Positions 1 to 64,000 of a stretch of 64,000 nucleotides of DNA are shown here, piece by piece. The first letter of the stretch is position 1; each line of letters starts with the position of its first letter. The notes below the pieces were generated by a model, which had not been told where the DNA came from, ran no database searches, and was given only the letters and a program-made list of their open reading frames with translations. The DNA lies in the NCBI GenBank assembly GCA_963713615.1, contig CAVQMM010000001.1, positions 1,696,001 to 1,760,000 on the forward strand. Direction: 5' to 3'. This DNA is from an uncultured Chlamydiae bacterium. GTDB taxonomy: Bacteria; Chlamydiota; Chlamydiia; Chlamydiales; JAJFMA01. The translations under genes and the position numbers were made by a program.

Positions 1-109
1 TATTGAAGGCTATCCACCACTCGTGGAACAATCTCACGGCCTTGTTGCGCAGGCCGAGAACTCTGTATTGATTGATATGAATGGGACTGTAATCATTACC
101 ACACGGTGA
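1..109 (+). CDS. map: C-terminal fragment of a type II methionyl aminopeptidase (truncated by window edge)
   Basis: Frame from nt 2 reads IEGYPPLVEQSHGLVAQAENSVLIDMNGTVIITTR*, matching the YPPL..AQxE(H/N)(T/S)V C-terminus of type II MetAP. Not in the ORF track. Confidence 0.75.
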   Translation, partial: IEGYPPLVEQSHGLVAQAENSVLIDMNGTVIITTR

Positions 110-113
110 ATAG

Positions 114-950
114 CTACTCAATACCATCATCACAAGCGCTTTCTATAGCCAAACTTTTAATTCTATACCTTGATAGGTACTTGTTAAAATAGTGGGGAAA
201 CAGCCCTTCAATACACCCATCAATCTGTTGACAACCGCGCAAACCAGCTCTCCTAGAGTGGTACAGCAAATCCTGCCCTTTCGATTGAGATCCACCGTTT
301 CCTTCGTAAAGGGTCAGACAATTTCTTTTGTGATCCTCTAGGTACTCAAAGAAATGCCATGTATCGCCGTCAGGCATTACTCCCACCATTTGCATGATAT
401 CCAACAGAATCGGCGCAGGATCTTTGATAAGGTCTTCATAAAAAATTAGGTATCTTTTGGAAGGATTCCAGTACTCGTAACATCTCAAAGCATTTATATA
501 ATGTTCTTTGTGATTCAAAAATGCCCTACATTTAAAGTTGCTCTGGTCTAACCAATTATATCGCGCTTCACACTCTAGGTGATATAAGATGTTCTCCATA
601 CTCTTAAACTGACGAAGCATACATTCTCTATAGTTCCGCACCACTACAATTAAAATATCATTGAACTCGCCATTTTTTTTGATCCAAAGTGCGTTTGGAT
701 TATGAGCACCATAGATAAAACCGTTAACATCGCCATCTGCGTGGTAACGTCCTATACCTCTCAAAAAGTCTTCCTCGCAGAAGCCTCGATTAAAAAGCAC
801 CTCCCTATTAAGTAAGTGACCGAGACAATATAACGCCCAATGAGTACCACTTCGAGGAAAGGCAAGAACTAATATTTCAGGCTCGTGCGCTGCTAAATTT
901 GATGCCGTGACACATACCAAACAGAGAAAATGATGCCACCATTTCAACAT
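114..950 (-). CDS. Sulfotransferase-domain protein with signal peptide (paralog 1)
   Basis: 5'-PSB-like FPRSGTHW, 3'-PB-like VRNYREC, IFYEDL. Hydrophobic N-terminus ending NLAA. Confidence 0.75.
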   Translation of the reverse strand: MLKWWHHFLCLVCVTASNLAAHEPEILVLAFPRSGTHWALYCLGHLLNREVLFNRGFCEEDFLRGIGRYHADGDVNGFIYGAHNPNALWIKKNGEFNDILIVVVRNYRECMLRQFKSMENILYHLECEARYNWLDQSNFKCRAFLNHKEHYINALRCYEYWNPSKRYLIFYEDLIKDPAPILLDIMQMVGVMPDGDTWHFFEYLEDHKRNCLTLYEGNGGSQSKGQDLLYHSRRAGLRGCQQIDGCIEGLFPHYFNKYLSRYRIKSLAIESACDDGIE

Positions 951-1014
951 AGATACACTACACGCGGTTATATTTTCGCCTTCAAATTCTAATTGTAAGC
1001 GCTATACATCTCAA

Positions 1015-1863
1015 TCAGAATTCCACGTTCTCAGTGCCACTACTTGAGCTTTCTATGTCCAAACTTTTAATTTTATACCTGGATAGATACTTGTTAAAGT
1101 AATGAGGAAATAGCCCTTCCATAGACCCATCAATCTTTTTACAACCGTGCAAGCCAACTCTCTTAGAGTGGTAGAGCATATCCCGCCCTTTCGATTGAGA
1201 TCCACCTTTGGCTTCGTAAAGCTTCATGCAATTTCTTTTGTGATCCTCAAGATAATCAAAAAAATGCCATGTATCTTCCGCAGGCATCACACCCAACATC
1301 TGCATAATGTCGATTAAGATAGGCATAGGATCCTTCAAAAAATCCTCAAGAAAAATCATGTATCTTTTGGAAGGATCCCAAAATTCGTAACATCTAAGAA
1401 CATTGATGTAATGGTCTTTATGATTTAGAAAAGCCCTATTCCTCGAACCGTGATGATCGAACCAACTGTAGATCGACTCAACTTCTAAGTAATAATTAAC
1501 ATTTTCAACACTTCCTAAATGACGCAACATACACTCTCTGTAGTTTCGTACCATAACGATTAAAATATCATGTTTTTCGCCATCTTTTTTTATCCATAAG
1601 CCATTGGGATGATGTGCACCATAGATATAACCATTAAAATCATCAGCAGCGTCACTGGGCCCACCGCTATGTTGTGAAATCCTTTCTTCGTCAATACCAC
1701 GGTTATAGATAACCTCGCGGTTAAGCACATGGTTCAAACAATATAAAGACCAGTAAGCTCCACTCCTTGGATAGGAGAGAAATAGTATCTCAGGTTCGGA
1801 AGCGATGAGGTTACCGACAGCAACACATAAGAGGCATACAAAATAACCGCATAATTGCATCAT
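1015..1863 (-). CDS. Sulfotransferase-domain protein with signal peptide (paralog 2)
   Basis: YPRSGAYW, VRNYREC. Colinear and highly similar to 114-950. Confidence 0.75.
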   Translation of the reverse strand: MMQLCGYFVCLLCVAVGNLIASEPEILFLSYPRSGAYWSLYCLNHVLNREVIYNRGIDEERISQHSGGPSDAADDFNGYIYGAHHPNGLWIKKDGEKHDILIVMVRNYRECMLRHLGSVENVNYYLEVESIYSWFDHHGSRNRAFLNHKDHYINVLRCYEFWDPSKRYMIFLEDFLKDPMPILIDIMQMLGVMPAEDTWHFFDYLEDHKRNCMKLYEAKGGSQSKGRDMLYHSKRVGLHGCKKIDGSMEGLFPHYFNKYLSRYKIKSLDIESSSSGTENVEF

Positions 1864-2046
1864 AAATCCATCTCCGTGATTTCTAGAAAAAGCAGGCTGA
1901 ACTGGTCAATCTTACGCCATTCGAAAACGGAAGGAAAACTTTTTTTTTACACGCTTATCCCTTTCGGATAATCTCGATTATTGACAAATGTGGCCCTAGC
2001 TTGTATGACCTATAGACTTTGATAAAACACAGTTGACTGAGGTTGT

Positions 2047-3030
2047 ATGAAATTCTCTCTTTGGCTTGTCCTTGCGTTCATTTGTGCACTCTGCAACATT
2101 GCGGCAAACCCTTTCCTCATTAGTTTTCCGGAAAAGGATGACCTCACCAACGACGACTATGTAGAGATTCAAGATAAACTTAGAGCTGTAAACATCCGCA
2201 GCCCTTTAAAAGCTCTATATCCGCCTTTTAGGCACTACCACGCCTTTGAGGACTTTCTCCAAAGGTGTTCGCAAGGATTAAAGCAAACCTTGATCATGCC
2301 GGAAAAAGGTCTTTTGCCAATCTGTAAGCTGGAGATGATTGGTCAAGGCGGTGACATGTGCATCGTTACCTACGCTCCGTTTGATGGAAGCGCATCCAAA
2401 TGGATTAGCTCAATCCCCGCAGCACTTGCCAATACAGGCTTTAACGGGTATTTTATGTACCGCGTCGGGGGCGTTCCCAATCCCACTGGTCAAGAAATCC
2501 AATATGCTGGTGTCCCTGGATGCTTTAAACTTTTTATGATGTTGGAAGCACAAAAACTGGGTTTTGACACAGTTCTGTGGATTGATCCTTCAGCCCTTCC
2601 TTTGAACGATCCAACGCCCCTCTTCCGACAGCTGGAAACCCAAGACGTTCTATTTATAGCCAACGCTCCTTCCTTAGGCTTCTGGCGCAATATTCTTCCC
2701 ACGACTCAGAAACTTCTCAAAAAGCTCACTAATACCGATGTTTTAAAGACACAGTTCATATCAACATCTGCTTTTGGTCTTAGATTAAGCTCAAAAACCT
2801 CCCAAAGGTTGATTTCCGATTTTCGCCAATGCGTGGAATTAGGGACCCCATTCTTTTCCTTTTATCCCGAGGCGTTTGTGATCAGTGCCATTATGGGTCA
2901 GAATGATATTCCATCTTGGATCAATGCTGCGAACTTGAAGATCTTATCACACCATCGTGGAAATCTCAGTTCAGCACAGCTTCGGCAAGCCAAGTTTAGT
3001 GGTGTATTCTTCATTCTCCGAGAGCCGTGA
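2047..3030 (+). CDS. Putative GT-A-fold glycosyltransferase-like protein with signal peptide (divergent family member)
   Basis: GGVP..GVPGCFK..LGFDTVLWIDPS..YPEAFVIS; these motifs are shared with 8437, 9635, 11981 and 19386. Upstream TTGACA at 1981 and TATGAC at 2004. Confidence 0.55.
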   Translation: MKFSLWLVLAFICALCNIAANPFLISFPEKDDLTNDDYVEIQDKLRAVNIRSPLKALYPPFRHYHAFEDFLQRCSQGLKQTLIMPEKGLLPICKLEMIGQGGDMCIVTYAPFDGSASKWISSIPAALANTGFNGYFMYRVGGVPNPTGQEIQYAGVPGCFKLFMMLEAQKLGFDTVLWIDPSALPLNDPTPLFRQLETQDVLFIANAPSLGFWRNILPTTQKLLKKLTNTDVLKTQFISTSAFGLRLSSKTSQRLISDFRQCVELGTPFFSFYPEAFVISAIMGQNDIPSWINAANLKILSHHRGNLSSAQLRQAKFSGVFFILREP

Positions 3031-4096
3031 TCGCCTCTTTTGAGCTTTTGGAAATCGTTGGTACAAGAGTTTTTTTGAGACGGTCTTTGTCAATTTTGGC
3101 TATCCAAACCTCTCTATCATCTTTTCCATAGGCCACGGCTAGGTAGGAACCGCAATCCACAAGACCCCCAGGGAAAATAACTTTCTTCTCCTTGCAGCGA
3201 TTTGTATAAAATCCCGGTGCGATAAGAGGATAAGGGCTGATGGAGGTGATCTGAAAGGGTGGATTAGGTGAGAATGTATACGCTCCCATAAAGTAATGCC
3301 ACATGGGAGCATTAGGTGAGACTACGGACTTCATAAAAAGCGAGGAATGGAAAAAGGCCAGATATTCTCCATCCACAAGTATTGCAGGCGTACCTCCACG
3401 TGGCATACCCCACTTCCAATTACCCACCTTTGGAGCGCAGTACTTTGGCGTACATTCACCAGTGATGGAATCGGGGCTAAGGATCATGTGAGGGATCATT
3501 GAATAACCTATCAGAAACGAATCACCCCATTCAAAGGGAACCCAGTTCTTTTGCCATTTGATAGTCTTGCGATGCTCTTTGTGAAAAAGCATCTTAGCAG
3601 GGCCCAATGTAAATTTACCATTGGAATAAGTCAGCTCTGCAACATACATATCTCTGTGATGTTTACGTGAGGGACTTGTAACATGAGGATTATCGTTACA
3701 AATAATATATATTTTATCCTGAGATCGAAAGATACGTGCATCTTCCGACTGTGATGGCGCCGCCCCGAAATGCCTGGAATTAAGAATCCATGGTTCCGAG
3801 ATAGGCTCAAATTCCTCATTAAGCATCACTATCCCAATATAAGAAATATTTTTATTATCGGAATCGGGAGTAATTCTAAAGGTAAGAAGCAGTCCCTGTT
3901 TGGCCCTAATAAGAGAAGGATTCCAAGCTTGCGGATAACCTTTTACATAGATTTTCTTTGTAGTGATAATACAATCGGAATCAAGGAAAGACGAAATAAA
4001 AGGAAGCGCATCGGCGACCTGTATGCGAAACAAAATCAAAAATGCCAGGACATAGATGACAATGAGGGATACAAAACGTTGCACTTTACTCCTCAC
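3011..4096 (-). CDS. Five-bladed beta-propeller glycosidase/phosphorylase-like protein (GH130/GH43 clan) with N-terminal signal or anchor
   Basis: WNPSL, SEDARIF, QKNWVPF, RGGTPA, VIFPGG and YGKDD motifs. Confidence 0.7.
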   Translation of the reverse strand: MRSKVQRFVSLIVIYVLAFLILFRIQVADALPFISSFLDSDCIITTKKIYVKGYPQAWNPSLIRAKQGLLLTFRITPDSDNKNISYIGIVMLNEEFEPISEPWILNSRHFGAAPSQSEDARIFRSQDKIYIICNDNPHVTSPSRKHHRDMYVAELTYSNGKFTLGPAKMLFHKEHRKTIKWQKNWVPFEWGDSFLIGYSMIPHMILSPDSITGECTPKYCAPKVGNWKWGMPRGGTPAILVDGEYLAFFHSSLFMKSVVSPNAPMWHYFMGAYTFSPNPPFQITSISPYPLIAPGFYTNRCKEKKVIFPGGLVDCGSYLAVAYGKDDREVWIAKIDKDRLKKTLVPTISKSSKEAITALGE

Positions 4097-4280
4097 TCCC
4101 CATTTCGGTTAAGGACGTGACTGAGACAATAAAGACACCAGAGCATACTACTTCTGTAAAAGGACAAAGACAACATTTGGGGTTCTTCACCAATAAAGCT
4201 GGTCGATTAGGATGCAAAAGAGGGCCTTGTTCACCCCCTAGGAACAGATATATCGCATGGCTTTGAGCTATGCCTCTTCT

Positions 4281-5072
4281 TCAAGTGCTAAGATCATCCA
4301 ATTTATATCTCTTTAGATATTTATGAAAGTAATATGGGAACAACTGTTCAACCAGATTATCGATTAAGCGGCAATTTTTTAAGCCCATCTTTTTTGAGTG
4401 ATAAAGGTTGTCTGTTCCCTTTGATTGTGATCCTCCCATAGTAGTATAATCTCTAAGACACACATGTTTGTGTACTTCTAAATCCTCAAAAAAACGCCAT
4501 GTGTTCTCGTCTGGAATCTCTCCTAAAAAATAGACGACATCCAGCAGAACCGACATAGGATTATTTATCAGGTCTTCGTAAAAGATTAAATATCGCTTGG
4601 ATGGGTCCCAGGAATCGTAGCATCTGACATTATTGATATACTGACTAGAACAGAGAACCAGCGCCGCAACTCGATTTGCATCTAGCCAATTGTATGTCGC
4701 CTGCATTTTTAGATCATCCACGATGGCCGCAACACTTCCTAAATGACGCATCAAACACTCGCGGTAATTTCGTACTACAACAATCAATAGATCATTTTTA
4801 TCACCCTCTTTTTTTATCCAAAGCTCCTTCGGACAATGACCTGCAAAAATATAGCCATTGCTTTCATCTTCTGCCGCTTTGTAGAGTGTTTCCTCACCAA
4901 TACCACGTCGGAAAATAACGTCACGATGGAGTAAGTAACTCAGGCAGTAGAGCGACCAATGAGTCCCACAGCGATAGGTAGATAAGACTAGAATCTCTTG
5001 ATCACCACCAAATAAGCTAATTGAAAGCATGCATGCTAAATAGATAAAATTTCGAAACACTTTCATCCTCAT
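4281..5072 (-). CDS. Sulfotransferase-domain protein with signal peptide (paralog 3)
   Basis: TYRCGTHW, VRNYRECL, IFYEDL and GGSQSKG shared with paralogs 1 and 2. Confidence 0.72.
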   Translation of the reverse strand: MRMKVFRNFIYLACMLSISLFGGDQEILVLSTYRCGTHWSLYCLSYLLHRDVIFRRGIGEETLYKAAEDESNGYIFAGHCPKELWIKKEGDKNDLLIVVVRNYRECLMRHLGSVAAIVDDLKMQATYNWLDANRVAALVLCSSQYINNVRCYDSWDPSKRYLIFYEDLINNPMSVLLDVVYFLGEIPDENTWRFFEDLEVHKHVCLRDYTTMGGSQSKGTDNLYHSKKMGLKNCRLIDNLVEQLFPYYFHKYLKRYKLDDLST

Positions 5073-5153
5073 ATTTTTGCTGAGTGTTCAAAATAGAGTT
5101 ATTCAAACTCTATGGCCCTTGATAGAACTTGGAATCTCTGCATAAGCAGCCCC

Positions 5154-6599
5154 TCAGACAACGGAAACAAGTTGTGCAGATTCATCTTCACCAGGCTTAA
5201 CTAATACTTGCATATCACGTCCTAATAGCTTCGTAGCCATCATCCAAGCCATAATGATCCCCACAATCAAAACAGCAAAAATAGATATTCCAGCTCCAAC
5301 CGTTGTAAAAGTCAGGAGAAGCCCCTGATTAACCAAACAGGCTCCAGTCCTGCCCATACGCGGCCCCAAACCATCTACTGCAGCCTTGCCTTGTGCCTTA
5401 AGATGTGATTCGAGCGGAATATAGGCCATATCCTTACTGATATCGAAGAGGGAATATTTGCTGGCTCTACCCACGCTAAACTGCACGGCACCCAAGATTA
5501 CCGCTATAGTCAGCAACAGTATGGGGTCTAAATGTATGGATTCTCGAAAAATCAAAAGCCCGAAAAAAAGCAGTCCAATAATTAACAGGAAGATCGGCGT
5601 CACTAATGCTGTTTTTGTCCATCCAAGATGGGTCAAGACCAGAGGAGTGGCAAACGCGAAAAGAACCGTTAAAGCTCCACCTATGGCAAAACTTAGGCCC
5701 AGAAATGTACTATATCGGTTGAAATCGGGATAGATCTCTTTAACTTGAGCCTTCCATACCAATTCAAACAACCCCATGACAAGGTCATAGGCAATAACCA
5801 TTATTGCAAGGCAAAGTAGATGACGAGACCGAAAGAGGTATCGCACTTGCTGCCAGATATTCTGATGCATCTCCTGCTGATCATTTGTTTCCGTAGGCTT
5901 ATGCGAGAGACAATCAAATGATCTCATTAGACGAGGAAAAAGAGCCATTAGCGTGACACAACCACAGATAATAACAACCAATAGAGCATAAACAGAAATG
6001 TGAGGGACTGCAAAAGACGCTAGGGCCGGAAACTGTCCTCCAATGATCGCTCCAAGGGCCCCACCTATGCGTACCCAAGAGTATGTGTGCTTCGCCTCTT
6101 GCAGAGGAGTAATTTCATTGGCCAAACTCCAGAAAATGACTGAAGTGACCACACAGCCCCATAGGTCCCCTAAAACGAAGAAAAGCGATAAAGTCCAATT
6201 ACGCCCTATAGCGATGAATCCATTAAGTCCCTGTGGTAGATAGTCAGCCAGTGTATCAGCATAGTGATGCGGCTCAATAATACTGCGATATGGGTAAAGA
6301 AAACATGCAAAGATTACAAAAAACGCCAGGAAAATAATGAGGCTCCTATTGATGACTGCAGCTAACCCATACCGCTTAAGATAAGATGTGAAAAAGAATG
6401 CCGCAACAAAAGTCATTGGAAGCATTATCCACAGCTGAATAAATGGAATTACTTCAGCGCCCGATCCCTCTGCAGTAATGATCAACGCATCTTTCACGGT
6501 GTGAAGAATGTTGTGGATAACGCAAATGATAAAAAAGATGGCACTCATCAGTATCACTTGTTTTTGATGCTCCGACAATGGCCAGAAGCTTATTTTCAC
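5154..6599 (-). CDS. Npt1/Tlc-family nucleotide transporter (divergent)
   Basis: Many TM helices with motifs VKDAL, SGAEVIPF, LWG..S..FW..ANEIT..EAK..Y, KYSLFD..K.MAYIPL and GKAAVD. Confidence 0.9.
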   Translation of the reverse strand: MKISFWPLSEHQKQVILMSAIFFIICVIHNILHTVKDALIITAEGSGAEVIPFIQLWIMLPMTFVAAFFFTSYLKRYGLAAVINRSLIIFLAFFVIFACFLYPYRSIIEPHHYADTLADYLPQGLNGFIAIGRNWTLSLFFVLGDLWGCVVTSVIFWSLANEITPLQEAKHTYSWVRIGGALGAIIGGQFPALASFAVPHISVYALLVVIICGCVTLMALFPRLMRSFDCLSHKPTETNDQQEMHQNIWQQVRYLFRSRHLLCLAIMVIAYDLVMGLFELVWKAQVKEIYPDFNRYSTFLGLSFAIGGALTVLFAFATPLVLTHLGWTKTALVTPIFLLIIGLLFFGLLIFRESIHLDPILLLTIAVILGAVQFSVGRASKYSLFDISKDMAYIPLESHLKAQGKAAVDGLGPRMGRTGACLVNQGLLLTFTTVGAGISIFAVLIVGIIMAWMMATKLLGRDMQVLVKPGEDESAQLVSVV

Positions 6600-6687
6600 C
6601 TGTCACCCTCGCTATTTTTTTAGAATAATGTCTTAGAAAAAAATATTTGTCCACTTGGCTCTGTGGTAAAAAAACTCACAGTATGTG

Positions 6688-7614
6688 TTAAAAAGATTTC
6701 TCCTTAGGCAAGGCTAGGTAGTCATCGTTGCAAAGGTGTGTGACGGTATAGTTCAGTTCTTCGAGCAAGGATGTTGTGTGATTAATCCTCTCCTGACGTG
6801 TCTGTGCATCAATATTCGCGCCCATCTTGCCCATGATCTCAATAACAATGACGGGGCGACCAAGCACGATGGTTTGTCGAGCTCCTTCAATCACACTATC
6901 CTCTGCACCATCTACGGCTATTTTCATCACTGCTATGTTGGATAAACCAAACGAATCTAGGCAATGTTTGTGCAGAGACCAAGGCCCATCACTTCGTTGA
7001 TGAACAGAACTGTACTCAGCACCGTAGAAATGGGTTATAGGGACCTCTCCATCCTCTTTGCCAATGCGACAAAGGTGCGGAATTACATTAGAGAATCCGT
7101 TGAGTTTTGCATTTTGAACCAGCTCACGAAAGAACTGGCGTTCGCTTTCAAATGCGTAGACCTTGCCTCGACAGCCTACTAGCTGTCGCAACTCCATCGA
7201 TATGGTACCCATGTGAGCTCCTATATCACATGCTTCATCTCCCGGTTTAACGTAAGAGGCCAAAACCTCAAGGATATAAGGCTTCCACATGATGCCTTTT
7301 TTGATAATATCTTTGATGGGATCTCTAGCATTGTCCACCCAAAACCACGCCAGATTAGTGACGGCGTAGGGGATAGATGCGTAGTGCTGCCAAGGCATCC
7401 TGTTTAGATATTCAGCAACAGACGGGTCTTGCGGATAGTAGGAGTATTGGTCTCCGTGCGATGACGTGAAAGACAGAGCAGAAAAAAATAGACCTATCTT
7501 TACGAATTCTCTCAAAATACTAGAACCATCCATTAATGCTCTGAAAGCGATCATAATCGATTCTCCCAATTTAGAACCCTGTGAAATCGTGCATTTTCTA
7601 AAATCTGTAGTCAA
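6688..7614 (-). CDS. FkbM-family methyltransferase with N-terminal hydrophobic segment (degenerate KIAVDGAE motif)
   Basis: DIGAHMG, YAFE, LDSF and RPVIVIEI. The true start may be a downstream Met. Confidence 0.85.
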   Translation of the reverse strand: MTTDFRKCTISQGSKLGESIMIAFRALMDGSSILREFVKIGLFFSALSFTSSHGDQYSYYPQDPSVAEYLNRMPWQHYASIPYAVTNLAWFWVDNARDPIKDIIKKGIMWKPYILEVLASYVKPGDEACDIGAHMGTISMELRQLVGCRGKVYAFESERQFFRELVQNAKLNGFSNVIPHLCRIGKEDGEVPITHFYGAEYSSVHQRSDGPWSLHKHCLDSFGLSNIAVMKIAVDGAEDSVIEGARQTIVLGRPVIVIEIMGKMGANIDAQTRQERINHTTSLLEELNYTVTHLCNDDYLALPKEKSF

Positions 7615-7688
7615 GAAGAAGCCTTCTGGTATATTTTTTATACACAGGCGTTTTTAAGAACTCCAATCATTGTAAAGGCTGAACAGGA

Positions 7689-8417
7689 ATGAGCTGGCAT
7701 AGAAAAACTCTATTTATCACTCTTTTTTTTCTCGGTACAAGCCTACGACCTTCGTTCTTGCATTGTGAAATACTTTTAGAAGAAGGCCAAGAGGAGATCA
7801 CGCAAGGCCCGCTATTCGTCAGCCTAGGCTCACATTGTAGCCCCGCCCTAATATTGCGTAAGGCAGGAATACGAAAGGCTGCTTACCCTTTCGATTGGGC
7901 TGTATCGGTCGATGGTCATATGCTCATACAAGGTATTCGAGAGGGCTTTATCCATTTTTGCCACCCACAGTATCTTGTCGCGTCTGCAACAAAGCCTGGA
8001 TTTCTTTTGCAGACTTATTATCATATGGAATTTAAGCATGATGGGTATTGGCTTGGCCCTGACTATGAGGAAAACCTTCCCAGCTTCTGCAAAAAATATG
8101 AACGAAGGCTTGCCAGGTTCAACAACATTAAGTTTCATGATGGAACGGTCTATTTTATTAGACAGGCTTTACCAAGATCGGATAGTGACGCATTTATCTT
8201 CAAAAATAGCGACAACAATGAAATTAGTCCAACCTATGCCACACACCTCTATGCAGCCTTAAAAGAGACGTTTCCAAAGCCTGAGGTGCGACTAATTATC
8301 ATCAACCCACCATCCAAAGGAACGCGCAAAATGCATAGGATATCACCAAACATCGTCATCGTCAGCGCCGATGTGACAAATATAGACATCTTTAAAGTCG
8401 TCAAGTTTTTCAAATAG
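7689..8417 (+). CDS. DUF1796-like putative papain-like cysteine peptidase with signal peptide
   Basis: FVSLGSHC..LR..YPFDW..F.H..KYERRLARF..VYFIR signature. Confidence 0.75.
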   Translation: MSWHRKTLFITLFFLGTSLRPSFLHCEILLEEGQEEITQGPLFVSLGSHCSPALILRKAGIRKAAYPFDWAVSVDGHMLIQGIREGFIHFCHPQYLVASATKPGFLLQTYYHMEFKHDGYWLGPDYEENLPSFCKKYERRLARFNNIKFHDGTVYFIRQALPRSDSDAFIFKNSDNNEISPTYATHLYAALKETFPKPEVRLIIINPPSKGTRKMHRISPNIVIVSADVTNIDIFKVVKFFK

Positions 8418-8436
8418 CAACGATCGTTCACTCGGT

Positions 8437-9504
8437 TCAACCTTTATCAAACCAAAAAGGTTTGGCTGCATTCCGTGGCTGTCTTGGTGTTTGAACCCGA
8501 AAATTCATATAGTTGTAGATCGAAGCGGTAGGCTTCACTCCTGTCCGCCAAGCTGCAACAGATAGGATAAACTCCTCGGGATACAATGTCATCGCTGGGT
8601 ATACCTGGGTACTCAGGCTATACCATTCCCAAATGAGACGATGAGTTGCCGGATGGTTAAAAGAAAAACCCATTGCACAGGATGGTATGTGTGGGATTGC
8701 GGAAAGCTGTTCGACATCAAGTCCTGAACTATATATGGAGGTCTCAGGATAGAGGTGAAGCCTGTACTCATAATCTAAATATACAGCATTGGTAAACAGC
8801 ATGGCACCGCCTTGAGCTATTCCCTTAAAAACCGCATCTAAATTGTTTACAGGGTGCACCGAGCAGTCTAACCATAGAACATTTTCATAGCCCAATAATG
8901 ATGCTTCAAGAATGGATAGTAACTTAAAGGAGTAAGGTACATGCACAAGACGAATCCCGCCACGCTCAACCAGCGGAAAACCACCTAGTCGACATAAAAC
9001 ATGACCGCGATAACCATTAGTCTTTAGATCTTCAATAATATTGAATAGCCGTTTCTGATACGCAACATTTCGATATTTGTTGTCCGAGTCAAATGACGCA
9101 TACAAAACGATGCACCTAGACCGATCTCCTTTAGGCGCTCCGCCTAAAGCCATGATTTGAACACTTGGCATTTCCTGGCTTGGACCAACCAACATCATTC
9201 CTTGCAGCATCCTATACCAATAGCGGTATTGTCGACCTTCATCTCCAATGGGAGGATCACCAGCATTCTCGATGCGATAATCGAATACCACGTCCAAATA
9301 AGGCCTATCTCCATATCTCAGGTAATATTCGACCTTTTTATAGTCTTCCCACGTAGGATTATTAATATTAGAAAGCGAATCCCATAGCCCTGTCAGCTCA
9401 TCATCAACATAAAAGGGTTGCACCTCGTCAAACGTAGGAGGACCACCAAAGACATTCATCAACAGCAATGTCATTATGACTGTACATAAGAGTCGACTGT
9501 TCAT
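8437..9504 (-). CDS. Putative GT-A-fold glycosyltransferase-like protein with signal peptide
   Basis: HVPYSFK, VLWLDCS, YPEEFILS and C-terminal FWFDKG. Confidence 0.55.
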   Translation of the reverse strand: MNSRLLCTVIMTLLLMNVFGGPPTFDEVQPFYVDDELTGLWDSLSNINNPTWEDYKKVEYYLRYGDRPYLDVVFDYRIENAGDPPIGDEGRQYRYWYRMLQGMMLVGPSQEMPSVQIMALGGAPKGDRSRCIVLYASFDSDNKYRNVAYQKRLFNIIEDLKTNGYRGHVLCRLGGFPLVERGGIRLVHVPYSFKLLSILEASLLGYENVLWLDCSVHPVNNLDAVFKGIAQGGAMLFTNAVYLDYEYRLHLYPETSIYSSGLDVEQLSAIPHIPSCAMGFSFNHPATHRLIWEWYSLSTQVYPAMTLYPEEFILSVAAWRTGVKPTASIYNYMNFRVQTPRQPRNAAKPFWFDKG

Positions 9505-9634
9505 TTAAGACCCTTATTATCAAACATCAAAAGCGCTTGTGTCATTTACACAAGACGGATATAGCCTTCCAGTTTTAACTTTAGTCGGGCATCGCGCAAC
9601 GGTGGCAAGTAATGCTATCAACTGCGGACTCAAC

Positions 9635-10714
9635 TCATGCTTTATCGAGCCAGAATGGCTTGGATACATTTCGTGGCTTCCTTGGAGTCTTAGACCGAAA
9701 ATCCATATAGTTGTAGATCGATGCTATAGGCTTCACTCCTGTCCGCCAAGCTGCAACAGATAGGATAAACTCCTCGGGATACAATGTCATCGCTGGATAT
9801 ACCATCGTACTCAGGCGATACCACTCCCGAATAAGATGATGAGTGGTTGGATGATTGAAGGAGAAACCTATTGCACAAGATGGTATGTGTGGAATTGCGG
9901 AAAGATTCTTGAGAGCTAATCCTGCACTATATACTGCGGTCACAGGATACAGGTGAAGGCCATATTCATAATCTAGATGCACGCCATTTGTCAACAGAAG
10001 AGCACCCCTCTTAGCTATTCTGTAAAACACTTTGTTTAGATTGTTCACAGGATGCACAGAAGAATCTAACCACAGAATATTTTCATAGCCCAATAGTGAC
10101 GCTTCAATAATGGACAATAGCTTAAAGGAATAGGGCACATGCACGAGACGAATGCCCCCACGTTCAATCAGAGGAAAACCACCTACGCGATACAGGACAT
10201 GCCCACAATAACCATTGGCCGTCAAGTCCTCAATAATATCAAATAGTCGCTTGTCATAGACTCGTTTTTCAGCACTATTACGATCCCCACTATCAGCATC
10301 GTATGATGCATATAGTACAACACATTTGGACCGGTCTTCCTCGCTAGCACCTCCTAAAGCCAAAATCTGAAGTTGTGGTAGCTCCTCATTAGGGCCAACG
10401 AGCATCATGCCCTGCAGCATTCTGTGCCAATAACGGTGCTGTCGTCCCTCATCCCCAATGGAAGGGTCACCGGCCTTTTCGATACGATAGTTGAACACCA
10501 CGTCTAGATAAGGCCTGTCACCATATCTCAGGTAGTATTCAACCCTCTTATAGTCTTCCCATGAGGGATGATAGATGTCAGTAAGCGACTCCCATAGGCT
10601 CGACAGCTCCTCATCGACATAAATGGGCTGCACATCGTCAAATACAAAAGAACTGCCGAAGACATTTGTTAGCATTAACGTCAGCACACCTACAAAAAGC
10701 AGTCGATTGTTCAT
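9635..10714 (-). CDS. Putative GT-A-fold glycosyltransferase-like protein with signal peptide
   Basis: Close tandem paralog of 8437-9504 (ILWLDSS, FWLDKA). Confidence 0.55.
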   Translation of the reverse strand: MNNRLLFVGVLTLMLTNVFGSSFVFDDVQPIYVDEELSSLWESLTDIYHPSWEDYKRVEYYLRYGDRPYLDVVFNYRIEKAGDPSIGDEGRQHRYWHRMLQGMMLVGPNEELPQLQILALGGASEEDRSKCVVLYASYDADSGDRNSAEKRVYDKRLFDIIEDLTANGYCGHVLYRVGGFPLIERGGIRLVHVPYSFKLLSIIEASLLGYENILWLDSSVHPVNNLNKVFYRIAKRGALLLTNGVHLDYEYGLHLYPVTAVYSAGLALKNLSAIPHIPSCAIGFSFNHPTTHHLIREWYRLSTMVYPAMTLYPEEFILSVAAWRTGVKPIASIYNYMDFRSKTPRKPRNVSKPFWLDKA

Positions 10715-10812
10715 AAAAACCTTTTAGCATAGTTTGAGCAAGCATATTTTCAAGTAAGATAGCCAGCCTCGATCGACTCGTCAATTATATTTTATTGCTT
10801 TTATGCATCTCC

Positions 10813-10841
10813 TTGACTCATTAAAGGAACTATTTTAGACT
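10813..10841 (+). promoter_or_regulatory. Sigma70/sigma66-type promoter TTGACT-17-TAGACT for the FkbM gene at 11082
   Basis: The same motif (TTGACT-18-TAGACTGCAC) is conserved upstream of the paralog at 13182-13211. Confidence 0.6.
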
Positions 10842-10863
10842 GCACAGATTCAATTGTTTTTAA

Positions 10864-11023
10864 GGCCTTGTTCACCTTTGCGGTCAGAATTTCGGTCGGA
10901 CGAAAAAGGTCGGATGTCGTGGTTTGTGACGAGGGCATAGCGCCAGCTATGTCCGAGGAGCAAAACGCGACAGACGATCCTTTTGCAGTCCACCGAAAAC
11001 TGACCGAAAAGGTGAACAAGGCC
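10864..11023. mobile_element. 160-bp MITE with TIRs GGCCTTGTTCACCTTT(G/T)CGGTCAG and 8-bp TSD GTTTTTAA
   Basis: TSD at 10856-10863 and 11024-11031. The element is absent from the paralogous upstream region at about 13225. Confidence 0.85.
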
Positions 11024-11081
11024 GTTTTTAAACAATGATGACCTCCCGGTAACGATAACTATTCAGCACGTCGAGCCTAAC

Positions 11082-11960
11082 ATGAAAGTTCCATTTATTA
11101 GCCTACACAATACTGTCCATGCCCTGTCTGAGCTATGGAAAATCCCTCTTCTCTTTTTGGCCTGTACAATCACTCTGGTACCGGAAAGCGACCTTTACGC
11201 ACATCCTAAGCCTCCAACATATTACCCTAACGAAGAACATGTGGCAAAGTACCTAAACGAGATGCCTTGGAGTTACTATAAGTCATATTACGTAAATGGA
11301 TTGGGGTGGTTTTGGGTCGATAATGCTCGTGATGTGGTCAAAGATACGATAAAGACAGGAAAGGTCTGGTCGCCTCATATCGTACAGTTACTGGAAAGGT
11401 ATCTCAAACCTGGCGACAATGTGATCGATATTGGAGCCCATATGGGAACCATGTCGCTTGCGATGAGTAACCTTGTTGGAACGACCGGAATGGTTTATGC
11501 TTTCGAATGTGAACGACAATTTTTTAGAGAGCTCTACCATAACATGTATTCTAATGGTAGAACCAATGTCATCCCTCACCTAAGCTGGATTACTGACGTT
11601 GATGCTGATGTCGAGGTATTCGACAAGCATGAAGCTAATTATAACCCTGTGCATTCCCCCATCGATGAGTCTTGGACGCTGCATAAACACACCTTGGATT
11701 CCTTTGCCCTCAACAACATCGCATTGATAAAAATCGATGTAGCAGGTGCCCAGGACGAGGTATTAAGCGGAGCACAAGAAACCATCGCTCACTCACGCCC
11801 CCTCCTGTTTATTAAAATCCTGGGAGCCTTGGATGGAAAAAAGGACCCAGCCGTCAAAAAACGTCTCGTGCATACGTGCAAAACGTTGCTTAACATGAAC
11901 TACATCATATTAAATCTAAAAGGCGAATATTACTTCGCTATTCCTAGAGAACGGGCATAG
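11082..11960 (+). CDS. FkbM-family methyltransferase with signal-like N-terminus (degenerate KIDVAGAQ motif)
   Basis: DIGAHMG, YAFE, LDSF. Confidence 0.85.
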   Translation: MKVPFISLHNTVHALSELWKIPLLFLACTITLVPESDLYAHPKPPTYYPNEEHVAKYLNEMPWSYYKSYYVNGLGWFWVDNARDVVKDTIKTGKVWSPHIVQLLERYLKPGDNVIDIGAHMGTMSLAMSNLVGTTGMVYAFECERQFFRELYHNMYSNGRTNVIPHLSWITDVDADVEVFDKHEANYNPVHSPIDESWTLHKHTLDSFALNNIALIKIDVAGAQDEVLSGAQETIAHSRPLLFIKILGALDGKKDPAVKKRLVHTCKTLLNMNYIILNLKGEYYFAIPRERA

Positions 11961-11980
11961 ACCTCTAGATTTAATGAGAG

Positions 11981-13159
11981 CTACTTTTTATCCATCCAAA
12001 ATGGAAGTTTTGCACCAGAGGGTTGTTGCGGAGTGCACTCCCTTGTATCCATATAATTTGCAAGGCGATTGGTAGGCTTGATACCACAACGCCAGGCGGC
12101 AATAGACAAGATAAATTCCTCGGGATACAGAGACATCGCTGGATGCACCATAGCTGTCATACGATACCATTCGCGTAACAACTCATGTCCTGATGGATGA
12201 TTGAAAGAAATGCCGATGATTGCCGCCCCGATGTGGGGAATTTTGGCCAAATCGGCAATCCGTAAACCAGTACTGAAAACAGTCGAGTCGGGGCAAAGGT
12301 GAAGCCGGTATTCATAATCAAGTTTTGTGTCAGTTGTGGCTAAGATAACTCCCTTTCTACGTAATTCCAAAAACACCTTTTTAAGGTTATTAGCAGGATG
12401 CATAGAACAGTCTACCCACAACACATCGTGATAACCCATTAGAGACGCTTCTATGAGTGAAAGTAACTTGAACGAATAAGGAACATGAATCAATCGAAGA
12501 GACCCTCGGTCTACTAAGGGATATCCACCCACGCGATATAACACGTGCCCGACATAGCCCTCTCGTTTCAAATCGGCTACAATATTTAGCATCCGTTGGG
12601 CATAGGAGGTTCTTAGGTCAAAAGGATCCATATTAAAAGACCCATATAGGACGATGCAACGTGACTTGTCTTCAGGATGAGCTCCCCCAAGCTCCATTTG
12701 TTTAAACACAGGCATTTCCTGTTTTGGCCCTACCAACTTGATGTTTTGCTGGATTCGTTGCCAACAGGCAAATGATCGATCTCCCAGTTCTTCTGGGAAT
12801 ATTTCACAGATGCCTAGACACAAGTCAAACAGCGTATCAAGATAGGGTCTCCGACCATAACGAAGATAGTTTTGGACCAATTGATAGTCCGCCAAGGTGG
12901 GAAAATACAGATCCGACAACGATGTCCATAGCTCTTCGAGCTCATCATCCACATAGGTTGAACGCACCTCATCCAGAGCGAATGGAACAGCACCAATTTC
13001 AGCGAACAGCGTCAGCAACAAAACGGATAACAGACTTAAAACCACCGTGTGACCTCTAGGGTATGTTGTGAATGCAGTTGCGTAGATTCTAACACTTGAA
13101 TTAAAGCCAGACAACAACAAAAATTTTAACCCGCGATTGCCTGCTAATCTTTGAAACAC
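11981..13159 (-). CDS. Putative GT-A-fold glycosyltransferase-like protein
   Basis: HVPYSFK, VLWVDCS, YPEEFILS and FWMDKK. Start uncertain and probably further downstream. Confidence 0.55.
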   Translation of the reverse strand: MFQRLAGNRGLKFLLLSGFNSSVRIYATAFTTYPRGHTVVLSLLSVLLLTLFAEIGAVPFALDEVRSTYVDDELEELWTSLSDLYFPTLADYQLVQNYLRYGRRPYLDTLFDLCLGICEIFPEELGDRSFACWQRIQQNIKLVGPKQEMPVFKQMELGGAHPEDKSRCIVLYGSFNMDPFDLRTSYAQRMLNIVADLKREGYVGHVLYRVGGYPLVDRGSLRLIHVPYSFKLLSLIEASLMGYHDVLWVDCSMHPANNLKKVFLELRRKGVILATTDTKLDYEYRLHLCPDSTVFSTGLRIADLAKIPHIGAAIIGISFNHPSGHELLREWYRMTAMVHPAMSLYPEEFILSIAAWRCGIKPTNRLANYMDTRECTPQQPSGAKLPFWMDKK

Positions 13160-13181
13160 ATTTAGCTACTCAATCATTTTC

Positions 13182-13211
13182 TTGACTCATTTTAAAGCAC
13201 TCTTTTAGACT
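13182..13211 (+). promoter_or_regulatory. Promoter TTGACT-18-TAGACT for the FkbM trio 13286-15997
   Basis: Conserved with 10813-10841. Confidence 0.55.
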
Positions 13212-13285
13212 GCACCCATTAAGTAGTTTTTGAGCAGTAGCAGTAGTGGTCCTCTCTTGACAACACTCAGCACATCGAGCATAGC

Positions 13286-14179
13286 ATGAACATTTCCTCT
13301 GTTAACCTCCTCAGGCCTGCCAAAATTTCGACTAAATTGCGCAGGTTTTCTCTTCTCTTTTTGCCTTATGCCCTTGTCGCATTGATGTGGAGCAGTCCGC
13401 TAAGTGCGGATTTCAATCTACCAATCTACTATCCACAAGAGGAGCATGTAGCTTCATATATTGGTCGCATGCCCTGGCATCTCTATAAATCCTACCATGT
13501 ACCCGGTCTGGGCTGGTTTTGGGTAGATAACGCCCGCGATGTTGTTAAGGATACGATCAAAAAGGGCAAAATATGGGAACCCTACATCGTAAAGATACTA
13601 GCGACCTACATTAAGCCCGGCGACAACGTCGTTGATCTAGGGGCGCACATGGGCACGATCTCCCTAGCTATGAGCAATCTGGTGGGACAAACAGGAATGG
13701 TATACTCGTTTGAAGGTGAACGGCAGTTTTTTAGAGAGCTTTACCACAACATCTACTCAAACGGAAGAACAAATATCATACCTCATCTATGTTGGATCGG
13801 TGATAAGGAGGAAGACATTGAAGTTCATTATTACTACGGCAATAACTATAGCCCGGTGCATCAGCCCAGCGATAGGCCATGGATACTTCACAAGCACAAA
13901 TTGGATACCTTTGACCTCCAGAATATCTCGTTAATGAAGATCGATGTGGAATGCACCGAAGACGAAATCTTAAGTGGCGCTCAGGAAACCATCGCACGCT
14001 GCCGCCCAGTCCTAGTGATCGAAATTATGGGGGGGTTTGGCAATAGTAACAAACCTGAGGTACATACTCGCATTGCTCACACGATTGGTACACTCAACGC
14101 AATGGGTTATTCCGTACAAAAAATTCATGTCGACGATTACCTTGCAGTCCCTAAAGAAAAATTGAGAAATCGCAAATAA
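13286..14179 (+). CDS. FkbM-family methyltransferase with signal peptide
   Basis: DLGAHMG, SFEGE, KIDVECTE, RPVLVIEI. Hydrophobic stretch ending PLSA. Confidence 0.9.
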   Translation: MNISSVNLLRPAKISTKLRRFSLLFLPYALVALMWSSPLSADFNLPIYYPQEEHVASYIGRMPWHLYKSYHVPGLGWFWVDNARDVVKDTIKKGKIWEPYIVKILATYIKPGDNVVDLGAHMGTISLAMSNLVGQTGMVYSFEGERQFFRELYHNIYSNGRTNIIPHLCWIGDKEEDIEVHYYYGNNYSPVHQPSDRPWILHKHKLDTFDLQNISLMKIDVECTEDEILSGAQETIARCRPVLVIEIMGGFGNSNKPEVHTRIAHTIGTLNAMGYSVQKIHVDDYLAVPKEKLRNRK

Positions 14180-14198
14180 ATTAAGGAACAGACTACTC

Positions 14199-15119
14199 AT
14201 GAAGGGTTTCAAGCTATCTGTCATTCTTTGCTGTTGGTGGCTGTCGTCTGCTCTAGCGGGAGATGATCAAGCCTACCAATATTATCCCAAGGAACCTGCG
14301 CTAGAGGCTTATCTGAACAAAATGCCCTGGCAATACTATCGGCTTTATAACGTACCCACTTTAGGCTGGTTTTGGGTCGATGACGCACGCGATTGCATCA
14401 AGGATACACTGAAACAGGGAGTTCTTTGGGAAAAACATGTGCTTCGAGAGCTTAAGAGATATCTTAGGCACGGTGACGTCGCTATCGATATAGGCGCGCA
14501 TATGGGCACGCTATCGCTGTTTATGAGCCGTCTCGTAGGCCCCACTGGCACTGTGCATGCCTTTGAGGGTGAACGTCAGCTATTTAGAGAACTCATCGAG
14601 AATGTAAGATTAAACGAGCGCCCGAATATAATACCCTATATGTTCTGGATTAGTGATGTGGAAAAAGATATTGAAGCCTCATGGGTATTCTATCACCCTG
14701 ATTCCAGCCCCGTCTGTACCTCTGAAGGGCTTCCCTACAGTTTGCATGTACATCGGCTTGACTCATTTAATTTTGATAGAGTCAAGCTCATAAAAATTGA
14801 TGTTGAATTGAAAGAAGATGAGGTTTTGATGGGCGCTAGAGAGACAATCATGCGTTGCCGTCCAATCATCCTTATTGAGATCATGGGCGGATTCGGCTGG
14901 CGCGTGACGCCTGATGTGCGAGCTCGTATAGACCATACTGTATCCCTCTTGAAAGGCATGGGGTATGTTGTAAAACAGATCTTCACAGATGACTATATCG
15001 CGATACCCTCAGAACGCTTTAAACCAATACCTCCGAAATCTGATGTATCGCAAAATCTTGTTAGTGGCCTTCCACAAGTAGCCTTCGAGAACCCTAAGAC
15101 AGAAATTCAAGAAACTTAA
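14199..15119 (+). CDS. FkbM-family methyltransferase with signal peptide
   Basis: MKGFKLSVILCCWWLSSALA leader, DIGAHMG, KIDVELKE. Confidence 0.9.
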   Translation: MKGFKLSVILCCWWLSSALAGDDQAYQYYPKEPALEAYLNKMPWQYYRLYNVPTLGWFWVDDARDCIKDTLKQGVLWEKHVLRELKRYLRHGDVAIDIGAHMGTLSLFMSRLVGPTGTVHAFEGERQLFRELIENVRLNERPNIIPYMFWISDVEKDIEASWVFYHPDSSPVCTSEGLPYSLHVHRLDSFNFDRVKLIKIDVELKEDEVLMGARETIMRCRPIILIEIMGGFGWRVTPDVRARIDHTVSLLKGMGYVVKQIFTDDYIAIPSERFKPIPPKSDVSQNLVSGLPQVAFENPKTEIQET

Positions 15120-15130
15120 TAGAGGCAAAT

Positions 15131-15997
15131 ATGCAATTCCGCTTCCTAAAATGGCCTATTACGATTAGTTGCCAAGCCCCACTAAAGCTATTGCTTTGCC
15201 CTTTGTTGTGCTTCACCTCTTTGACCGCCGAGCAAAAGCTCCCCGCCTATTATCCACAGGAAGATCACGTAGCGTCCTATCTCAGCAACATGCCCTGGGG
15301 ATATTATAAGTTATACAACGTCACTGGACTCGGATCTTTTTGGGTTGACGATGCCTATGACGTTGTCAAAGACACCATAAAAAAAGGTAAAATTTGGGAA
15401 CCTCATATCTTGAAGCTACTCATTACATACATCAAACCAGGTGATCATGTCGTCGACATCGGCGCACATATGGGGACGATTTCGCTCACAATGAGCAATT
15501 TAGTTGGAGAGGCCGGTATGGTGTATTCCTTTGAAGGCGAACGACAGTTTTTTAGAGAACTCTGCTATAACGTGTCTGCCAGCAATCGCAAGAATGTTAT
15601 GCCACATCTGTGTTGGGTTACTGATACCAATATGGAGCTCGAAATGACACAGTACTACGGTGACAACTATAGTCCTGTACACCAGTCCAATGATGGCCCG
15701 TGGAATCTACATAAACATACTCTAGACTCGTTTAATCTCGACAATATAGCCTTGATGAAGATCGATGTGGAGTGTACAGAAGACGAGGTACTACGAGGAG
15801 CCCAGGAGACTATCTCGCGGTCACGCCCAATCCTGATCATAGAAATCATGGGCGGTTTTAGCAGAAAAGATTCAAGGATTAGAGAGCGCATTAAGAATAC
15901 GCGTCGCACATTGCAAAGTATGAACTACAAAGTGAAAAAAATTAAGGATGACGACTACCTCGCCATTCCTAATGAGCGCATCCCAGCAAATGCTTAA
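15131..15997 (+). CDS. FkbM-family methyltransferase with signal peptide
   Basis: DIGAHMG, KIDVECTE. Leader ending SLTA. Confidence 0.9.
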   Translation: MQFRFLKWPITISCQAPLKLLLCPLLCFTSLTAEQKLPAYYPQEDHVASYLSNMPWGYYKLYNVTGLGSFWVDDAYDVVKDTIKKGKIWEPHILKLLITYIKPGDHVVDIGAHMGTISLTMSNLVGEAGMVYSFEGERQFFRELCYNVSASNRKNVMPHLCWVTDTNMELEMTQYYGDNYSPVHQSNDGPWNLHKHTLDSFNLDNIALMKIDVECTEDEVLRGAQETISRSRPILIIEIMGGFSRKDSRIRERIKNTRRTLQSMNYKVKKIKDDDYLAIPNERIPANA

Positions 15998-16132
15998 CTT
16001 TGGCAGAAATAGCATATTCCATGGACTATTGAACGAACTGCGATGGGGTCTAAACCGCTTTTATCTTGTTGCCTAAATGCACCATGCTAAACTACAAAGA
16101 CGACTCTCAAACGTTTAATTTTAGAGCTAAAA

Positions 16133-16870
16133 ATGGTCTGGTGTTGTCTACGTTCTATTTATGCATTGTTATTGTCAATGTGCCTGTCACCTCTATGTGG
16201 GGATCTCTTTTCCGAGGCGGATGATGCGGAAATCGTTTCACAAAATCGCACCTTATTTGTGAGTCTGGGCTCGACCTGTCATTCAGCAATGATGTTGAGA
16301 CATGCCGGCCTCAGATACGCTGCCTATCCGTTAGATTGGGTCTTGTCCATGGATGGTAACAAATTGATCGATGGTATTAGGGATGGTTTTGCTTATCTTT
16401 GCGATCCTAGATACCTCATAGTTCTAAAAGAAAAGTATGGGTGGTTGGCAAATACCTACTACAGCATAGAACTTGTCCATGAGGGGAACTGGCTTGGTAA
16501 CCGTTTTGCGCATCGATGGTCTAAATTCCGCGAGAAATATGCAAGGCGATTGGCAAGGTTTCACAATATTAAAGAGCATGAAGGTACTGTCTATTTTTTC
16601 AGAGCCGCTATGCCTGAATTTTTTGTTTCCCAGGGTACATATGTCTTTGAGGATAAAGAAAACAGAGTAATCACGCCACAGTACGCTCTAAGATTATATT
16701 CTGCACTAAAGGAGGCTTTCCCGAAACCAAATGTGCGATTAATTATTTTCAATTTTTTACCAGAAATCGACAGGGAAGTGCTGAAGGTTTCAGATGATAT
16801 TGTTATGGTTTGGACTGATTGGGCAAAGGGACTCGAGGAAAACGTCCCATCAATCCTGGTGCATTTCTAA
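16133..16870 (+). CDS. DUF1796-like putative cysteine peptidase with signal peptide (paralog 2)
   Basis: FVSLGSTC, YPLDW, KYARRLARF. Colinear with 7689-8417. Confidence 0.75.
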   Translation: MVWCCLRSIYALLLSMCLSPLCGDLFSEADDAEIVSQNRTLFVSLGSTCHSAMMLRHAGLRYAAYPLDWVLSMDGNKLIDGIRDGFAYLCDPRYLIVLKEKYGWLANTYYSIELVHEGNWLGNRFAHRWSKFREKYARRLARFHNIKEHEGTVYFFRAAMPEFFVSQGTYVFEDKENRVITPQYALRLYSALKEAFPKPNVRLIIFNFLPEIDREVLKVSDDIVMVWTDWAKGLEENVPSILVHF

Positions 16871-17016
16871 TGTTTTCCAAATTGTACAATTTGCGATTAC
16901 TTGCTCTCGCTTTCTTTCTATGGACAGGTATTCCCTTGCATGCGCCACAAGTGCTTGTGAGAGTATCGAGGTACTAAAGTGCTGCCAAAATTTCAAATTA
17001 TGTTGACGAATTTCTT

Positions 17017-17099
17017 GGCCCTATTTACGCTGCACGGTTTTCGTAGCAATTAGGGGCCTCGCAGCCGACCGAAAACTGCGCGTAAAGTCGAACAAGGCC
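17017..17099. repeat. Degenerate, shortened relative of the GGCCTTGTTC MITE
   Basis: The right end CCGAAAACTG..GAACAAGGCC resembles 10992-11023; the left end starts GGCC. Confidence 0.5.
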
Positions 17100-17163
17100 C
17101 AATTAGGCGTCCACAATAGGACAAGCCATAGAAAACGACCGCAGACCAACAGAGAGCATTAAC

Positions 17164-18042
17164 ATGAAAAATTACGGTATTTTAGAGCATAGTCCCCTTT
17201 CGCAATGTTTTAGGTCTATCTGGATCGCCCGCCTTTGGGTGTCGTGCCTACTCTTGGTATTGACATTCACTTCTTTGAAGGCTGACCATAAGCTCCCAGA
17301 CTACTATCCTCAGGAAGAGCATGTGGCAGTCTATCTATCTCAAATGCCGTGGCAATATTATAAGTCGTATTATGTAAAAGGTCTGGCATGGTTCTGGGTG
17401 GATGATGCAAAGGATTGCGTTAAGGATACCATTAAGCAGGGCGTTATTTGGGAGCCCTACATCTTGAAGGTACTCAGTCGATATATAAAACCTGGTGATC
17501 ATGTGATCGATCTGGGAGCACATATGGGAACAATTTCACTAGCCATGAGTAACCTCGTAGGTGAGACTGGTATGGTTTATTCTTTTGAAGGCGAGCGTCA
17601 ATTCTTCAGAGAGCTATATCATAATGTCTATTCTAATGAGCGTACCAACGTGAAACCCCATCTTTGTTGGATTACCGATAAGGAAGACGACGTTCAAGTT
17701 ACAGGGTACTATGGCCCGGATTATAGTCCTGTCCACCAATCCTCGGATAGACCTTGGACTCTTCACAAGCGCACATTAGATTCCTTTGGCTTTGATAATA
17801 TCTCCGTGATCAAGTGTGATGTGGAGTGTACAGAAGATGAGGTTCTAGCCGGAGCTCAGCAAACCATAGCCCGCTGCAGACCCATTTTCGTCATTGAGAT
17901 CATGGGAGGATATGGCTGGAGTAACGACCCCAAGGTCCTAGACCGCATTGCCCATACTATCGAAACCCTGCGAGCAATGGATTATGTAGTCCGAAAAATC
18001 TATGTTGATGACTACCTAGCCATACCTAGAGAAAAGCTTTAA
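17164..18042 (+). CDS. FkbM-family methyltransferase with signal peptide
   Basis: DLGAHMG, KCDVECTE. Leader ending SLKA. Confidence 0.9.
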   Translation: MKNYGILEHSPLSQCFRSIWIARLWVSCLLLVLTFTSLKADHKLPDYYPQEEHVAVYLSQMPWQYYKSYYVKGLAWFWVDDAKDCVKDTIKQGVIWEPYILKVLSRYIKPGDHVIDLGAHMGTISLAMSNLVGETGMVYSFEGERQFFRELYHNVYSNERTNVKPHLCWITDKEDDVQVTGYYGPDYSPVHQSSDRPWTLHKRTLDSFGFDNISVIKCDVECTEDEVLAGAQQTIARCRPIFVIEIMGGYGWSNDPKVLDRIAHTIETLRAMDYVVRKIYVDDYLAIPREKL

Positions 18043-18050
18043 GCATTCGA

Positions 18051-18092
18051 GGCTGCTGTTACCCATTGTAAGAATTTAGGGTGACAGCAGCC
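18051..18092 (+). terminator. Stem-loop after FkbM gene, possible terminator
   Basis: GGCTGCTGTTACCC ... GGGTGACAGCAGCC followed by ATTTGT. Confidence 0.5.
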
Positions 18093-18259
18093 ATTTGTAT
18101 GAACTCCGTTGTGCCACAATCGGTCATAAACACGCTTTTGGTCAACTTCCAAATTTCTGACCGATTTGAAATGGTTCTTCGCAAACCTGGTTCATTCACA
18201 AAAATTGTTTGCCTTGAAACTATCATATAGGCCAATCTTTAAAGTTAAATGAATGGAAA

Positions 18260-19219
18260 ATGTGGTCCTCGAGAATGTTTAACCAGACAAATTATAACAG
18301 CAGCATCGGGCAAACGTATTCGAAGTGGCTATATATAGCGATAACAATACTCTTGAGTCTCCTGACCATAACATCCGTTTATGGCTTTAATGGCGAAGCC
18401 TTAGCTAATCTATCTCTTGGCTATCGTTTCGACGGCATCACGGCTAAATCCGAAGGCCTAGATCCAAAAGGATCGCGCGTATCCCTGGATTTCATGGATA
18501 TTAAGGTTCACATCTGCGAAGTCGTCCTGTCCGGTGAGCTCGCTTTTCCTAACAATTGGATCTTTGAAGGTTTCACCGATATCGGCGTGGTGGGAGCCGG
18601 TCGATACAAAGAAGAAGCTCTCGCCATGGGCTTGCTGGATACGCAAGCCGATCTTAATTCCGGATGGTGTGCTGATATTTCTATCGATCTTGGCTATCGG
18701 TGGCCTATCTGTTGGGGCCTCTGCCTTCAACCTAGCATCGGTTGGTCTTACGACTACCTCAAAGTCACGACGCAACGTACTAAAACCAACGGTCATCCCG
18801 ATCCTATTCTTGAAGGGGTGTCATATACCAATCGCTGGCAGGGCCCCTGGGTAGGTTTGGGCTCGCAAGGCTGCTGGTGTGGTTACAAGCTAAGATCCGG
18901 TTATGAATATCACCAACCTTATTGGAAAGCCGCATGGACACTTGCGCACCCAGATATTCCCAGAAGCGCTTTTTCAGATCATAGGAAGTCTCATCACGCA
19001 TCAGCCCATGTCATTTTTATTGAATCTAGCTATACATTGCCCAATTGTTGGAGCTTTGGTATAAACATGAGAGGAGGGTATTGGCGGGCCACTCAGGGCA
19101 CCCTTCTTCCTAGAGCAGGAAGCTTCTCAGCTCTCGATATACCAGAGGAAGTAGATGTTGTGCACCAAGCTACGTGGTATACCGGGCAAGCCAAAATCTT
19201 TTGCGGTGTTACTTTCTAG
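18260..19219 (+). CDS. Outer-membrane beta-barrel protein (omptin-like architecture)
   Basis: Signal-like segment, alternating amphipathic strands, YTNRWQGPWVG motif, C-terminal Phe. Confidence 0.7.
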   Translation: MWSSRMFNQTNYNSSIGQTYSKWLYIAITILLSLLTITSVYGFNGEALANLSLGYRFDGITAKSEGLDPKGSRVSLDFMDIKVHICEVVLSGELAFPNNWIFEGFTDIGVVGAGRYKEEALAMGLLDTQADLNSGWCADISIDLGYRWPICWGLCLQPSIGWSYDYLKVTTQRTKTNGHPDPILEGVSYTNRWQGPWVGLGSQGCWCGYKLRSGYEYHQPYWKAAWTLAHPDIPRSAFSDHRKSHHASAHVIFIESSYTLPNCWSFGINMRGGYWRATQGTLLPRAGSFSALDIPEEVDVVHQATWYTGQAKIFCGVTF

Positions 19220-19220
19220 A

Positions 19221-19281
19221 TATACCATGCGGGTTAGATTTGCCGCCGTCGAATACGCCAAATCTAACCTCGCATGATATA
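19221..19281. repeat. Palindromic element TATACCATGCGGGTTAGATTTG...CAAATCTAACCTCGCATGATATA
   Basis: Imperfect inverted repeat. Related half-copies at about 31099-31121 and 33382-33400. Confidence 0.6.
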
Positions 19282-19385
19282 CCTAAAAAACAAAATTCAT
19301 GACATTTGTACCGCCACACTATTTAGCATCCTCATTTTAGAGGGTATGTAAAGGTCATCCACACATCAAAAAACGAGAACAAATC

Positions 19386-20480
19386 GTGTCGGTAGTGCAA
19401 TTTTTTAAGTTCTTACTTATCACCATAATTCTCTTTGTCGCCAGTGCCAATATCATCGCCGAAAATGATCTGTTCGAACCTCTCTACATGGACGAGGAAT
19501 TGATGGATCTCTGGGCTTCGCTTGAAGACATTCATAATCCAACGATAGAAGATTATCGGTCCGTAGAACACTATCTTAAGTATGGCAAACGCCCATATTT
19601 AGATTTTTTGCTTGATCATCTCTACAATACAGGACTACTTATAAAACCAATAGATCGTAGTTGGACGATTTGGAATCGCCTTATGCAAAGGATTTGTTTG
19701 ATCGGCCCAAATGACGAAGCACCCTTTTCACAAACTTTTGTTTTGGGTGTAGCGCCTGACGACCTCTCACAATGTATTGTGCTTTATGCTTCATTCAATG
19801 AGGACACTTTTGATGGGAAAACCGGCTACATTCAGCGCATGTTAGCGCTTGCTGAAGAGCTCAAACAGGTTGGTTTTAAGGGGCATGTTCTCGTCCGCGG
19901 TGGGGGTTATCCCACCCTTCAACATGGTGGGATTCAATTCGCGCATATCCCCTATTCATTCAAAATTCTCGCAATGTTAGAAGCTCATCTGCAAGGATAT
20001 GGACGCGTATTGTGGTTAGATTGTTCCGTTCATCCAGTCCGGAATATACAATTGGCCTTTGCAACAATAGAAACCACTGGCTATCTTTTCCTGGAGAATG
20101 GATCCACTCTGTTCACAGACTATCATTACAGTCAAAAACTTCCCTATGCCGTGGTAAAAAATTTCATTTTTCCCGATGCAGCTGTTGCTGCCAGCGACTT
20201 GTCCATTCAGGATCTAAGATCAATTCCGCATCCTTGGGCAGGCATCATTGGCATCAATTTTCAGAATGACAAGGCAAAAGCTATGGCCATGGAATGGTTC
20301 AGGCTAACAAAAATGGTGATTCCGGCAATGACACTGTTTCCTGAAGAGTTATTGGTGGCTATCGCAGCTTGGCGAACTCGATGAGCTCCAACTAGTCATG
20401 TTGGCAAGTTTGTAGATGTACGCTCAAGCGTGCGAAATAAGTCCCAATCAAAAAAGTTGTTCTGGTTTGATAAGGGCTGA
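19386..20480 (+). pseudogene. GT-A-like family paralog interrupted by an in-frame TGA at 20382-20384
   Basis: The same frame continues for 31 codons past the stop (APTSHVGK...KLFWFDKG*) and ends in the family-conserved FWxDK terminus. Confidence 0.7.
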
Positions 20481-20603
20481 GGCTATATACCATGGGATAA
20501 CGCCACCAAAAACCACTATGGGATATAAACAGAGAGAATGACCCTCAGTGGAATCCGTCGGAATTACAGTAGCTCTGTGGCCACCACCGAGCGCACGCCC
20601 TAG

Positions 20604-21668
20604 TTATTTTTCAGTTGACTGCTTCTGCTCATCTACCGAGATGATAGGCACAAGGGAAGCTTTTAGGCGTGTTTTATCGATCTTTGCTATCCAAACCTCT
20701 CTATCATCCTTTCCATACGCTACTACAAGGTAAGAGCCACAGTCGACAATACCTCCTGGAAATATCACTCTCTTATCATATTCATTATCCGTATAAAATC
20801 CTGGGCCAACAAGCGGGTAGGCACTGATAGCGGTGATTTCGAAAGGAGGCTCCGCTGAAAAGGTATATGCACCCATATAATAGTGCCATAATCGGTTCCT
20901 TGGAGAGATTCCGGACCGCATCTCAAGGGCGGAATGAAAGAAGGCCAAATATTCGCCATCTACAAGAATTGCGGGTGTGCCTCCTCTTAAAAAAGAACCC
21001 CATTCCCATGAAACCGGTGTTGACGTGCTGTATACTGGCGTACAGCAACCAGTGCTTTGATCAGAAGAGAGCACCCTGTGAGGCGCCAGGGTGTAGGATA
21101 AAAAAAGCGATCCCTTATACTCAAAAGGAACCCAGTTTTTTTGCCATTTGTTCCCACGCTCCTCCGCATAGAAAAGCAGGGTGGCAGGTCCCAACGAAAA
21201 TTCCTTACCATCATAAGACAGTTCCGCAACATACATATCTCGGTGATGACTAATCTTTGGATCGGTAACATAAGCATTGTCATTATAGATAAGAAATAAC
21301 TTACCGTCGCAAGAAAAAATTCGTGCATCCTCCGATTGCGAGGGGGATGTGCCCACCAAACGCGTGTTAAGAATCTGAGGCTTGGTTAGCGGTTCAAAGT
21401 CGTCATCCAACAGTACTACGCCAATGTACGATATATATAGACGATCAGGATGCGGTGTAATTCTAAAAGTAAAAACGTAGCCTGCGTCAACCTTTACCAT
21501 TGATGGATTCCATGCGTCAGGGAAACCCTCCACATTGATTTTTTGTGCCGACACAATAGAGTTGCAGTTGACAAAGGAGGATAGGTAATTACGGCCCTCC
21601 AACGTGATATGAGCTAGGATACAAAATACCATTAGGAACGTCATGTGGATAAAAAGTAAGCGTCGCAT
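20604..21668 (-). CDS. GH130/GH43-like beta-propeller protein with signal peptide (paralog 2)
   Basis: WNPSM, SEDARIF, QKNWVPF, RGGTPA, YGKDD. Confidence 0.7.
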   Translation of the reverse strand: MRRLLFIHMTFLMVFCILAHITLEGRNYLSSFVNCNSIVSAQKINVEGFPDAWNPSMVKVDAGYVFTFRITPHPDRLYISYIGVVLLDDDFEPLTKPQILNTRLVGTSPSQSEDARIFSCDGKLFLIYNDNAYVTDPKISHHRDMYVAELSYDGKEFSLGPATLLFYAEERGNKWQKNWVPFEYKGSLFLSYTLAPHRVLSSDQSTGCCTPVYSTSTPVSWEWGSFLRGGTPAILVDGEYLAFFHSALEMRSGISPRNRLWHYYMGAYTFSAEPPFEITAISAYPLVGPGFYTDNEYDKRVIFPGGIVDCGSYLVVAYGKDDREVWIAKIDKTRLKASLVPIISVDEQKQSTEK

Positions 21669-21719
21669 CTAAAGCCTCTGGAGTTCTATCAAATTGATCC
21701 GATAACCGGCTCATGTTTT

Positions 21720-21997
21720 TGGTTCTTGGGAAGAATTGGGGGCGCATTGGAATCACAATCGTCACTCGGCGCTTTGGAGTGCGGTCGCTCGCGACCGCTT
21801 TGGATTTAGGCGAATCTACTGCGGCACACAGCTTTCCGTTAAACCGTCCAGCCCTCTTATATACCCCTGAAGAAGAAAAGTAAAGATTCGTACCGTACCT
21901 AGTTCGCTCAAATCCAAAGCGGTCGCGAGCGACCGCACTCCAAAGCGCCGAGTGACGATTGTGATTCCAATGCGCCCCCAATTCTTCCCAAGAACCA
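21720..21997. repeat. REP-doublet/MITE-like element, family A, with perfect 88-bp inverted arms
   Basis: 21720-21807 is the exact reverse complement of 21910-21997. Core sequence GCGCTTTGGAGTGCGGTCGCTCGCGACCGCTTTGG. Confidence 0.9.
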
Positions 21998-22090
21998 TCT
22001 TTTTTTGACCGCTAGTGTCTGCAAAAAGCATCGTGAGCCATTCGTTGAATTCTTTCCAGTCAAATTTTGGCTAGTCTAAGAAATGCCCGT

Positions 22091-22690
22091 TTATAAGCGC
22101 CAACCCAACCCGAGGCCGATACGAAAGCCCCCGACATTATCCACATTGGTCAGGTGCATAGGAATGTAAAGATAATCCACAAAAGCGTCCAAAAATAGGT
22201 TTTCAGTAATGTTTTTATAAATACCGCTTTTGAACGTGGCCCCAAAACGCGCTTTTCGTACGTGTTTCTCCACAAAATCAGAATCGTTAAACAATCGCAT
22301 CCAGGTATAATTAAAACCCGCACCAGCATACACGTCCACGCAGCAACTTACCGGACAAACATACTTTAAACCGAAGCTCAATGGATATAAGGTCAAGGTG
22401 GTGGGCTCTGGTACTCCTAAAGAATGCCCTCTTTTATTAAAGTAGGTAAAATTGCACCAAGCCGACCAGCGATCAATCAGCTGTTTGCTTAGCTCCGCTT
22501 CTACGTCAAAGCGGGCGCCACGATAGATTTTTCTGACAAGGTTTTTAGTAGGATACACATAGGCACTACGAATCTCTACATCCCAGCCACAGTCCCATTC
22601 CGAATTCATGTCATAACACTGTGAGACAACAGTATTTGGTAACGTCAGAAGCGCTAAGCAAAGAAATAGAAACCAGCCCATGCGTTGCAT
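22091..22690 (-). CDS. Small outer-membrane beta-barrel protein (OmpW/OmpA-TM-like)
   Basis: Signal peptide, YAGAGFNY strand, terminal strand GFRIGLGLGWRL. Confidence 0.7.
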   Translation of the reverse strand: MQRMGWFLFLCLALLTLPNTVVSQCYDMNSEWDCGWDVEIRSAYVYPTKNLVRKIYRGARFDVEAELSKQLIDRWSAWCNFTYFNKRGHSLGVPEPTTLTLYPLSFGLKYVCPVSCCVDVYAGAGFNYTWMRLFNDSDFVEKHVRKARFGATFKSGIYKNITENLFLDAFVDYLYIPMHLTNVDNVGGFRIGLGLGWRL

Positions 22691-22699
22691 TATTACCCC

Positions 22700-24343
22700 C
22701 TAATATAAAGTAACACTCAATCCGTAGCTTTCCTGACCCATTAAGTTTACGGTTTTCACCGTATAGACATCGGCTGTTTTAATGCTAGCATCATAATCGA
22801 CATATAAATGAGGTCCAACGGATGGTATAGAGACGATCAGCTTACTGTTGCGATAGATGCGATAGGCTACAACTGCAGGATCGATGCTTGGGTCCCAACT
22901 CAATGTATGAATGACTTTCGTGCCCGAAATAAAACTTCGGCGTACGGATTTCCCATAGATGTTGAGAGCATCGTCTGGTAAATAAATTCTCACTAAAGCC
23001 TTGATGGATCTATCAGAAGCATCTTCCCAAACTGCCACGATGTTATGACCGCAGTCCAAACAAGCTCTTATGCCAACGCTGTTAGAGGATTCTGACGAGA
23101 ACCTCCAAGGATTAGTCCAGGTACCTCCAGCCCAGGAAACGGCCTCGTGCAATTGAAAGAACCGATGTCCATCTTCCCATACGGCCAACAAACGGCTAGA
23201 ATCATTAATGGAGACCTTAACGTTATCACTAGCCTGAGAGTTTGAAATCTGCTTGACTGGCTGCCACCAACCTTTCGCTGGCCTATATGACGACTGAATC
23301 CCCCTTGAGGTCCATGCCGCTACCGCTGCGCCAGTGGGATCAACCGCCAAGCTGGGGTTACAAGAATCTTTACCTGGCACGGATAACACATCAATTGATG
23401 ACCACGTGAAATTTGAGAAATTGTATGAGGCTGTCTCAATTGTTGTAGGCTGGTTACGTGACTCCAATTCCCATACGCTAATGGCGGTATCAGACTGATC
23501 AATCCCGACGCGAGGATTAAAAACCCCCAATGAACCCGCTGTCACTGTTGAAACTGGTCCCCACTCCCCTCCAATGCCACCAGTGAAGGGCCGGGCGGCC
23601 AAAGACCTGATGTTAACGCTATCATAATCTACCCATACTGCCAGTGCATTACCTGCATCATTGACGGCAACGGAGGGCAAGCAAGACTGGTGGTTGAATG
23701 TTGCATCTGAAATAAGAGCTCCTGTAGAAGAACTCCATGCACCTGCAGAAAAAGTATTTGCATAGATCTCCTGGACACCATCGACCGATGTATCCCACAC
23801 GGCAATAGCTAAGTCCAAATTGGGAGCGATGGCCACCTGAATATTATCGTAAATCAGATCTGCTGCAGATAATATCATGGGCGAACTCCAGACTCCTTCT
23901 GCGATGGAGGATATCCATGAGCTTTCCAATTGCATGTCTGACTGATTCTGCCAAACCACCAATGCAGCCCCTCCTAGAGAACAAGCGACTGCTGGACCGA
24001 TCGCATCGATGTCTTTGTCCGACAAATAGATGGAAGGTGACCACCCCACATTCATACAATAGGTAGCCGCTGCAACACGATGATGACCGTCCACGTCATC
24101 AACCCATACAGCGAGGGCATTCCCCACACCGTCACCAGCGAGTTGAGGACTCTGAAGCATCCGAATATTCTGTGCTGAAATACGCTTAAAATCCACCCCT
24201 GCACTACCTGGAAGCGGAAGGCTTACACCCACGACTAAAAGCCATAGCCCAGCGAAAATCTTTAAATTGCCATATCTAAAAAAAGCGTTCAGCATCTCTC
24301 TCATCAACTTAAAAATTTTGAAAAAACGAATTTTTTTTGGCAT
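22700..24343 (-). CDS. Exported repeat (probably beta-propeller) protein with C-terminal FN3-like domain
   Basis: About 8 repeats of P.VA.D..G.A.AVW. C-terminal LSWDPS..VVAYRIYRN..YTVKTVN..GQES. Confidence 0.65.
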   Translation of the reverse strand: MPKKIRFFKIFKLMREMLNAFFRYGNLKIFAGLWLLVVGVSLPLPGSAGVDFKRISAQNIRMLQSPQLAGDGVGNALAVWVDDVDGHHRVAAATYCMNVGWSPSIYLSDKDIDAIGPAVACSLGGAALVVWQNQSDMQLESSWISSIAEGVWSSPMILSAADLIYDNIQVAIAPNLDLAIAVWDTSVDGVQEIYANTFSAGAWSSSTGALISDATFNHQSCLPSVAVNDAGNALAVWVDYDSVNIRSLAARPFTGGIGGEWGPVSTVTAGSLGVFNPRVGIDQSDTAISVWELESRNQPTTIETASYNFSNFTWSSIDVLSVPGKDSCNPSLAVDPTGAAVAAWTSRGIQSSYRPAKGWWQPVKQISNSQASDNVKVSINDSSRLLAVWEDGHRFFQLHEAVSWAGGTWTNPWRFSSESSNSVGIRACLDCGHNIVAVWEDASDRSIKALVRIYLPDDALNIYGKSVRRSFISGTKVIHTLSWDPSIDPAVVAYRIYRNSKLIVSIPSVGPHLYVDYDASIKTADVYTVKTVNLMGQESYGLSVTLY

Positions 24344-24561
24344 GCATTGACCAGGTCCAATACGCTTGCCAAATTTTGCTTTGATATCCTAAGCGCTATA
24401 TTTTGTTAAGAGGTTGTTCTGTGCACCCTCCCGAGCCCCTACGCGTTAAGCTAAAAGAACTAGGAATTTTCACCGCCGAGGCGCATAGAAGCTCGTGGGG
24501 CTTTTTTAGGATTTTCACCGCCGAGACGCCGAGATAGGAGAGAGAGAGGATTAGGAGAGAA

Positions 24562-24672
24562 TGTGCCGTTTGTGTGTCCTTGGGCAAAATGCTGTCCAAG
24601 GGCTTTACCAAAACGCTAACCCCTCAAGAGGCCCTTGGGCAGAATTTTGCCCAAGGACACACAAACGGCACA
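24562..24672. repeat. Palindromic doublet with 29-bp perfect arms
   Basis: TGTGCCGTTTGTGTGTCCTTGGGCAAAAT (24562-24590) pairs with 24644-24672. Preceded by two ATTTTCACCGCCGAG units (24466, 24511) related to the hairpin at 38782-38815. Confidence 0.8.
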
Positions 24673-24772
24673 GGTGCTCAATCTAACTTTTTCGAGGACC
24701 TTGCTCCTTTTCTGCCATTCGGGCAATATTGATGAAGTTCTCTTTCAAAGATGCTTAGGAGCCTAATACTCC

Positions 24773-25672
24773 GTGTACCCTCGAATACTACTACACGCAA
24801 TATGCCTACTGTTGGTGACTCATAGGCAGTGTGATGCCGCCTGGAGTTCTTCCTCGGATATTTTTATTGGCTACCGCAACGATTGGCTGACCACTATCAT
24901 AGATGGCTTTGAACATCAGCCACGACGTTTGACTTCTATCGCCGATCTGAGGGTTAGAGATATCAGCATCTTCGAATTTGCAGTCAACGGTGAACGAGTT
25001 TACAATGACACTTGGGTAGTAGCAGCTTCTGCTAAAATCGGTACGGTTTGCAGTGGAAACTATTTCGAAGAAACGATCACTTACTATGCACCACCTATTG
25101 CGGCCGATGTTACCAGCGGGCACAGTGCCGATGGTTGCTTAGGTATTGGCTACCTGATTCCCCTGTACCTAGGTATTAACTTACAACCTATGGCTGGGTG
25201 GTCCTGGAACTACCTGAAGGTCAAAATAAATCGTACAACAAAAAACGGTCTTCCCATCCCTGATCTAGAAGGTGTTACTTACACCAACTACTGGCAAGGT
25301 CCTTGGATTGGATTAGCTTCTCGCGGTACATGGTGCGGCATCAACGTCAAATCAGGTTATGAATATCATTGGCCTTACTGGAAAGGCGCCTGGACGGTTG
25401 CTGGACCCGATAACCCAGGTGGCTATTCCGACCGTCGTCGTTCACATCAGGCCACTGGACAGGTCCTGTGGATTGAAAATAGCTACATATTCCCTAGCTG
25501 CTGGGAAATCGGTTGGGGCTTTAAGACGGGTTATTGGGAAGCAACACATGGTACCGCCTATCCACGCGCTGCTTTCGTCGCTGTAGGCCGACCAAGCGCA
25601 GCATTTGATCTAGTACGACGGGTTACTTGGTTAACGTTTCAAGCTAAATTATTTTGCGGTATTCAGTTCTGA
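24773..25672 (+). CDS. Outer-membrane beta-barrel protein, paralog of 18260-19219
   Basis: YTNYWQGPWIG, SGYEYHWP, C-terminal FCGIQF. Confidence 0.7.
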   Translation: MYPRILLHAICLLLVTHRQCDAAWSSSSDIFIGYRNDWLTTIIDGFEHQPRRLTSIADLRVRDISIFEFAVNGERVYNDTWVVAASAKIGTVCSGNYFEETITYYAPPIAADVTSGHSADGCLGIGYLIPLYLGINLQPMAGWSWNYLKVKINRTTKNGLPIPDLEGVTYTNYWQGPWIGLASRGTWCGINVKSGYEYHWPYWKGAWTVAGPDNPGGYSDRRRSHQATGQVLWIENSYIFPSCWEIGWGFKTGYWEATHGTAYPRAAFVAVGRPSAAFDLVRRVTWLTFQAKLFCGIQF

Positions 25673-26769
25673 CTGCCTGCCGGCTGCATTTTATGTTCTA
25701 CAGCCACCAAAGATTCTTTAAGGAATGTTTTGTCTATTCTGCCAATCCATATTTCTTTGTCATCCTTGCCGTATGCGAGAAGCAAGAAAGTTCCGCGGTC
25801 CAAGTATCCACCGGGAAAGAATACCACCTTGTCTAGGCCTGAGCGAGTATAAAAATCAGCATCTACAAATGGCTCACGACTGACTGCAGTAATCTCAAAA
25901 GGGGGGGTGGAAGAAAAGGTATACGCTCCCATGTAATAGTGAGCTTTTGCGTTAGCGACGGAGGCCATGGATCTTGTGAGTGCAAAGGAATGGAAAAAGG
26001 ATAAATACTGTCCATCTACAAGCTGTGCTGGTGTTCCACCACGCAGTATACCCCAGGGCCAATGGATATTCGATGATGTCTTACAAAAGGTTCGGCACTC
26101 ACCTGTAGCGAGGTCGGGCAAGAGAATCTCTTGTGGTGCTAGGGTATACCCCAGCAGGAGAGTGTTCTCATAGATAAACGGAACCCAGTTTTTTTGCCAT
26201 TTTTGATGAAGATGTTGAGGTGGAGGTATCAGTTTCGTGGCAGGTCCTAAAACAAACTCGTCATGTACATAATTCAATTCCGCTATAAACATGTCTCTGC
26301 GACGATCAAGCGTCACCGCCGTTTCGTCGATATTATCGTTGTAAATGAGGTACACTTTGCCGTTAAGGGAAAAAATACGAGCATCTTCAGATTGATGCGG
26401 CGAGGTTCCTGTCAGCCGCGAGTCCAAGAGCTGTGGCGTTGAAATGACCTCTAAGTTATCGTTTAAGAGCACTGCTCCCATGCGCGAGATCTCGCCCGAA
26501 TTCAATCCCGGAGAAATTCTAAAAGTAAGAATAATACCGAAATCTGTTCTAATCAATGAAGGGTTATGTGCATTAGGAAATCCCTCTAAACTAAGCCTGG
26601 ACGCGGCAAAGCTAGCAAAGGGACGGACATATTCTGGACAGGGGCGTGCAAAAGACGACGTGAAGGTAGGTACGCTTAATATTAGCGTTACAGTAGTTGC
26701 TAGCGGCAGTATACGCATAGGGCTCTCTTGAAATCGCAGAAAGTCCAGAAGCTTAACAGTAAAGAACAA
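25663..26769 (-). CDS. GH130/GH43-like beta-propeller protein with signal peptide (paralog 3)
   Basis: HNPSL, SEDARIF, QKNWVPF, RGGTPA, YGKDD. Likely start at the MRILP ATG (26718). Confidence 0.7.
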   Translation of the reverse strand: MFFTVKLLDFLRFQESPMRILPLATTVTLILSVPTFTSSFARPCPEYVRPFASFAASRLSLEGFPNAHNPSLIRTDFGIILTFRISPGLNSGEISRMGAVLLNDNLEVISTPQLLDSRLTGTSPHQSEDARIFSLNGKVYLIYNDNIDETAVTLDRRRDMFIAELNYVHDEFVLGPATKLIPPPQHLHQKWQKNWVPFIYENTLLLGYTLAPQEILLPDLATGECRTFCKTSSNIHWPWGILRGGTPAQLVDGQYLSFFHSFALTRSMASVANAKAHYYMGAYTFSSTPPFEITAVSREPFVDADFYTRSGLDKVVFFPGGYLDRGTFLLLAYGKDDKEIWIGRIDKTFLKESLVAVEHKMQPAGSQN

Positions 26770-26798
26770 TTTTACTTAAGCTTATCGTAACTGTTCAG

Positions 26799-27455
26799 TC
26801 AAATCGCCATGGATTGAATGAGTTGCTCATAGTCCTTCCCTGCCAGGCTAATGATCTCGTAAGCCTCTTTTTGGCCATAGGTGTGTACAATTTCTACCTT
26901 GCGTGTCGTGTTGCCATTTGGAGCATCCTTATAGGTAAGAAAATAGTGACGCAAGCGCTCAATCAAGCTCTTGGGGCATTGGCCTATATCATGTATCCCA
27001 TCAAACACGTAGTCTCCCATCAACACTGCTATAATTTTGTCATCAGCTTCATCGCCATCCAATAAACGAAATCCCCCTATGGGCCGCGCTCTTACAATAA
27101 GATCACCCCGCACGATGACTTTTTCTGTCAGAACGCAAATGTCTAATGGGTCATTGTCGCCCAGAATATCTTTACGACCTGTTTTCTGAATGCAGTAATC
27201 AGCTACACGCTGTCCACAATATGTTCGTGGTACAAATCCATAGAGGGTAGGGCATAAGCTTGAATATTCTTGAGGCCGGTCGATTTTGAGGATGCCGGTG
27301 GCCTTGTCTAACTCGTATTTCACGGTGTCGGTAGGGACGATCTCAATGTAACAGTTGACGATATCCGGGGCTTGGTCTCCTATGGCAAGGCCATGCCATG
27401 GATGCGACCGGAAGAGCATGTTCTTTGGAAGTGATGGAGGTGTTGTAGCTGTCAT
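26799..27455 (-). CDS. ppa: Inorganic pyrophosphatase (family I)
   Basis: HPWH, KYELDK, YGFVPRT, GDNDPLD, DGDEADDKIIAV. ATG at 27455 preceded by AAAGGAG. Confidence 0.95.
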   Translation of the reverse strand: MTATTPPSLPKNMLFRSHPWHGLAIGDQAPDIVNCYIEIVPTDTVKYELDKATGILKIDRPQEYSSLCPTLYGFVPRTYCGQRVADYCIQKTGRKDILGDNDPLDICVLTEKVIVRGDLIVRARPIGGFRLLDGDEADDKIIAVLMGDYVFDGIHDIGQCPKSLIERLRHYFLTYKDAPNGNTTRKVEIVHTYGQKEAYEIISLAGKDYEQLIQSMAI

Positions 27456-27601
27456 GATTGCTCCTTTGACTGGAAGGTAGCCCCTCGCCGCATTTTGATC
27501 AAATACCGTTATCAGTGACCTCAAAAAAATTTACAATGTCCTTTAATATTAGTTATTGGTACTATGTATCATTAAACGATTTAAAATACTGAATAAGTTC
27601 T

Positions 27602-29200
27602 ATGAGCAGCCAAGAGTCCATTTTAGATGCCTGTACCAGGCGCCGCACTTTTGCCATCATCAGCCACCCAGATGCCGGTAAGACAACATTAACAGAAAAG
27701 CTCCTGCTCTATTCTGGCATGATACGAACAGCAGGAATGGTGCGCGGTCAAAAGGGTCGCCGAGCTGCAGCTTCCGATTGGATGTCTATGGAACAAGAAA
27801 GAGGGATCTCTATCACCTCTTCAGCCATGCAGTTCTCCTACAAAGACACCGTCATCAATGTCTTAGATACGCCTGGTCACGAGGATTTCTCGGAGGATAC
27901 TTACCGGACACTAACAGCCGCAGATTGTGCTATCATGGTTATCGATGCGGGTAAGGGTGTTGAAAAGCAGACTTTGAAGCTTTTCGAGGTGTGTAGACTT
28001 AAAAAAATTCCCGTATTGACATTCATCAATAAGATGGATATGCCTGGTCGCGACCCCTTGGACTTGATGAATGAGGTGGAAAACGTCCTAGGTATTCGGT
28101 CAGCTGCAATGAATTGGCCAATCGGATCCGGCAAGGAATTCATCGGGGTCGTTGAGCGCGATACTCAGGATTGTTTGTTTTTCACCAAAACATCTATCGG
28201 TGGTGCTCAAAAGGCTGATATTTTGCGTCTTCCTCTTCGCAGTGACGCAGCTAAGGCTAAGATTGGTCAGGAAGGCTTTTCCACTCTGGTGCATGATTTG
28301 GAACTGTTGGAAGCGGCTGGTAATCCTTTTATTCTTGAAGATTTTTTAGCTGGTGAGTTGTCTCCGGTATTCTTTGCGTCAGCATTGACGAATTTTGGCG
28401 TAGAGCCCTTTTTTGATGCATTCATCCACCTGGCGCCCTGTCCACACGTTCGTATAGCTGATGGTATCGACGGCGCCGAACTTCAAATTGATCCTATTAC
28501 CGCGCCCTTCAGTGGCTACGTTTTTAAGCTGCAGGCGAATATGGACAAGCGTCACCGTGATAGCATGGCATTTCTGCGTATCTGTTCGGGAAGGTTTGAG
28601 AGGGATTTAGTCGTAAAACATCATCGTTTGGGTCGAGAGATTCGTTTGTCACGTCCCCATGGTATGGTGGCCGGTGAGCGAACAACCCTTGATTATGCTT
28701 ACGCTGGTGATATCATCGGTGTCATCAATCCCGGAATGTTTGCCATCGGCGATACCGTTTCTGTAACAGGTGGTTTCAATTTTAAGCCTTTACCGCAGTT
28801 CCAACCGGAAATTTTTGCCCGGGTATACCCCAAGGATGTTGGTAAGAGAAAGTCCTTTGATAAGGGCGTCCTGCAATTGACAAACGAGGGCGCCATTCAA
28901 CTATTGCGTCAAGGCGAACGTGGTGGAGAATATATCTTTGGGGCTGTGGGAAAGCTTCAGTTTGAGGTTCTGCAGCATCGTCTGCTTGACGAATATAATG
29001 TAGAAACGGTCCTTACACCTCTATCCTACCAATGTAGTGCCTGGTTGTTAGGAGATCTTAAAACCTTCAAGAAAGCTGCTAATTCGATCATCGTCTTAGA
29101 CAGGCAAGACAGGCATATCGTGCTGTTCAATAGTGCATGGGAAAAGCAATACACTATTCAACAAAACCCTCAGCATCAGCTAGTCGATATGATTTCTTAA
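27602..29200 (+). CDS. prfC: Peptide chain release factor 3
   Basis: RRTFAIISHPDAGKTTLTEK, SDWM, DTPGHEDFSEDTYR, NKMD, GAVGKLQFEV. Confidence 0.97.
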   Translation: MSSQESILDACTRRRTFAIISHPDAGKTTLTEKLLLYSGMIRTAGMVRGQKGRRAAASDWMSMEQERGISITSSAMQFSYKDTVINVLDTPGHEDFSEDTYRTLTAADCAIMVIDAGKGVEKQTLKLFEVCRLKKIPVLTFINKMDMPGRDPLDLMNEVENVLGIRSAAMNWPIGSGKEFIGVVERDTQDCLFFTKTSIGGAQKADILRLPLRSDAAKAKIGQEGFSTLVHDLELLEAAGNPFILEDFLAGELSPVFFASALTNFGVEPFFDAFIHLAPCPHVRIADGIDGAELQIDPITAPFSGYVFKLQANMDKRHRDSMAFLRICSGRFERDLVVKHHRLGREIRLSRPHGMVAGERTTLDYAYAGDIIGVINPGMFAIGDTVSVTGGFNFKPLPQFQPEIFARVYPKDVGKRKSFDKGVLQLTNEGAIQLLRQGERGGEYIFGAVGKLQFEVLQHRLLDEYNVETVLTPLSYQCSAWLLGDLKTFKKAANSIIVLDRQDRHIVLFNSAWEKQYTIQQNPQHQLVDMIS

Positions 29201-29204
29201 TAGC

Positions 29205-29523
29205 CCTATGTGGCGCGTCATTCCATGACTGCTCCTCACAATCGTTGCTCGGCGCGCAGCGCTTTGGAGTGCGGTCGCTTGCGACCGCTTTTCGTTCCTT
29301 ACGACGACCATGTAAAACGGTATCACTATCATTCGCTAAGGGTAAAATAGTTAGCACATGCCGCCTTCACCGAATCCGTACAACGCCGTTTAGCATTACC
29401 GTCGCAAGGAACCCAAAGCGGTCGCAAGCGACCGCACTCCAAAGCGCTTCGCGCCGAGATACGATTGTGAGTCAGGAAAAAGATATGTGCAACACCATGC
29501 ATGGAATGACTGCTCCACATAGG
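29205..29523. repeat. Nested palindromes: family A element (29235-29471) inside a family C pair (CCTATGTGGCGC..GTCATTCCATGACTGC)
   Basis: Inverted arms are directly visible. The inner element is nearly identical to 60306-60538. Confidence 0.85.
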
Positions 29524-29576
29524 AAGCTTTGATGGCTGCGCGCGGGTTATTCGATGCCGCGCACAGCTAAGGACGA

Positions 29577-29918
29577 TTAACTTTCGCGCTTAAAGAATTC
29601 ATCAATCTTGCATTCGAAGGAGTCGCAACTCTTCTCTTTGCACATCTTGTGCTTCCAGCGTGAATGGTTAGCCTCGGAAACTAGCTTGGCTAGTTCGTCC
29701 AAATTCTTGCCAATCCCTGACTTAATATTCTCTTTAATTTTTTCCTTAAGGACTTCCATCCAAGCTTCGTCAGCGAGTTCAAGTAACTCCTTAGCAAAGC
29801 TTCCATGCTCATGGCACTCATCCTGATGACAACAACTCGACTTTTGCTTATGACATGCACAGGCACAGTCGCTTACATTGCAGCTGCCTTCTTGATAATG
29901 ATGATGATGATGACCCAT
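29577..29918 (-). CDS. Small His/Cys-rich protein with helical C-terminal domain
   Basis: GHHHHHY..CACACH..CCH..CHEH. RBS GGAGG upstream. Confidence 0.75.
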   Translation of the reverse strand: MGHHHHHYQEGSCNVSDCACACHKQKSSCCHQDECHEHGSFAKELLELADEAWMEVLKEKIKENIKSGIGKNLDELAKLVSEANHSRWKHKMCKEKSCDSFECKIDEFFKRES

Positions 29919-30006
29919 ATTTTTTCCTCCTATTTCAATGAACCCTTACAAACATCCATGACATAATTCGTTGAAAATTTCAAGAAAAGGATGATCTCCC
30001 GGGGGA

Positions 30007-30972
30007 CTAATCGAAATAGATATCTGGAGTGTAGCAATCTAGCGATACACAGCGCCATTTTACCTCAGCCTCTTCTTCGGCAAGGTAGGGTTCGACAAGC
30101 CTCTTAATACGTGACATCTGTTCACATGCGGCTCTCTTACCAGCCTCATAGATCTGTTGCTTTGCTCTCTCGTTAAATGTACCAATATCACAAGTTCTAG
30201 GACGGATAACAACATCCGCATAGCGCGTGCATATCTCATTTTGCCACATAAAAGCGATTTCAGCACTGCGATTGACTACACCAAAAAGATTGGTCGGAAA
30301 GGTTTTAGGTAATAATTCACAGAGATCTACCGCTATCACGACCTCGGCACCGAGGTCTCGCGCTACTTTAGCAGGCACAGGATTGATGACTCCACCGTCG
30401 ACCAACACGCGTCCCATGTGTTCGCATGGTACAAATACAAATGGTATGGAGCATGAGGCCTGAACCGCTTTTGCAAGATTACCTGCACCTATAGGAACAA
30501 GCTCACCAGTATGAAGATCTGTAGCAACGATCACCAATGGAATCCGAAGATCCGCAAAGGTGTCTGCACCTAGATAAGAACAGAGTACCCGACGCATAGA
30601 AGCATCTTGAGATAGGCCATAGCGACAATTCCACAAGTCTAGGTCCAACAGAGAGCGTGTACGAATCGACCAAACAGCTTGCTTAATTTCTTCAGCACAG
30701 GGATTATCGGCATAAAGGGCCCCTACAATGCTACCAGCACTACAACCAACGATGATATCTATGGGAATTCCGGCAGCTTCTAACTCTTCCAATACACCAA
30801 CATGAGCCATCCCACGCACGCCACCGCTGCCCAAAACCAAGGCAACTCTGACTCTTTCCGGAACGTAGAAGGGACACAGAGATTCCGGTACTTCGCAGGG
30901 AACAAACCGATGGGGACAACAACCGGATAGGGTCCAGATTAACATTAAAAACAAAAAAGGCATATACCACAC
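30007..30972 (-). CDS. Patatin-like phospholipase, probable lipoprotein
   Basis: GSGGVRG oxyanion motif, GCSAG nucleophile, DGG. Lipobox-like LSGC. Confidence 0.92.
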   Translation of the reverse strand: MWYMPFLFLMLIWTLSGCCPHRFVPCEVPESLCPFYVPERVRVALVLGSGGVRGMAHVGVLEELEAAGIPIDIIVGCSAGSIVGALYADNPCAEEIKQAVWSIRTRSLLDLDLWNCRYGLSQDASMRRVLCSYLGADTFADLRIPLVIVATDLHTGELVPIGAGNLAKAVQASCSIPFVFVPCEHMGRVLVDGGVINPVPAKVARDLGAEVVIAVDLCELLPKTFPTNLFGVVNRSAEIAFMWQNEICTRYADVVIRPRTCDIGTFNERAKQQIYEAGKRAACEQMSRIKRLVEPYLAEEEAEVKWRCVSLDCYTPDIYFD

Positions 30973-31268
30973 TCGGCCATAAATATCTCAATCGCAGGAT
31001 TAACCGACCAGGTTCAGGCCAATGAAAAATGGACTTCATTGGCTGGATAGACAAATTTGTCTTATAATCCATTTCCTCCATTAAGTCCACTGTAAGGTAT
31101 ATACCACGCGCGGTTAGATTTAACGCATTCGACAGCCTAACCATTAAACAATTTAATTCGATCCAAAAAGTAAATCATACCTTCCTTTGTAAAACAAATC
31201 ACTTTTTAATTTAATATAGATCAACTATAATAAAAGCGTAAAAACAAGCTTTAACTGGTTATTGCAAA

Positions 31269-33308
31269 ATGTTTGAAAAAATTAAGTCCATTCTACTCAT
31301 TTGCTGCAGTTTGGCCTTCTTGCCCCTCGGCATCATGGCCGCGGAATCCACCACATTCATCATATCCAAATCTTTCGACATAGACGCAAACAGCAATGCA
31401 GCATTTGTTACAGCTCTGGAGAAAAAGGCCCCTATTGAAGCGATAGCCAGATCTGATGGTTGGCAAATCTTTATTGGAGGGGATGCCATAGAGCAATCTT
31501 CAATGGACCTAATTGATCTTCTGAGCGGCTTGCTGCAAGCTCATAAAGTGGATGTACCTCTTGCACGAGGAGCCATTACTTATGGGCTATACTTCGCTGA
31601 TAAATATGAAAACGGAATCCCTAATGATGTAGTCATTAAAATGATTCGAGAGGGGTTAGCAAACGAATATGATGTCGATGTGTGGCTTTTTGAACAAAAT
31701 CCATCCCTAGAACGCTTTATCTTAGCTAACCGACTACACGAAAGTGCACTAGAACTTCGCATGGGTAGACTCTCCACGCCACAGATAATGATGAAGGGGC
31801 AGTGGAAGGCATGGGCAGATATCGTAGGCCAGAATCTCATAGACCCGACAACTGGCAGGCTGATGAATTACATCTTCACTCCTCAAGGGTTCGAGAAAAA
31901 CTCTGCCCAAGAGCCAAAGCCTAATACTCAACAAACAACTAATCAAAAAAACGACCAACAACAAAAGCCGAAAGGAACTGAAGAAAAGCCTAAGACTGAG
32001 CAGACTAACAATCAAAAAACTGACCAACAAACAAAAACTAATTCTGGACAGACCACTGGCAAACAGACTGGCCAACAACAAACCACAAAAGAAAAGCAAA
32101 AAGACAAAGACGACAAACAGTCCGAAGAACAAAAAAAGATTGACGAAGAACTGGAGCAGCAATTTAAAAAAGAACGTGCAGAGGAAGCTAAAAAAGAGCA
32201 AGAAAAAGAACAGAAGCTCTCTAAGGAACTAAAAACCTCAAAACAGCGAACAAGCAAAGAAGAGAAGCAAAAAAGGGCGGAAATAGTAAAAGCCGCCAAC
32301 CAGAAGCTCCAAGAAAAGCGCCAGCAAGAGTTCGATACTAAGAATGCTGAGAAGCTGAAAGCCGATGCTGAAGCTAAAAAAACTGAGGAAACTCGCGCCA
32401 ATCGAAAGATCACCATAGGAACAGCCTATAGAAATTTGGGCGGGTTACAAGAAGATGTTGTCGATAAAGTGAATGCCAACCATGAAATCTACGCACAGAC
32501 ATGGAAGCTCACCCATGAAGTCCATGACGCTGGGATTGCTGATCATGCCTGCAAAGTTCACGGCCATGTCGTTCCTTGTGATCCAGAGTGGGCCCGTATT
32601 GAAGCTATCCGTAACTGGCTCTACAACGGTAAGCCTCCCCCAGATAATTTCTGGGCCCGGACCCTAAATAGTCTAAGCGGTTGGTATGCCCCAAAACCCC
32701 GCGCTGATGGCCATGAAGAATGGATCATCATGATCGATGAAAATATGCCCATTACAAATATGTGCATTGACCCTAGAGAAGCTATAGATCTTCTCCGAGC
32801 CGATAAGGACGCCAGCATGATTTTTCTCCACGATAGCAAAGATTCCTCACCTACAGCCATCAATGATAGGGTCATTTTCGTCCGCAAAAACAACAACAGC
32901 CGCCATTTTTTTGATCAATTGTGGGACCAAAGAAAGAAACAGGGCGGCCCTTTACAGGAAGCCTTTGATTCTATCTATAAAGAGCACCGGTACTTTGCCG
33001 ATCAGATACAAATTATAGAGCCTCGCGATGCTAAGGCTAAAGACCGCGCTAAGATTAGCCTTGGGACGCTTAATCGTACGGAATGTTATCAAGTGGAGTT
33101 GGAAAATGGTTCCGCAAGCCTTGTTATGTTCAAGGATCCACCCTCTGATCAATGGCAGCCCGGGGATTGGATTGGTGGACCTGCTGGCGTCCCTCTACTA
33201 GGTTGGACATGCAGAAATAAATTTAATGGCCTGCCCGATGCGCCACTCCGTTATGATCTCATTCTGAAGCTCCTGGATCAAGTGCAACAAAGCTGTCCTA
33301 AGCGCTAA
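31269..33308 (+). CDS. Secreted protein: conserved N-domain, Q/K/E-rich stalk, degenerate GT34-like C-domain (paralog 1)
   Basis: Signal peptide, SLERFILANRLHESALE, WARIEAIRNWL..WIIMIDENMPITNM. Confidence 0.6.
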   Translation: MFEKIKSILLICCSLAFLPLGIMAAESTTFIISKSFDIDANSNAAFVTALEKKAPIEAIARSDGWQIFIGGDAIEQSSMDLIDLLSGLLQAHKVDVPLARGAITYGLYFADKYENGIPNDVVIKMIREGLANEYDVDVWLFEQNPSLERFILANRLHESALELRMGRLSTPQIMMKGQWKAWADIVGQNLIDPTTGRLMNYIFTPQGFEKNSAQEPKPNTQQTTNQKNDQQQKPKGTEEKPKTEQTNNQKTDQQTKTNSGQTTGKQTGQQQTTKEKQKDKDDKQSEEQKKIDEELEQQFKKERAEEAKKEQEKEQKLSKELKTSKQRTSKEEKQKRAEIVKAANQKLQEKRQQEFDTKNAEKLKADAEAKKTEETRANRKITIGTAYRNLGGLQEDVVDKVNANHEIYAQTWKLTHEVHDAGIADHACKVHGHVVPCDPEWARIEAIRNWLYNGKPPPDNFWARTLNSLSGWYAPKPRADGHEEWIIMIDENMPITNMCIDPREAIDLLRADKDASMIFLHDSKDSSPTAINDRVIFVRKNNNSRHFFDQLWDQRKKQGGPLQEAFDSIYKEHRYFADQIQIIEPRDAKAKDRAKISLGTLNRTECYQVELENGSASLVMFKDPPSDQWQPGDWIGGPAGVPLLGWTCRNKFNGLPDAPLRYDLILKLLDQVQQSCPKR

Positions 33309-33554
33309 GACCACTAAAAGATGTTGTAGATACGTCTGTCCATTTTATCTACACAATCCTTCACCTATCCAATCGAATGCGCCAAATCTAGCCTTGCAAG
33401 GGCCTTGCATGGCATAAATCCTGCCAGCCGAATAAACTCACTTGTTATGAACAATCGAAAAGAACATTCATTTTTAATTGAGTTAATATTTAAAATAGCA
33501 TATAATCTTGTTGGATTAAATATGTCAAACTAATAAATTGAGTGTATTTTTAAT

Positions 33555-35936
33555 ATGAAAATAATTAAATCAGCCATTTTTTTACTTTGCATTCTTGTAA
33601 TATTACCCATTCACGGTACAGCAACCAGCATGATGTTTTCAGTCGACAAGACTTATAAGTTAAGTGCCAAAAGTAAAGAGAAGCTCATTCAAGGCTTGAA
33701 AGGCGAAATTCGCCTAGAAATTTCAAGCAACCCCAAAGGTTGGCAGGTATTTCTTGGAGACGAAGCTAGCGAGAACTATTCTACAGATTCCCTAAAATTT
33801 ATACATAACATTTTGAAGTCTGATGATCAGAATAAGGAACTTGCCAAAGCAGCCATTACTTATGGTCTGAATATGATGGAAAGGTATGAGCGGGACACAC
33901 CAAGCTCACACACCTCTGAAATGCTTAGACGCGGACTGGCAAACTACTATAATGTTGGAGTGCGCTTACTGGAGGATAATGCATCCCTCGAGCGTTTTAT
34001 TTTAGGCAACAGGTTGCACGAAAGTGCGCTGGAGATACGTCTTGAATGGCTATCGCCACCTCAGATTAAGCAGAAAGGACGATGGAAAGCTTGGCAGACC
34101 ATCCAGGAAGAGATTCCTATGGACCCCTTGACGGGACGTCTATTGAACCATGTCTTCACCACTGATGGCTTCCAACTAAATCCAAAAGGACAAAAGGGTT
34201 CTTCGAATTCCCACAAGCAAGAAGAGGAAGCTCGTAAGGCTGAACAGCAACGCAAAGATGAGCAAGCCAGGCAGAAAGCCGAGGAGAACCGCAAGGCTGA
34301 AGAAGCTCGTAAGGCTCAGCAAAATAAACAAAACACAAATAAAAAAAACGCCGCCGAAAAAACTGCAGAAGACAAAAGGATTGAAGAAGAGCTACGCATA
34401 GAGTTTGAACAAGCGCGCGAAGCAGAACGAAAAGCTGAAGAAGCGCGGGAAGCTCAGCGTTCTACTGAGCAGAAAGGCGCAAAGAGAGGTCCATCGACAA
34501 AAGAGGAACGCCAAAAACGGGCCGCAGAGGTCAAAGCGGCAAATGCTCGCAAGAGTGAACAAATGAAAAAAGAAGCCGAACAGAAAGCTAAACAAGCTAA
34601 CCAACAAAACACTGAACAGCCACGCAAAGACGAGCAAGCCAAGAAGAATACTGAGGAAGAACGAAAAGCCGAAGAAGCCCGTAAAGCTGAACAGCGACGC
34701 AAAGACGAGCAAGCCAAGAAGAAGGCTGAAGAAGAACGAAAAGCCGAAGAAGCTCGTAAAGCCGCTGAACAAAAGCGCAAAGATGAACAAGCCAAGCAAA
34801 AGAAAGCCGAGGAAGACCGCAAGGCCGAGGAAGACCGCAAGGCCGAAGAAGCTCGTAAAGCCGCTGAACAGCGACGCAAAGATGAGCAAGCCAAGCAAAA
34901 GAAAGCCGAGGAAGACCGCAAAGCCGAAGAAGCTCGTAAAGCCGCTGAACAAAAGCGCAAAGATGAACAAGCCAAGCAAAACACTTTCAAAAATAAAACC
35001 AATAGACACATTATCATTGGAATGACTTATGTAGGTGGCAATCCTGAACGAGATGAACTCTCTAAAATTGTCGCTGACACCCACACAGAATACGCAACAT
35101 TGTGGGGCCTCGGTCAAGAGGTTGAAGTCAACAGCCTGTTGAAAGATGCCTGCACGGTAAATACAGGCTCTGTAGATTGTGAGGCGTACTGGAACAAAGT
35201 CGCTGTCCTTCGACGCTGGCTTTATGATGGCGAAGTTCCGAATCGGCAAAACCGATTTAGGCCCGGCTCGAATGAAGAATGGTATATCATGGTTGACGAT
35301 GATATGCCGATTACCAATATGGGCATTGACCCCTATAAAGCCATCGACCAACTTCGCGATCATGCCGATACCAGCATCATTATTGCTCTCGATGTCATGA
35401 ACTGGAACGGGGATTCACACACATCAGTTAACACTGGCCTAATGATTGTTCGTAAAGATGAGGCGAGTCGAAAGTTCTTTGATGAACTTTGGGAAGAGCG
35501 AAATACGCCAGTTAAAAACGCACCCTACTATTGCCCAACGCTCGGTGTCTGCAAACAGCAGCATACTCTACACGAGCAACAGGGCTTTGCCAACCTCCTG
35601 CAAAGAAACCGAAACCTTATTAACACCGTTGTCAGCGTGGTACGACCTCGTTCCTCAAACTCCTACTCCGATCGCGCCCACATCGCCCTAAATACCTTCC
35701 ATCGCTCGGGATGCTTCTACCGCGATCAGAAAGGCTGGGCTACGACGCACTTCTCATACAATGATCCAGAGAGTGGTAAATGGCGTCCGGGTGACTGGAT
35801 GGGCCAAACAGCTGGCGTACCCCTAGTAGGATGGTGGTGCGGCGATAAAGATGTAGGTAAACCTAAGGGACCGATTCGGTTAGATATGATTAGGCAAATG
35901 ACCAGCCAGATCGTCCGAGACTATGTAAGAGAATAA
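33555..35936 (+). CDS. Secreted protein: N-domain, TolA-like repeat stalk, GT34 (GMA12/MNN10)-like glycosyltransferase domain (paralog 2)
   Basis: YWNKVAVL, WYIMVDDDMPITN (DxD), VNTGLMIVRK..SRKFFDELW, HEQQGF. Confidence 0.7.
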   Translation: MKIIKSAIFLLCILVILPIHGTATSMMFSVDKTYKLSAKSKEKLIQGLKGEIRLEISSNPKGWQVFLGDEASENYSTDSLKFIHNILKSDDQNKELAKAAITYGLNMMERYERDTPSSHTSEMLRRGLANYYNVGVRLLEDNASLERFILGNRLHESALEIRLEWLSPPQIKQKGRWKAWQTIQEEIPMDPLTGRLLNHVFTTDGFQLNPKGQKGSSNSHKQEEEARKAEQQRKDEQARQKAEENRKAEEARKAQQNKQNTNKKNAAEKTAEDKRIEEELRIEFEQAREAERKAEEAREAQRSTEQKGAKRGPSTKEERQKRAAEVKAANARKSEQMKKEAEQKAKQANQQNTEQPRKDEQAKKNTEEERKAEEARKAEQRRKDEQAKKKAEEERKAEEARKAAEQKRKDEQAKQKKAEEDRKAEEDRKAEEARKAAEQRRKDEQAKQKKAEEDRKAEEARKAAEQKRKDEQAKQNTFKNKTNRHIIIGMTYVGGNPERDELSKIVADTHTEYATLWGLGQEVEVNSLLKDACTVNTGSVDCEAYWNKVAVLRRWLYDGEVPNRQNRFRPGSNEEWYIMVDDDMPITNMGIDPYKAIDQLRDHADTSIIIALDVMNWNGDSHTSVNTGLMIVRKDEASRKFFDELWEERNTPVKNAPYYCPTLGVCKQQHTLHEQQGFANLLQRNRNLINTVVSVVRPRSSNSYSDRAHIALNTFHRSGCFYRDQKGWATTHFSYNDPESGKWRPGDWMGQTAGVPLVGWWCGDKDVGKPKGPIRLDMIRQMTSQIVRDYVRE

Positions 35937-35940
35937 GATT

Positions 35941-35977
35941 AGGAATTTGAAGGGGGCCTTGCCCCCTTCAAATTTCT
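35941..35977 (+). terminator. Intrinsic terminator hairpin
   Basis: AGGAATTTGAAGGGGGC-CTT-GCCCCCTTCAAATTTCT followed by a T-rich tract. Confidence 0.75.
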
Positions 35978-36115
35978 TATTTTCGTTTGATAAATTATTC
36001 ATTTCTTAATTTAATTGTTTTATCCTTAACACTTCTTTTAATTTGAATTAATATAAGTAGTTTATTATCATGCAATGAGTTAAATGTGAAAGTAACTAAT
36101 TAAAGAGAAAAAATC

Positions 36116-38731
36116 ATGACCATAAAAAATATTAAACATACCCTTCTTCTATGTTGCATGCTCCTTCTACCCTTTTGGGCTGGGGCAGCAACCTCAATTT
36201 TTTCAGTCGAAAAAGACTATCAATTGACCCTCAAAAGTAAAGAAAAGCTCATTCAGGGCTTAAATGGCAAACTCCGCCTAGAGGTTTTAAGTGGTGCTCA
36301 AGGCTGGCAGGTCTTTGTGGGTGATGATGCTGTAGAGAAGTATTCTACAGACGCCCTAGAGCTTATCCATAACATCCTAACGTATAATAACCAGGACAAA
36401 GAGCTTGCTAAGGCTGCGATTACTTTTGGTCTTTATGTGATGGAAAAATACGAAAATGGCATGCCAACTCCACTAACTTCCAAGATGCTCCGAAGCGGGT
36501 TGGCAAATTATTATGATGTGGAAGTGCGTGAGTTAGAGGATAATGAATCCCTAGAGCGTTTTATTTTAGGCAACAGGCTACACGAAACTGCTCTAGAAGT
36601 GCGCATGGGAGTGTGGTTTCAACCTCAGATTAAGCAAAAAGGCCGATGGAGGTCGTGGCGGTCGATCCAAGAGCAAATTCCAATGGACCCTGTAACAGGA
36701 CGCCTATTGGACCATGTATTCACTCCTGATGGCTTCCAATTAAAACCTCAAGAACAACAAGGCTATTCCAATTCCCGAAAGAAAGAAGAGGAAGCTCGCC
36801 AAAAAGCTGAGCAAGCCAAACAAAAGAAAGCCGAAGAAGAGCGTAAAGCCGAAGAAGCTCGTAACGCTGAACAGCAACGCAAAGATGAGCAAGCCAAGCA
36901 GAAGAAAGCCGAAGACAGGCGCAAGGCCGAAGAAGCTCGTAACGCTGAACAGCAACGCAAGGACGAAGAAGCCAGGCAGAAGAAAGCCGAGGAAAACCGC
37001 AAGGCTGAAGAAGCTCGTAAGGCTCAGCAAAAGAAACAAAACACAAATAAAAAAAGCGCCGCCGAACAAGCTGCAGAAGACAAAAGAATTGAAGAAGAGC
37101 TGCGCAAGGAGTTTGAACAGGCGCGCGAAGCAGAACGAAAAGCTGAAGAAGCGCGGGAAGCTAAGCGTTCTACAGAGCAGAAAGGCGCAAAGAGAGGTCC
37201 GTCGACAAAAGAGGAACGCCAAAAACGGGCCGAAGAGGTCAAAGCGGCAAATGCTCGCAAGAGTGAACAAATGAAAAAAGAAGCCGAACAGAAAGCTAAA
37301 CAAGCTAACCAACAAAACACTGAAAAGCCACGCAAAGACGAGCAAGCCAAGAAGAAAGCTGAAGAAGAACGAAAAGCCGAAGAAGCTCGTAAAGCTGAAC
37401 AGCGACGCAAGGACGAGCAAGCCAAGAAGAAAGCTGAAGAAGAACGAAAAGCCGAAGAAGCTCGTAAAGCTGAACAGCGACGCAAGGACGAGCAAGCCAA
37501 GAAGAAAGCTGAAGAAGAACGAAAAGCCGAAGAAGCTCGTAAAGCTGAACAGCGACGCAAAGATGAACAAGCCAAGCAGAAGGCTGAAGAAGAACGAAAA
37601 GCCGAAGAAGCTCGTAAAGCTGAACAGCGACGCAAAGACGAACAAGCCAAGCAGAAGGCTGAAGAAGAACGAAAAGCCGAAGAAGCTCGTAAAGCTGAAC
37701 AGCGACGCAAAGACGAGCAAGCCAAACAGAAGGCTGAGGAAGAACGAAAAGCCGAAGAAGCCCGTAAGGCTGAACAGCAACGCAAAGACGAGCAAAAGAA
37801 GGCCGAAGAAGCCAAAAAGAAAAAAGCTAAAGAGGTTCGAGCCAATCGACATGTCACCATAGGAACTGTCTACGAGAGCAATACAGGCTTAGCGGCCGAT
37901 GTAGCTGATAAAGTCAGCAGCAACCATGAAGAATATGCGCAACTATGGAACCTCTCGCATGAAATTCATAATACGGTAGTACAAAATGCATCCTACAAAG
38001 ATTCAAAGTCTGTGTCAGACAATTCGGACTGGAACAAAATCGCCGCTATTCATAATTGGCTATATGATGGCAAGCCTCCTCCAGGTAACCTTTTGGGTAT
38101 GATATTGAATAGCTTAACCGGTTGGTATACGCCACCACTGCACCCTGAGGGTCATGAAGAATGGTTAATGATGATTGATGCCAACATGCCTATTACTAAC
38201 ATGTGCATTGATCCACGAGAAGTTATCGACTTGCTTCGCAATGACCAAAACACCAGCATTATCGCTGTTCAAGATGGGATAATAATTAACTCGGGCGTAA
38301 TGATCGTTCGCAAGGATAACCAAAGCCGTCAGTTTTTTGATCGACTTTTGGCAAGAAAAGGACTGAAAGAAAAACTGAAAGAAGAGGTTTCTCCAAAAGC
38401 TCTCTTTGATGAGGTGCTGCATAGCCGTTCCTACTTTGCCGATTCGGTAAGCCTGGTGCAACCGCGCAACGCCATAGTCAACTTAGGTACTGTAAAACAT
38501 GACAGCTGCTATAAGATAGAACCCGATTATGACCAGCTCGAAACAGTATTACACGATGACTCTATGAATATGTGGCGGCCTGGAGATTGGATAGGTGGAC
38601 CCACCGATGTTCCGCTCATCGGCTGGACTTGCACCGCTCACAAGAAAGGTCTACCAGATAGCACTCTACGCTATGATTCACTCATCAAGATGCTGAATCA
38701 AGTACAAAGAACATGTCCCAATAAGAAATAA
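36116..38731 (+). CDS. Secreted protein: N-domain, long TolA-like repeat stalk, degenerate GT34-like C-domain (paralog 3)
   Basis: WNKIAAIHNWL, WLMMIDANMPITNM, INSGVMIVRK. Confidence 0.6.
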   Translation: MTIKNIKHTLLLCCMLLLPFWAGAATSIFSVEKDYQLTLKSKEKLIQGLNGKLRLEVLSGAQGWQVFVGDDAVEKYSTDALELIHNILTYNNQDKELAKAAITFGLYVMEKYENGMPTPLTSKMLRSGLANYYDVEVRELEDNESLERFILGNRLHETALEVRMGVWFQPQIKQKGRWRSWRSIQEQIPMDPVTGRLLDHVFTPDGFQLKPQEQQGYSNSRKKEEEARQKAEQAKQKKAEEERKAEEARNAEQQRKDEQAKQKKAEDRRKAEEARNAEQQRKDEEARQKKAEENRKAEEARKAQQKKQNTNKKSAAEQAAEDKRIEEELRKEFEQAREAERKAEEAREAKRSTEQKGAKRGPSTKEERQKRAEEVKAANARKSEQMKKEAEQKAKQANQQNTEKPRKDEQAKKKAEEERKAEEARKAEQRRKDEQAKKKAEEERKAEEARKAEQRRKDEQAKKKAEEERKAEEARKAEQRRKDEQAKQKAEEERKAEEARKAEQRRKDEQAKQKAEEERKAEEARKAEQRRKDEQAKQKAEEERKAEEARKAEQQRKDEQKKAEEAKKKKAKEVRANRHVTIGTVYESNTGLAADVADKVSSNHEEYAQLWNLSHEIHNTVVQNASYKDSKSVSDNSDWNKIAAIHNWLYDGKPPPGNLLGMILNSLTGWYTPPLHPEGHEEWLMMIDANMPITNMCIDPREVIDLLRNDQNTSIIAVQDGIIINSGVMIVRKDNQSRQFFDRLLARKGLKEKLKEEVSPKALFDEVLHSRSYFADSVSLVQPRNAIVNLGTVKHDSCYKIEPDYDQLETVLHDDSMNMWRPGDWIGGPTDVPLIGWTCTAHKKGLPDSTLRYDSLIKMLNQVQRTCPNKK
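37331..37780 (+). repeat. Coding tandem repeat, 6 x 75 bp (25 aa RKDEQAK(K/Q)KAEEERKAEEARKAEQR)
   Basis: Units start at 37331, 37406, 37481, 37556, 37631 and 37706. Confidence 0.9.
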
Positions 38732-38737
38732 CATATC

Positions 38738-38772
38738 AAAATAAGGAGACCGTCGTACGGTCTCCTTATTTT
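38738..38772 (+). terminator. Intrinsic terminator hairpin
   Basis: AAAATAAGGAGACCGT-CGT-ACGGTCTCCTTATTTT. A second perfect hairpin follows at 38782-38815. Confidence 0.75.
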
Positions 38773-38890
38773 ATTTGTGGAGAGGATTTTTACCGCCGAG
38801 GCGGTAAAAATCCTCCCTGTCTCTCATTTTTCAACTCCGAATAGGCAACATTAGGCCCATCTGCTATAAGCCGAAATATTCGGAATTGAA

Positions 38891-39919
38891 GTGAGGACCC
38901 AAGTCGTGGAATCAAAATACGTGGGGGATCTTCCAAAAAAAGATCCTCTCTATCATTTCCTCAAGCACGATGTTTTGCCGCAGCTAACTCATCATGTCGC
39001 ACATGCCAGCTTTCGCGTTTTCAAAATGCACAGCTCTAACAATGATGTGTACCTATACGAAGACAAAGAAACTCATACTCGCGTCATCGGTAAATTTTTC
39101 ATCGGCGACACTGCAAAAAAACATGAAGACGCAGCACGGAGAGCACATCAAGAATTCGCAAATTTGAACTTGCTGCGTAGCTATGGACTGCAAAGAGACC
39201 CACATCATGTTGTAAAACCATTAGCCTATAACCTAGATCTCAACAATGTACTCGTTGAAGAATATTGCCAAGGCGACTCATTGACCGCCATTATCCATAA
39301 TGCTATCCACCATCACAAAAGGCATGCTCTTTACCGCAAACTAACCTCTCTGGCCTACTTCCTAGCCACTATGCACAATACGACAGCTAAAGACATGCGA
39401 GTTGACTTCAGAGGTGACTGTGAGTATCTCTGTCATCTCCTGCAGCAAGTCAAAAAAAAACGTCTGATCAATGAGCACGAAGAGAATCACTTCCATTCTC
39501 TATGCCAAAGGTGGCAAGAACAGCCTAGGATGTGGGAGGACCACCAAGTACTAGCCCATGGCGATGCCACGCCATCAAACTTCTTGTTTGGCCATGGTCT
39601 CAACGTCACAGCTATTGATCTCGAACGCATGAAATATTCGGATCGTGTCCTTGACCTTGGCCGGATCGTGGGCGAGTTGCAGCATTATTTTGTCATGGGA
39701 ACCGGTAACAAGAACGAAGCAGAAGGCTTTATTGGCCATTTCCTTTGGGAATATTCCTGCCACTTTCCAGATCGACATAAAGCCTTTAACTCCATCACCG
39801 GCCGCCTGCCTTTTCAGATTGCTGTGACACTCCTGCGTATAGCTCGTAACTCGTGGATCGCCAAAGATCATGCCCATAAGCTCGTGACTATGGCCAAATC
39901 TACCCTTGAGAGCCTATAG
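38891..39919 (+). CDS. Aminoglycoside phosphotransferase/choline kinase-fold phosphotransferase
   Basis: Brenner motif HGDATPSN, IDLE, DLG. Confidence 0.85.
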   Translation: MRTQVVESKYVGDLPKKDPLYHFLKHDVLPQLTHHVAHASFRVFKMHSSNNDVYLYEDKETHTRVIGKFFIGDTAKKHEDAARRAHQEFANLNLLRSYGLQRDPHHVVKPLAYNLDLNNVLVEEYCQGDSLTAIIHNAIHHHKRHALYRKLTSLAYFLATMHNTTAKDMRVDFRGDCEYLCHLLQQVKKKRLINEHEENHFHSLCQRWQEQPRMWEDHQVLAHGDATPSNFLFGHGLNVTAIDLERMKYSDRVLDLGRIVGELQHYFVMGTGNKNEAEGFIGHFLWEYSCHFPDRHKAFNSITGRLPFQIAVTLLRIARNSWIAKDHAHKLVTMAKSTLESL

Positions 39920-39920
39920 A

Positions 39921-40688
39921 ATGGATATTGAGGCAATCCTATTCGACGTGAATGGTACGATGGTGGACATCTTAACTGACGAAAGCTCAGTCGATGTTTT
40001 TCGCAAAATGCGTAATTTCTTGTATTATCAAGGAATTGTGATCCATAAAACTCAGCTCAGAGATCTCTATTTCCAACTTCTGAAGCAGCAGCAGTATACC
40101 TCTAGGGAAAAGTATGCAGAATTCAATAGCGTGAACATTTGGCAAAGAATCATTGAGCTACACGAAACGGCAGCCACCAAAGCTCTTGCAGAAGACGTTC
40201 GACGCGCTCTGCCCATGCTAGCTTCCCAATTCTACCGATCCCTCACTCTTTGCAAAAAATTGTGTCTCTACCCTGGTGTCGAGAATACCCTAGCAATCCT
40301 TCATGTCGACTACCGCCTCGCTATTGTCACAGATGCACAATCCTCTTATGCAGCTCCTGAGCTAAGAGCTGTGGGTATCGCCGACTATTTCAATCCTATC
40401 GTTATCTCCGGAGATCATGGCTATCGCAAACCTGATCGTCGTCTATTCCTAAGTGCTTCCGAGACATTAAATGTTAAACCGGAGAATACTGTATTCGTTG
40501 GCAACGATATGTATCGCGATGTATACGGGGCCAAGCAAGCAGGTATGAATATGGTCTATTTCGCCTCGAATCAAGGCGATAAGGAGCCTCATGGTGCTGA
40601 ACCCGATTACATCATCTATGAGTTTCCCCAGCTACTCCAAGCCATCGAGTTTTTTAAACGCAAAAACACAAAAAAAGAAGGCCGTTAG
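39921..40688 (+). CDS. HAD-superfamily hydrolase
   Basis: FDVNGT (DxN variant), VTD, RKPD, FVGNDMYRDVYGA. Confidence 0.88.
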   Translation: MDIEAILFDVNGTMVDILTDESSVDVFRKMRNFLYYQGIVIHKTQLRDLYFQLLKQQQYTSREKYAEFNSVNIWQRIIELHETAATKALAEDVRRALPMLASQFYRSLTLCKKLCLYPGVENTLAILHVDYRLAIVTDAQSSYAAPELRAVGIADYFNPIVISGDHGYRKPDRRLFLSASETLNVKPENTVFVGNDMYRDVYGAKQAGMNMVYFASNQGDKEPHGAEPDYIIYEFPQLLQAIEFFKRKNTKKEGR

Positions 40689-41120
40689 ATGCGCATCTTT
40701 TGTCTATTATTCTCATTAGGATTAGGTCTCATGGCCTCCGTTCAAGCCGATGACTCCCTATTAACGGTGGATCGCTGCGTGAAAGCTTTACAGGAACATA
40801 AGCTGGTTGTCCTCTGCTTTCAAAACTCCCAAACAAACAGTAATCAGGAAGCCCTAAACGGTGTCCGAGACTTCAAAGCAGATAGCCGTTATGCGGGTAG
40901 AACCGAGGTAATGATTATCGATCCCAAGGACCCTAAAGAGTCTGCTCTTATCGATGGACTGGGTTTAAGGCCTGATCTTTCCGTCGCTACGACTGTGATA
41001 GTGACCTATCCCGGGCGGGTCTTGGCGACATATTTTGGACCTGTGGAAAAAGAGCATCTGTTGTGGGATATAAAACAGTCTTCGTGTGGGTGTGGTTGTC
41101 CATGTGGTTGCGGAAGATGA
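40689..41120 (+). CDS. Exported hypothetical protein, possibly thioredoxin-like fold, with Cys-rich tail
   Basis: Signal peptide ending VQA and C-terminal CGCGCPCGCGR. The stop lies inside a solo MITE TIR. Confidence 0.55.
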   Translation: MRIFCLLFSLGLGLMASVQADDSLLTVDRCVKALQEHKLVVLCFQNSQTNSNQEALNGVRDFKADSRYAGRTEVMIIDPKDPKESALIDGLGLRPDLSVATTVIVTYPGRVLATYFGPVEKEHLLWDIKQSSCGCGCPCGCGR

Positions 41121-41157
41121 CCGAAAAGGTGAACAAGGCCAAAAAATAGGATGAGAA

Positions 41158-42867
41158 ATGGGCGACCTTCATAACCTAAAAATCGTATTCATTCTGACGG
41201 CAGGATTCTGCTTGGCAAGCATCCTAGGTTATGCGACACAGCGCATTCGTTTATCACCCCTGTTAGGGTATTTGATTGCTGGATATCTCATCGGCCCCTT
41301 TTCCCCTTGGTATACCGCTGACATAGGTCTTTCGGAACAACTCGCTGAGATTGGCGTCGTCCTCATGCTGTTCGGCGTTGGGCTACACTTTAAGCTGGAG
41401 GACCTATCTAAGGTCAAGAGCATCGCTATTCCAGGAGCATTAGGACAAACCTTTGTTGCCGTAGTAGTCACAGATCTCTTTATTCAAAGCATTGGCTGGA
41501 GCACAGAAGCTGGCCTTGTCCTTGGTATATCCGTTGGGGTAGCCAGTACCGTCGTCTTGGTCAGAGTTCTATCTGACAACGACCTTTTGGGAACCCCTGA
41601 AGGACATATTGCCGTCGGGTGGCTGATCGTCGAAGACGTCCTGACCGTGCTAGCGCTGCTTCTCTTGCCGGCCTTGTCAAACACTCTGACAGATATCGAT
41701 GTCTTCTATGAAGACATCTTCTATTCCATTGGTGGTGCATTACTCAAATTTGCGCTCCTTGGACTCTTTATGTTCACGATCGGTAAGCGATTTGTCAAAT
41801 ATGCCCTCTTCAAAGTGGCTCGCATGCACTCCCATGAACTCTTTACCCTAACAATTCTGGCCCTGACTTTTGGTATTGCTACCGGCTCTGCGCTCCTCTT
41901 TGGAACCTCTATCGCTCTGGGAGCGTTTATGGCAGGCATGATCATCGGTAGAACAGACGTGCATCATCAGGTACTCGCTAACGCTTTCCCTTTAAGGGAT
42001 GCCTTTGTGGTGATCTTCTTCCTGTCCGTAGGCATGCTATTTAATCCCTATTCCATCTCTGGTAACTTCCCCCTCTTCATTGCCTTGCTAGCCATCATTA
42101 TGATCGTCAAGCCCCTGGTGGCCTTTATTATAGCACTCGCCTATCGCTTACCCCTCAAAACAGCCCTGACAGTCGCGATGGCCTTGGCACAGATTGGTGA
42201 GTTTTCCTTTATCTTAGTGGAGGAGGCTTCCAGACTAAAGATCATTCCCGATGAAGGCTATGACGCCATTATTGCCTGTGCCATGGCTTCTATTGCCCTA
42301 AATCCCCTGCTATTTCGCCTCGTAGTAGCTTATAGCGCACGTTTGGAACGCATGTTGCATGGAATGCTTCAAGGCAGCAAAGAGCAACTGCTTGATTTCA
42401 TCCCTACAGCAGTTGTGGTAGGATTTCATCCTATTGGGCAAAATGCCACGCATACACTAGAGAAAATCGGTTTTGCACCAGTGATCATCGATCGAAATAT
42501 TGATACCATTGCTGAACTGATAAAAAACAAACGCGCAGCCATTTACGGTGACGCCACTCTGCCAAATATTCTCAAAAGCGCACACGTCGACAAGGCCACC
42601 GTTCTGGTCATTACTGTAGCTAACCCTCACATCACACGGACCATCGTACACGCTGCACGGCACATGAATCCGGAGATTCGCATCCTGGCACGTTCGCGAT
42701 ACCTCTCAGACCGACCATCGTTTGACCACCCCAACAGTACTGTAGTGTGTGGCGAGGAGGAAGAGATTAAAGCTTTCGAAGAGGCCCTATTAGGCCTCTC
42801 CGAATTTGGCGTAGATCAATTGATTACTCTGGAAGAGCCCTATACCGAAACGAGGAAAGAACTTTGA
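41158..42867 (+). CDS. ybaL: CPA2 cation:proton antiporter with TrkA-N domain (YbaL/RosB-like)
   Basis: AEIGVVLMLFGVGL, STVVL, GWLIVED, ALGAF.AG, LAQIGEFSFIL, YGDAT. Confidence 0.88.
   Translation: MGDLHNLKIVFILTAGFCLASILGYATQRIRLSPLLGYLIAGYLIGPFSPWYTADIGLSEQLAEIGVVLMLFGVGLHFKLEDLSKVKSIAIPGALGQTFVAVVVTDLFIQSIGWSTEAGLVLGISVGVASTVVLVRVLSDNDLLGTPEGHIAVGWLIVEDVLTVLALLLLPALSNTLTDIDVFYEDIFYSIGGALLKFALLGLFMFTIGKRFVKYALFKVARMHSHELFTLTILALTFGIATGSALLFGTSIALGAFMAGMIIGRTDVHHQVLANAFPLRDAFVVIFFLSVGMLFNPYSISGNFPLFIALLAIIMIVKPLVAFIIALAYRLPLKTALTVAMALAQIGEFSFILVEEASRLKIIPDEGYDAIIACAMASIALNPLLFRLVVAYSARLERMLHGMLQGSKEQLLDFIPTAVVVGFHPIGQNATHTLEKIGFAPVIIDRNIDTIAELIKNKRAAIYGDATLPNILKSAHVDKATVLVITVANPHITRTIVHAARHMNPEIRILARSRYLSDRPSFDHPNSTVVCGEEEEIKAFEEALLGLSEFGVDQLITLEEPYTETRKEL
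41849..42830 (+). repeat. Copy 1 of a 982-bp direct repeat (3' part of ybaL); copy 2 at 53051-54032
   Basis: Near-identical sequence from TAACAATTCTGGCC to GATTACTCT at a constant offset of 11202. Confidence 0.95.
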
Positions 42868-42917
42868 GAGTTAATTTTGCAGAAGTACTGGTGGTATCGA
42901 AACAGCTATTATAGCCC

Positions 42918-43147
42918 TCACAACCGTGTTTCGGCGCGCAGCGCTTTGGAGTGCGTGTCGCTCGCGACCGCTTTGGATTTGGGCGATCCTATTGAATCGC
43001 GCACCGTTCTACGGAGGCTGCCCCCCCCCCCCACAGTTACCCCTAGAGAGAAGGGTTACGTTTCTTGCAATGCCAACTTCGCCCAAATCCAAAGCGGTCG
43101 CGAGCGACACGCACTCCAAAGCGCCACGCGCCGAGACAAGGTTGTGA
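42918..43147. repeat. Family A palindromic element within a repeat mosaic (42864-43270)
   Basis: Arms of about 65 bp and a C12 tract in the spacer. Flanked by TTGCAGAAGT / ACTTCTGCAATTACCTC and by a family E half at 43215-43262. Confidence 0.85.
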
Positions 43148-43322
43148 AGGCTTTATTAGCTATCTAACCTCTCAAAAACTTCTGCAATTACCTCCTATGA
43201 ACACCATGGACATTAAGCCCAAAAGACTTGTTAGGTTGATGCCTATGGGGCGATGCCCTGGTATATTCCTGAACATGTTTTTCAGTCTGAAAAACTGCTA
43301 CAAGACGCCAGCCATGGACCCA

Positions 43323-43895
43323 TCAACCCTGAGCTCCAATATTTGGATCGACGCGATAATAGTTTATACCGCTCTCCACAATATCCATCCCAACATCACC
43401 GGTATCTGTCAGAAACGAATAGTGTTTAAGGGAAAGCTGCGACGGTGGTCTTTCATATCTTTCCGTTATAGCCCGTCTAACAAGATCTGTTTCCGCGTTA
43501 TGAAGGTACAGCGCACCTATATTCTTGATACCTGAGTCGATGATGAGAATAGAGTGGGAAAAGACTATGTCAAAAGAAGTATGAGAATCCTGGCTCATCA
43601 ACCGAACTATTACAGATTCGCCCCGCCAGTTGAAGTCCTTTAGATTCGGAGCCGACAATTCTACTTTATAGCCGGATTGAATTTCAGCGCAGTTACGCAC
43701 CAACAACAGGTCGCAATCTGTTTGGTATTCTTGACCTGTCACATCTTCAGCTATGATGTCATATGTACGATCCTCAATTTCAAAACCATCTTCGGACGAG
43801 TAGGCGTTAAATTGAAATAGCACTTGGGGGCCTGATTTGGATATCGATTTAAGATAAAAAAAGTCTCTAGAACCACGTGGTAATACGCCTTCCAA
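43323..43895 (-). CDS. Hypothetical protein, possibly a 5'-truncated fragment
   Basis: 190-codon ORF with TTG start and no recognisable motif. Confidence 0.4.
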   Translation of the reverse strand: MEGVLPRGSRDFFYLKSISKSGPQVLFQFNAYSSEDGFEIEDRTYDIIAEDVTGQEYQTDCDLLLVRNCAEIQSGYKVELSAPNLKDFNWRGESVIVRLMSQDSHTSFDIVFSHSILIIDSGIKNIGALYLHNAETDLVRRAITERYERPPSQLSLKHYSFLTDTGDVGMDIVESGINYYRVDPNIGAQG

Positions 43896-44093
43896 AACCT
43901 CAGGATTTTTTGGTAACTGTATACAAGGCTTACCATCTTTAACAACTCAGCACTCAGTTTGGTCGGCGATCTAAAGGCCGTCTCATCTCCAGAGGTTGTC
44001 TATACTAAACGACCTCATATCAAAAATATCTTTTAAATTAAGAGACGCTCGATTACCTTCGTGCCAGTCAATTAATTTTTGGGGAATTCACAG

Positions 44094-47000
44094 ATGGTTT
44101 TCTATCTAAAATGCTTGCCAAACGCCCTTTTTTCAAGAGCCCTAGCAAAGCCCAATTTTCTTTGGCTTTGGGTTATCTTCTATCTTTCAGCCTCTTCTCT
44201 ATTTGCTGAGAACAATACTGATGACTTGATTTTGTCTACGGTCGATCAGATTGTCACTCTAAATAGTGATCAAGACTACCTGGTGGGGGGGCTTGTCAGC
44301 CCTATGAGCGGACAGCTCTGTTTAAGGCACACAGATCTTGTTGCCAAAGGCGCTCAAAATGTTGTCTTAAGCCGCTCCTATATTCCCCCTTATGTACCAC
44401 AAGGGATTGTAGCCTGGGAGAGGTGGCACAAATATGCCAAGACCGGTGATGGAGAGCTGGAGCGTTGGAAGCTCAACAAGCACCTTGGACGAACATACAA
44501 AGGATGGGTGTTCTTTCCTCACATGCACTTACAATGCCTCGGCCTTCATACGTTGCGTAATCGAGGTCCATATGAAGGTGAGCTATTGGTTCGTCTCATC
44601 GATCCAAATGGGATTAGCCTAGAAGTCCATGTGACAGGTGATTCTAAAGTAAAGCTCATCAATGAGCCCTATGGAATCAGCAACGTATGTGGTGAAACCC
44701 CCAGTGGTCGCTATGATATTCGAAATACGCGTATCGCGTCCTTAGAGAATCGCGCAAAAATCGTTGTCTCCTCTCCTGAAGGAATTACACGACATTATCG
44801 AAAAAATGAGAGTCACTTTTACCTACTAGACAAGGAAATTTTAGCGAATGGAAAGGTCCTTAGGTATACCTACAATGGAAGAGACCTTCGTTTAATCGAA
44901 AGTTTAGATCCTCAGGAAAGGTACGTTTATGCGTCGATTGCTGTGGAAGGTGCTCCCGCAGCCAAAAAATGCCAGTTTCTTAGTAACTCAGGACAATCAG
45001 CCTCTTATGAATATCAAACGCGCACGGAGTTCATACCTTTAAAGATAAGAAGGATAGAGCGAGCAAGCTGGCCTCCTCTCCTCTCTGCGGTAAATAGTCC
45101 CTTTTATCATCACGAGACGCTTAACTATACGAATATGTTTGTCTTGGAGAGCCAGCAGAGCCATCTTCAACCCTTTAAATGCAGCTATAGTACAACATCG
45201 AGCCATAATGGCCCCCCGCACCTTCGCATAGACAAGCTTTGGTTCCCCAATCCGGGAGGCGTTGAATCCGCAGCTTACATATTTAGTTATCACCCTCCCG
45301 TACCTGGAGACAGAGGAGGGCAAACCACTGTAAAAAGTAGTGATGGCAGCTCAATTGTCTACTACATGACCAAAGAACTCCTACCCGAAAAAACCCTGTG
45401 TTACAATGCCCAGAACCAGCTTTGCAAACAAACGATCTACCATTGGAGCAACCAACAATGGCTAATAGCTGTCGAAGTCAAAGACGGACAAAACAATCTT
45501 CTTCATCAGAAAAGCTATGAATACGACAGCTTTGGGAATCCTACCATTATTCGGTTGACTGGAGACATCACTGGAGATGGCAAGCTACTAAACACAACGG
45601 TCAAGCGAAGCTATTCCCAAGATGGAAGGAACCTCCTGTTGCGGGAGGAGGCAGATAATGGAAAAATCACCTCTTTTACCTACTTAACCAATACCAATCT
45701 GGTCACCTCCAAACTCATCCAGGAAGATAATCGTATCCTAAAACGCGAATTCTTCGCATATGATTCCTGCAACAACCTGGTCAGTGAAATCATTGATGAT
45801 GGGGCTAGTGAAGATAGTCACGATCTGCAGGGTGTTACCCAGCGAAATACGAAAAAATATACTTTGCGTGACCAACAACCCTTTTTGCATATGGTCGAGT
45901 GGGTTGAGGAGAGCTATTTCGATGGCACGGCTGAGAGAACATGGAAACAGACTCACTATACCTATGATGAATGGGGCAATGTGAGCCAAGAGGACGTTTA
46001 TGATGCTGACCTAAATTTAGCCTACAGTCTATTTAAGAAGTACAACGAACGCGGAGATGTTCTGTCGGAGAGCAATGCGTTAGGGGAAAAAGCCCTCTAC
46101 ACCTATAACGATCGTGGATACCAAACCTCGGCTACTGACTACAGCCAGGAATTGCTAACTGAAAAATCTTATGATGCCAAGGGACGTCTTATAGAGAAAA
46201 CAGAAAAGGGTAGGGATGGAATTAAACACACCACACACTATCGCTATGACGCGCAAGACCGTCTGGTGCAAGAGATCGATCCTTACGGCAATATCACCAG
46301 ATATACGTACGATCCCGTTACCAACAAAATTATTCAAACAGAGCTTCCTCCCATCTTAGGCTTGGATGGACAATCTATACCCGTGACTCAGCGATCAACG
46401 TACGACGCATTGGGTCGCGAACTCACCAAAACCGATGAAAATAGTCAGACAACCTCCTATCGTTACAATGCCCTTGGCTCCCCTACTGAAATTACCCATC
46501 CTGATGGCAGTCAAGAACATTTTAGGTATGCCATCACAGGTCAATTGAAGAGCTATACTGATCGAGATGGGTTAACCACTGAGTATACTCGTGACCTCTT
46601 TGACCGAGTGACCTCCAAGACCTACTATACGACTAACGAAGAGTCTATCGCACGAGAAACCTATGTCTATAACGCCTTTAACCTCCTAGAAGAAACAGAT
46701 CGGGAAGGGCATCACAAAACCTACTCTTACGATGGAACAGGACGTCTAATTTCTGAGTCCTATTGTGGAAAACTCACCAGCTATGCCTACGATAACCTGG
46801 GAAGGCAAGCCTCTATCGTTCAGCATAATGGCGAAAACACCCTTTGTACTGTATTTAAGAGAGATCTATTAGACCGCGTCCTCGAAAGGACTCAAACGAC
46901 TCCAGCTGGAAATGTGCTTCACAAGATTGCCTATCGTTATGACAGCAAGGGCAATATCAACCGAACCACTCGTTTGATCAATGGCAGCGAGGCTATCGAA

Positions 47001-49241
47001 GAGAGTCACTACGACTCACTCAATCGGCTAATTGAGAAGTGCGATGCCCTTGGAAACGCCACCAAAATCAGCTATGAAGAGACCGCACTAAACGCGATCG
47101 GACAAAAGGTCTTAAGCAAAAGGATAATCGACCCGAAACAGATCACGACACTTGTGATCCATGACGCTTACGATCGAGAGGTCAAAAGGGAAGTCCTTGA
47201 TTCGAATCAGAGAATTCTCTCCTGTCAAGAAATGACCTACGACTGTGCCGGAAACCTCCTGCAGCAACAAGACCACATTTATGTCGATGGTACTTTTCAA
47301 AAGACACAAACATTACGGTACCAGTACACCTCTACGAATGAGGTGGAGAGCTGCACCAGGGCCTATGGGACGCCCTTGGCCAGAACCACAACTTATGACT
47401 ATACCCCGGAAGGGCAAATCGCAGTGAAAAGGATGCCTAGTGGCATCCATCTTTATTATGACTACCATCCCTTCGGTTTTTTGGCCGAGCTGACCTCTTC
47501 AGATGGAAAGGTACATCTGAAATATTCCTATAATAAGCTAGGACATTTATTGCAGGCCTGCGACCTAACAACTGGAGTGAGCATTCAAAGAGAGGTGGAC
47601 CCCTTCGGCAATATTCTGTCGGAACGCTTTTCGCATGGTCTGAAGATAGACAAAACCTATGACTGTAGAGACCGTCCGCTTGAGGTTAGCTTGTCTGGGC
47701 AAGGAACCATCCAGTACCAGTATGATCCGCTCTATTTGCGGAGCGTCATCCGTCAAAAGCACCCCGATGACAGAACCTACGTGCATCAGTATAGTGAATA
47801 TGACTTGGCTGGGCATGTGGTAACTGAGCAGCTCATGGATGATCTAGGATCCATCCATCATACTGTGGACCTGAAGGGACGCAAAATAGGATGTAAAAGT
47901 TCGTATTTCACGCAGCAATGTGTCTACGACGAGCGAGACAATTTAGTTCAGGCATGGGTCGATGACAAGCCATTTGCATATGACTATGACGACCTTTCTC
48001 AGCTCCGCTTGGAAGAGGAGGCAGATGGCTCGCACACTTACCTGCACGACTCGAATTACAATCGCGTGATCGCAAATGACCATTCATGCGAGACCAATGA
48101 TTTGAATGAACTGCTCTCTTCAGGACCAGTACAATGCACCTATGACCTCAATGGAAATCTGATCTCGAAAAAAACACCGCAAGCTACAGTCAACTTTACT
48201 TACAATGCCCTAAACCAGCTGTTGGAAGTTTCGGATGACAGACTCATCGCCAAAATGACCTATGACCCGTTGGGGAGGAGGCTGAGCAAAACAGCCTTTC
48301 TAGCCCAAGAGGGTGAATGGACACAAATAAGTCATGAGAACTACCTCTATGATGGTGAAAACGAGATTGGCGCCTTTGATGTCGACGGTCGTGTCAAACA
48401 ACTACGGGTGCTGGGACTAGCACTGCACAAGAATGCACCTCAGACTGTCGCTATTGAGCTCAGCGGAGAGCTTTACGTTCCTCTGATGGATTTTCAGGGC
48501 AATATACGTCGATTAGTCGACTCCAAGTCCAAGAAGATCACAGAATCTTATGACTTCTCAGCCTTTGGTGAAGAGTTCTTCAGTAGTGTGCGAATACTGA
48601 CAAACCCTTGGAGATATGCATCTAAACGAACCGATCCTGAGTTTAACCTCATCAACTTTGGCAAGCGCTATTATGATCCAGAGCTGGGCAGGTGGCTTAC
48701 CACGGATCCAGCGGGCTTCATTGATGGGACAAACCTTTATGTTTACCTCTTCAACAACCCATTCCGTTATATTGATCCCGATGGACAGTTTGCGGCAGTC
48801 TTATTTCTGCCCCTTTTGGAATGGGGAGGTGCTGCTGGGCTAACATGGCTCGTTTCAAGCACAGCAATATGCACAGCCATTACCGGAGCATTGGTCTATA
48901 CAGCCATTTCCTGGGGCATGGAAACTGTTCTCGCAAAGGATAACCCTGATGATCTTTACGAACTTGAAGAGGAGTATGAATGTCGAGGAAAAGGGAAACC
49001 AAGGAACAAAGAAGGAAAAAAGAAACCACGGCCAAGAGGTCCGGAAGACTCCGATCCACCCCCTTTTCCAAATGATGAGCAGAGAAAGCAAGCTGATGAT
49101 GCAAAAAGAGAAGCCGAAAGAAACACTGGAAGAAAATTTACTAAAAGAGGGGAAAGAGAATTTCATGATGAAATTACCGGTAAAGGATATCCCTACCGTA
49201 AACTGGTAGAAGAAGCGATACATAAATTATTAGGAACATGA
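44094..49241 (+). CDS. RHS/YD-repeat polymorphic toxin with Sec-type signal peptide
   Basis: Many YD repeats and the core end FGKRYYDPELGRWLTTDP..NPFRYIDPDG, followed by a variable tip. Leader ending SSLFA. Confidence 0.95.
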   Translation: MVFYLKCLPNALFSRALAKPNFLWLWVIFYLSASSLFAENNTDDLILSTVDQIVTLNSDQDYLVGGLVSPMSGQLCLRHTDLVAKGAQNVVLSRSYIPPYVPQGIVAWERWHKYAKTGDGELERWKLNKHLGRTYKGWVFFPHMHLQCLGLHTLRNRGPYEGELLVRLIDPNGISLEVHVTGDSKVKLINEPYGISNVCGETPSGRYDIRNTRIASLENRAKIVVSSPEGITRHYRKNESHFYLLDKEILANGKVLRYTYNGRDLRLIESLDPQERYVYASIAVEGAPAAKKCQFLSNSGQSASYEYQTRTEFIPLKIRRIERASWPPLLSAVNSPFYHHETLNYTNMFVLESQQSHLQPFKCSYSTTSSHNGPPHLRIDKLWFPNPGGVESAAYIFSYHPPVPGDRGGQTTVKSSDGSSIVYYMTKELLPEKTLCYNAQNQLCKQTIYHWSNQQWLIAVEVKDGQNNLLHQKSYEYDSFGNPTIIRLTGDITGDGKLLNTTVKRSYSQDGRNLLLREEADNGKITSFTYLTNTNLVTSKLIQEDNRILKREFFAYDSCNNLVSEIIDDGASEDSHDLQGVTQRNTKKYTLRDQQPFLHMVEWVEESYFDGTAERTWKQTHYTYDEWGNVSQEDVYDADLNLAYSLFKKYNERGDVLSESNALGEKALYTYNDRGYQTSATDYSQELLTEKSYDAKGRLIEKTEKGRDGIKHTTHYRYDAQDRLVQEIDPYGNITRYTYDPVTNKIIQTELPPILGLDGQSIPVTQRSTYDALGRELTKTDENSQTTSYRYNALGSPTEITHPDGSQEHFRYAITGQLKSYTDRDGLTTEYTRDLFDRVTSKTYYTTNEESIARETYVYNAFNLLEETDREGHHKTYSYDGTGRLISESYCGKLTSYAYDNLGRQASIVQHNGENTLCTVFKRDLLDRVLERTQTTPAGNVLHKIAYRYDSKGNINRTTRLINGSEAIEESHYDSLNRLIEKCDALGNATKISYEETALNAIGQKVLSKRIIDPKQITTLVIHDAYDREVKREVLDSNQRILSCQEMTYDCAGNLLQQQDHIYVDGTFQKTQTLRYQYTSTNEVESCTRAYGTPLARTTTYDYTPEGQIAVKRMPSGIHLYYDYHPFGFLAELTSSDGKVHLKYSYNKLGHLLQACDLTTGVSIQREVDPFGNILSERFSHGLKIDKTYDCRDRPLEVSLSGQGTIQYQYDPLYLRSVIRQKHPDDRTYVHQYSEYDLAGHVVTEQLMDDLGSIHHTVDLKGRKIGCKSSYFTQQCVYDERDNLVQAWVDDKPFAYDYDDLSQLRLEEEADGSHTYLHDSNYNRVIANDHSCETNDLNELLSSGPVQCTYDLNGNLISKKTPQATVNFTYNALNQLLEVSDDRLIAKMTYDPLGRRLSKTAFLAQEGEWTQISHENYLYDGENEIGAFDVDGRVKQLRVLGLALHKNAPQTVAIELSGELYVPLMDFQGNIRRLVDSKSKKITESYDFSAFGEEFFSSVRILTNPWRYASKRTDPEFNLINFGKRYYDPELGRWLTTDPAGFIDGTNLYVYLFNNPFRYIDPDGQFAAVLFLPLLEWGGAAGLTWLVSSTAICTAITGALVYTAISWGMETVLAKDNPDDLYELEEEYECRGKGKPRNKEGKKKPRPRGPEDSDPPPFPNDEQRKQADDAKREAERNTGRKFTKRGEREFHDEITGKGYPYRKLVEEAIHKLLGT

Positions 49242-50143
49242 TAGTGGATTTTAATAAATTTATTTTAGAATTAAAAAATATTAATTTTGCGTTACCTGAT
49301 AAAAAAGTGGAAAAGGCATGGCATTCGATTGGAGGTAATATATTTTTTGATTTTGGCGATATTCTTTCTACCTATATAAACCGTAGAGGAGAAACACGAT
49401 CGCTATGGGAGTGGGGTATACATATTGGTAATAGTGCCTGGCGGCTTACAAAAGATAAGCGATTTCTCGTGGGTTCTGAAAGCTATGTAGAAGATATTGA
49501 GAAGAAAATACAAGGGCTTCTATCAAAGAAATTTGTCTCGATAGAGATAGTATCTCAATTTCTCGATTTAGAGATAAATTTTGAGGAAGGGTATCAGATT
49601 CAGACCTTCTTTTTCTGGGAGGCAGATGATCAGTGGTGGCTTGCCGTCCCCAACAAAGCTTCGTCCCCTCCCCATAATGAGTACCTTAGTGTTGATTGCG
49701 AAACTCCCGAGCAGATTAGAGATGTGTTAGAGTTATCCCTGAGGCTGCCAAGTCGTGATAATTATGAGCCGTTGACGGATGTTTTGGATGGGAAGCTCAT
49801 TAAGCGCATTTTTCTAGAAAAAGATAGAATATTTATGACCTGTGAAGATCGATGGTATTTTGCTATTGATATGTGGAGATGGAGGCTTGAAAAGGGTGGT
49901 GGATATGAATTAGGTTCATTTAGAGCTGACTCTTCAGATGAAGAACTTGCCAAGAGACTACAGGTTCTCGTTGGCGAAAGAATCAAGCGAGTCGATGCTG
50001 CAAACGATAAGAATGATCTACGAATTCAGATCGGCGATCACTATGTACTGAAAACATTCACTTCGAGTGAGTGGGACCACTGGTTTATTGACTCAAAGAA
50101 AGATACCATTCTCTCCTGGGCAGTTCAGACTGTTGATAACTGA
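49238..50143 (+). CDS. Putative cognate immunity protein (two internal homologous halves)
   Basis: ATGA overlap with the toxin stop, AT-richer composition, two paralogs downstream. Confidence 0.7.
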   Translation: MIVDFNKFILELKNINFALPDKKVEKAWHSIGGNIFFDFGDILSTYINRRGETRSLWEWGIHIGNSAWRLTKDKRFLVGSESYVEDIEKKIQGLLSKKFVSIEIVSQFLDLEINFEEGYQIQTFFFWEADDQWWLAVPNKASSPPHNEYLSVDCETPEQIRDVLELSLRLPSRDNYEPLTDVLDGKLIKRIFLEKDRIFMTCEDRWYFAIDMWRWRLEKGGGYELGSFRADSSDEELAKRLQVLVGERIKRVDAANDKNDLRIQIGDHYVLKTFTSSEWDHWFIDSKKDTILSWAVQTVDN

Positions 50144-50152
50144 CCCCTAGCA

Positions 50153-50233
50153 CACAATAGAACTACACGTAGAGGGTATGGTTATCGTAGCTTGGTGCAG
50201 GTTGCGATCGATATATTATTGGGATTGTTATGA
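50153..50233 (+). pseudogene. Relic 3' tip of a third toxin allele (HNRTTRRGYGYRSLVQVAIDILLGLL*)
   Basis: Aligns with the orphan tip HDETTGRGYNYRELKEVAIDILFGLL*. Its TGA overlaps the next ATG. Confidence 0.85.
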
Positions 50234-51129
50234 TGGATTTTAATAAATTTATTTCAGGATTACAAAATATTAATTCGACATTGCCTGGAAAAAAAGTAGA
50301 AAAGGCATGGAATTCCGTTGGGGATAGTATTTTTTTTGATTTTGGTGATATTTTTTCTACGGAGATGTGTCGCGATGGGAGCATGTATTTAACATGGGAA
50401 TGGGACATACACATAGGTAATGGTGCTTGGCGTCTTACAAAAGATAAACGATTTGTTGTAGGTTCAAACAGCCGTAAAGAGATCGAAGAGGAAATACAAA
50501 AGCTTTTGTCAAAAAAATTTATCTCTATAGAAATCGTCTCTCAATTTCTCGATTTAGAGATAAATTTTGAGGACGGATATCAAATTCAAACCTTCTTTTT
50601 CTCAGAGGCGGAGGATCAGTGGTGGTTTTCTTTCCCCAATAGAGCCACTACGCCTCGGGAGAAGGAGTACATTTGTATTGATTGCGAAACTCCCGAGCAG
50701 ATTAGAGATGGGCTAGAGTTGTCCCTAAGGTTGCCAATCCGTGATAACTATGAGCCTTTGACAGATCTTTTGGATGGAAAGCTTATTAAACGCATTTTTC
50801 TAGAAGAAGATAGAATTTTTATGAGCTGTGAAGATCGATTGTATTTTGCTATTGATACGTGGAGATGGAGGCTCGAAAGAGATGGTGGGTATGAAACAGG
50901 TTCATCTCGTGTTGATTTTTCTGATGAGGAGCTTGCCAAGCGATTACAGGTTCTCGTCGGCGAAAGAATCAAGCGAGTCGATGCTGCAAACGAGAAGAAT
51001 GATCTGCGAATTCAGATCGGCGATCACTATGTACTGAAAACGTTCACTTCGAGTGAGGAGGACCAGTGTTTCATTAACTCTAAGAAGGATATGATCCTGT
51101 TTTTTGGAGTTCAGACTGTTGATGACTAA
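50230..51129 (+). CDS. Putative immunity protein paralog 2
   Basis: Colinear with 49238-50143. Confidence 0.7.
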   Translation: MMDFNKFISGLQNINSTLPGKKVEKAWNSVGDSIFFDFGDIFSTEMCRDGSMYLTWEWDIHIGNGAWRLTKDKRFVVGSNSRKEIEEEIQKLLSKKFISIEIVSQFLDLEINFEDGYQIQTFFFSEAEDQWWFSFPNRATTPREKEYICIDCETPEQIRDGLELSLRLPIRDNYEPLTDLLDGKLIKRIFLEEDRIFMSCEDRLYFAIDTWRWRLERDGGYETGSSRVDFSDEELAKRLQVLVGERIKRVDAANEKNDLRIQIGDHYVLKTFTSSEEDQCFINSKKDMILFFGVQTVDD

Positions 51130-51142
51130 ACTCTTGTATTGA

Positions 51143-51959
51143 ACTGCACAAGAATGCACCTCAGACTGTCGCTATTGAGCTCAGCGGAGAGCTTTACATT
51201 CCTCTGATGGATTTTCAGGGCAATATACGTCGATTAGTCGACTCCAAGTCCAAGAAGATCACAGAATCTTATGACTTCTCAGCCTTTGGTGAAGAGTTCT
51301 TCAGTAGTGTGCGAATACTGACAAACCCTTGGAGATATGCATCTAAACGAACCGATCCTGAGTTTAACCTCATCAACTTTGGCAAGCGCTATTATGATCC
51401 AGAGCTGGGCAGGTGGCTTACCACGGATCCAGCGGGCTTCATTGATGGGACAAACCCTTATGTTTACCTGTTCAACAACCCATTCCGTTATATTGATCCC
51501 GATGGACAGTTTGCGGCAGTCTTATTTCTGCCCCTTTTGGAATGGGGAGGTGCTGCTGGGCTAACATGGCTCGTATCAAGCACAGCAATATGCACAGCTC
51601 TCACAGGAGCATTAGTCTATACCGCTATTTCCTGGGGAATGGACATTGTCATGGCAAAGGATGGCCCTGATGATTCCGATCCTTACGAAACAGAAGAGGA
51701 ATATGAAGGGCGAGGAAAGGAGAAAGAAAGGAAGTCGAAAAAACGCCCGAAAGGTGAAGATGGACGTGACCCCATTCCCGGTCGCAATACTGATCAAAAC
51801 GAGCAAGCCAAGGCTGCAAGAAAAGCTGCTGAAAGGGAAACTAGACGAAAGTTTGACAAAAGAGGGGAAGAAAAGCACCACGATGAAACTACCGGGAGGG
51901 GGTACAATTACCGTGAACTGAAAGAAGTGGCGATCGATATATTATTTGGGTTATTATAA
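51143..51959 (+). CDS. Orphan RHS C-terminal cassette with an alternative toxin tip (ORF from 51207)
   Basis: 51143 to about 51660 duplicates 48422 to about 48940 (offset 2721), then diverges. Confidence 0.9.
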
Positions 51960-52864
51960 TGGATAACAATGATTTTCTGGCAAATTTGAAAAATGTTAAT
52001 TCTTCTTTAATCGGAAAAAAAGTAGAAAGAGCATGGAATTCAATTGGATATAATATATTTTTTGATTTCGGTGATATAATTTCTACTTATGTAAATCGAA
52101 GAGGCGAAACACGACCGAACTACGAATGGGGTATACATATTGGTGATAGCGCCTGGCGTCTTACAAAGAATAGGCGATTTGTTGTAGGTTCGGAAAGCTA
52201 TAAAGAAGATATTGAGAAGAAGATACAGGAGCTTTTATCAAAGAACTTTATTTCAATGAAGATAACATCTCAATTTCTCGATTTAGAGATTAATTTTGTA
52301 GATGATTATCAAATTCGGACATTCTTTTATTGGGAGACGGATGATCAGTGGTGGCTTTCTTTTCCCAACAGATCTATTACGTGTCCAGATAAAGACTATA
52401 TTGGAGTTGACTGCGAAACTCCTGAGAAGATCAAAGATGTATTGGAGCTATCTCTGAGACTGCCGATTCATGAACACTATGAGCCATTAACAGACATTTT
52501 GGATGGAAAGGTGATTAAACGTATTTCTCTCGAAGAAGAGAGAATCTTCATTGTATGTGATTATCGATTGTATTTTGTGATCGATACACGTTCGTGGAGA
52601 GTTGAGAAGGATGGTGGATTTCACATCGGTTCGTTTCGTTATAAAGGCGAAATTAAAGATGAACAACTTCAAACACGATTGCAGGTGCTTGTTGGCCAAA
52701 AAATTAGGCGCGTTGATGCGGCAAACGAGAAAAATGATCTGCGAATCGAGCTCGGGGAACACTATGTGTTAAAATCCTTCATCCAATCCGAGTGGGACCA
52801 GTGGTTCATTGATTTCAAAGACGAGACCCTTCTGTCGCACGAAGTTCAGGCAACTGAGCGCTGA
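51959..52864 (+). CDS. Putative immunity protein paralog 3
   Basis: TAATG coupling to the orphan toxin; paralog of 49238. Confidence 0.7.
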   Translation: MDNNDFLANLKNVNSSLIGKKVERAWNSIGYNIFFDFGDIISTYVNRRGETRPNYEWGIHIGDSAWRLTKNRRFVVGSESYKEDIEKKIQELLSKNFISMKITSQFLDLEINFVDDYQIRTFFYWETDDQWWLSFPNRSITCPDKDYIGVDCETPEKIKDVLELSLRLPIHEHYEPLTDILDGKVIKRISLEEERIFIVCDYRLYFVIDTRSWRVEKDGGFHIGSFRYKGEIKDEQLQTRLQVLVGQKIRRVDAANEKNDLRIELGEHYVLKSFIQSEWDQWFIDFKDETLLSHEVQATER

Positions 52865-52896
52865 TTTGCAAAAGTTGCACTCACACTTTTGGTGTG

Positions 52897-53046
52897 CTCG
52901 GGGTCAGACGTGACTTGTTGATTTGTTCATCATATGCTCGGGGTCAGACGTGACTTGTTGATTTGTTCATCATATGAGAGAGATCATGTGTGAGAAATCA
53001 ACCCGCGTTTCGGTCGAAAAGTCAGCAAGTCACGTCTGACCCCGAG
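52897..53046. repeat. 40-bp tandem duplication plus inverted copy of CTCGGGGTCAGACGTGACTTG
   Basis: Units at 52897-52936 and 52937-52976; inverted arm at 53021-53046. Confidence 0.88.
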
Positions 53047-53050
53047 GATT

Positions 53051-54032
53051 TAACAATTCTGGCCCTGACTTTTGGTATTGCTACCGGCTCTGCGCTCCTC
53101 TTTGGAACCTCTATCGCTCTGGGAGCGTTTATGGCAGGCATGATCATCGGTAGAACGGACGTGCATCATCAGGTACTCGCTAACGCTTTCCCTTTAAGGG
53201 ATGCCTTTGTGGTGATCTTCTTCCTGTCCGTAGGCATGCTATTTAACCCCTATTCCATCTCTGGTAACTTTACCCTCTTCATTGCCCTGCTAGCCATTAT
53301 TATGATCGTCAAGCCCCTAGTGGCCTTTGTTATAGCACTCGCCTATCGCTTACCCCTCAAAACAGCCTTGACAGTCGCGATGGCCTTGGCACAGATTGGT
53401 GAGTTTTCCTTTATCTTAGTGGAGGAGGCTTCCAGACTGAAGATCATTCCTGATGAAGGCTATGACGCCATTATTGCCTGCGCCATGGCTTCTATTGCCC
53501 TAAACCCCCTGCTATTTCGCCTCGCAGTGGCTTATAGCACATGTTTGGAACGCATGTTGCATGGAATGCTTCAAGGCAGCAAAGAACAACTGCTTGATTT
53601 CATCCCTACAGCAGTTGTGGTAGGATTTCATCCTATTGGGCAAAATGCCACGCATACACTAGAGAAAATCGGTTTTGCACCAGTGATCATCGATAGAAAT
53701 ATAGACACCATTGCTGAACTGATAAAAAACAAACGCGCAGCCATTTACGGTGACGCTACCCTACCAAATATTCTAAAAAGCGCACACGTCGATAAGGCTA
53801 CTGTACTTGTCATTACTGTGGCTAACCCTCACATCACACGGACCATCGTACACGCTGCCCAACACATGAATCCGGAGATTCGCGTCCTAGCACGCTCACG
53901 GTACCTCTCAGACCGACCATCGTTTGACCACCCCAACAGTACTGTAGTGTGTGGCGAGGAAGAAGAGATTAAAGCTTTCGAAGAGGCCCTATTAGGCCTC
54001 TCCGAATTTGGCGTAGATCAATTGATTACTCT
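53051..54032 (+). pseudogene. 5'-truncated duplicate of ybaL
   Basis: Lacks the first ~230 codons. The ORF-track start (52990) lies inside the palindrome. Confidence 0.85.
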
Positions 54033-54796
54033 ACCGGTGCTGGTGTCAACAGTCCATAACGCGCTAACACCTGCTTCACAGGACTATTGCGCAATAGTGC
54101 AACATCGCGTTGTATCTGTTGTGCCGCGCGTGTCTCGTACCCTGCGAATTTTTCGTAGATAAGTTTGAAAACAGCTGCTCCGGCGACCCACCCCAACACC
54201 TTACCAGCAGTGCGTGCCAACACCACCTGATTCGATAACATACCGTAACCCGTAACAAACATCCCCGCAGCAAGTCCTAATTTCAAAATGAGACCTAGCT
54301 GAGCGCTAAACTTCCTACGCCATAGGACATTTTGTTGCGTGCTGCAGATACGCTTCAAAACATCTGAGTGACCAAATGAGTCCTCACAGCGCCAAACTAC
54401 GCGATGGCGGTGTTTCGCGTGACTTAGCTCAACACTGGCATCGCCCCAGCGACCCCAATCGACACTTGCAAAATACGAGGTAACAGCTCCACCAACCAGC
54501 AGCAACAAGCCCACAACTTTGATCAAGGCATCGTCTTTATCCTTACTGGAACTGCTTCTCGACGATGAGCCGTATCCATAAGGTTCATGCCACCAGTAGT
54601 GATGATGATGGTGGTGGTGATATCCATAGGAATTATAGTCATGCCTAGAGGTAAACCAGGAGGATCCCCAGCTTTCGACAGGTGGACCAATCACGTTGTT
54701 AGCAAACTTCTGTGCATCGTCGAGGATGCTGTTAATCTGTCTCGAAAACATATTCAAAGACGGGTCCAGAGCCCCCGCATAGATACCATTAACCAT
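54026..54796 (-). CDS. Membrane protein with a poly-His tract; Inc-like hydrophobicity
   Basis: ATG at 54796 with GGAGGAG RBS, H7 tract, one TM segment plus a long bilobed hydrophobic region, no signal peptide. Confidence 0.6.
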   Translation of the reverse strand: MVNGIYAGALDPSLNMFSRQINSILDDAQKFANNVIGPPVESWGSSWFTSRHDYNSYGYHHHHHHHYWWHEPYGYGSSSRSSSSKDKDDALIKVVGLLLLVGGAVTSYFASVDWGRWGDASVELSHAKHRHRVVWRCEDSFGHSDVLKRICSTQQNVLWRRKFSAQLGLILKLGLAAGMFVTGYGMLSNQVVLARTAGKVLGWVAGAAVFKLIYEKFAGYETRAAQQIQRDVALLRNSPVKQVLARYGLLTPAPVE

Positions 54797-55365
54797 ATAT
54801 TTTACTCCTCCAATAAAGCATTCAACAATATATGATAAATCCAAATCGTTAACGTTATATTAAGACAAGATTCAGAATTTTTACGCAAAGGCAGAGAAAA
54901 GCTCACACGGATGGACACAGGACCACAGGAGGTAATTGCAAAATTATTGAAGCCCTTGAGAATCGGTTCTTGGGAAAAAAATGATCTTTTTTTTGTAAGA
55001 AAGCGATTCTAGGCAGCTCAGATGGCATGGCACTATCTGGTCTGGAGAGACAGGCTTTTACCTCTTTCACAGGCCCGACATCCCGCTAGAATTTTTCAAG
55101 ATTTTTCGTAGCTTTCAGGCGATTTTTCGATGCCAATTCCTTCGGTTTTGAAACTTTTAATTATTTTCTAATTTTGCTAAATTTATAGAGCCGAAGTAGA
55201 GTAGCCGTGCTCCTTTCAACGTAAGCGTCAATGCTAGCCATATTTCTATCATTGAGGTAATCGGCTAATGTGCCTTCCAAGTCAACAGTCAAAAGTGGGC
55301 GTGTATTAGGCCTATCTATCTTTCGAGACGCCTAAAAGCACTTTTTTTAAAAGTATGGAAGGCTT

Positions 55366-55680
55366 ATGAAAAAGAAATATACCTTAAAGCAACGCAAACA
55401 ATTGTTACATGAATGGCGAGTTAGTGGTAAAAGTGCTCCAAAATGGTGCCAAGAGATGGGAATTTCCTATACAACCCTTGCTCATTGGCGACAAACACTG
55501 CCAGTCCGCAAACAAAAAAAATGCCAACGCAAATCTCCTTCCTTTGTAGAACTGGTCGAATCGCCAAAACCTGCGCAAAACTACATTGAGGTTGCCTGCG
55601 CTGACGTCGTTATTCGACTATTCCCGGACTTTGATGATCAGGTCTTTCTACGCTGCCTTCAAACATTAAAACGATTATAA
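55366..55680 (+). CDS. tnpA: Second IS66 TnpA-like HTH protein, convergent with tnpC
   Basis: EWRVSGKSAPKWCQEMGISYTTLAHWR, SFVEL, IRLFPDFD. Confidence 0.85.
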   Translation: MKKKYTLKQRKQLLHEWRVSGKSAPKWCQEMGISYTTLAHWRQTLPVRKQKKCQRKSPSFVELVESPKPAQNYIEVACADVVIRLFPDFDDQVFLRCLQTLKRL

Positions 55681-55712
55681 TGAATGCCCCTTGGCTGGCC
55701 CTGAATGTTTTT

Positions 55713-57293
55713 TTAGTGGGATACAGCCGATTTGAAATTCTCAAAAGAATTGCCAGAAGGGTCCTGCTGTGATTTAGCCCATTGATCTGGTAGTAGTTCG
55801 TAAAGTTTTTGTGAGCTGTGACTCATTAGTCTACGCATGACATCTTCAAGATAGTCTCGAGGGTTTATTCCCAGATTCCGGCAGGTTTGAACTAAAGACA
55901 GTATTACCGCTGCGGCTTCGCCCCCTTCTTCATTGCCAATAAATAGCCAATTCTTGCGGCCAATTGCCAATGGACGAACTGCACGTTCGGCTACATTGTT
56001 ATCTAGGCGTGCGTATGGATGGTTTAAGTAGTTTTTTAGATGAGGAATCAGACCTAAAAAATACCCTAGAGCTTCTCGAAATTTGGATTTAGGCAGGACT
56101 TTTCCTTCGGATAGACGTTTTTTGATGGCGTTGATTAGCTCGTCTATAATCGGCCCCTCTTTCAGCTGCCGTATGCGTAATCGCTCTTCTTCAGAGCGTG
56201 CCCAAGCAATTCTTTCTAGCATAAAGAGGTAGCGAATCTTTCGTAAAACCCATTTGCGAAATGGGGGATCTCCAGTTTCCGCCTCTATGAATTTTCTGCG
56301 AATATGCGACCAGCAGGGACATAAAATGATTTTCTTCTTATTTGCCAGATCAATATAAGCCCCATATTTATCTGAATGTACCACTCCGGTATACCCTGCA
56401 AGTATTTCCGAGGCATTTTCATGTTTGCGGTTCGTCCGAAAATTGTAGACTCTATAGGCTGGGTTCGTATGTTTGCCCCCAACCAACACCCACATGTAAG
56501 CTTGATGGACTTTGCCCTTTCCCGGAGAAAGCATATCCACAGGACTTTCATCGATAAACACATTTCCGCTTTGCAAAATTTGCTTTGTTAGTTCCTCATG
56601 AAGAGGTTTTAATGCCTGTCCACAGCGTACAACCCAATTACAAAGGACTTGCCTGCTGATCCCAATTCCTTCCCTAGCAAGAATTTCTGAAATTCTATAG
56701 AGCGGTAGATGGTCGGCAAATTTCTTTGTTAAAATGTCTGCTAAAAAGCTCTCATCTGCTTGACAACGCGTAAGCAAACCTTCTGGAAGGGGAGCAGTTC
56801 GGATTCCACCTTCACTGTCTTGAGGAAGAGCATATTTTGGCCGGATGATTTCTTTGATAAAATAGCTTCCTGGCTTATGAGCCAGTTTTTGACTGACTTC
56901 TTCACCGATCTTGATCAGTTGCTGACCAGTCTCAGGACAGATCTTTTCAGATTCCGGTAGATCGATTATTTGACGTTCTACGGGTAGGTCTGGGGGCAGT
57001 GTGATTTTGTCTTTACCAGTACGCTTGAGTTGTCGGCGCTCATGAGCAGGAATGGTTGTTTTCTTTTCCGGTTTCACATTCTTAGGTGGTTCAAAACCGG
57101 GTAAGAAGGGTTGACTTTCGTTGACTGGGTCTACAAATTTTTCGGCACGTTGTCCAAAAACCTGCCTTTTTAGCCAATCCAATTGCTCCTTGAGATAAGT
57201 CAGCTCATTCTGTAGCTGCTCGATTATGCTGTCCTTACGAGCGCTTTCGGCAATCAGATCTTGGAGAGTACGTGTTGTAGGTGCCATATGCAC
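55713..57293 (-). CDS. tnpC: IS66 DDE transposase
   Basis: Leucine zipper, KFADHLPLYR, IDESP, HSDKY, CWSHIRRKF, LDNNVAERAVRPLAIGRKNWLF. Confidence 0.97.
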   Translation of the reverse strand: MHMAPTTRTLQDLIAESARKDSIIEQLQNELTYLKEQLDWLKRQVFGQRAEKFVDPVNESQPFLPGFEPPKNVKPEKKTTIPAHERRQLKRTGKDKITLPPDLPVERQIIDLPESEKICPETGQQLIKIGEEVSQKLAHKPGSYFIKEIIRPKYALPQDSEGGIRTAPLPEGLLTRCQADESFLADILTKKFADHLPLYRISEILAREGIGISRQVLCNWVVRCGQALKPLHEELTKQILQSGNVFIDESPVDMLSPGKGKVHQAYMWVLVGGKHTNPAYRVYNFRTNRKHENASEILAGYTGVVHSDKYGAYIDLANKKKIILCPCWSHIRRKFIEAETGDPPFRKWVLRKIRYLFMLERIAWARSEEERLRIRQLKEGPIIDELINAIKKRLSEGKVLPKSKFREALGYFLGLIPHLKNYLNHPYARLDNNVAERAVRPLAIGRKNWLFIGNEEGGEAAAVILSLVQTCRNLGINPRDYLEDVMRRLMSHSSQKLYELLPDQWAKSQQDPSGNSFENFKSAVSH

Positions 57294-57341
57294 ATCATTG
57301 TACTCAAAATATGAATTTATGTGAATGCAAAAAATGCATTT

Positions 57342-57680
57342 TCACACTATCTTGAAACGCTTTTGCAGTCGTTTCGGAACGACGCCTTCCAACATCATCA
57401 AAAAGGTCCTTCGATCAACTAAGGCCTCTTCCAATTTTCTCTTAGGGAAGCTTCCCCGCTCAAGACGTTTATACCAGATGGCAAAACCATCACTATCCCA
57501 ATAGAGTATTTTAATGCGATCTCTTCGACGGTTAAGAAAGGAAAAGAAGGCGCCACTAATCAGCTCATCACTGCCGAAAGCTCTCTCAACTAAGGCGCAG
57601 AGGCCTTCAAAACCCTTTCTTAAATCGGTTGTCTCACGAAAAATGAAGATTCGCGCATTCCCTGGATAAGTCAGCATCAA
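57342..57680 (-). CDS. tnpB: IS66 accessory protein TnpB
   Basis: TDLRKGFEGL, NRRRDRIKILYWDSDGF..WYKRLERG.F. Confidence 0.95.
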   Translation of the reverse strand: MMLTYPGNARIFIFRETTDLRKGFEGLCALVERAFGSDELISGAFFSFLNRRRDRIKILYWDSDGFAIWYKRLERGSFPKRKLEEALVDRRTFLMMLEGVVPKRLQKRFKIV

Positions 57681-57991
57681 GACTCCTCAAACAGTCTAAG
57701 ACACATCAGAAGAGCTGTGCGGTCATAATCTTTTGCCAGAGATAGTTTGCCTCCTCGAAAATTCATCTGCAGCCAATCGGGTATAGACCAGCCCTCTGGT
57801 AACTCCTTACATGGTTTATGCACAGGCTGATTTTTCGACTGATTGCTTAAAAATCGTTTTTTCCAATAATTGAACGTGGCATAAGAAAGACTTTGCTCTC
57901 GACACCAAGAGGAGGCGCTCTTTCCGCTTTTAGTCCACTCCTGGATTGTTTTTGCCCACTGCTCCGCACGAACTTTATCTCTCTCTTTCAT
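57677..57991 (-). CDS. tnpA: IS66 TnpA HTH protein
   Basis: W..SGKSASSWCREQSLSYATFNYWKK. ATG at 57991 with GGAGGT RBS; coupled to tnpB. Confidence 0.88.
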   Translation of the reverse strand: MKERDKVRAEQWAKTIQEWTKSGKSASSWCREQSLSYATFNYWKKRFLSNQSKNQPVHKPCKELPEGWSIPDWLQMNFRGGKLSLAKDYDRTALLMCLRLFEES

Positions 57992-58249
57992 CAGACCTAC
58001 CTCCAAAGTGTTACCTAACTTTGAAGGCACATTAGCTGATTACATCAACGACCGAAATATGGCTAGCATTGACGCTTACCTTTCAACTGCGAAGGGACAC
58101 GGTGAATTTACTTAGGAAGGTTGTATACAACTCCTATGGGGTTGCCGAAGCAGAGTAGCCGTGCTCCTTTTCTGCTCAGCTAACATCGCCGAATTTGCTG
58201 ACCTTGTTCATTCAGGCCAAACAGAACAAAGCCCGTTTGCTAAACTAAC

Positions 58250-59446
58250 TCAGTCTTCCTTCTGACGGTAATCCCTGTCATGTATGAGTATCGACCATAT
58301 TACTCTTATCATATGACGGGCAAATGCTCGTACTGCTTGGTTATGTTTTTTTCCCTCTGCTCTCTTCTTCTTGTAGTACTGTGCAGCCTCATCACATAGT
58401 TGTATATGTCGAGCAGCTCCGGTCATCATAGCTCCCTTTCCCCTCCAGTTAATATTTCGAGGCGATCGAGACCCCTCATATTGGCCAGAACTCTTGTTCA
58501 GAATTCCTATTCCCAAGTAGAGCGCTAGACTAGCTTCCGACTTAAACCGATCGATACTACCAATCTCTCCAGCGAGTTCTGCGGCACAAATGGAACCATA
58601 TCCAGGAATAGATTCAATCCGAGATGCTATCTTGGATTGTGGGATCAAACCCTCTATCAATACCTCCAACTGCGCTATTTCATCTAGCATCTCGAGTAGC
58701 CTTCTGACATCTCGTACTATTAATTTTCCTATCCACTCAACCTTTGAAGAGAACTTAGCCGTCTTTTGCCATTTCTGAATTTCCTCTGCATAAACCTCTC
58801 CAACGCCCTTGATTTGCAACAGGCTTCTTTTTTGCATTCGAAGCAACATGGTCATGTCTTCCTTCGAAGCAAGAAATCGTAGAAACCAAAGATTTGCTGG
58901 ATTTTTTGTAATAGACAGTAGACCGGGGCAAACAGCCTGTAGATCCCCTTGAAGTCGATTTATGATTCTTGTCTTTTCTTTTACCAACTCTCTACGACGC
59001 CTTGAAATATGTTTAAGTTGCTCGTTGCATACCGGTGGAGGCTCTACTTTCTGCAGAATATTTTTTGCCAACGGTAAGGTCTCTTGAACTTGAAACAAGC
59101 TAAAAATAGCCCAAGCGTCAATTGGATCTGTTTTGGCTGGACCAGGAAAAACTTCCTTAAATCTAGCCAATTTCATGTTGTTGACACTATACAAAGAATA
59201 TCCGTGATCAAGAGCATATCTATCGATGGGTCTAGCATAGCCATTAAACCCCTCCATAGCCATGACAACAGGCATGTTATAGGAAATTCTAAGCTTCTCA
59301 ATTTTCTCAAAAAACTGCTCAATGTCTTCAGAAGTGTGGTTTAGATAAAATCCATCGATGCGTTCTCCTGTGGACAAGCCTATGGCTACATAGTGTCGAA
59401 CGCTACCGATATCTAGACAAATACGAAGTTCGGACTGATTTTGCAT
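58250..59446 (-). CDS. IS110-family (DEDD) transposase/recombinase
   Basis: CLDIGS, AMEG, KTDPIDA, SIPGYG, GEIG.I.RF, SSG, GKKHNQAVRAFAR. Confidence 0.95.
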   Translation of the reverse strand: MQNQSELRICLDIGSVRHYVAIGLSTGERIDGFYLNHTSEDIEQFFEKIEKLRISYNMPVVMAMEGFNGYARPIDRYALDHGYSLYSVNNMKLARFKEVFPGPAKTDPIDAWAIFSLFQVQETLPLAKNILQKVEPPPVCNEQLKHISRRRRELVKEKTRIINRLQGDLQAVCPGLLSITKNPANLWFLRFLASKEDMTMLLRMQKRSLLQIKGVGEVYAEEIQKWQKTAKFSSKVEWIGKLIVRDVRRLLEMLDEIAQLEVLIEGLIPQSKIASRIESIPGYGSICAAELAGEIGSIDRFKSEASLALYLGIGILNKSSGQYEGSRSPRNINWRGKGAMMTGAARHIQLCDEAAQYYKKKRAEGKKHNQAVRAFARHMIRVIWSILIHDRDYRQKED

Positions 59447-59459
59447 GATAAATGCCCTG

Positions 59460-59633
59460 TTAAGTGTTTGTGAGCGTTAAATTTCACCCAAATTCCACTT
59501 CTACTTACAGAGCCACAATCAGAAGATTGGCACCATCCCGAACGGAATTATTGGATGATGCAAACGACGAAGGCGGCATATCGGGCCAGGCGAACAAACA
59601 TTCGCTAAGGGCACACGGCCACACCTTCGTCGG
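59460..59633 (-). ncRNA. Candidate IS110 bridge RNA (ends approximate)
   Basis: Hairpin 59565-59632 whose internal-loop segments UGCCCUU and GGCCCGA match the insertion target. Second hairpin at 59530-59561. TATCAT -10 at 59639-59644. Confidence 0.65.
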
Positions 59634-59709
59634 CCAAAATGATACCTTAGAGAAATGTTTTTTGTCTTTTCCTATTACCGTCGATAATCGTTTGCAAAAT
59701 CCTATGGTA

Positions 59710-60718
59710 GAAGGGTCGATATTGCAACAGGCCATGGAATCGCCCCATAGGCCTCAACCTAACAGGCCCTTTGGGCTTATGATTCAATGCTTTAAGGCTT
59801 TCTAGGCAACTCAAAAGGTTGGCTGGCGCAATTTCCTATGTGCGCAGTCATTCCATGACTGCGGACCAATCCGTTGCAATTGTGGAGACGTGCAAAACAA
59901 ACGTCCCATGTGATGCAAACAGAAGCTGTTTCAACCGTTCTCGCAGTCCTGGAATGACTGCGCCACAAAGGATTGCTTTTCATGAGGTTATGTGGGTGAA
60001 GGCCCATCCGCAGTCATGGAATGACTGCGCCACATAGGAAGCCTCGTCACTTTCGGATATTGGCGACGCAGCCGGTTGGGGCTCTAAAATGCTACGCGCA
60101 GATTGATGATTGTTAGGCTTAGGTTGAGGCCTATGGGGCATCGCCCTGGTGTATGCCAAGAAGTGATTTCGCAGTCTGAAAGACTGCCACAAAACGCCGG
60201 TTTACAACTCCGTCTATGCAAGCGCTTTATGGCAGCCCTACAGGCTGCGAAATCCATTCCTGGCATACACCAGGGCGATGCCCCATAGGCCTCAACCTAA
60301 GCCTAACAATCGTATCTCGGCGCGCAGCGCTTTGGAGTGCGGTCGCTTGCGACCGCTTTGGGTTCCTTGCGACGGTCGTGTGCAACGGCATTACTATAAT
60401 TCCCTAAGGGTAAAATAGTTAGTACATGCAGCCTTCGACGAATCCATACAATGCCGTTTAGCATTGCCGTCCCAAGGAACGAAAAGCGGTCGCAAGCGAC
60501 CGCACTCCAAAGCGCTGCGCGCCGAGATACGATTGTGAAGTCCTAAGTCATTGAGATATAAGCTCAAAAGACCTGTTAGGTTGAGGCCTATGGGGCGATG
60601 CCCTGGCCTGTTGCAATATCGCCCCTTCGGGCCTGGAAAGGGATGGCCTCTCTCTCTCTTTACCGACACTCGAGTTTCAGAAATTGACTTCGGGAAACCG
60701 GACTTCTGCAATTACCTC
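59710..60718. repeat. BIME-like mosaic of palindromic families E, C, E, A, E, D
   Basis: E 59710-59778; C units at 59835-59863, 59942-59967 and 60007-60038; E doublet 60110-60309; A 60306-60538; E 60560-60634; D 60702-60718. Confidence 0.85.
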
Positions 60719-60852
60719 TAAAGGACTTAGCAGGCATACTCTATAAGTCCCTTAGAAATAACACGCGCGCTGCGCGCGTGTTATTCTCAAACTTCTTTCC
60801 TATCCTATAAAAAAAAGTTTTTACGATCCGGTGTTACTGCTATAATGAAGTC

Positions 60853-62241
60853 ATGGCAGCAACACAGAAACGTCCAACAATCGCTCTTGTAGGTGCGGGC
60901 TTCTCAGGAATCGTCACAACTCTTGAGCTAGTCCAACAAGCCCAAAAGCCTATGGACATCATTCTCTTCGATCCGTCACCCTATGCGGGCTTCGGTGTCG
61001 CTTATGCTACCGACTGTCCCCTTCATCTTCTAAATGTTCCCGTAGAACGCATGGGGGCTTGGCATAGTCATCCCGAGCATTTCTTCACGTGGCTGCAGAA
61101 AAAACCTCACAAATGGCGTTCCCTACACCCATCCTTCACTCACTTGGATATCCAAAAAGGTATTTATGTGCCGCGCATGATCTATGGCAGCTATCTACAG
61201 GATCTCTGCGCCGACTCTGAAGCCTTAGCGTCCCAAAAATCTATCACAATCACCTGGAACAGAGAATCGGTTGTCGATGTAGACCCCTCTGCTGATGGAT
61301 TCACACTAATCACTGCCTCCGGATCCCCCATCGAAGCGCAAGGCCTCGTTATTGGGGTTGGGGTGCCCTGGACGAATCAGCTCGCTCAAAACACAGATTT
61401 AAAGAACCACCCAGGATATCTTGCAACTCCATGGCCTCAGCTAACAAACATGGAGCAGGCACGATCTCTGGTACAAACAAAGGCTACCATCGGACTCATT
61501 GGAAGTGGATTAACGATGCTGGACGTCTTGGCAACCCTGAAATCAGTCGACTTCTCCGGTAAGGTCATCCTCGTTTCTCGTAAGGGTCGCCTTCCACTAC
61601 CTCATAGCTATGCCAAATGGCCTTCCAAGCAATTCCCTGCACCAAGCGACTTTCCAACGACTGCAAAGGAACTTTTCCACAAAGTGCGCCAAGATTGCCA
61701 GCAGGCCCAAGATTGGCGCCACATTCTCGATGCCCTGAGGCCCATCACCCCCACTTTGTGGATGCGTCTGCCCCCGCCTGAGCAGAAAAAATTTCTAAGA
61801 CATCTTCTAAGCATCTGGAACTGCCACCGACATCGTGTTGCTCCAGAGGCGCTAGCCATCGTTGACTTTTTCAAGAGCCAGGATCGGATTGCATTCGCTA
61901 AAACAAAAGCCGTGGGATTACAAGCTCACGGTCAACAGGTTGATATCCTTACACCCCAAGGCCCCATCTGCGTCGACCTCGCAGTCAACTGCACCGGACC
62001 AGATTTTCGCATTGCAAAACATCCGTGTCTTTTAATACAGAATATCCTAAAAAGAAATTTGGCCATGCCAGACGTACTCGGTTATGGCTTCCGTGTGGAG
62101 GCTAGAGAAACGCTATCAAAGAGGCTTTTTGCTGTCGGAACCTTACTCTTTGGGACCTATTTTGAAACAATCGCAGTACCTGAAATTCGGCGACAGTGCC
62201 ATACGATAGCCTCTGATATTGTAAGCGGTGGATTACGATGA
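60853..62241 (+). CDS. FAD/NAD(P)-binding protein (YdhS/NAD_binding_9-like)
   Basis: IALVGAGFSG, GVAY.T..HLLNV, IGSGLTMLD, ETIAVPEIR. Confidence 0.88.
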   Translation: MAATQKRPTIALVGAGFSGIVTTLELVQQAQKPMDIILFDPSPYAGFGVAYATDCPLHLLNVPVERMGAWHSHPEHFFTWLQKKPHKWRSLHPSFTHLDIQKGIYVPRMIYGSYLQDLCADSEALASQKSITITWNRESVVDVDPSADGFTLITASGSPIEAQGLVIGVGVPWTNQLAQNTDLKNHPGYLATPWPQLTNMEQARSLVQTKATIGLIGSGLTMLDVLATLKSVDFSGKVILVSRKGRLPLPHSYAKWPSKQFPAPSDFPTTAKELFHKVRQDCQQAQDWRHILDALRPITPTLWMRLPPPEQKKFLRHLLSIWNCHRHRVAPEALAIVDFFKSQDRIAFAKTKAVGLQAHGQQVDILTPQGPICVDLAVNCTGPDFRIAKHPCLLIQNILKRNLAMPDVLGYGFRVEARETLSKRLFAVGTLLFGTYFETIAVPEIRRQCHTIASDIVSGGLR

Positions 62242-63638
62242 TTCTTCAGACCTTTTCCTATCCTGACTTAGCCATTCGTTCCTATGTCGTGGGCGATCCA
62301 GATAAACGAGAATGCGTAGTCATCGACCCTCCCCGCGTGACAACAGCCATTCAAACCTACCTAAAATTAGAGAATCTAAAGCTCAAAGCAATCCTAGAAA
62401 CACACGTGCATGCAGACTTCATTTCAGGAGCGCTGGAACTTAAGCACGCATACGATAACAAACCACTCATCTGCTGCTCCGAAGCTGGAGGAGCAGTCTG
62501 GCGCCCTCGGTACACAGATCGCGGCTTTAACGATGGCGACACTATTTCCTTAGGTTCGGTATTATTAAGAGCAAGGTATACCCCTGGACATACTCCAGAA
62601 CACCTCACCTGGCTATGCTTCGACCTCCACCGAAGTAACCAACATCCCGTTTGCGCTTTTACTGGCGATTTCCTCTTCGTCGGTGGGGTAGGCCGTCCTG
62701 ACCTCTTCGGGCCTAGCCTGATGCAACACCTTCTTAGAGAGCTGCACAAAAGCCTTTTTACACGCTTTGCTGATTTACCAGATGCCCTAAGGATTTTCCC
62801 ATCACACGGTGAGGGCTCTCTATGCGGCAAATCCATCGGAGCCGCCCCAAGTTCGACGCTTGGAGAGCAACGGCGTCTTAACCCAGCCTTTCAAGGCGCT
62901 GAGATGTCCTCCTGGCTTAATAATATGGAGACTAACATGCCGCTACCACCCAAAAACTTTGCTAGGAACAAAAAGCTCAACCTAGAAGGAACTCCTCTGT
63001 TGGAAACACTCCCCAAAGACAACCTTAAACCTACTTCGGAGCAAATCCAACAATTCGTCAAAACGGGATGGATTTTTGACTTCCGCGATCCTCAAGCCTT
63101 TGGCTATGGTCATGCACCCCGTGCTATAAACATCCCAGTAGGACCCTCCACAGGAAACTGGCTTGGCGGCTTTATACCCGAAGATGCCCCATTGCTATGC
63201 ATTCTGCCCTCTTTTGATGTTAAGGAGAGAATCGCAAATCTCATCCGCGTGCTAGGTTACAGCCAAGCTCTTTCATTCGTCTTGTGGGAGGATATCGACG
63301 AACAAGATGCCCCATCTACACCATTGGAGGCCATAACAGCGCAAAAGCTACACGATCTTCAGCAACAAAAAGATGGCAACTACATCATCGATGTGCGCAC
63401 TCCGGAGGAGTGGAAAGAGGGTCATTTGGAACAGGCCCATCATATTGAACTCTTCAAACTCACCGAGATGTTGCGTTTCATTCCTCGCGATCAAAAAATC
63501 ATCACTTACTGCAGAAGTGGTTCGCGGTCATCCATTGCAGCATCTATCCTTCAGAAGGAAGGTTTTAAAAAAGTCACGCACCTGTCAGGTGGGATCAAAG
63601 CATGGGAAGACTCATCTTTCCCAACAATCAAGGAGTAA
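62238..63638 (+). CDS. MBL-fold persulfide dioxygenase-rhodanese fusion (CstB/Blh-like)
   Basis: ETHVHADF, TPGHTPEH, GDFLF, PSHG. Two rhodanese domains with active-site YCRSGSRS. Confidence 0.9.
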   Translation: MILQTFSYPDLAIRSYVVGDPDKRECVVIDPPRVTTAIQTYLKLENLKLKAILETHVHADFISGALELKHAYDNKPLICCSEAGGAVWRPRYTDRGFNDGDTISLGSVLLRARYTPGHTPEHLTWLCFDLHRSNQHPVCAFTGDFLFVGGVGRPDLFGPSLMQHLLRELHKSLFTRFADLPDALRIFPSHGEGSLCGKSIGAAPSSTLGEQRRLNPAFQGAEMSSWLNNMETNMPLPPKNFARNKKLNLEGTPLLETLPKDNLKPTSEQIQQFVKTGWIFDFRDPQAFGYGHAPRAINIPVGPSTGNWLGGFIPEDAPLLCILPSFDVKERIANLIRVLGYSQALSFVLWEDIDEQDAPSTPLEAITAQKLHDLQQQKDGNYIIDVRTPEEWKEGHLEQAHHIELFKLTEMLRFIPRDQKIITYCRSGSRSSIAASILQKEGFKKVTHLSGGIKAWEDSSFPTIKE

Positions 63639-63641
63639 GCA

Positions 63642-64000
63642 ATGCAGAATGTATTGGAGAAACCACTTCAACTTGGCGATGAAGCGCCGGACTTTACAGC
63701 TCAAACTACCCAAGGTACCATTCGCTTTCATGAGTGGCTGGCTGGCTCTTGGACTGTATTTTTCTCGCACCCCAAGGACTTCACACCCGTCTGTACAACC
63801 GAATTAGGTTACGCCGCCAAAATTAAGGCTGAATTTGATAAACGCCAAGTCAAGATTATTTCCCTTAGTGTGAACGACCTTGACTCTCATAATCGCTGGA
63901 TTAAGGATATCAATGAGACCCAACATACCACTCTCAACTACCCCATGATCGCCGATCCCGATCGCAAGCTTGCTCTGCAGTACGGTATGATACATCCCAA
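63642..64000 (+). CDS. 1-Cys peroxiredoxin (Prx6), truncated by window edge
   Basis: MQNVLEKPLQLGDEAPDF..FFSHPKDFTPVCTTELG with an AGGAG RBS. Not in the ORF track. Confidence 0.93.
   Translation, partial: MQNVLEKPLQLGDEAPDFTAQTTQGTIRFHEWLAGSWTVFFSHPKDFTPVCTTELGYAAKIKAEFDKRQVKIISLSVNDLDSHNRWIKDINETQHTTLNYPMIADPDRKLALQYGMIHP

Follow-up and report, generated by a model that had tools for sequence, protein, structure and literature searches.

The locus analysed here lies on the minus strand of a 64,000-nt stretch of DNA (the window) and is occupied by an IS110 element, in which a recombinase gene is preceded by a non-coding left end and followed by a right end interrupted by an IS66 element (Table 1). 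The recombinase carries the domains PF01548 and PF02371 and scores above the cut-off of NF033542, with the N-terminal DEDD RuvC-like domain and the C-terminal domain bearing a conserved serine that characterise IS110. A PDB search with the single sequence missed IS621, which was reached only by the family profile: the profile of 44 relatives matches the ISCro4 and IS621 chains with E values of 6e-13 and 1e-12. In the alignment, the five residues listed in Table 1 correspond, in order, to the catalytic D11, E60, D102, D105 and S241 of IS621 (PMC11208158). The guide RNA region is found upstream of the gene, in a long left end, as in the IS110 group and not as in the IS1111 group. Rfam at gathering thresholds gave 0 matches within the window.

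Table 1. Features of the IS110 locus, in window positions.
Feature	Positions	Strand	Remarks
Intact, unoccupied copy of the target repeat	60616..60634	+	inverted relative to the occupied site
Left target half, positions 1-7, CGACCCT	59712..59718	-	ends CCCT in 9/9 copies
TC core, left junction	59710..59711	-	9/9 copies
Non-coding left end, 263 nt	59447..59709	-	identical in 9 copies
TACCAT at the start of the left end: right donor half, also predicted -10 in the circle-junction promoter	within 59447..59709	-	
Predicted internal sigma70-type promoter: AAGACA, 18 nt, TATCAT	59639..59668	-	conserved position within the family
Predicted target-binding loop: outer stem, inner hairpin, guides, handshake UA	59565..59632	-	
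Predicted donor-binding loop: two guides, inner hairpin, handshake AG	59484..59558	-	
IS110 recombinase, 398 aa; D12, E65, D107, D110 and S320 match the IS621 catalytic residues	58250..59446	-	alignment
Right end, first part: CGGGCTT plus one copy of an internal 27-nt direct repeat	58080..58249	-	
IS66 element inserted in the right end, 8-bp duplication GTTGAAAG	55221..58079	-	
Right end, remainder: predicted -35 TTGAAA at 55099-55094, with the left donor half CGGGATG at 55085-55079	55079..55220	-	
TC core, right junction	55077..55078	-	
Right target half, positions 10-14	55072..55076	-	GGGCC in 8/9 copies, GGGCT in 1

As judged from the sequence, the element measures 1,766 bp when intact (263 + 1194 + 307 nt plus one core) and is present in nine genomic copies, each between two TC cores and at the same position of a REP-like repeat. 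Eight copies of the recombinase are whole, with 100% protein identity, and the ninth is split by another IS. In all nine, the sequence runs CCCT, TC, TACCAT across the left junction and GGGATG, TC, GGGC across the right one. Since TC is common to both junctions in every copy, the core consists of two bases, a short core as in other IS110 elements, and it is present in the 281 intact sites of the genome as well; nothing else is duplicated at the insertions. A one-base core for the family was also considered and was rejected by empty-site pattern counts in five host genomes. A search for gene-less mini-copies returned none, both element ends being confined to the nine copies.

The original prediction had placed the right end at CGGGCTT (58235), with one base shared between element and target and a palindrome rebuilt by joining the flanks. 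An element ending in this way at 58236 has practically no chance of being the correct geometry. CGGGCTT is indeed present at 58235 and is repeat-like, and in the window alone the true end is hidden behind the IS66 element; however, all nine copies share an identical sequence that runs on for 174 nt after the last codon and reaches 58079, and CGGGCTT therefore lies inside the element. The right end of the window copy is broken at 58079 by IS66 (58079-55221, 2859 bp, GTAAGCG ends), whose duplication of 8 bp is found at 58087-58080 and 55220-55213; it resumes at 55220 and finishes at 55079. All copies end on one shared motif, after which come TC and GGGC, the relatives close on this motif too, and a peat contig of a separate study (X9 contig 24), an independent sample, presents the identical right junction in another copy of the repeat. 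On the left side, the flank ends with ATATCGACCCTTC at 59710 and the non-coding end counts 263 nt from the core to the ATG in 9/9 copies, both as predicted; the alignment of copies and flanks thus agrees with the original prediction at the left end and departs from it at the right. As the AAGCCCAAAGGG arm occurs only in the left flank of the window copy, the rebuilt palindrome and the circle junction that had been proposed are artefacts. This case calls for caution, as a nested IS can mimic an 'unusual' end.

The right end, of 307 nt here compared with 31-64 nt in most relatives, contains a 27-nt direct repeat and folds (an uncontrolled observation), and was therefore weighed as the source of a possible second RNA; its length, however, is not conserved among relatives. 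A subterminal inverted repeat shows 8/10 matches here and mostly 6-7/10 in 50 elements, a comparison that is uncontrolled and in which one end or more is misparsed. As IS66 sits 142 nt inside the right end and spares the donor half, the window copy may remain able to excise.

The target site, CCCT-TC-GGGC, is part of the repeat CCCTTCGGGC, of which the genome contains 281 intact copies in 148 chromosomal clusters, often as inverted pairs at recurring distances. The intact copy that had been reported near the element is indeed present, on the + strand. At one of six Y1 transposase genes, thirteen repeat copies are found within 6 kb, all of them downstream; the Y1 protein beside this repeat array has the signature Y---Q-HH, and it passes the cut-off of IS200 but falls short of that of RAYT. 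We call this putative REP by that name from its copy number, its inverted pairs and the adjacency of the array to a Y1 gene. A repeat array following a single Y1 gene with Y---Q-HH resembles subclass 1.2 of Quentin et al. (PMC6006769); the part of that work available here does not assign REPs to this subclass, and the link between Y1 gene and repeat is one of adjacency. One of three congeners has nine matches to the repeat but no match to the recombinase, and the repeat therefore likely exists independently of the IS110 element.

We then consider the left end, which folds better than chance (z of -2.93, 0/200 shuffles as good). The outer stem, CGACGAAGG (59632-59624) with CCTTCGTCG (59573-59565), and the inner GCGAA/TTCGC hairpin are present as originally described, and the target guides had been placed correctly at 59613-59607 (TGCCCTT) and 59587-59581 (GGCCCGA). 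On the minus strand, the predicted target loop comprises a left guide at 59614-59606, a right guide at 59587-59581 and handshake bases UA at 59580-59579. The right guide forms 7/7 pairs with the site in 8/9 copies, while for the left guide there are 5 matches plus 1 wobble with the main repeat class, and 7 matches with the class next to the Y1 transposase gene, which is the site of the ninth copy. The donor guides, which the original prediction could not identify with confidence, are both found in a second loop: the left one, CGGGAUGGU (59540-59532), has 7/7 matches with donor positions 1-7, the right one, GUAGA (59504-59500), has 5/5 with donor positions 8-12, and handshake bases AG follow at 59499-59498. 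At core base 9 the left target guide has a mismatch, and neither left guide spans the whole core. The guide registers of this element were chosen with the target in view. Free folding partly closes both loops (-58.5 kcal/mol, versus -46.5 kcal/mol with the guides forced open), so that the open loops rest on covariation and not on energy. No 5' stem-loop was found in the 45 nt before the stem, the stretch of leader that was folded; these 45 nt have a median z of 0.07, with 5/63 below -2, compared with a median of -4.19 for the target loop.

Covariation was examined in 160 related loci; with our own copy included, 141/161 were parsed, the other 20 being on short contigs or lacking a motif, and rows without one end were dropped from single tallies. 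The right target guide was compared with positions 10-14 of each element's own flank, excluding two loci (L113 and L145) whose right junctions read TTA rather than TTC. In 51 clusters at 80% identity, 187/255 pairs were formed, compared with 128.4 ± 6.2 for shuffled partners and with 0/20,000 shuffles as high; these shuffles ignore relatedness, for which clustering is a partial correction only. At 70% clustering 79/110 pairs were obtained against 53.0 shuffled, and the excess persists at 90% and 70% clustering and when this element is removed. The right target guide therefore covaries with the target among relatives, as a bridge RNA should. The donor loop guides likewise covary with the element ends: donor position 12 and the right donor guide give C:G in 112 loci and T:A in 14, with 0/126 discordant (59 and 4 by cluster), and one locus, L122, presents a matched change. 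In the consensus RNA structure, 18/40 pairs show two-sided changes, in an alignment of 47 sequences hand-picked from 63 representatives. As to the left target guide, nearly all relatives carry a G-run there, which leaves the single switch seen in this element for comparison with the target.

Therefore, the folding and covariation data support the original view of an IS110 bridge RNA in the left end with a target loop matching the REP-like site, and the element very probably moves by IS621-type bridge recombination with a predicted RNA of ~150 nt (about 59632-59484). The first RNA loop would pair with the repeat and the second with the element's two ends once joined. The recombinase would cut beside the TC cores, and the handshake bases would pull the exchange forward.

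The relatives mostly target GGGG-TC-AGGTC, with GGGG in 78/129 left flanks and a left guide GGGGUC. Their donor end is GGGATG plus one more base (T in 107/114) before TC. In five host genomes, the empty-site pattern without the extra base gave 37 hits (control 7) and the pattern with it 1 (control 1), and the extra base is therefore part of the relatives' donor. According to PMC11208158, in which handshake covariation is already known, handshake pairing with cognate DNA locks the complex and blocks exchange (section 11). Pairing with the non-cognate DNA at position 7 is found here in 121/122 loci for the donor loop against target 7 (C:G 120, A:T 1, C:T 1) and in 108/111 for the target loop against donor 7 (A:T 107, A:A 3, U:G 1, the last by wobble). 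The A:T of the first series and the U:G of the second both belong to the present element, which alone has T at target 7 with a donor-loop handshake A, and G at donor 7 with a target-loop U; it is the only one to have altered the left guide, the two handshake bases and a donor base. The spacer of the promoter predicted across the circle junction is 17 nt in 113/114 loci and is kept by this element, in which TTGAAA is followed by an additional A. While the donor end moved, the left donor guide stayed in place; unchanged, it must bulge a G or lose a pair at base 8. In a tree of the quick version, with three viral IS110s on a very long branch as outgroup, this element nests among the GGGG-type relatives with supports of 98 and 100, and its state is therefore likely derived.

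Considering these pairs, the donor loop AG would handshake with target C6-T7 and the target loop UA with donor T6-G7. A T7 target would have jammed the ancestral set-up, which has a target-loop handshake A and a donor T7: with T at both positions 7 the ancestral bases would lock the complex, and for this reason we infer that the changes are coupled. The element would then lose the donor T, swap both handshake bases and gain one A that keeps the spacer at 17. Such coupled retargeting fits the published handshake rule, but it is a single event and therefore no statistic backs the coupling. The closest relative comes from a Chlamydiales genome of the same order. Close copies of the element were absent from 60 related genomes and present in 1/400 of the phylum, that one being identical to a locus already in the set (L027), so that close intermediates of the retargeting were not found among the genomes searched; viral contigs and plasmids held only distant IS110s, near 26-28% identity.

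Alternatively, the donor T may have been lost by a neutral slip, for example on a TTC shared at the first insertion, with the handshake changes drifting independently. This account has a real, if minority, share of the probability, as the event is single, the handshake rule is broken in four loci (L107, which combines the ancestral handshake bases with a T at target 7 and whose right end was not found, and three loci with donor 7 A facing A), and the branch leading to the element is long (0.66), along which unrelated changes can pile up. Nevertheless, the first handshake base is nearly fixed as A in the target loop (140/141 loci), that of the donor loop is C in 121/122, and each change in this element restores a predicted pair while the spacer remains 17. 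A further question is whether base pairing suffices for target choice or whether the DNA hairpin of the repeat is needed as well, as reported for ISPpu10 (10.64898/2026.03.19.712850). The occupied site falls within a predicted single-strand hairpin, and all nine insertions are in the repeat, though other well-pairing sites exist: 374 of the 516,659 TC-centred 14-mers reach 12/15 pairs, and about 100 of these are not the repeat. However, at least 270 of the 374 best sites belong to the repeat, where pairing by itself would thus place most insertions, and relatives often occupy unrelated left flanks; we consider a hairpin requirement the less probable reading.

The origin of the RNA has to be weighed in the same way. 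The TATCAT originally proposed as a -10 is confirmed at 59644-59639, 6 nt before the stem. Additionally, excision would form a circle joining TTGAAA, 17 nt and TACCAT into a second promoter, predicted from the rebuilt junction. The RNA could come only from this junction promoter or from read-through, as in IS621, the box upstream of the stem having another role or none. This is unlikely in our estimation, despite several points in its favour: the junction promoter is nearer consensus and its spacing is conserved, the internal -35 is weak here (4/6, with a spacer of 18), sites of this quality number 2 where 0.6 per 400 nt would be expected by chance, and integrated IS621 needs read-through (PMC13626964). 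Against it, a TAnnnT box stands 4-11 nt before the target stem in 56/62 clusters, compared with 10.1 in shuffles (maximum 22) and 5 and 2 in slid windows; a -35-like hexamer lies 16-18 nt from the box in 32/56, compared with 5.9 in shuffles; and the box stays with the stem in 14/16 elements with a long leader. With the box conserved and no fold conserved in the leader, TATCAT probably acts as a genuine promoter element, and the target loop is probably where the RNA starts, a point of the original prediction that gains support. Starting there, the internal promoter would make both the RNA and the recombinase message from the integrated element, with no 5' stem-loop. A promoter of this type has a precedent in the strong native promoter of ISPpu9.

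Four RNA runs yielded short contigs with depths of 2-13, scattered over the left end, the gene, the right end and the flanks. The contigs of eight runs (four RNA and four DNA) contained no circle joint, and contigs cannot show its absence. At the locus L014, the RNA contigs of two studies start 8 nt apart (1348 and 1356), ~35 nt inside the predicted RNA. Upstream of these starts there is no RNA cover where the DNA runs continue, at a depth of 2-4 that is too weak to count.

Taken jointly, and with somewhat less than even confidence, we propose that the handshake rule forced a rewrite of the ends for a T7 target, in a clade that has a compact ~150-nt RNA devoid of a 5' stem-loop and both internal and junction promoters. 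In this joint reading, the rewrite would have consisted of the deletion of a donor base, the swap of both handshake bases and the re-spacing of the junction promoter. If so, an internal promoter besides the junction promoter would solve the start-up of excision without read-through, and the clade would start excision without the neighbouring transcription that IS621 needs. Because the mechanism is published, the element itself is no surprise; its value is that of a clean natural test case, with four single-base predictions for the handshake rule. It also gives access to a widespread and uncharacterised clade, with over 60 distinct recombinases from many phyla at 45-60% identity, in which the guides can be read, the core is TC and the predicted RNA is short. 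A TC-core system would widen the sites open to bridge editing.

In the literature searched, of which the coverage is incomplete, we found no description of the TC-core clade nor of a donor-end deletion coupled to retargeting. The available parts of 10.1101/2025.05.14.653916 and 10.64898/2026.08.14.744561 hold nothing further on this clade, and among the matches listed for four motifs in the supplements of PMC11208160 no row is recognisable as belonging to it. The closest known systems are IS621 and ISCro4/IS622 (PMC11208160, PMC11208158, PMC13626964, 10.1101/2025.05.14.653916; PDB 8wt6 and 9t56), and on sequence grounds the element appears to work like IS621, with the testable features of that membership except the 5' stem-loop. 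Like these systems, it has a RuvC-DEDD and a serine domain, a long non-coding left end with the target loop preceding the donor loop, sites of 14 nt that surround a core of 2 nt, positions 6-7 for the handshake bases, a REP target and a promoter predicted across the circle junction. Unlike them, it is distant in sequence (398 aa), has TC rather than CT as core and a right end of 307 nt, and its left guides fall short of the whole core; a conserved 5' stem-loop, which IS621 possesses together with a junction promoter (PMC11208160), was not detected, and a conserved internal promoter-like site is found here.

ISPpu9 and ISPpu10 of Pseudomonas putida are alike in being IS110 elements in REP with a native internal promoter for bridge RNA and transposase. 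That of ISPpu9 is strong and is not accompanied by a junction promoter, that of ISPpu10 is weak and is accompanied by a strong one (PMC12288879), whereas here both promoter sites look conserved across the clade. The cores also differ, being AG and CT in ISPpu9 and ISPpu10 and TC here; the role of target hairpins is described in 10.64898/2026.03.19.712850. The pair ISEc21/ISMch6 (PMC11187229) offers the same likeness of a relative with changed guide bases sitting in a changed target; there, only three guide changes are reported, while in the present element further differences affect the end of the donor, the two handshake bases and the spacer of the promoter. As natural redirection and handshake covariation are already known, the coupled retargeting and the clade-wide internal promoter that we propose would be modest, testable additions to them.

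The right end of the IS110 element, the predicted bridge-RNA element that is split in the window by an IS66, contains a 27-nt direct repeat, whose two copies are separated by 87 nt in the right ends that are intact. The IS66 insertion point coincides with the start of the second copy. This IS66 is present in the genome in three complete near-identical copies, together with several partial or interrupted ones, and at one of its genomic locations (C1 3354015) it is directly adjoined by the target repeat, the REP-like repeat in which the IS110 insertions lie. A second small ORF of the orfA kind, encoding an HTH protein, is found at the far end of the IS66, which therefore carries such a gene at each end.

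Features of the window and of the host chromosome (G000:C1)
Feature	Location	Strand	Remarks
27-nt direct repeat	window 58170-58144 and 55220-55194	-	IS110 right end
IS66 element	window 58079-55221	-	2859 bp
Second small HTH ORF, IS66 orfA kind	window 55366-55680	+	within far end of IS66, opposite strand
IS110-type genes or remnants (three further)	G000:C1 2769885, 2145904, 374916		unrelated
Y1 transposase gene, then target-repeat array	G000:C1 3243391-3248900
Tandem repeat-unit arrays	G000:C1 476864-478757, 1173565-1175458, 2273784-2277381, 2600969-2603195		periods near 455-474 nt
3.26-kb element	G000:C1 3548267-3551522		interrupts the ninth IS110 copy

At window 59780-60700, the target repeat lies in a mosaic with palindromic repeats of several further kinds, all of high copy number and led by GTAG, GTGG and GGAG, and a BLAST search with the 2.7-kb region holding this mosaic gave about 1,900 matches across the genome. 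In the array following the Y1 gene, the target repeats alternate in orientation, with spacers of 150-400 nt that themselves hold repeated units, and one IS110 insertion is present.

The usual target in the flanks of the related IS110 loci (L027-L186), GGGG-TC-AGGTCT, is a repetitive sequence in a number of host genomes: four of the five tested contain 6-18 copies of it. For a subgroup of these relatives (L031, L044, L133, L156, L157, L181 and L183), the donor loop, predicted to pair with the element's own joined ends, was not parsed at the expected spacing, and these loci apparently have a longer linker there.

The element interrupting the ninth IS110 copy occurs seven times in the genome and presents long inverted ends of about 220 nt and two ORFs of 498 and 274 aa, which are putatively IS21-like on the basis of their layout.
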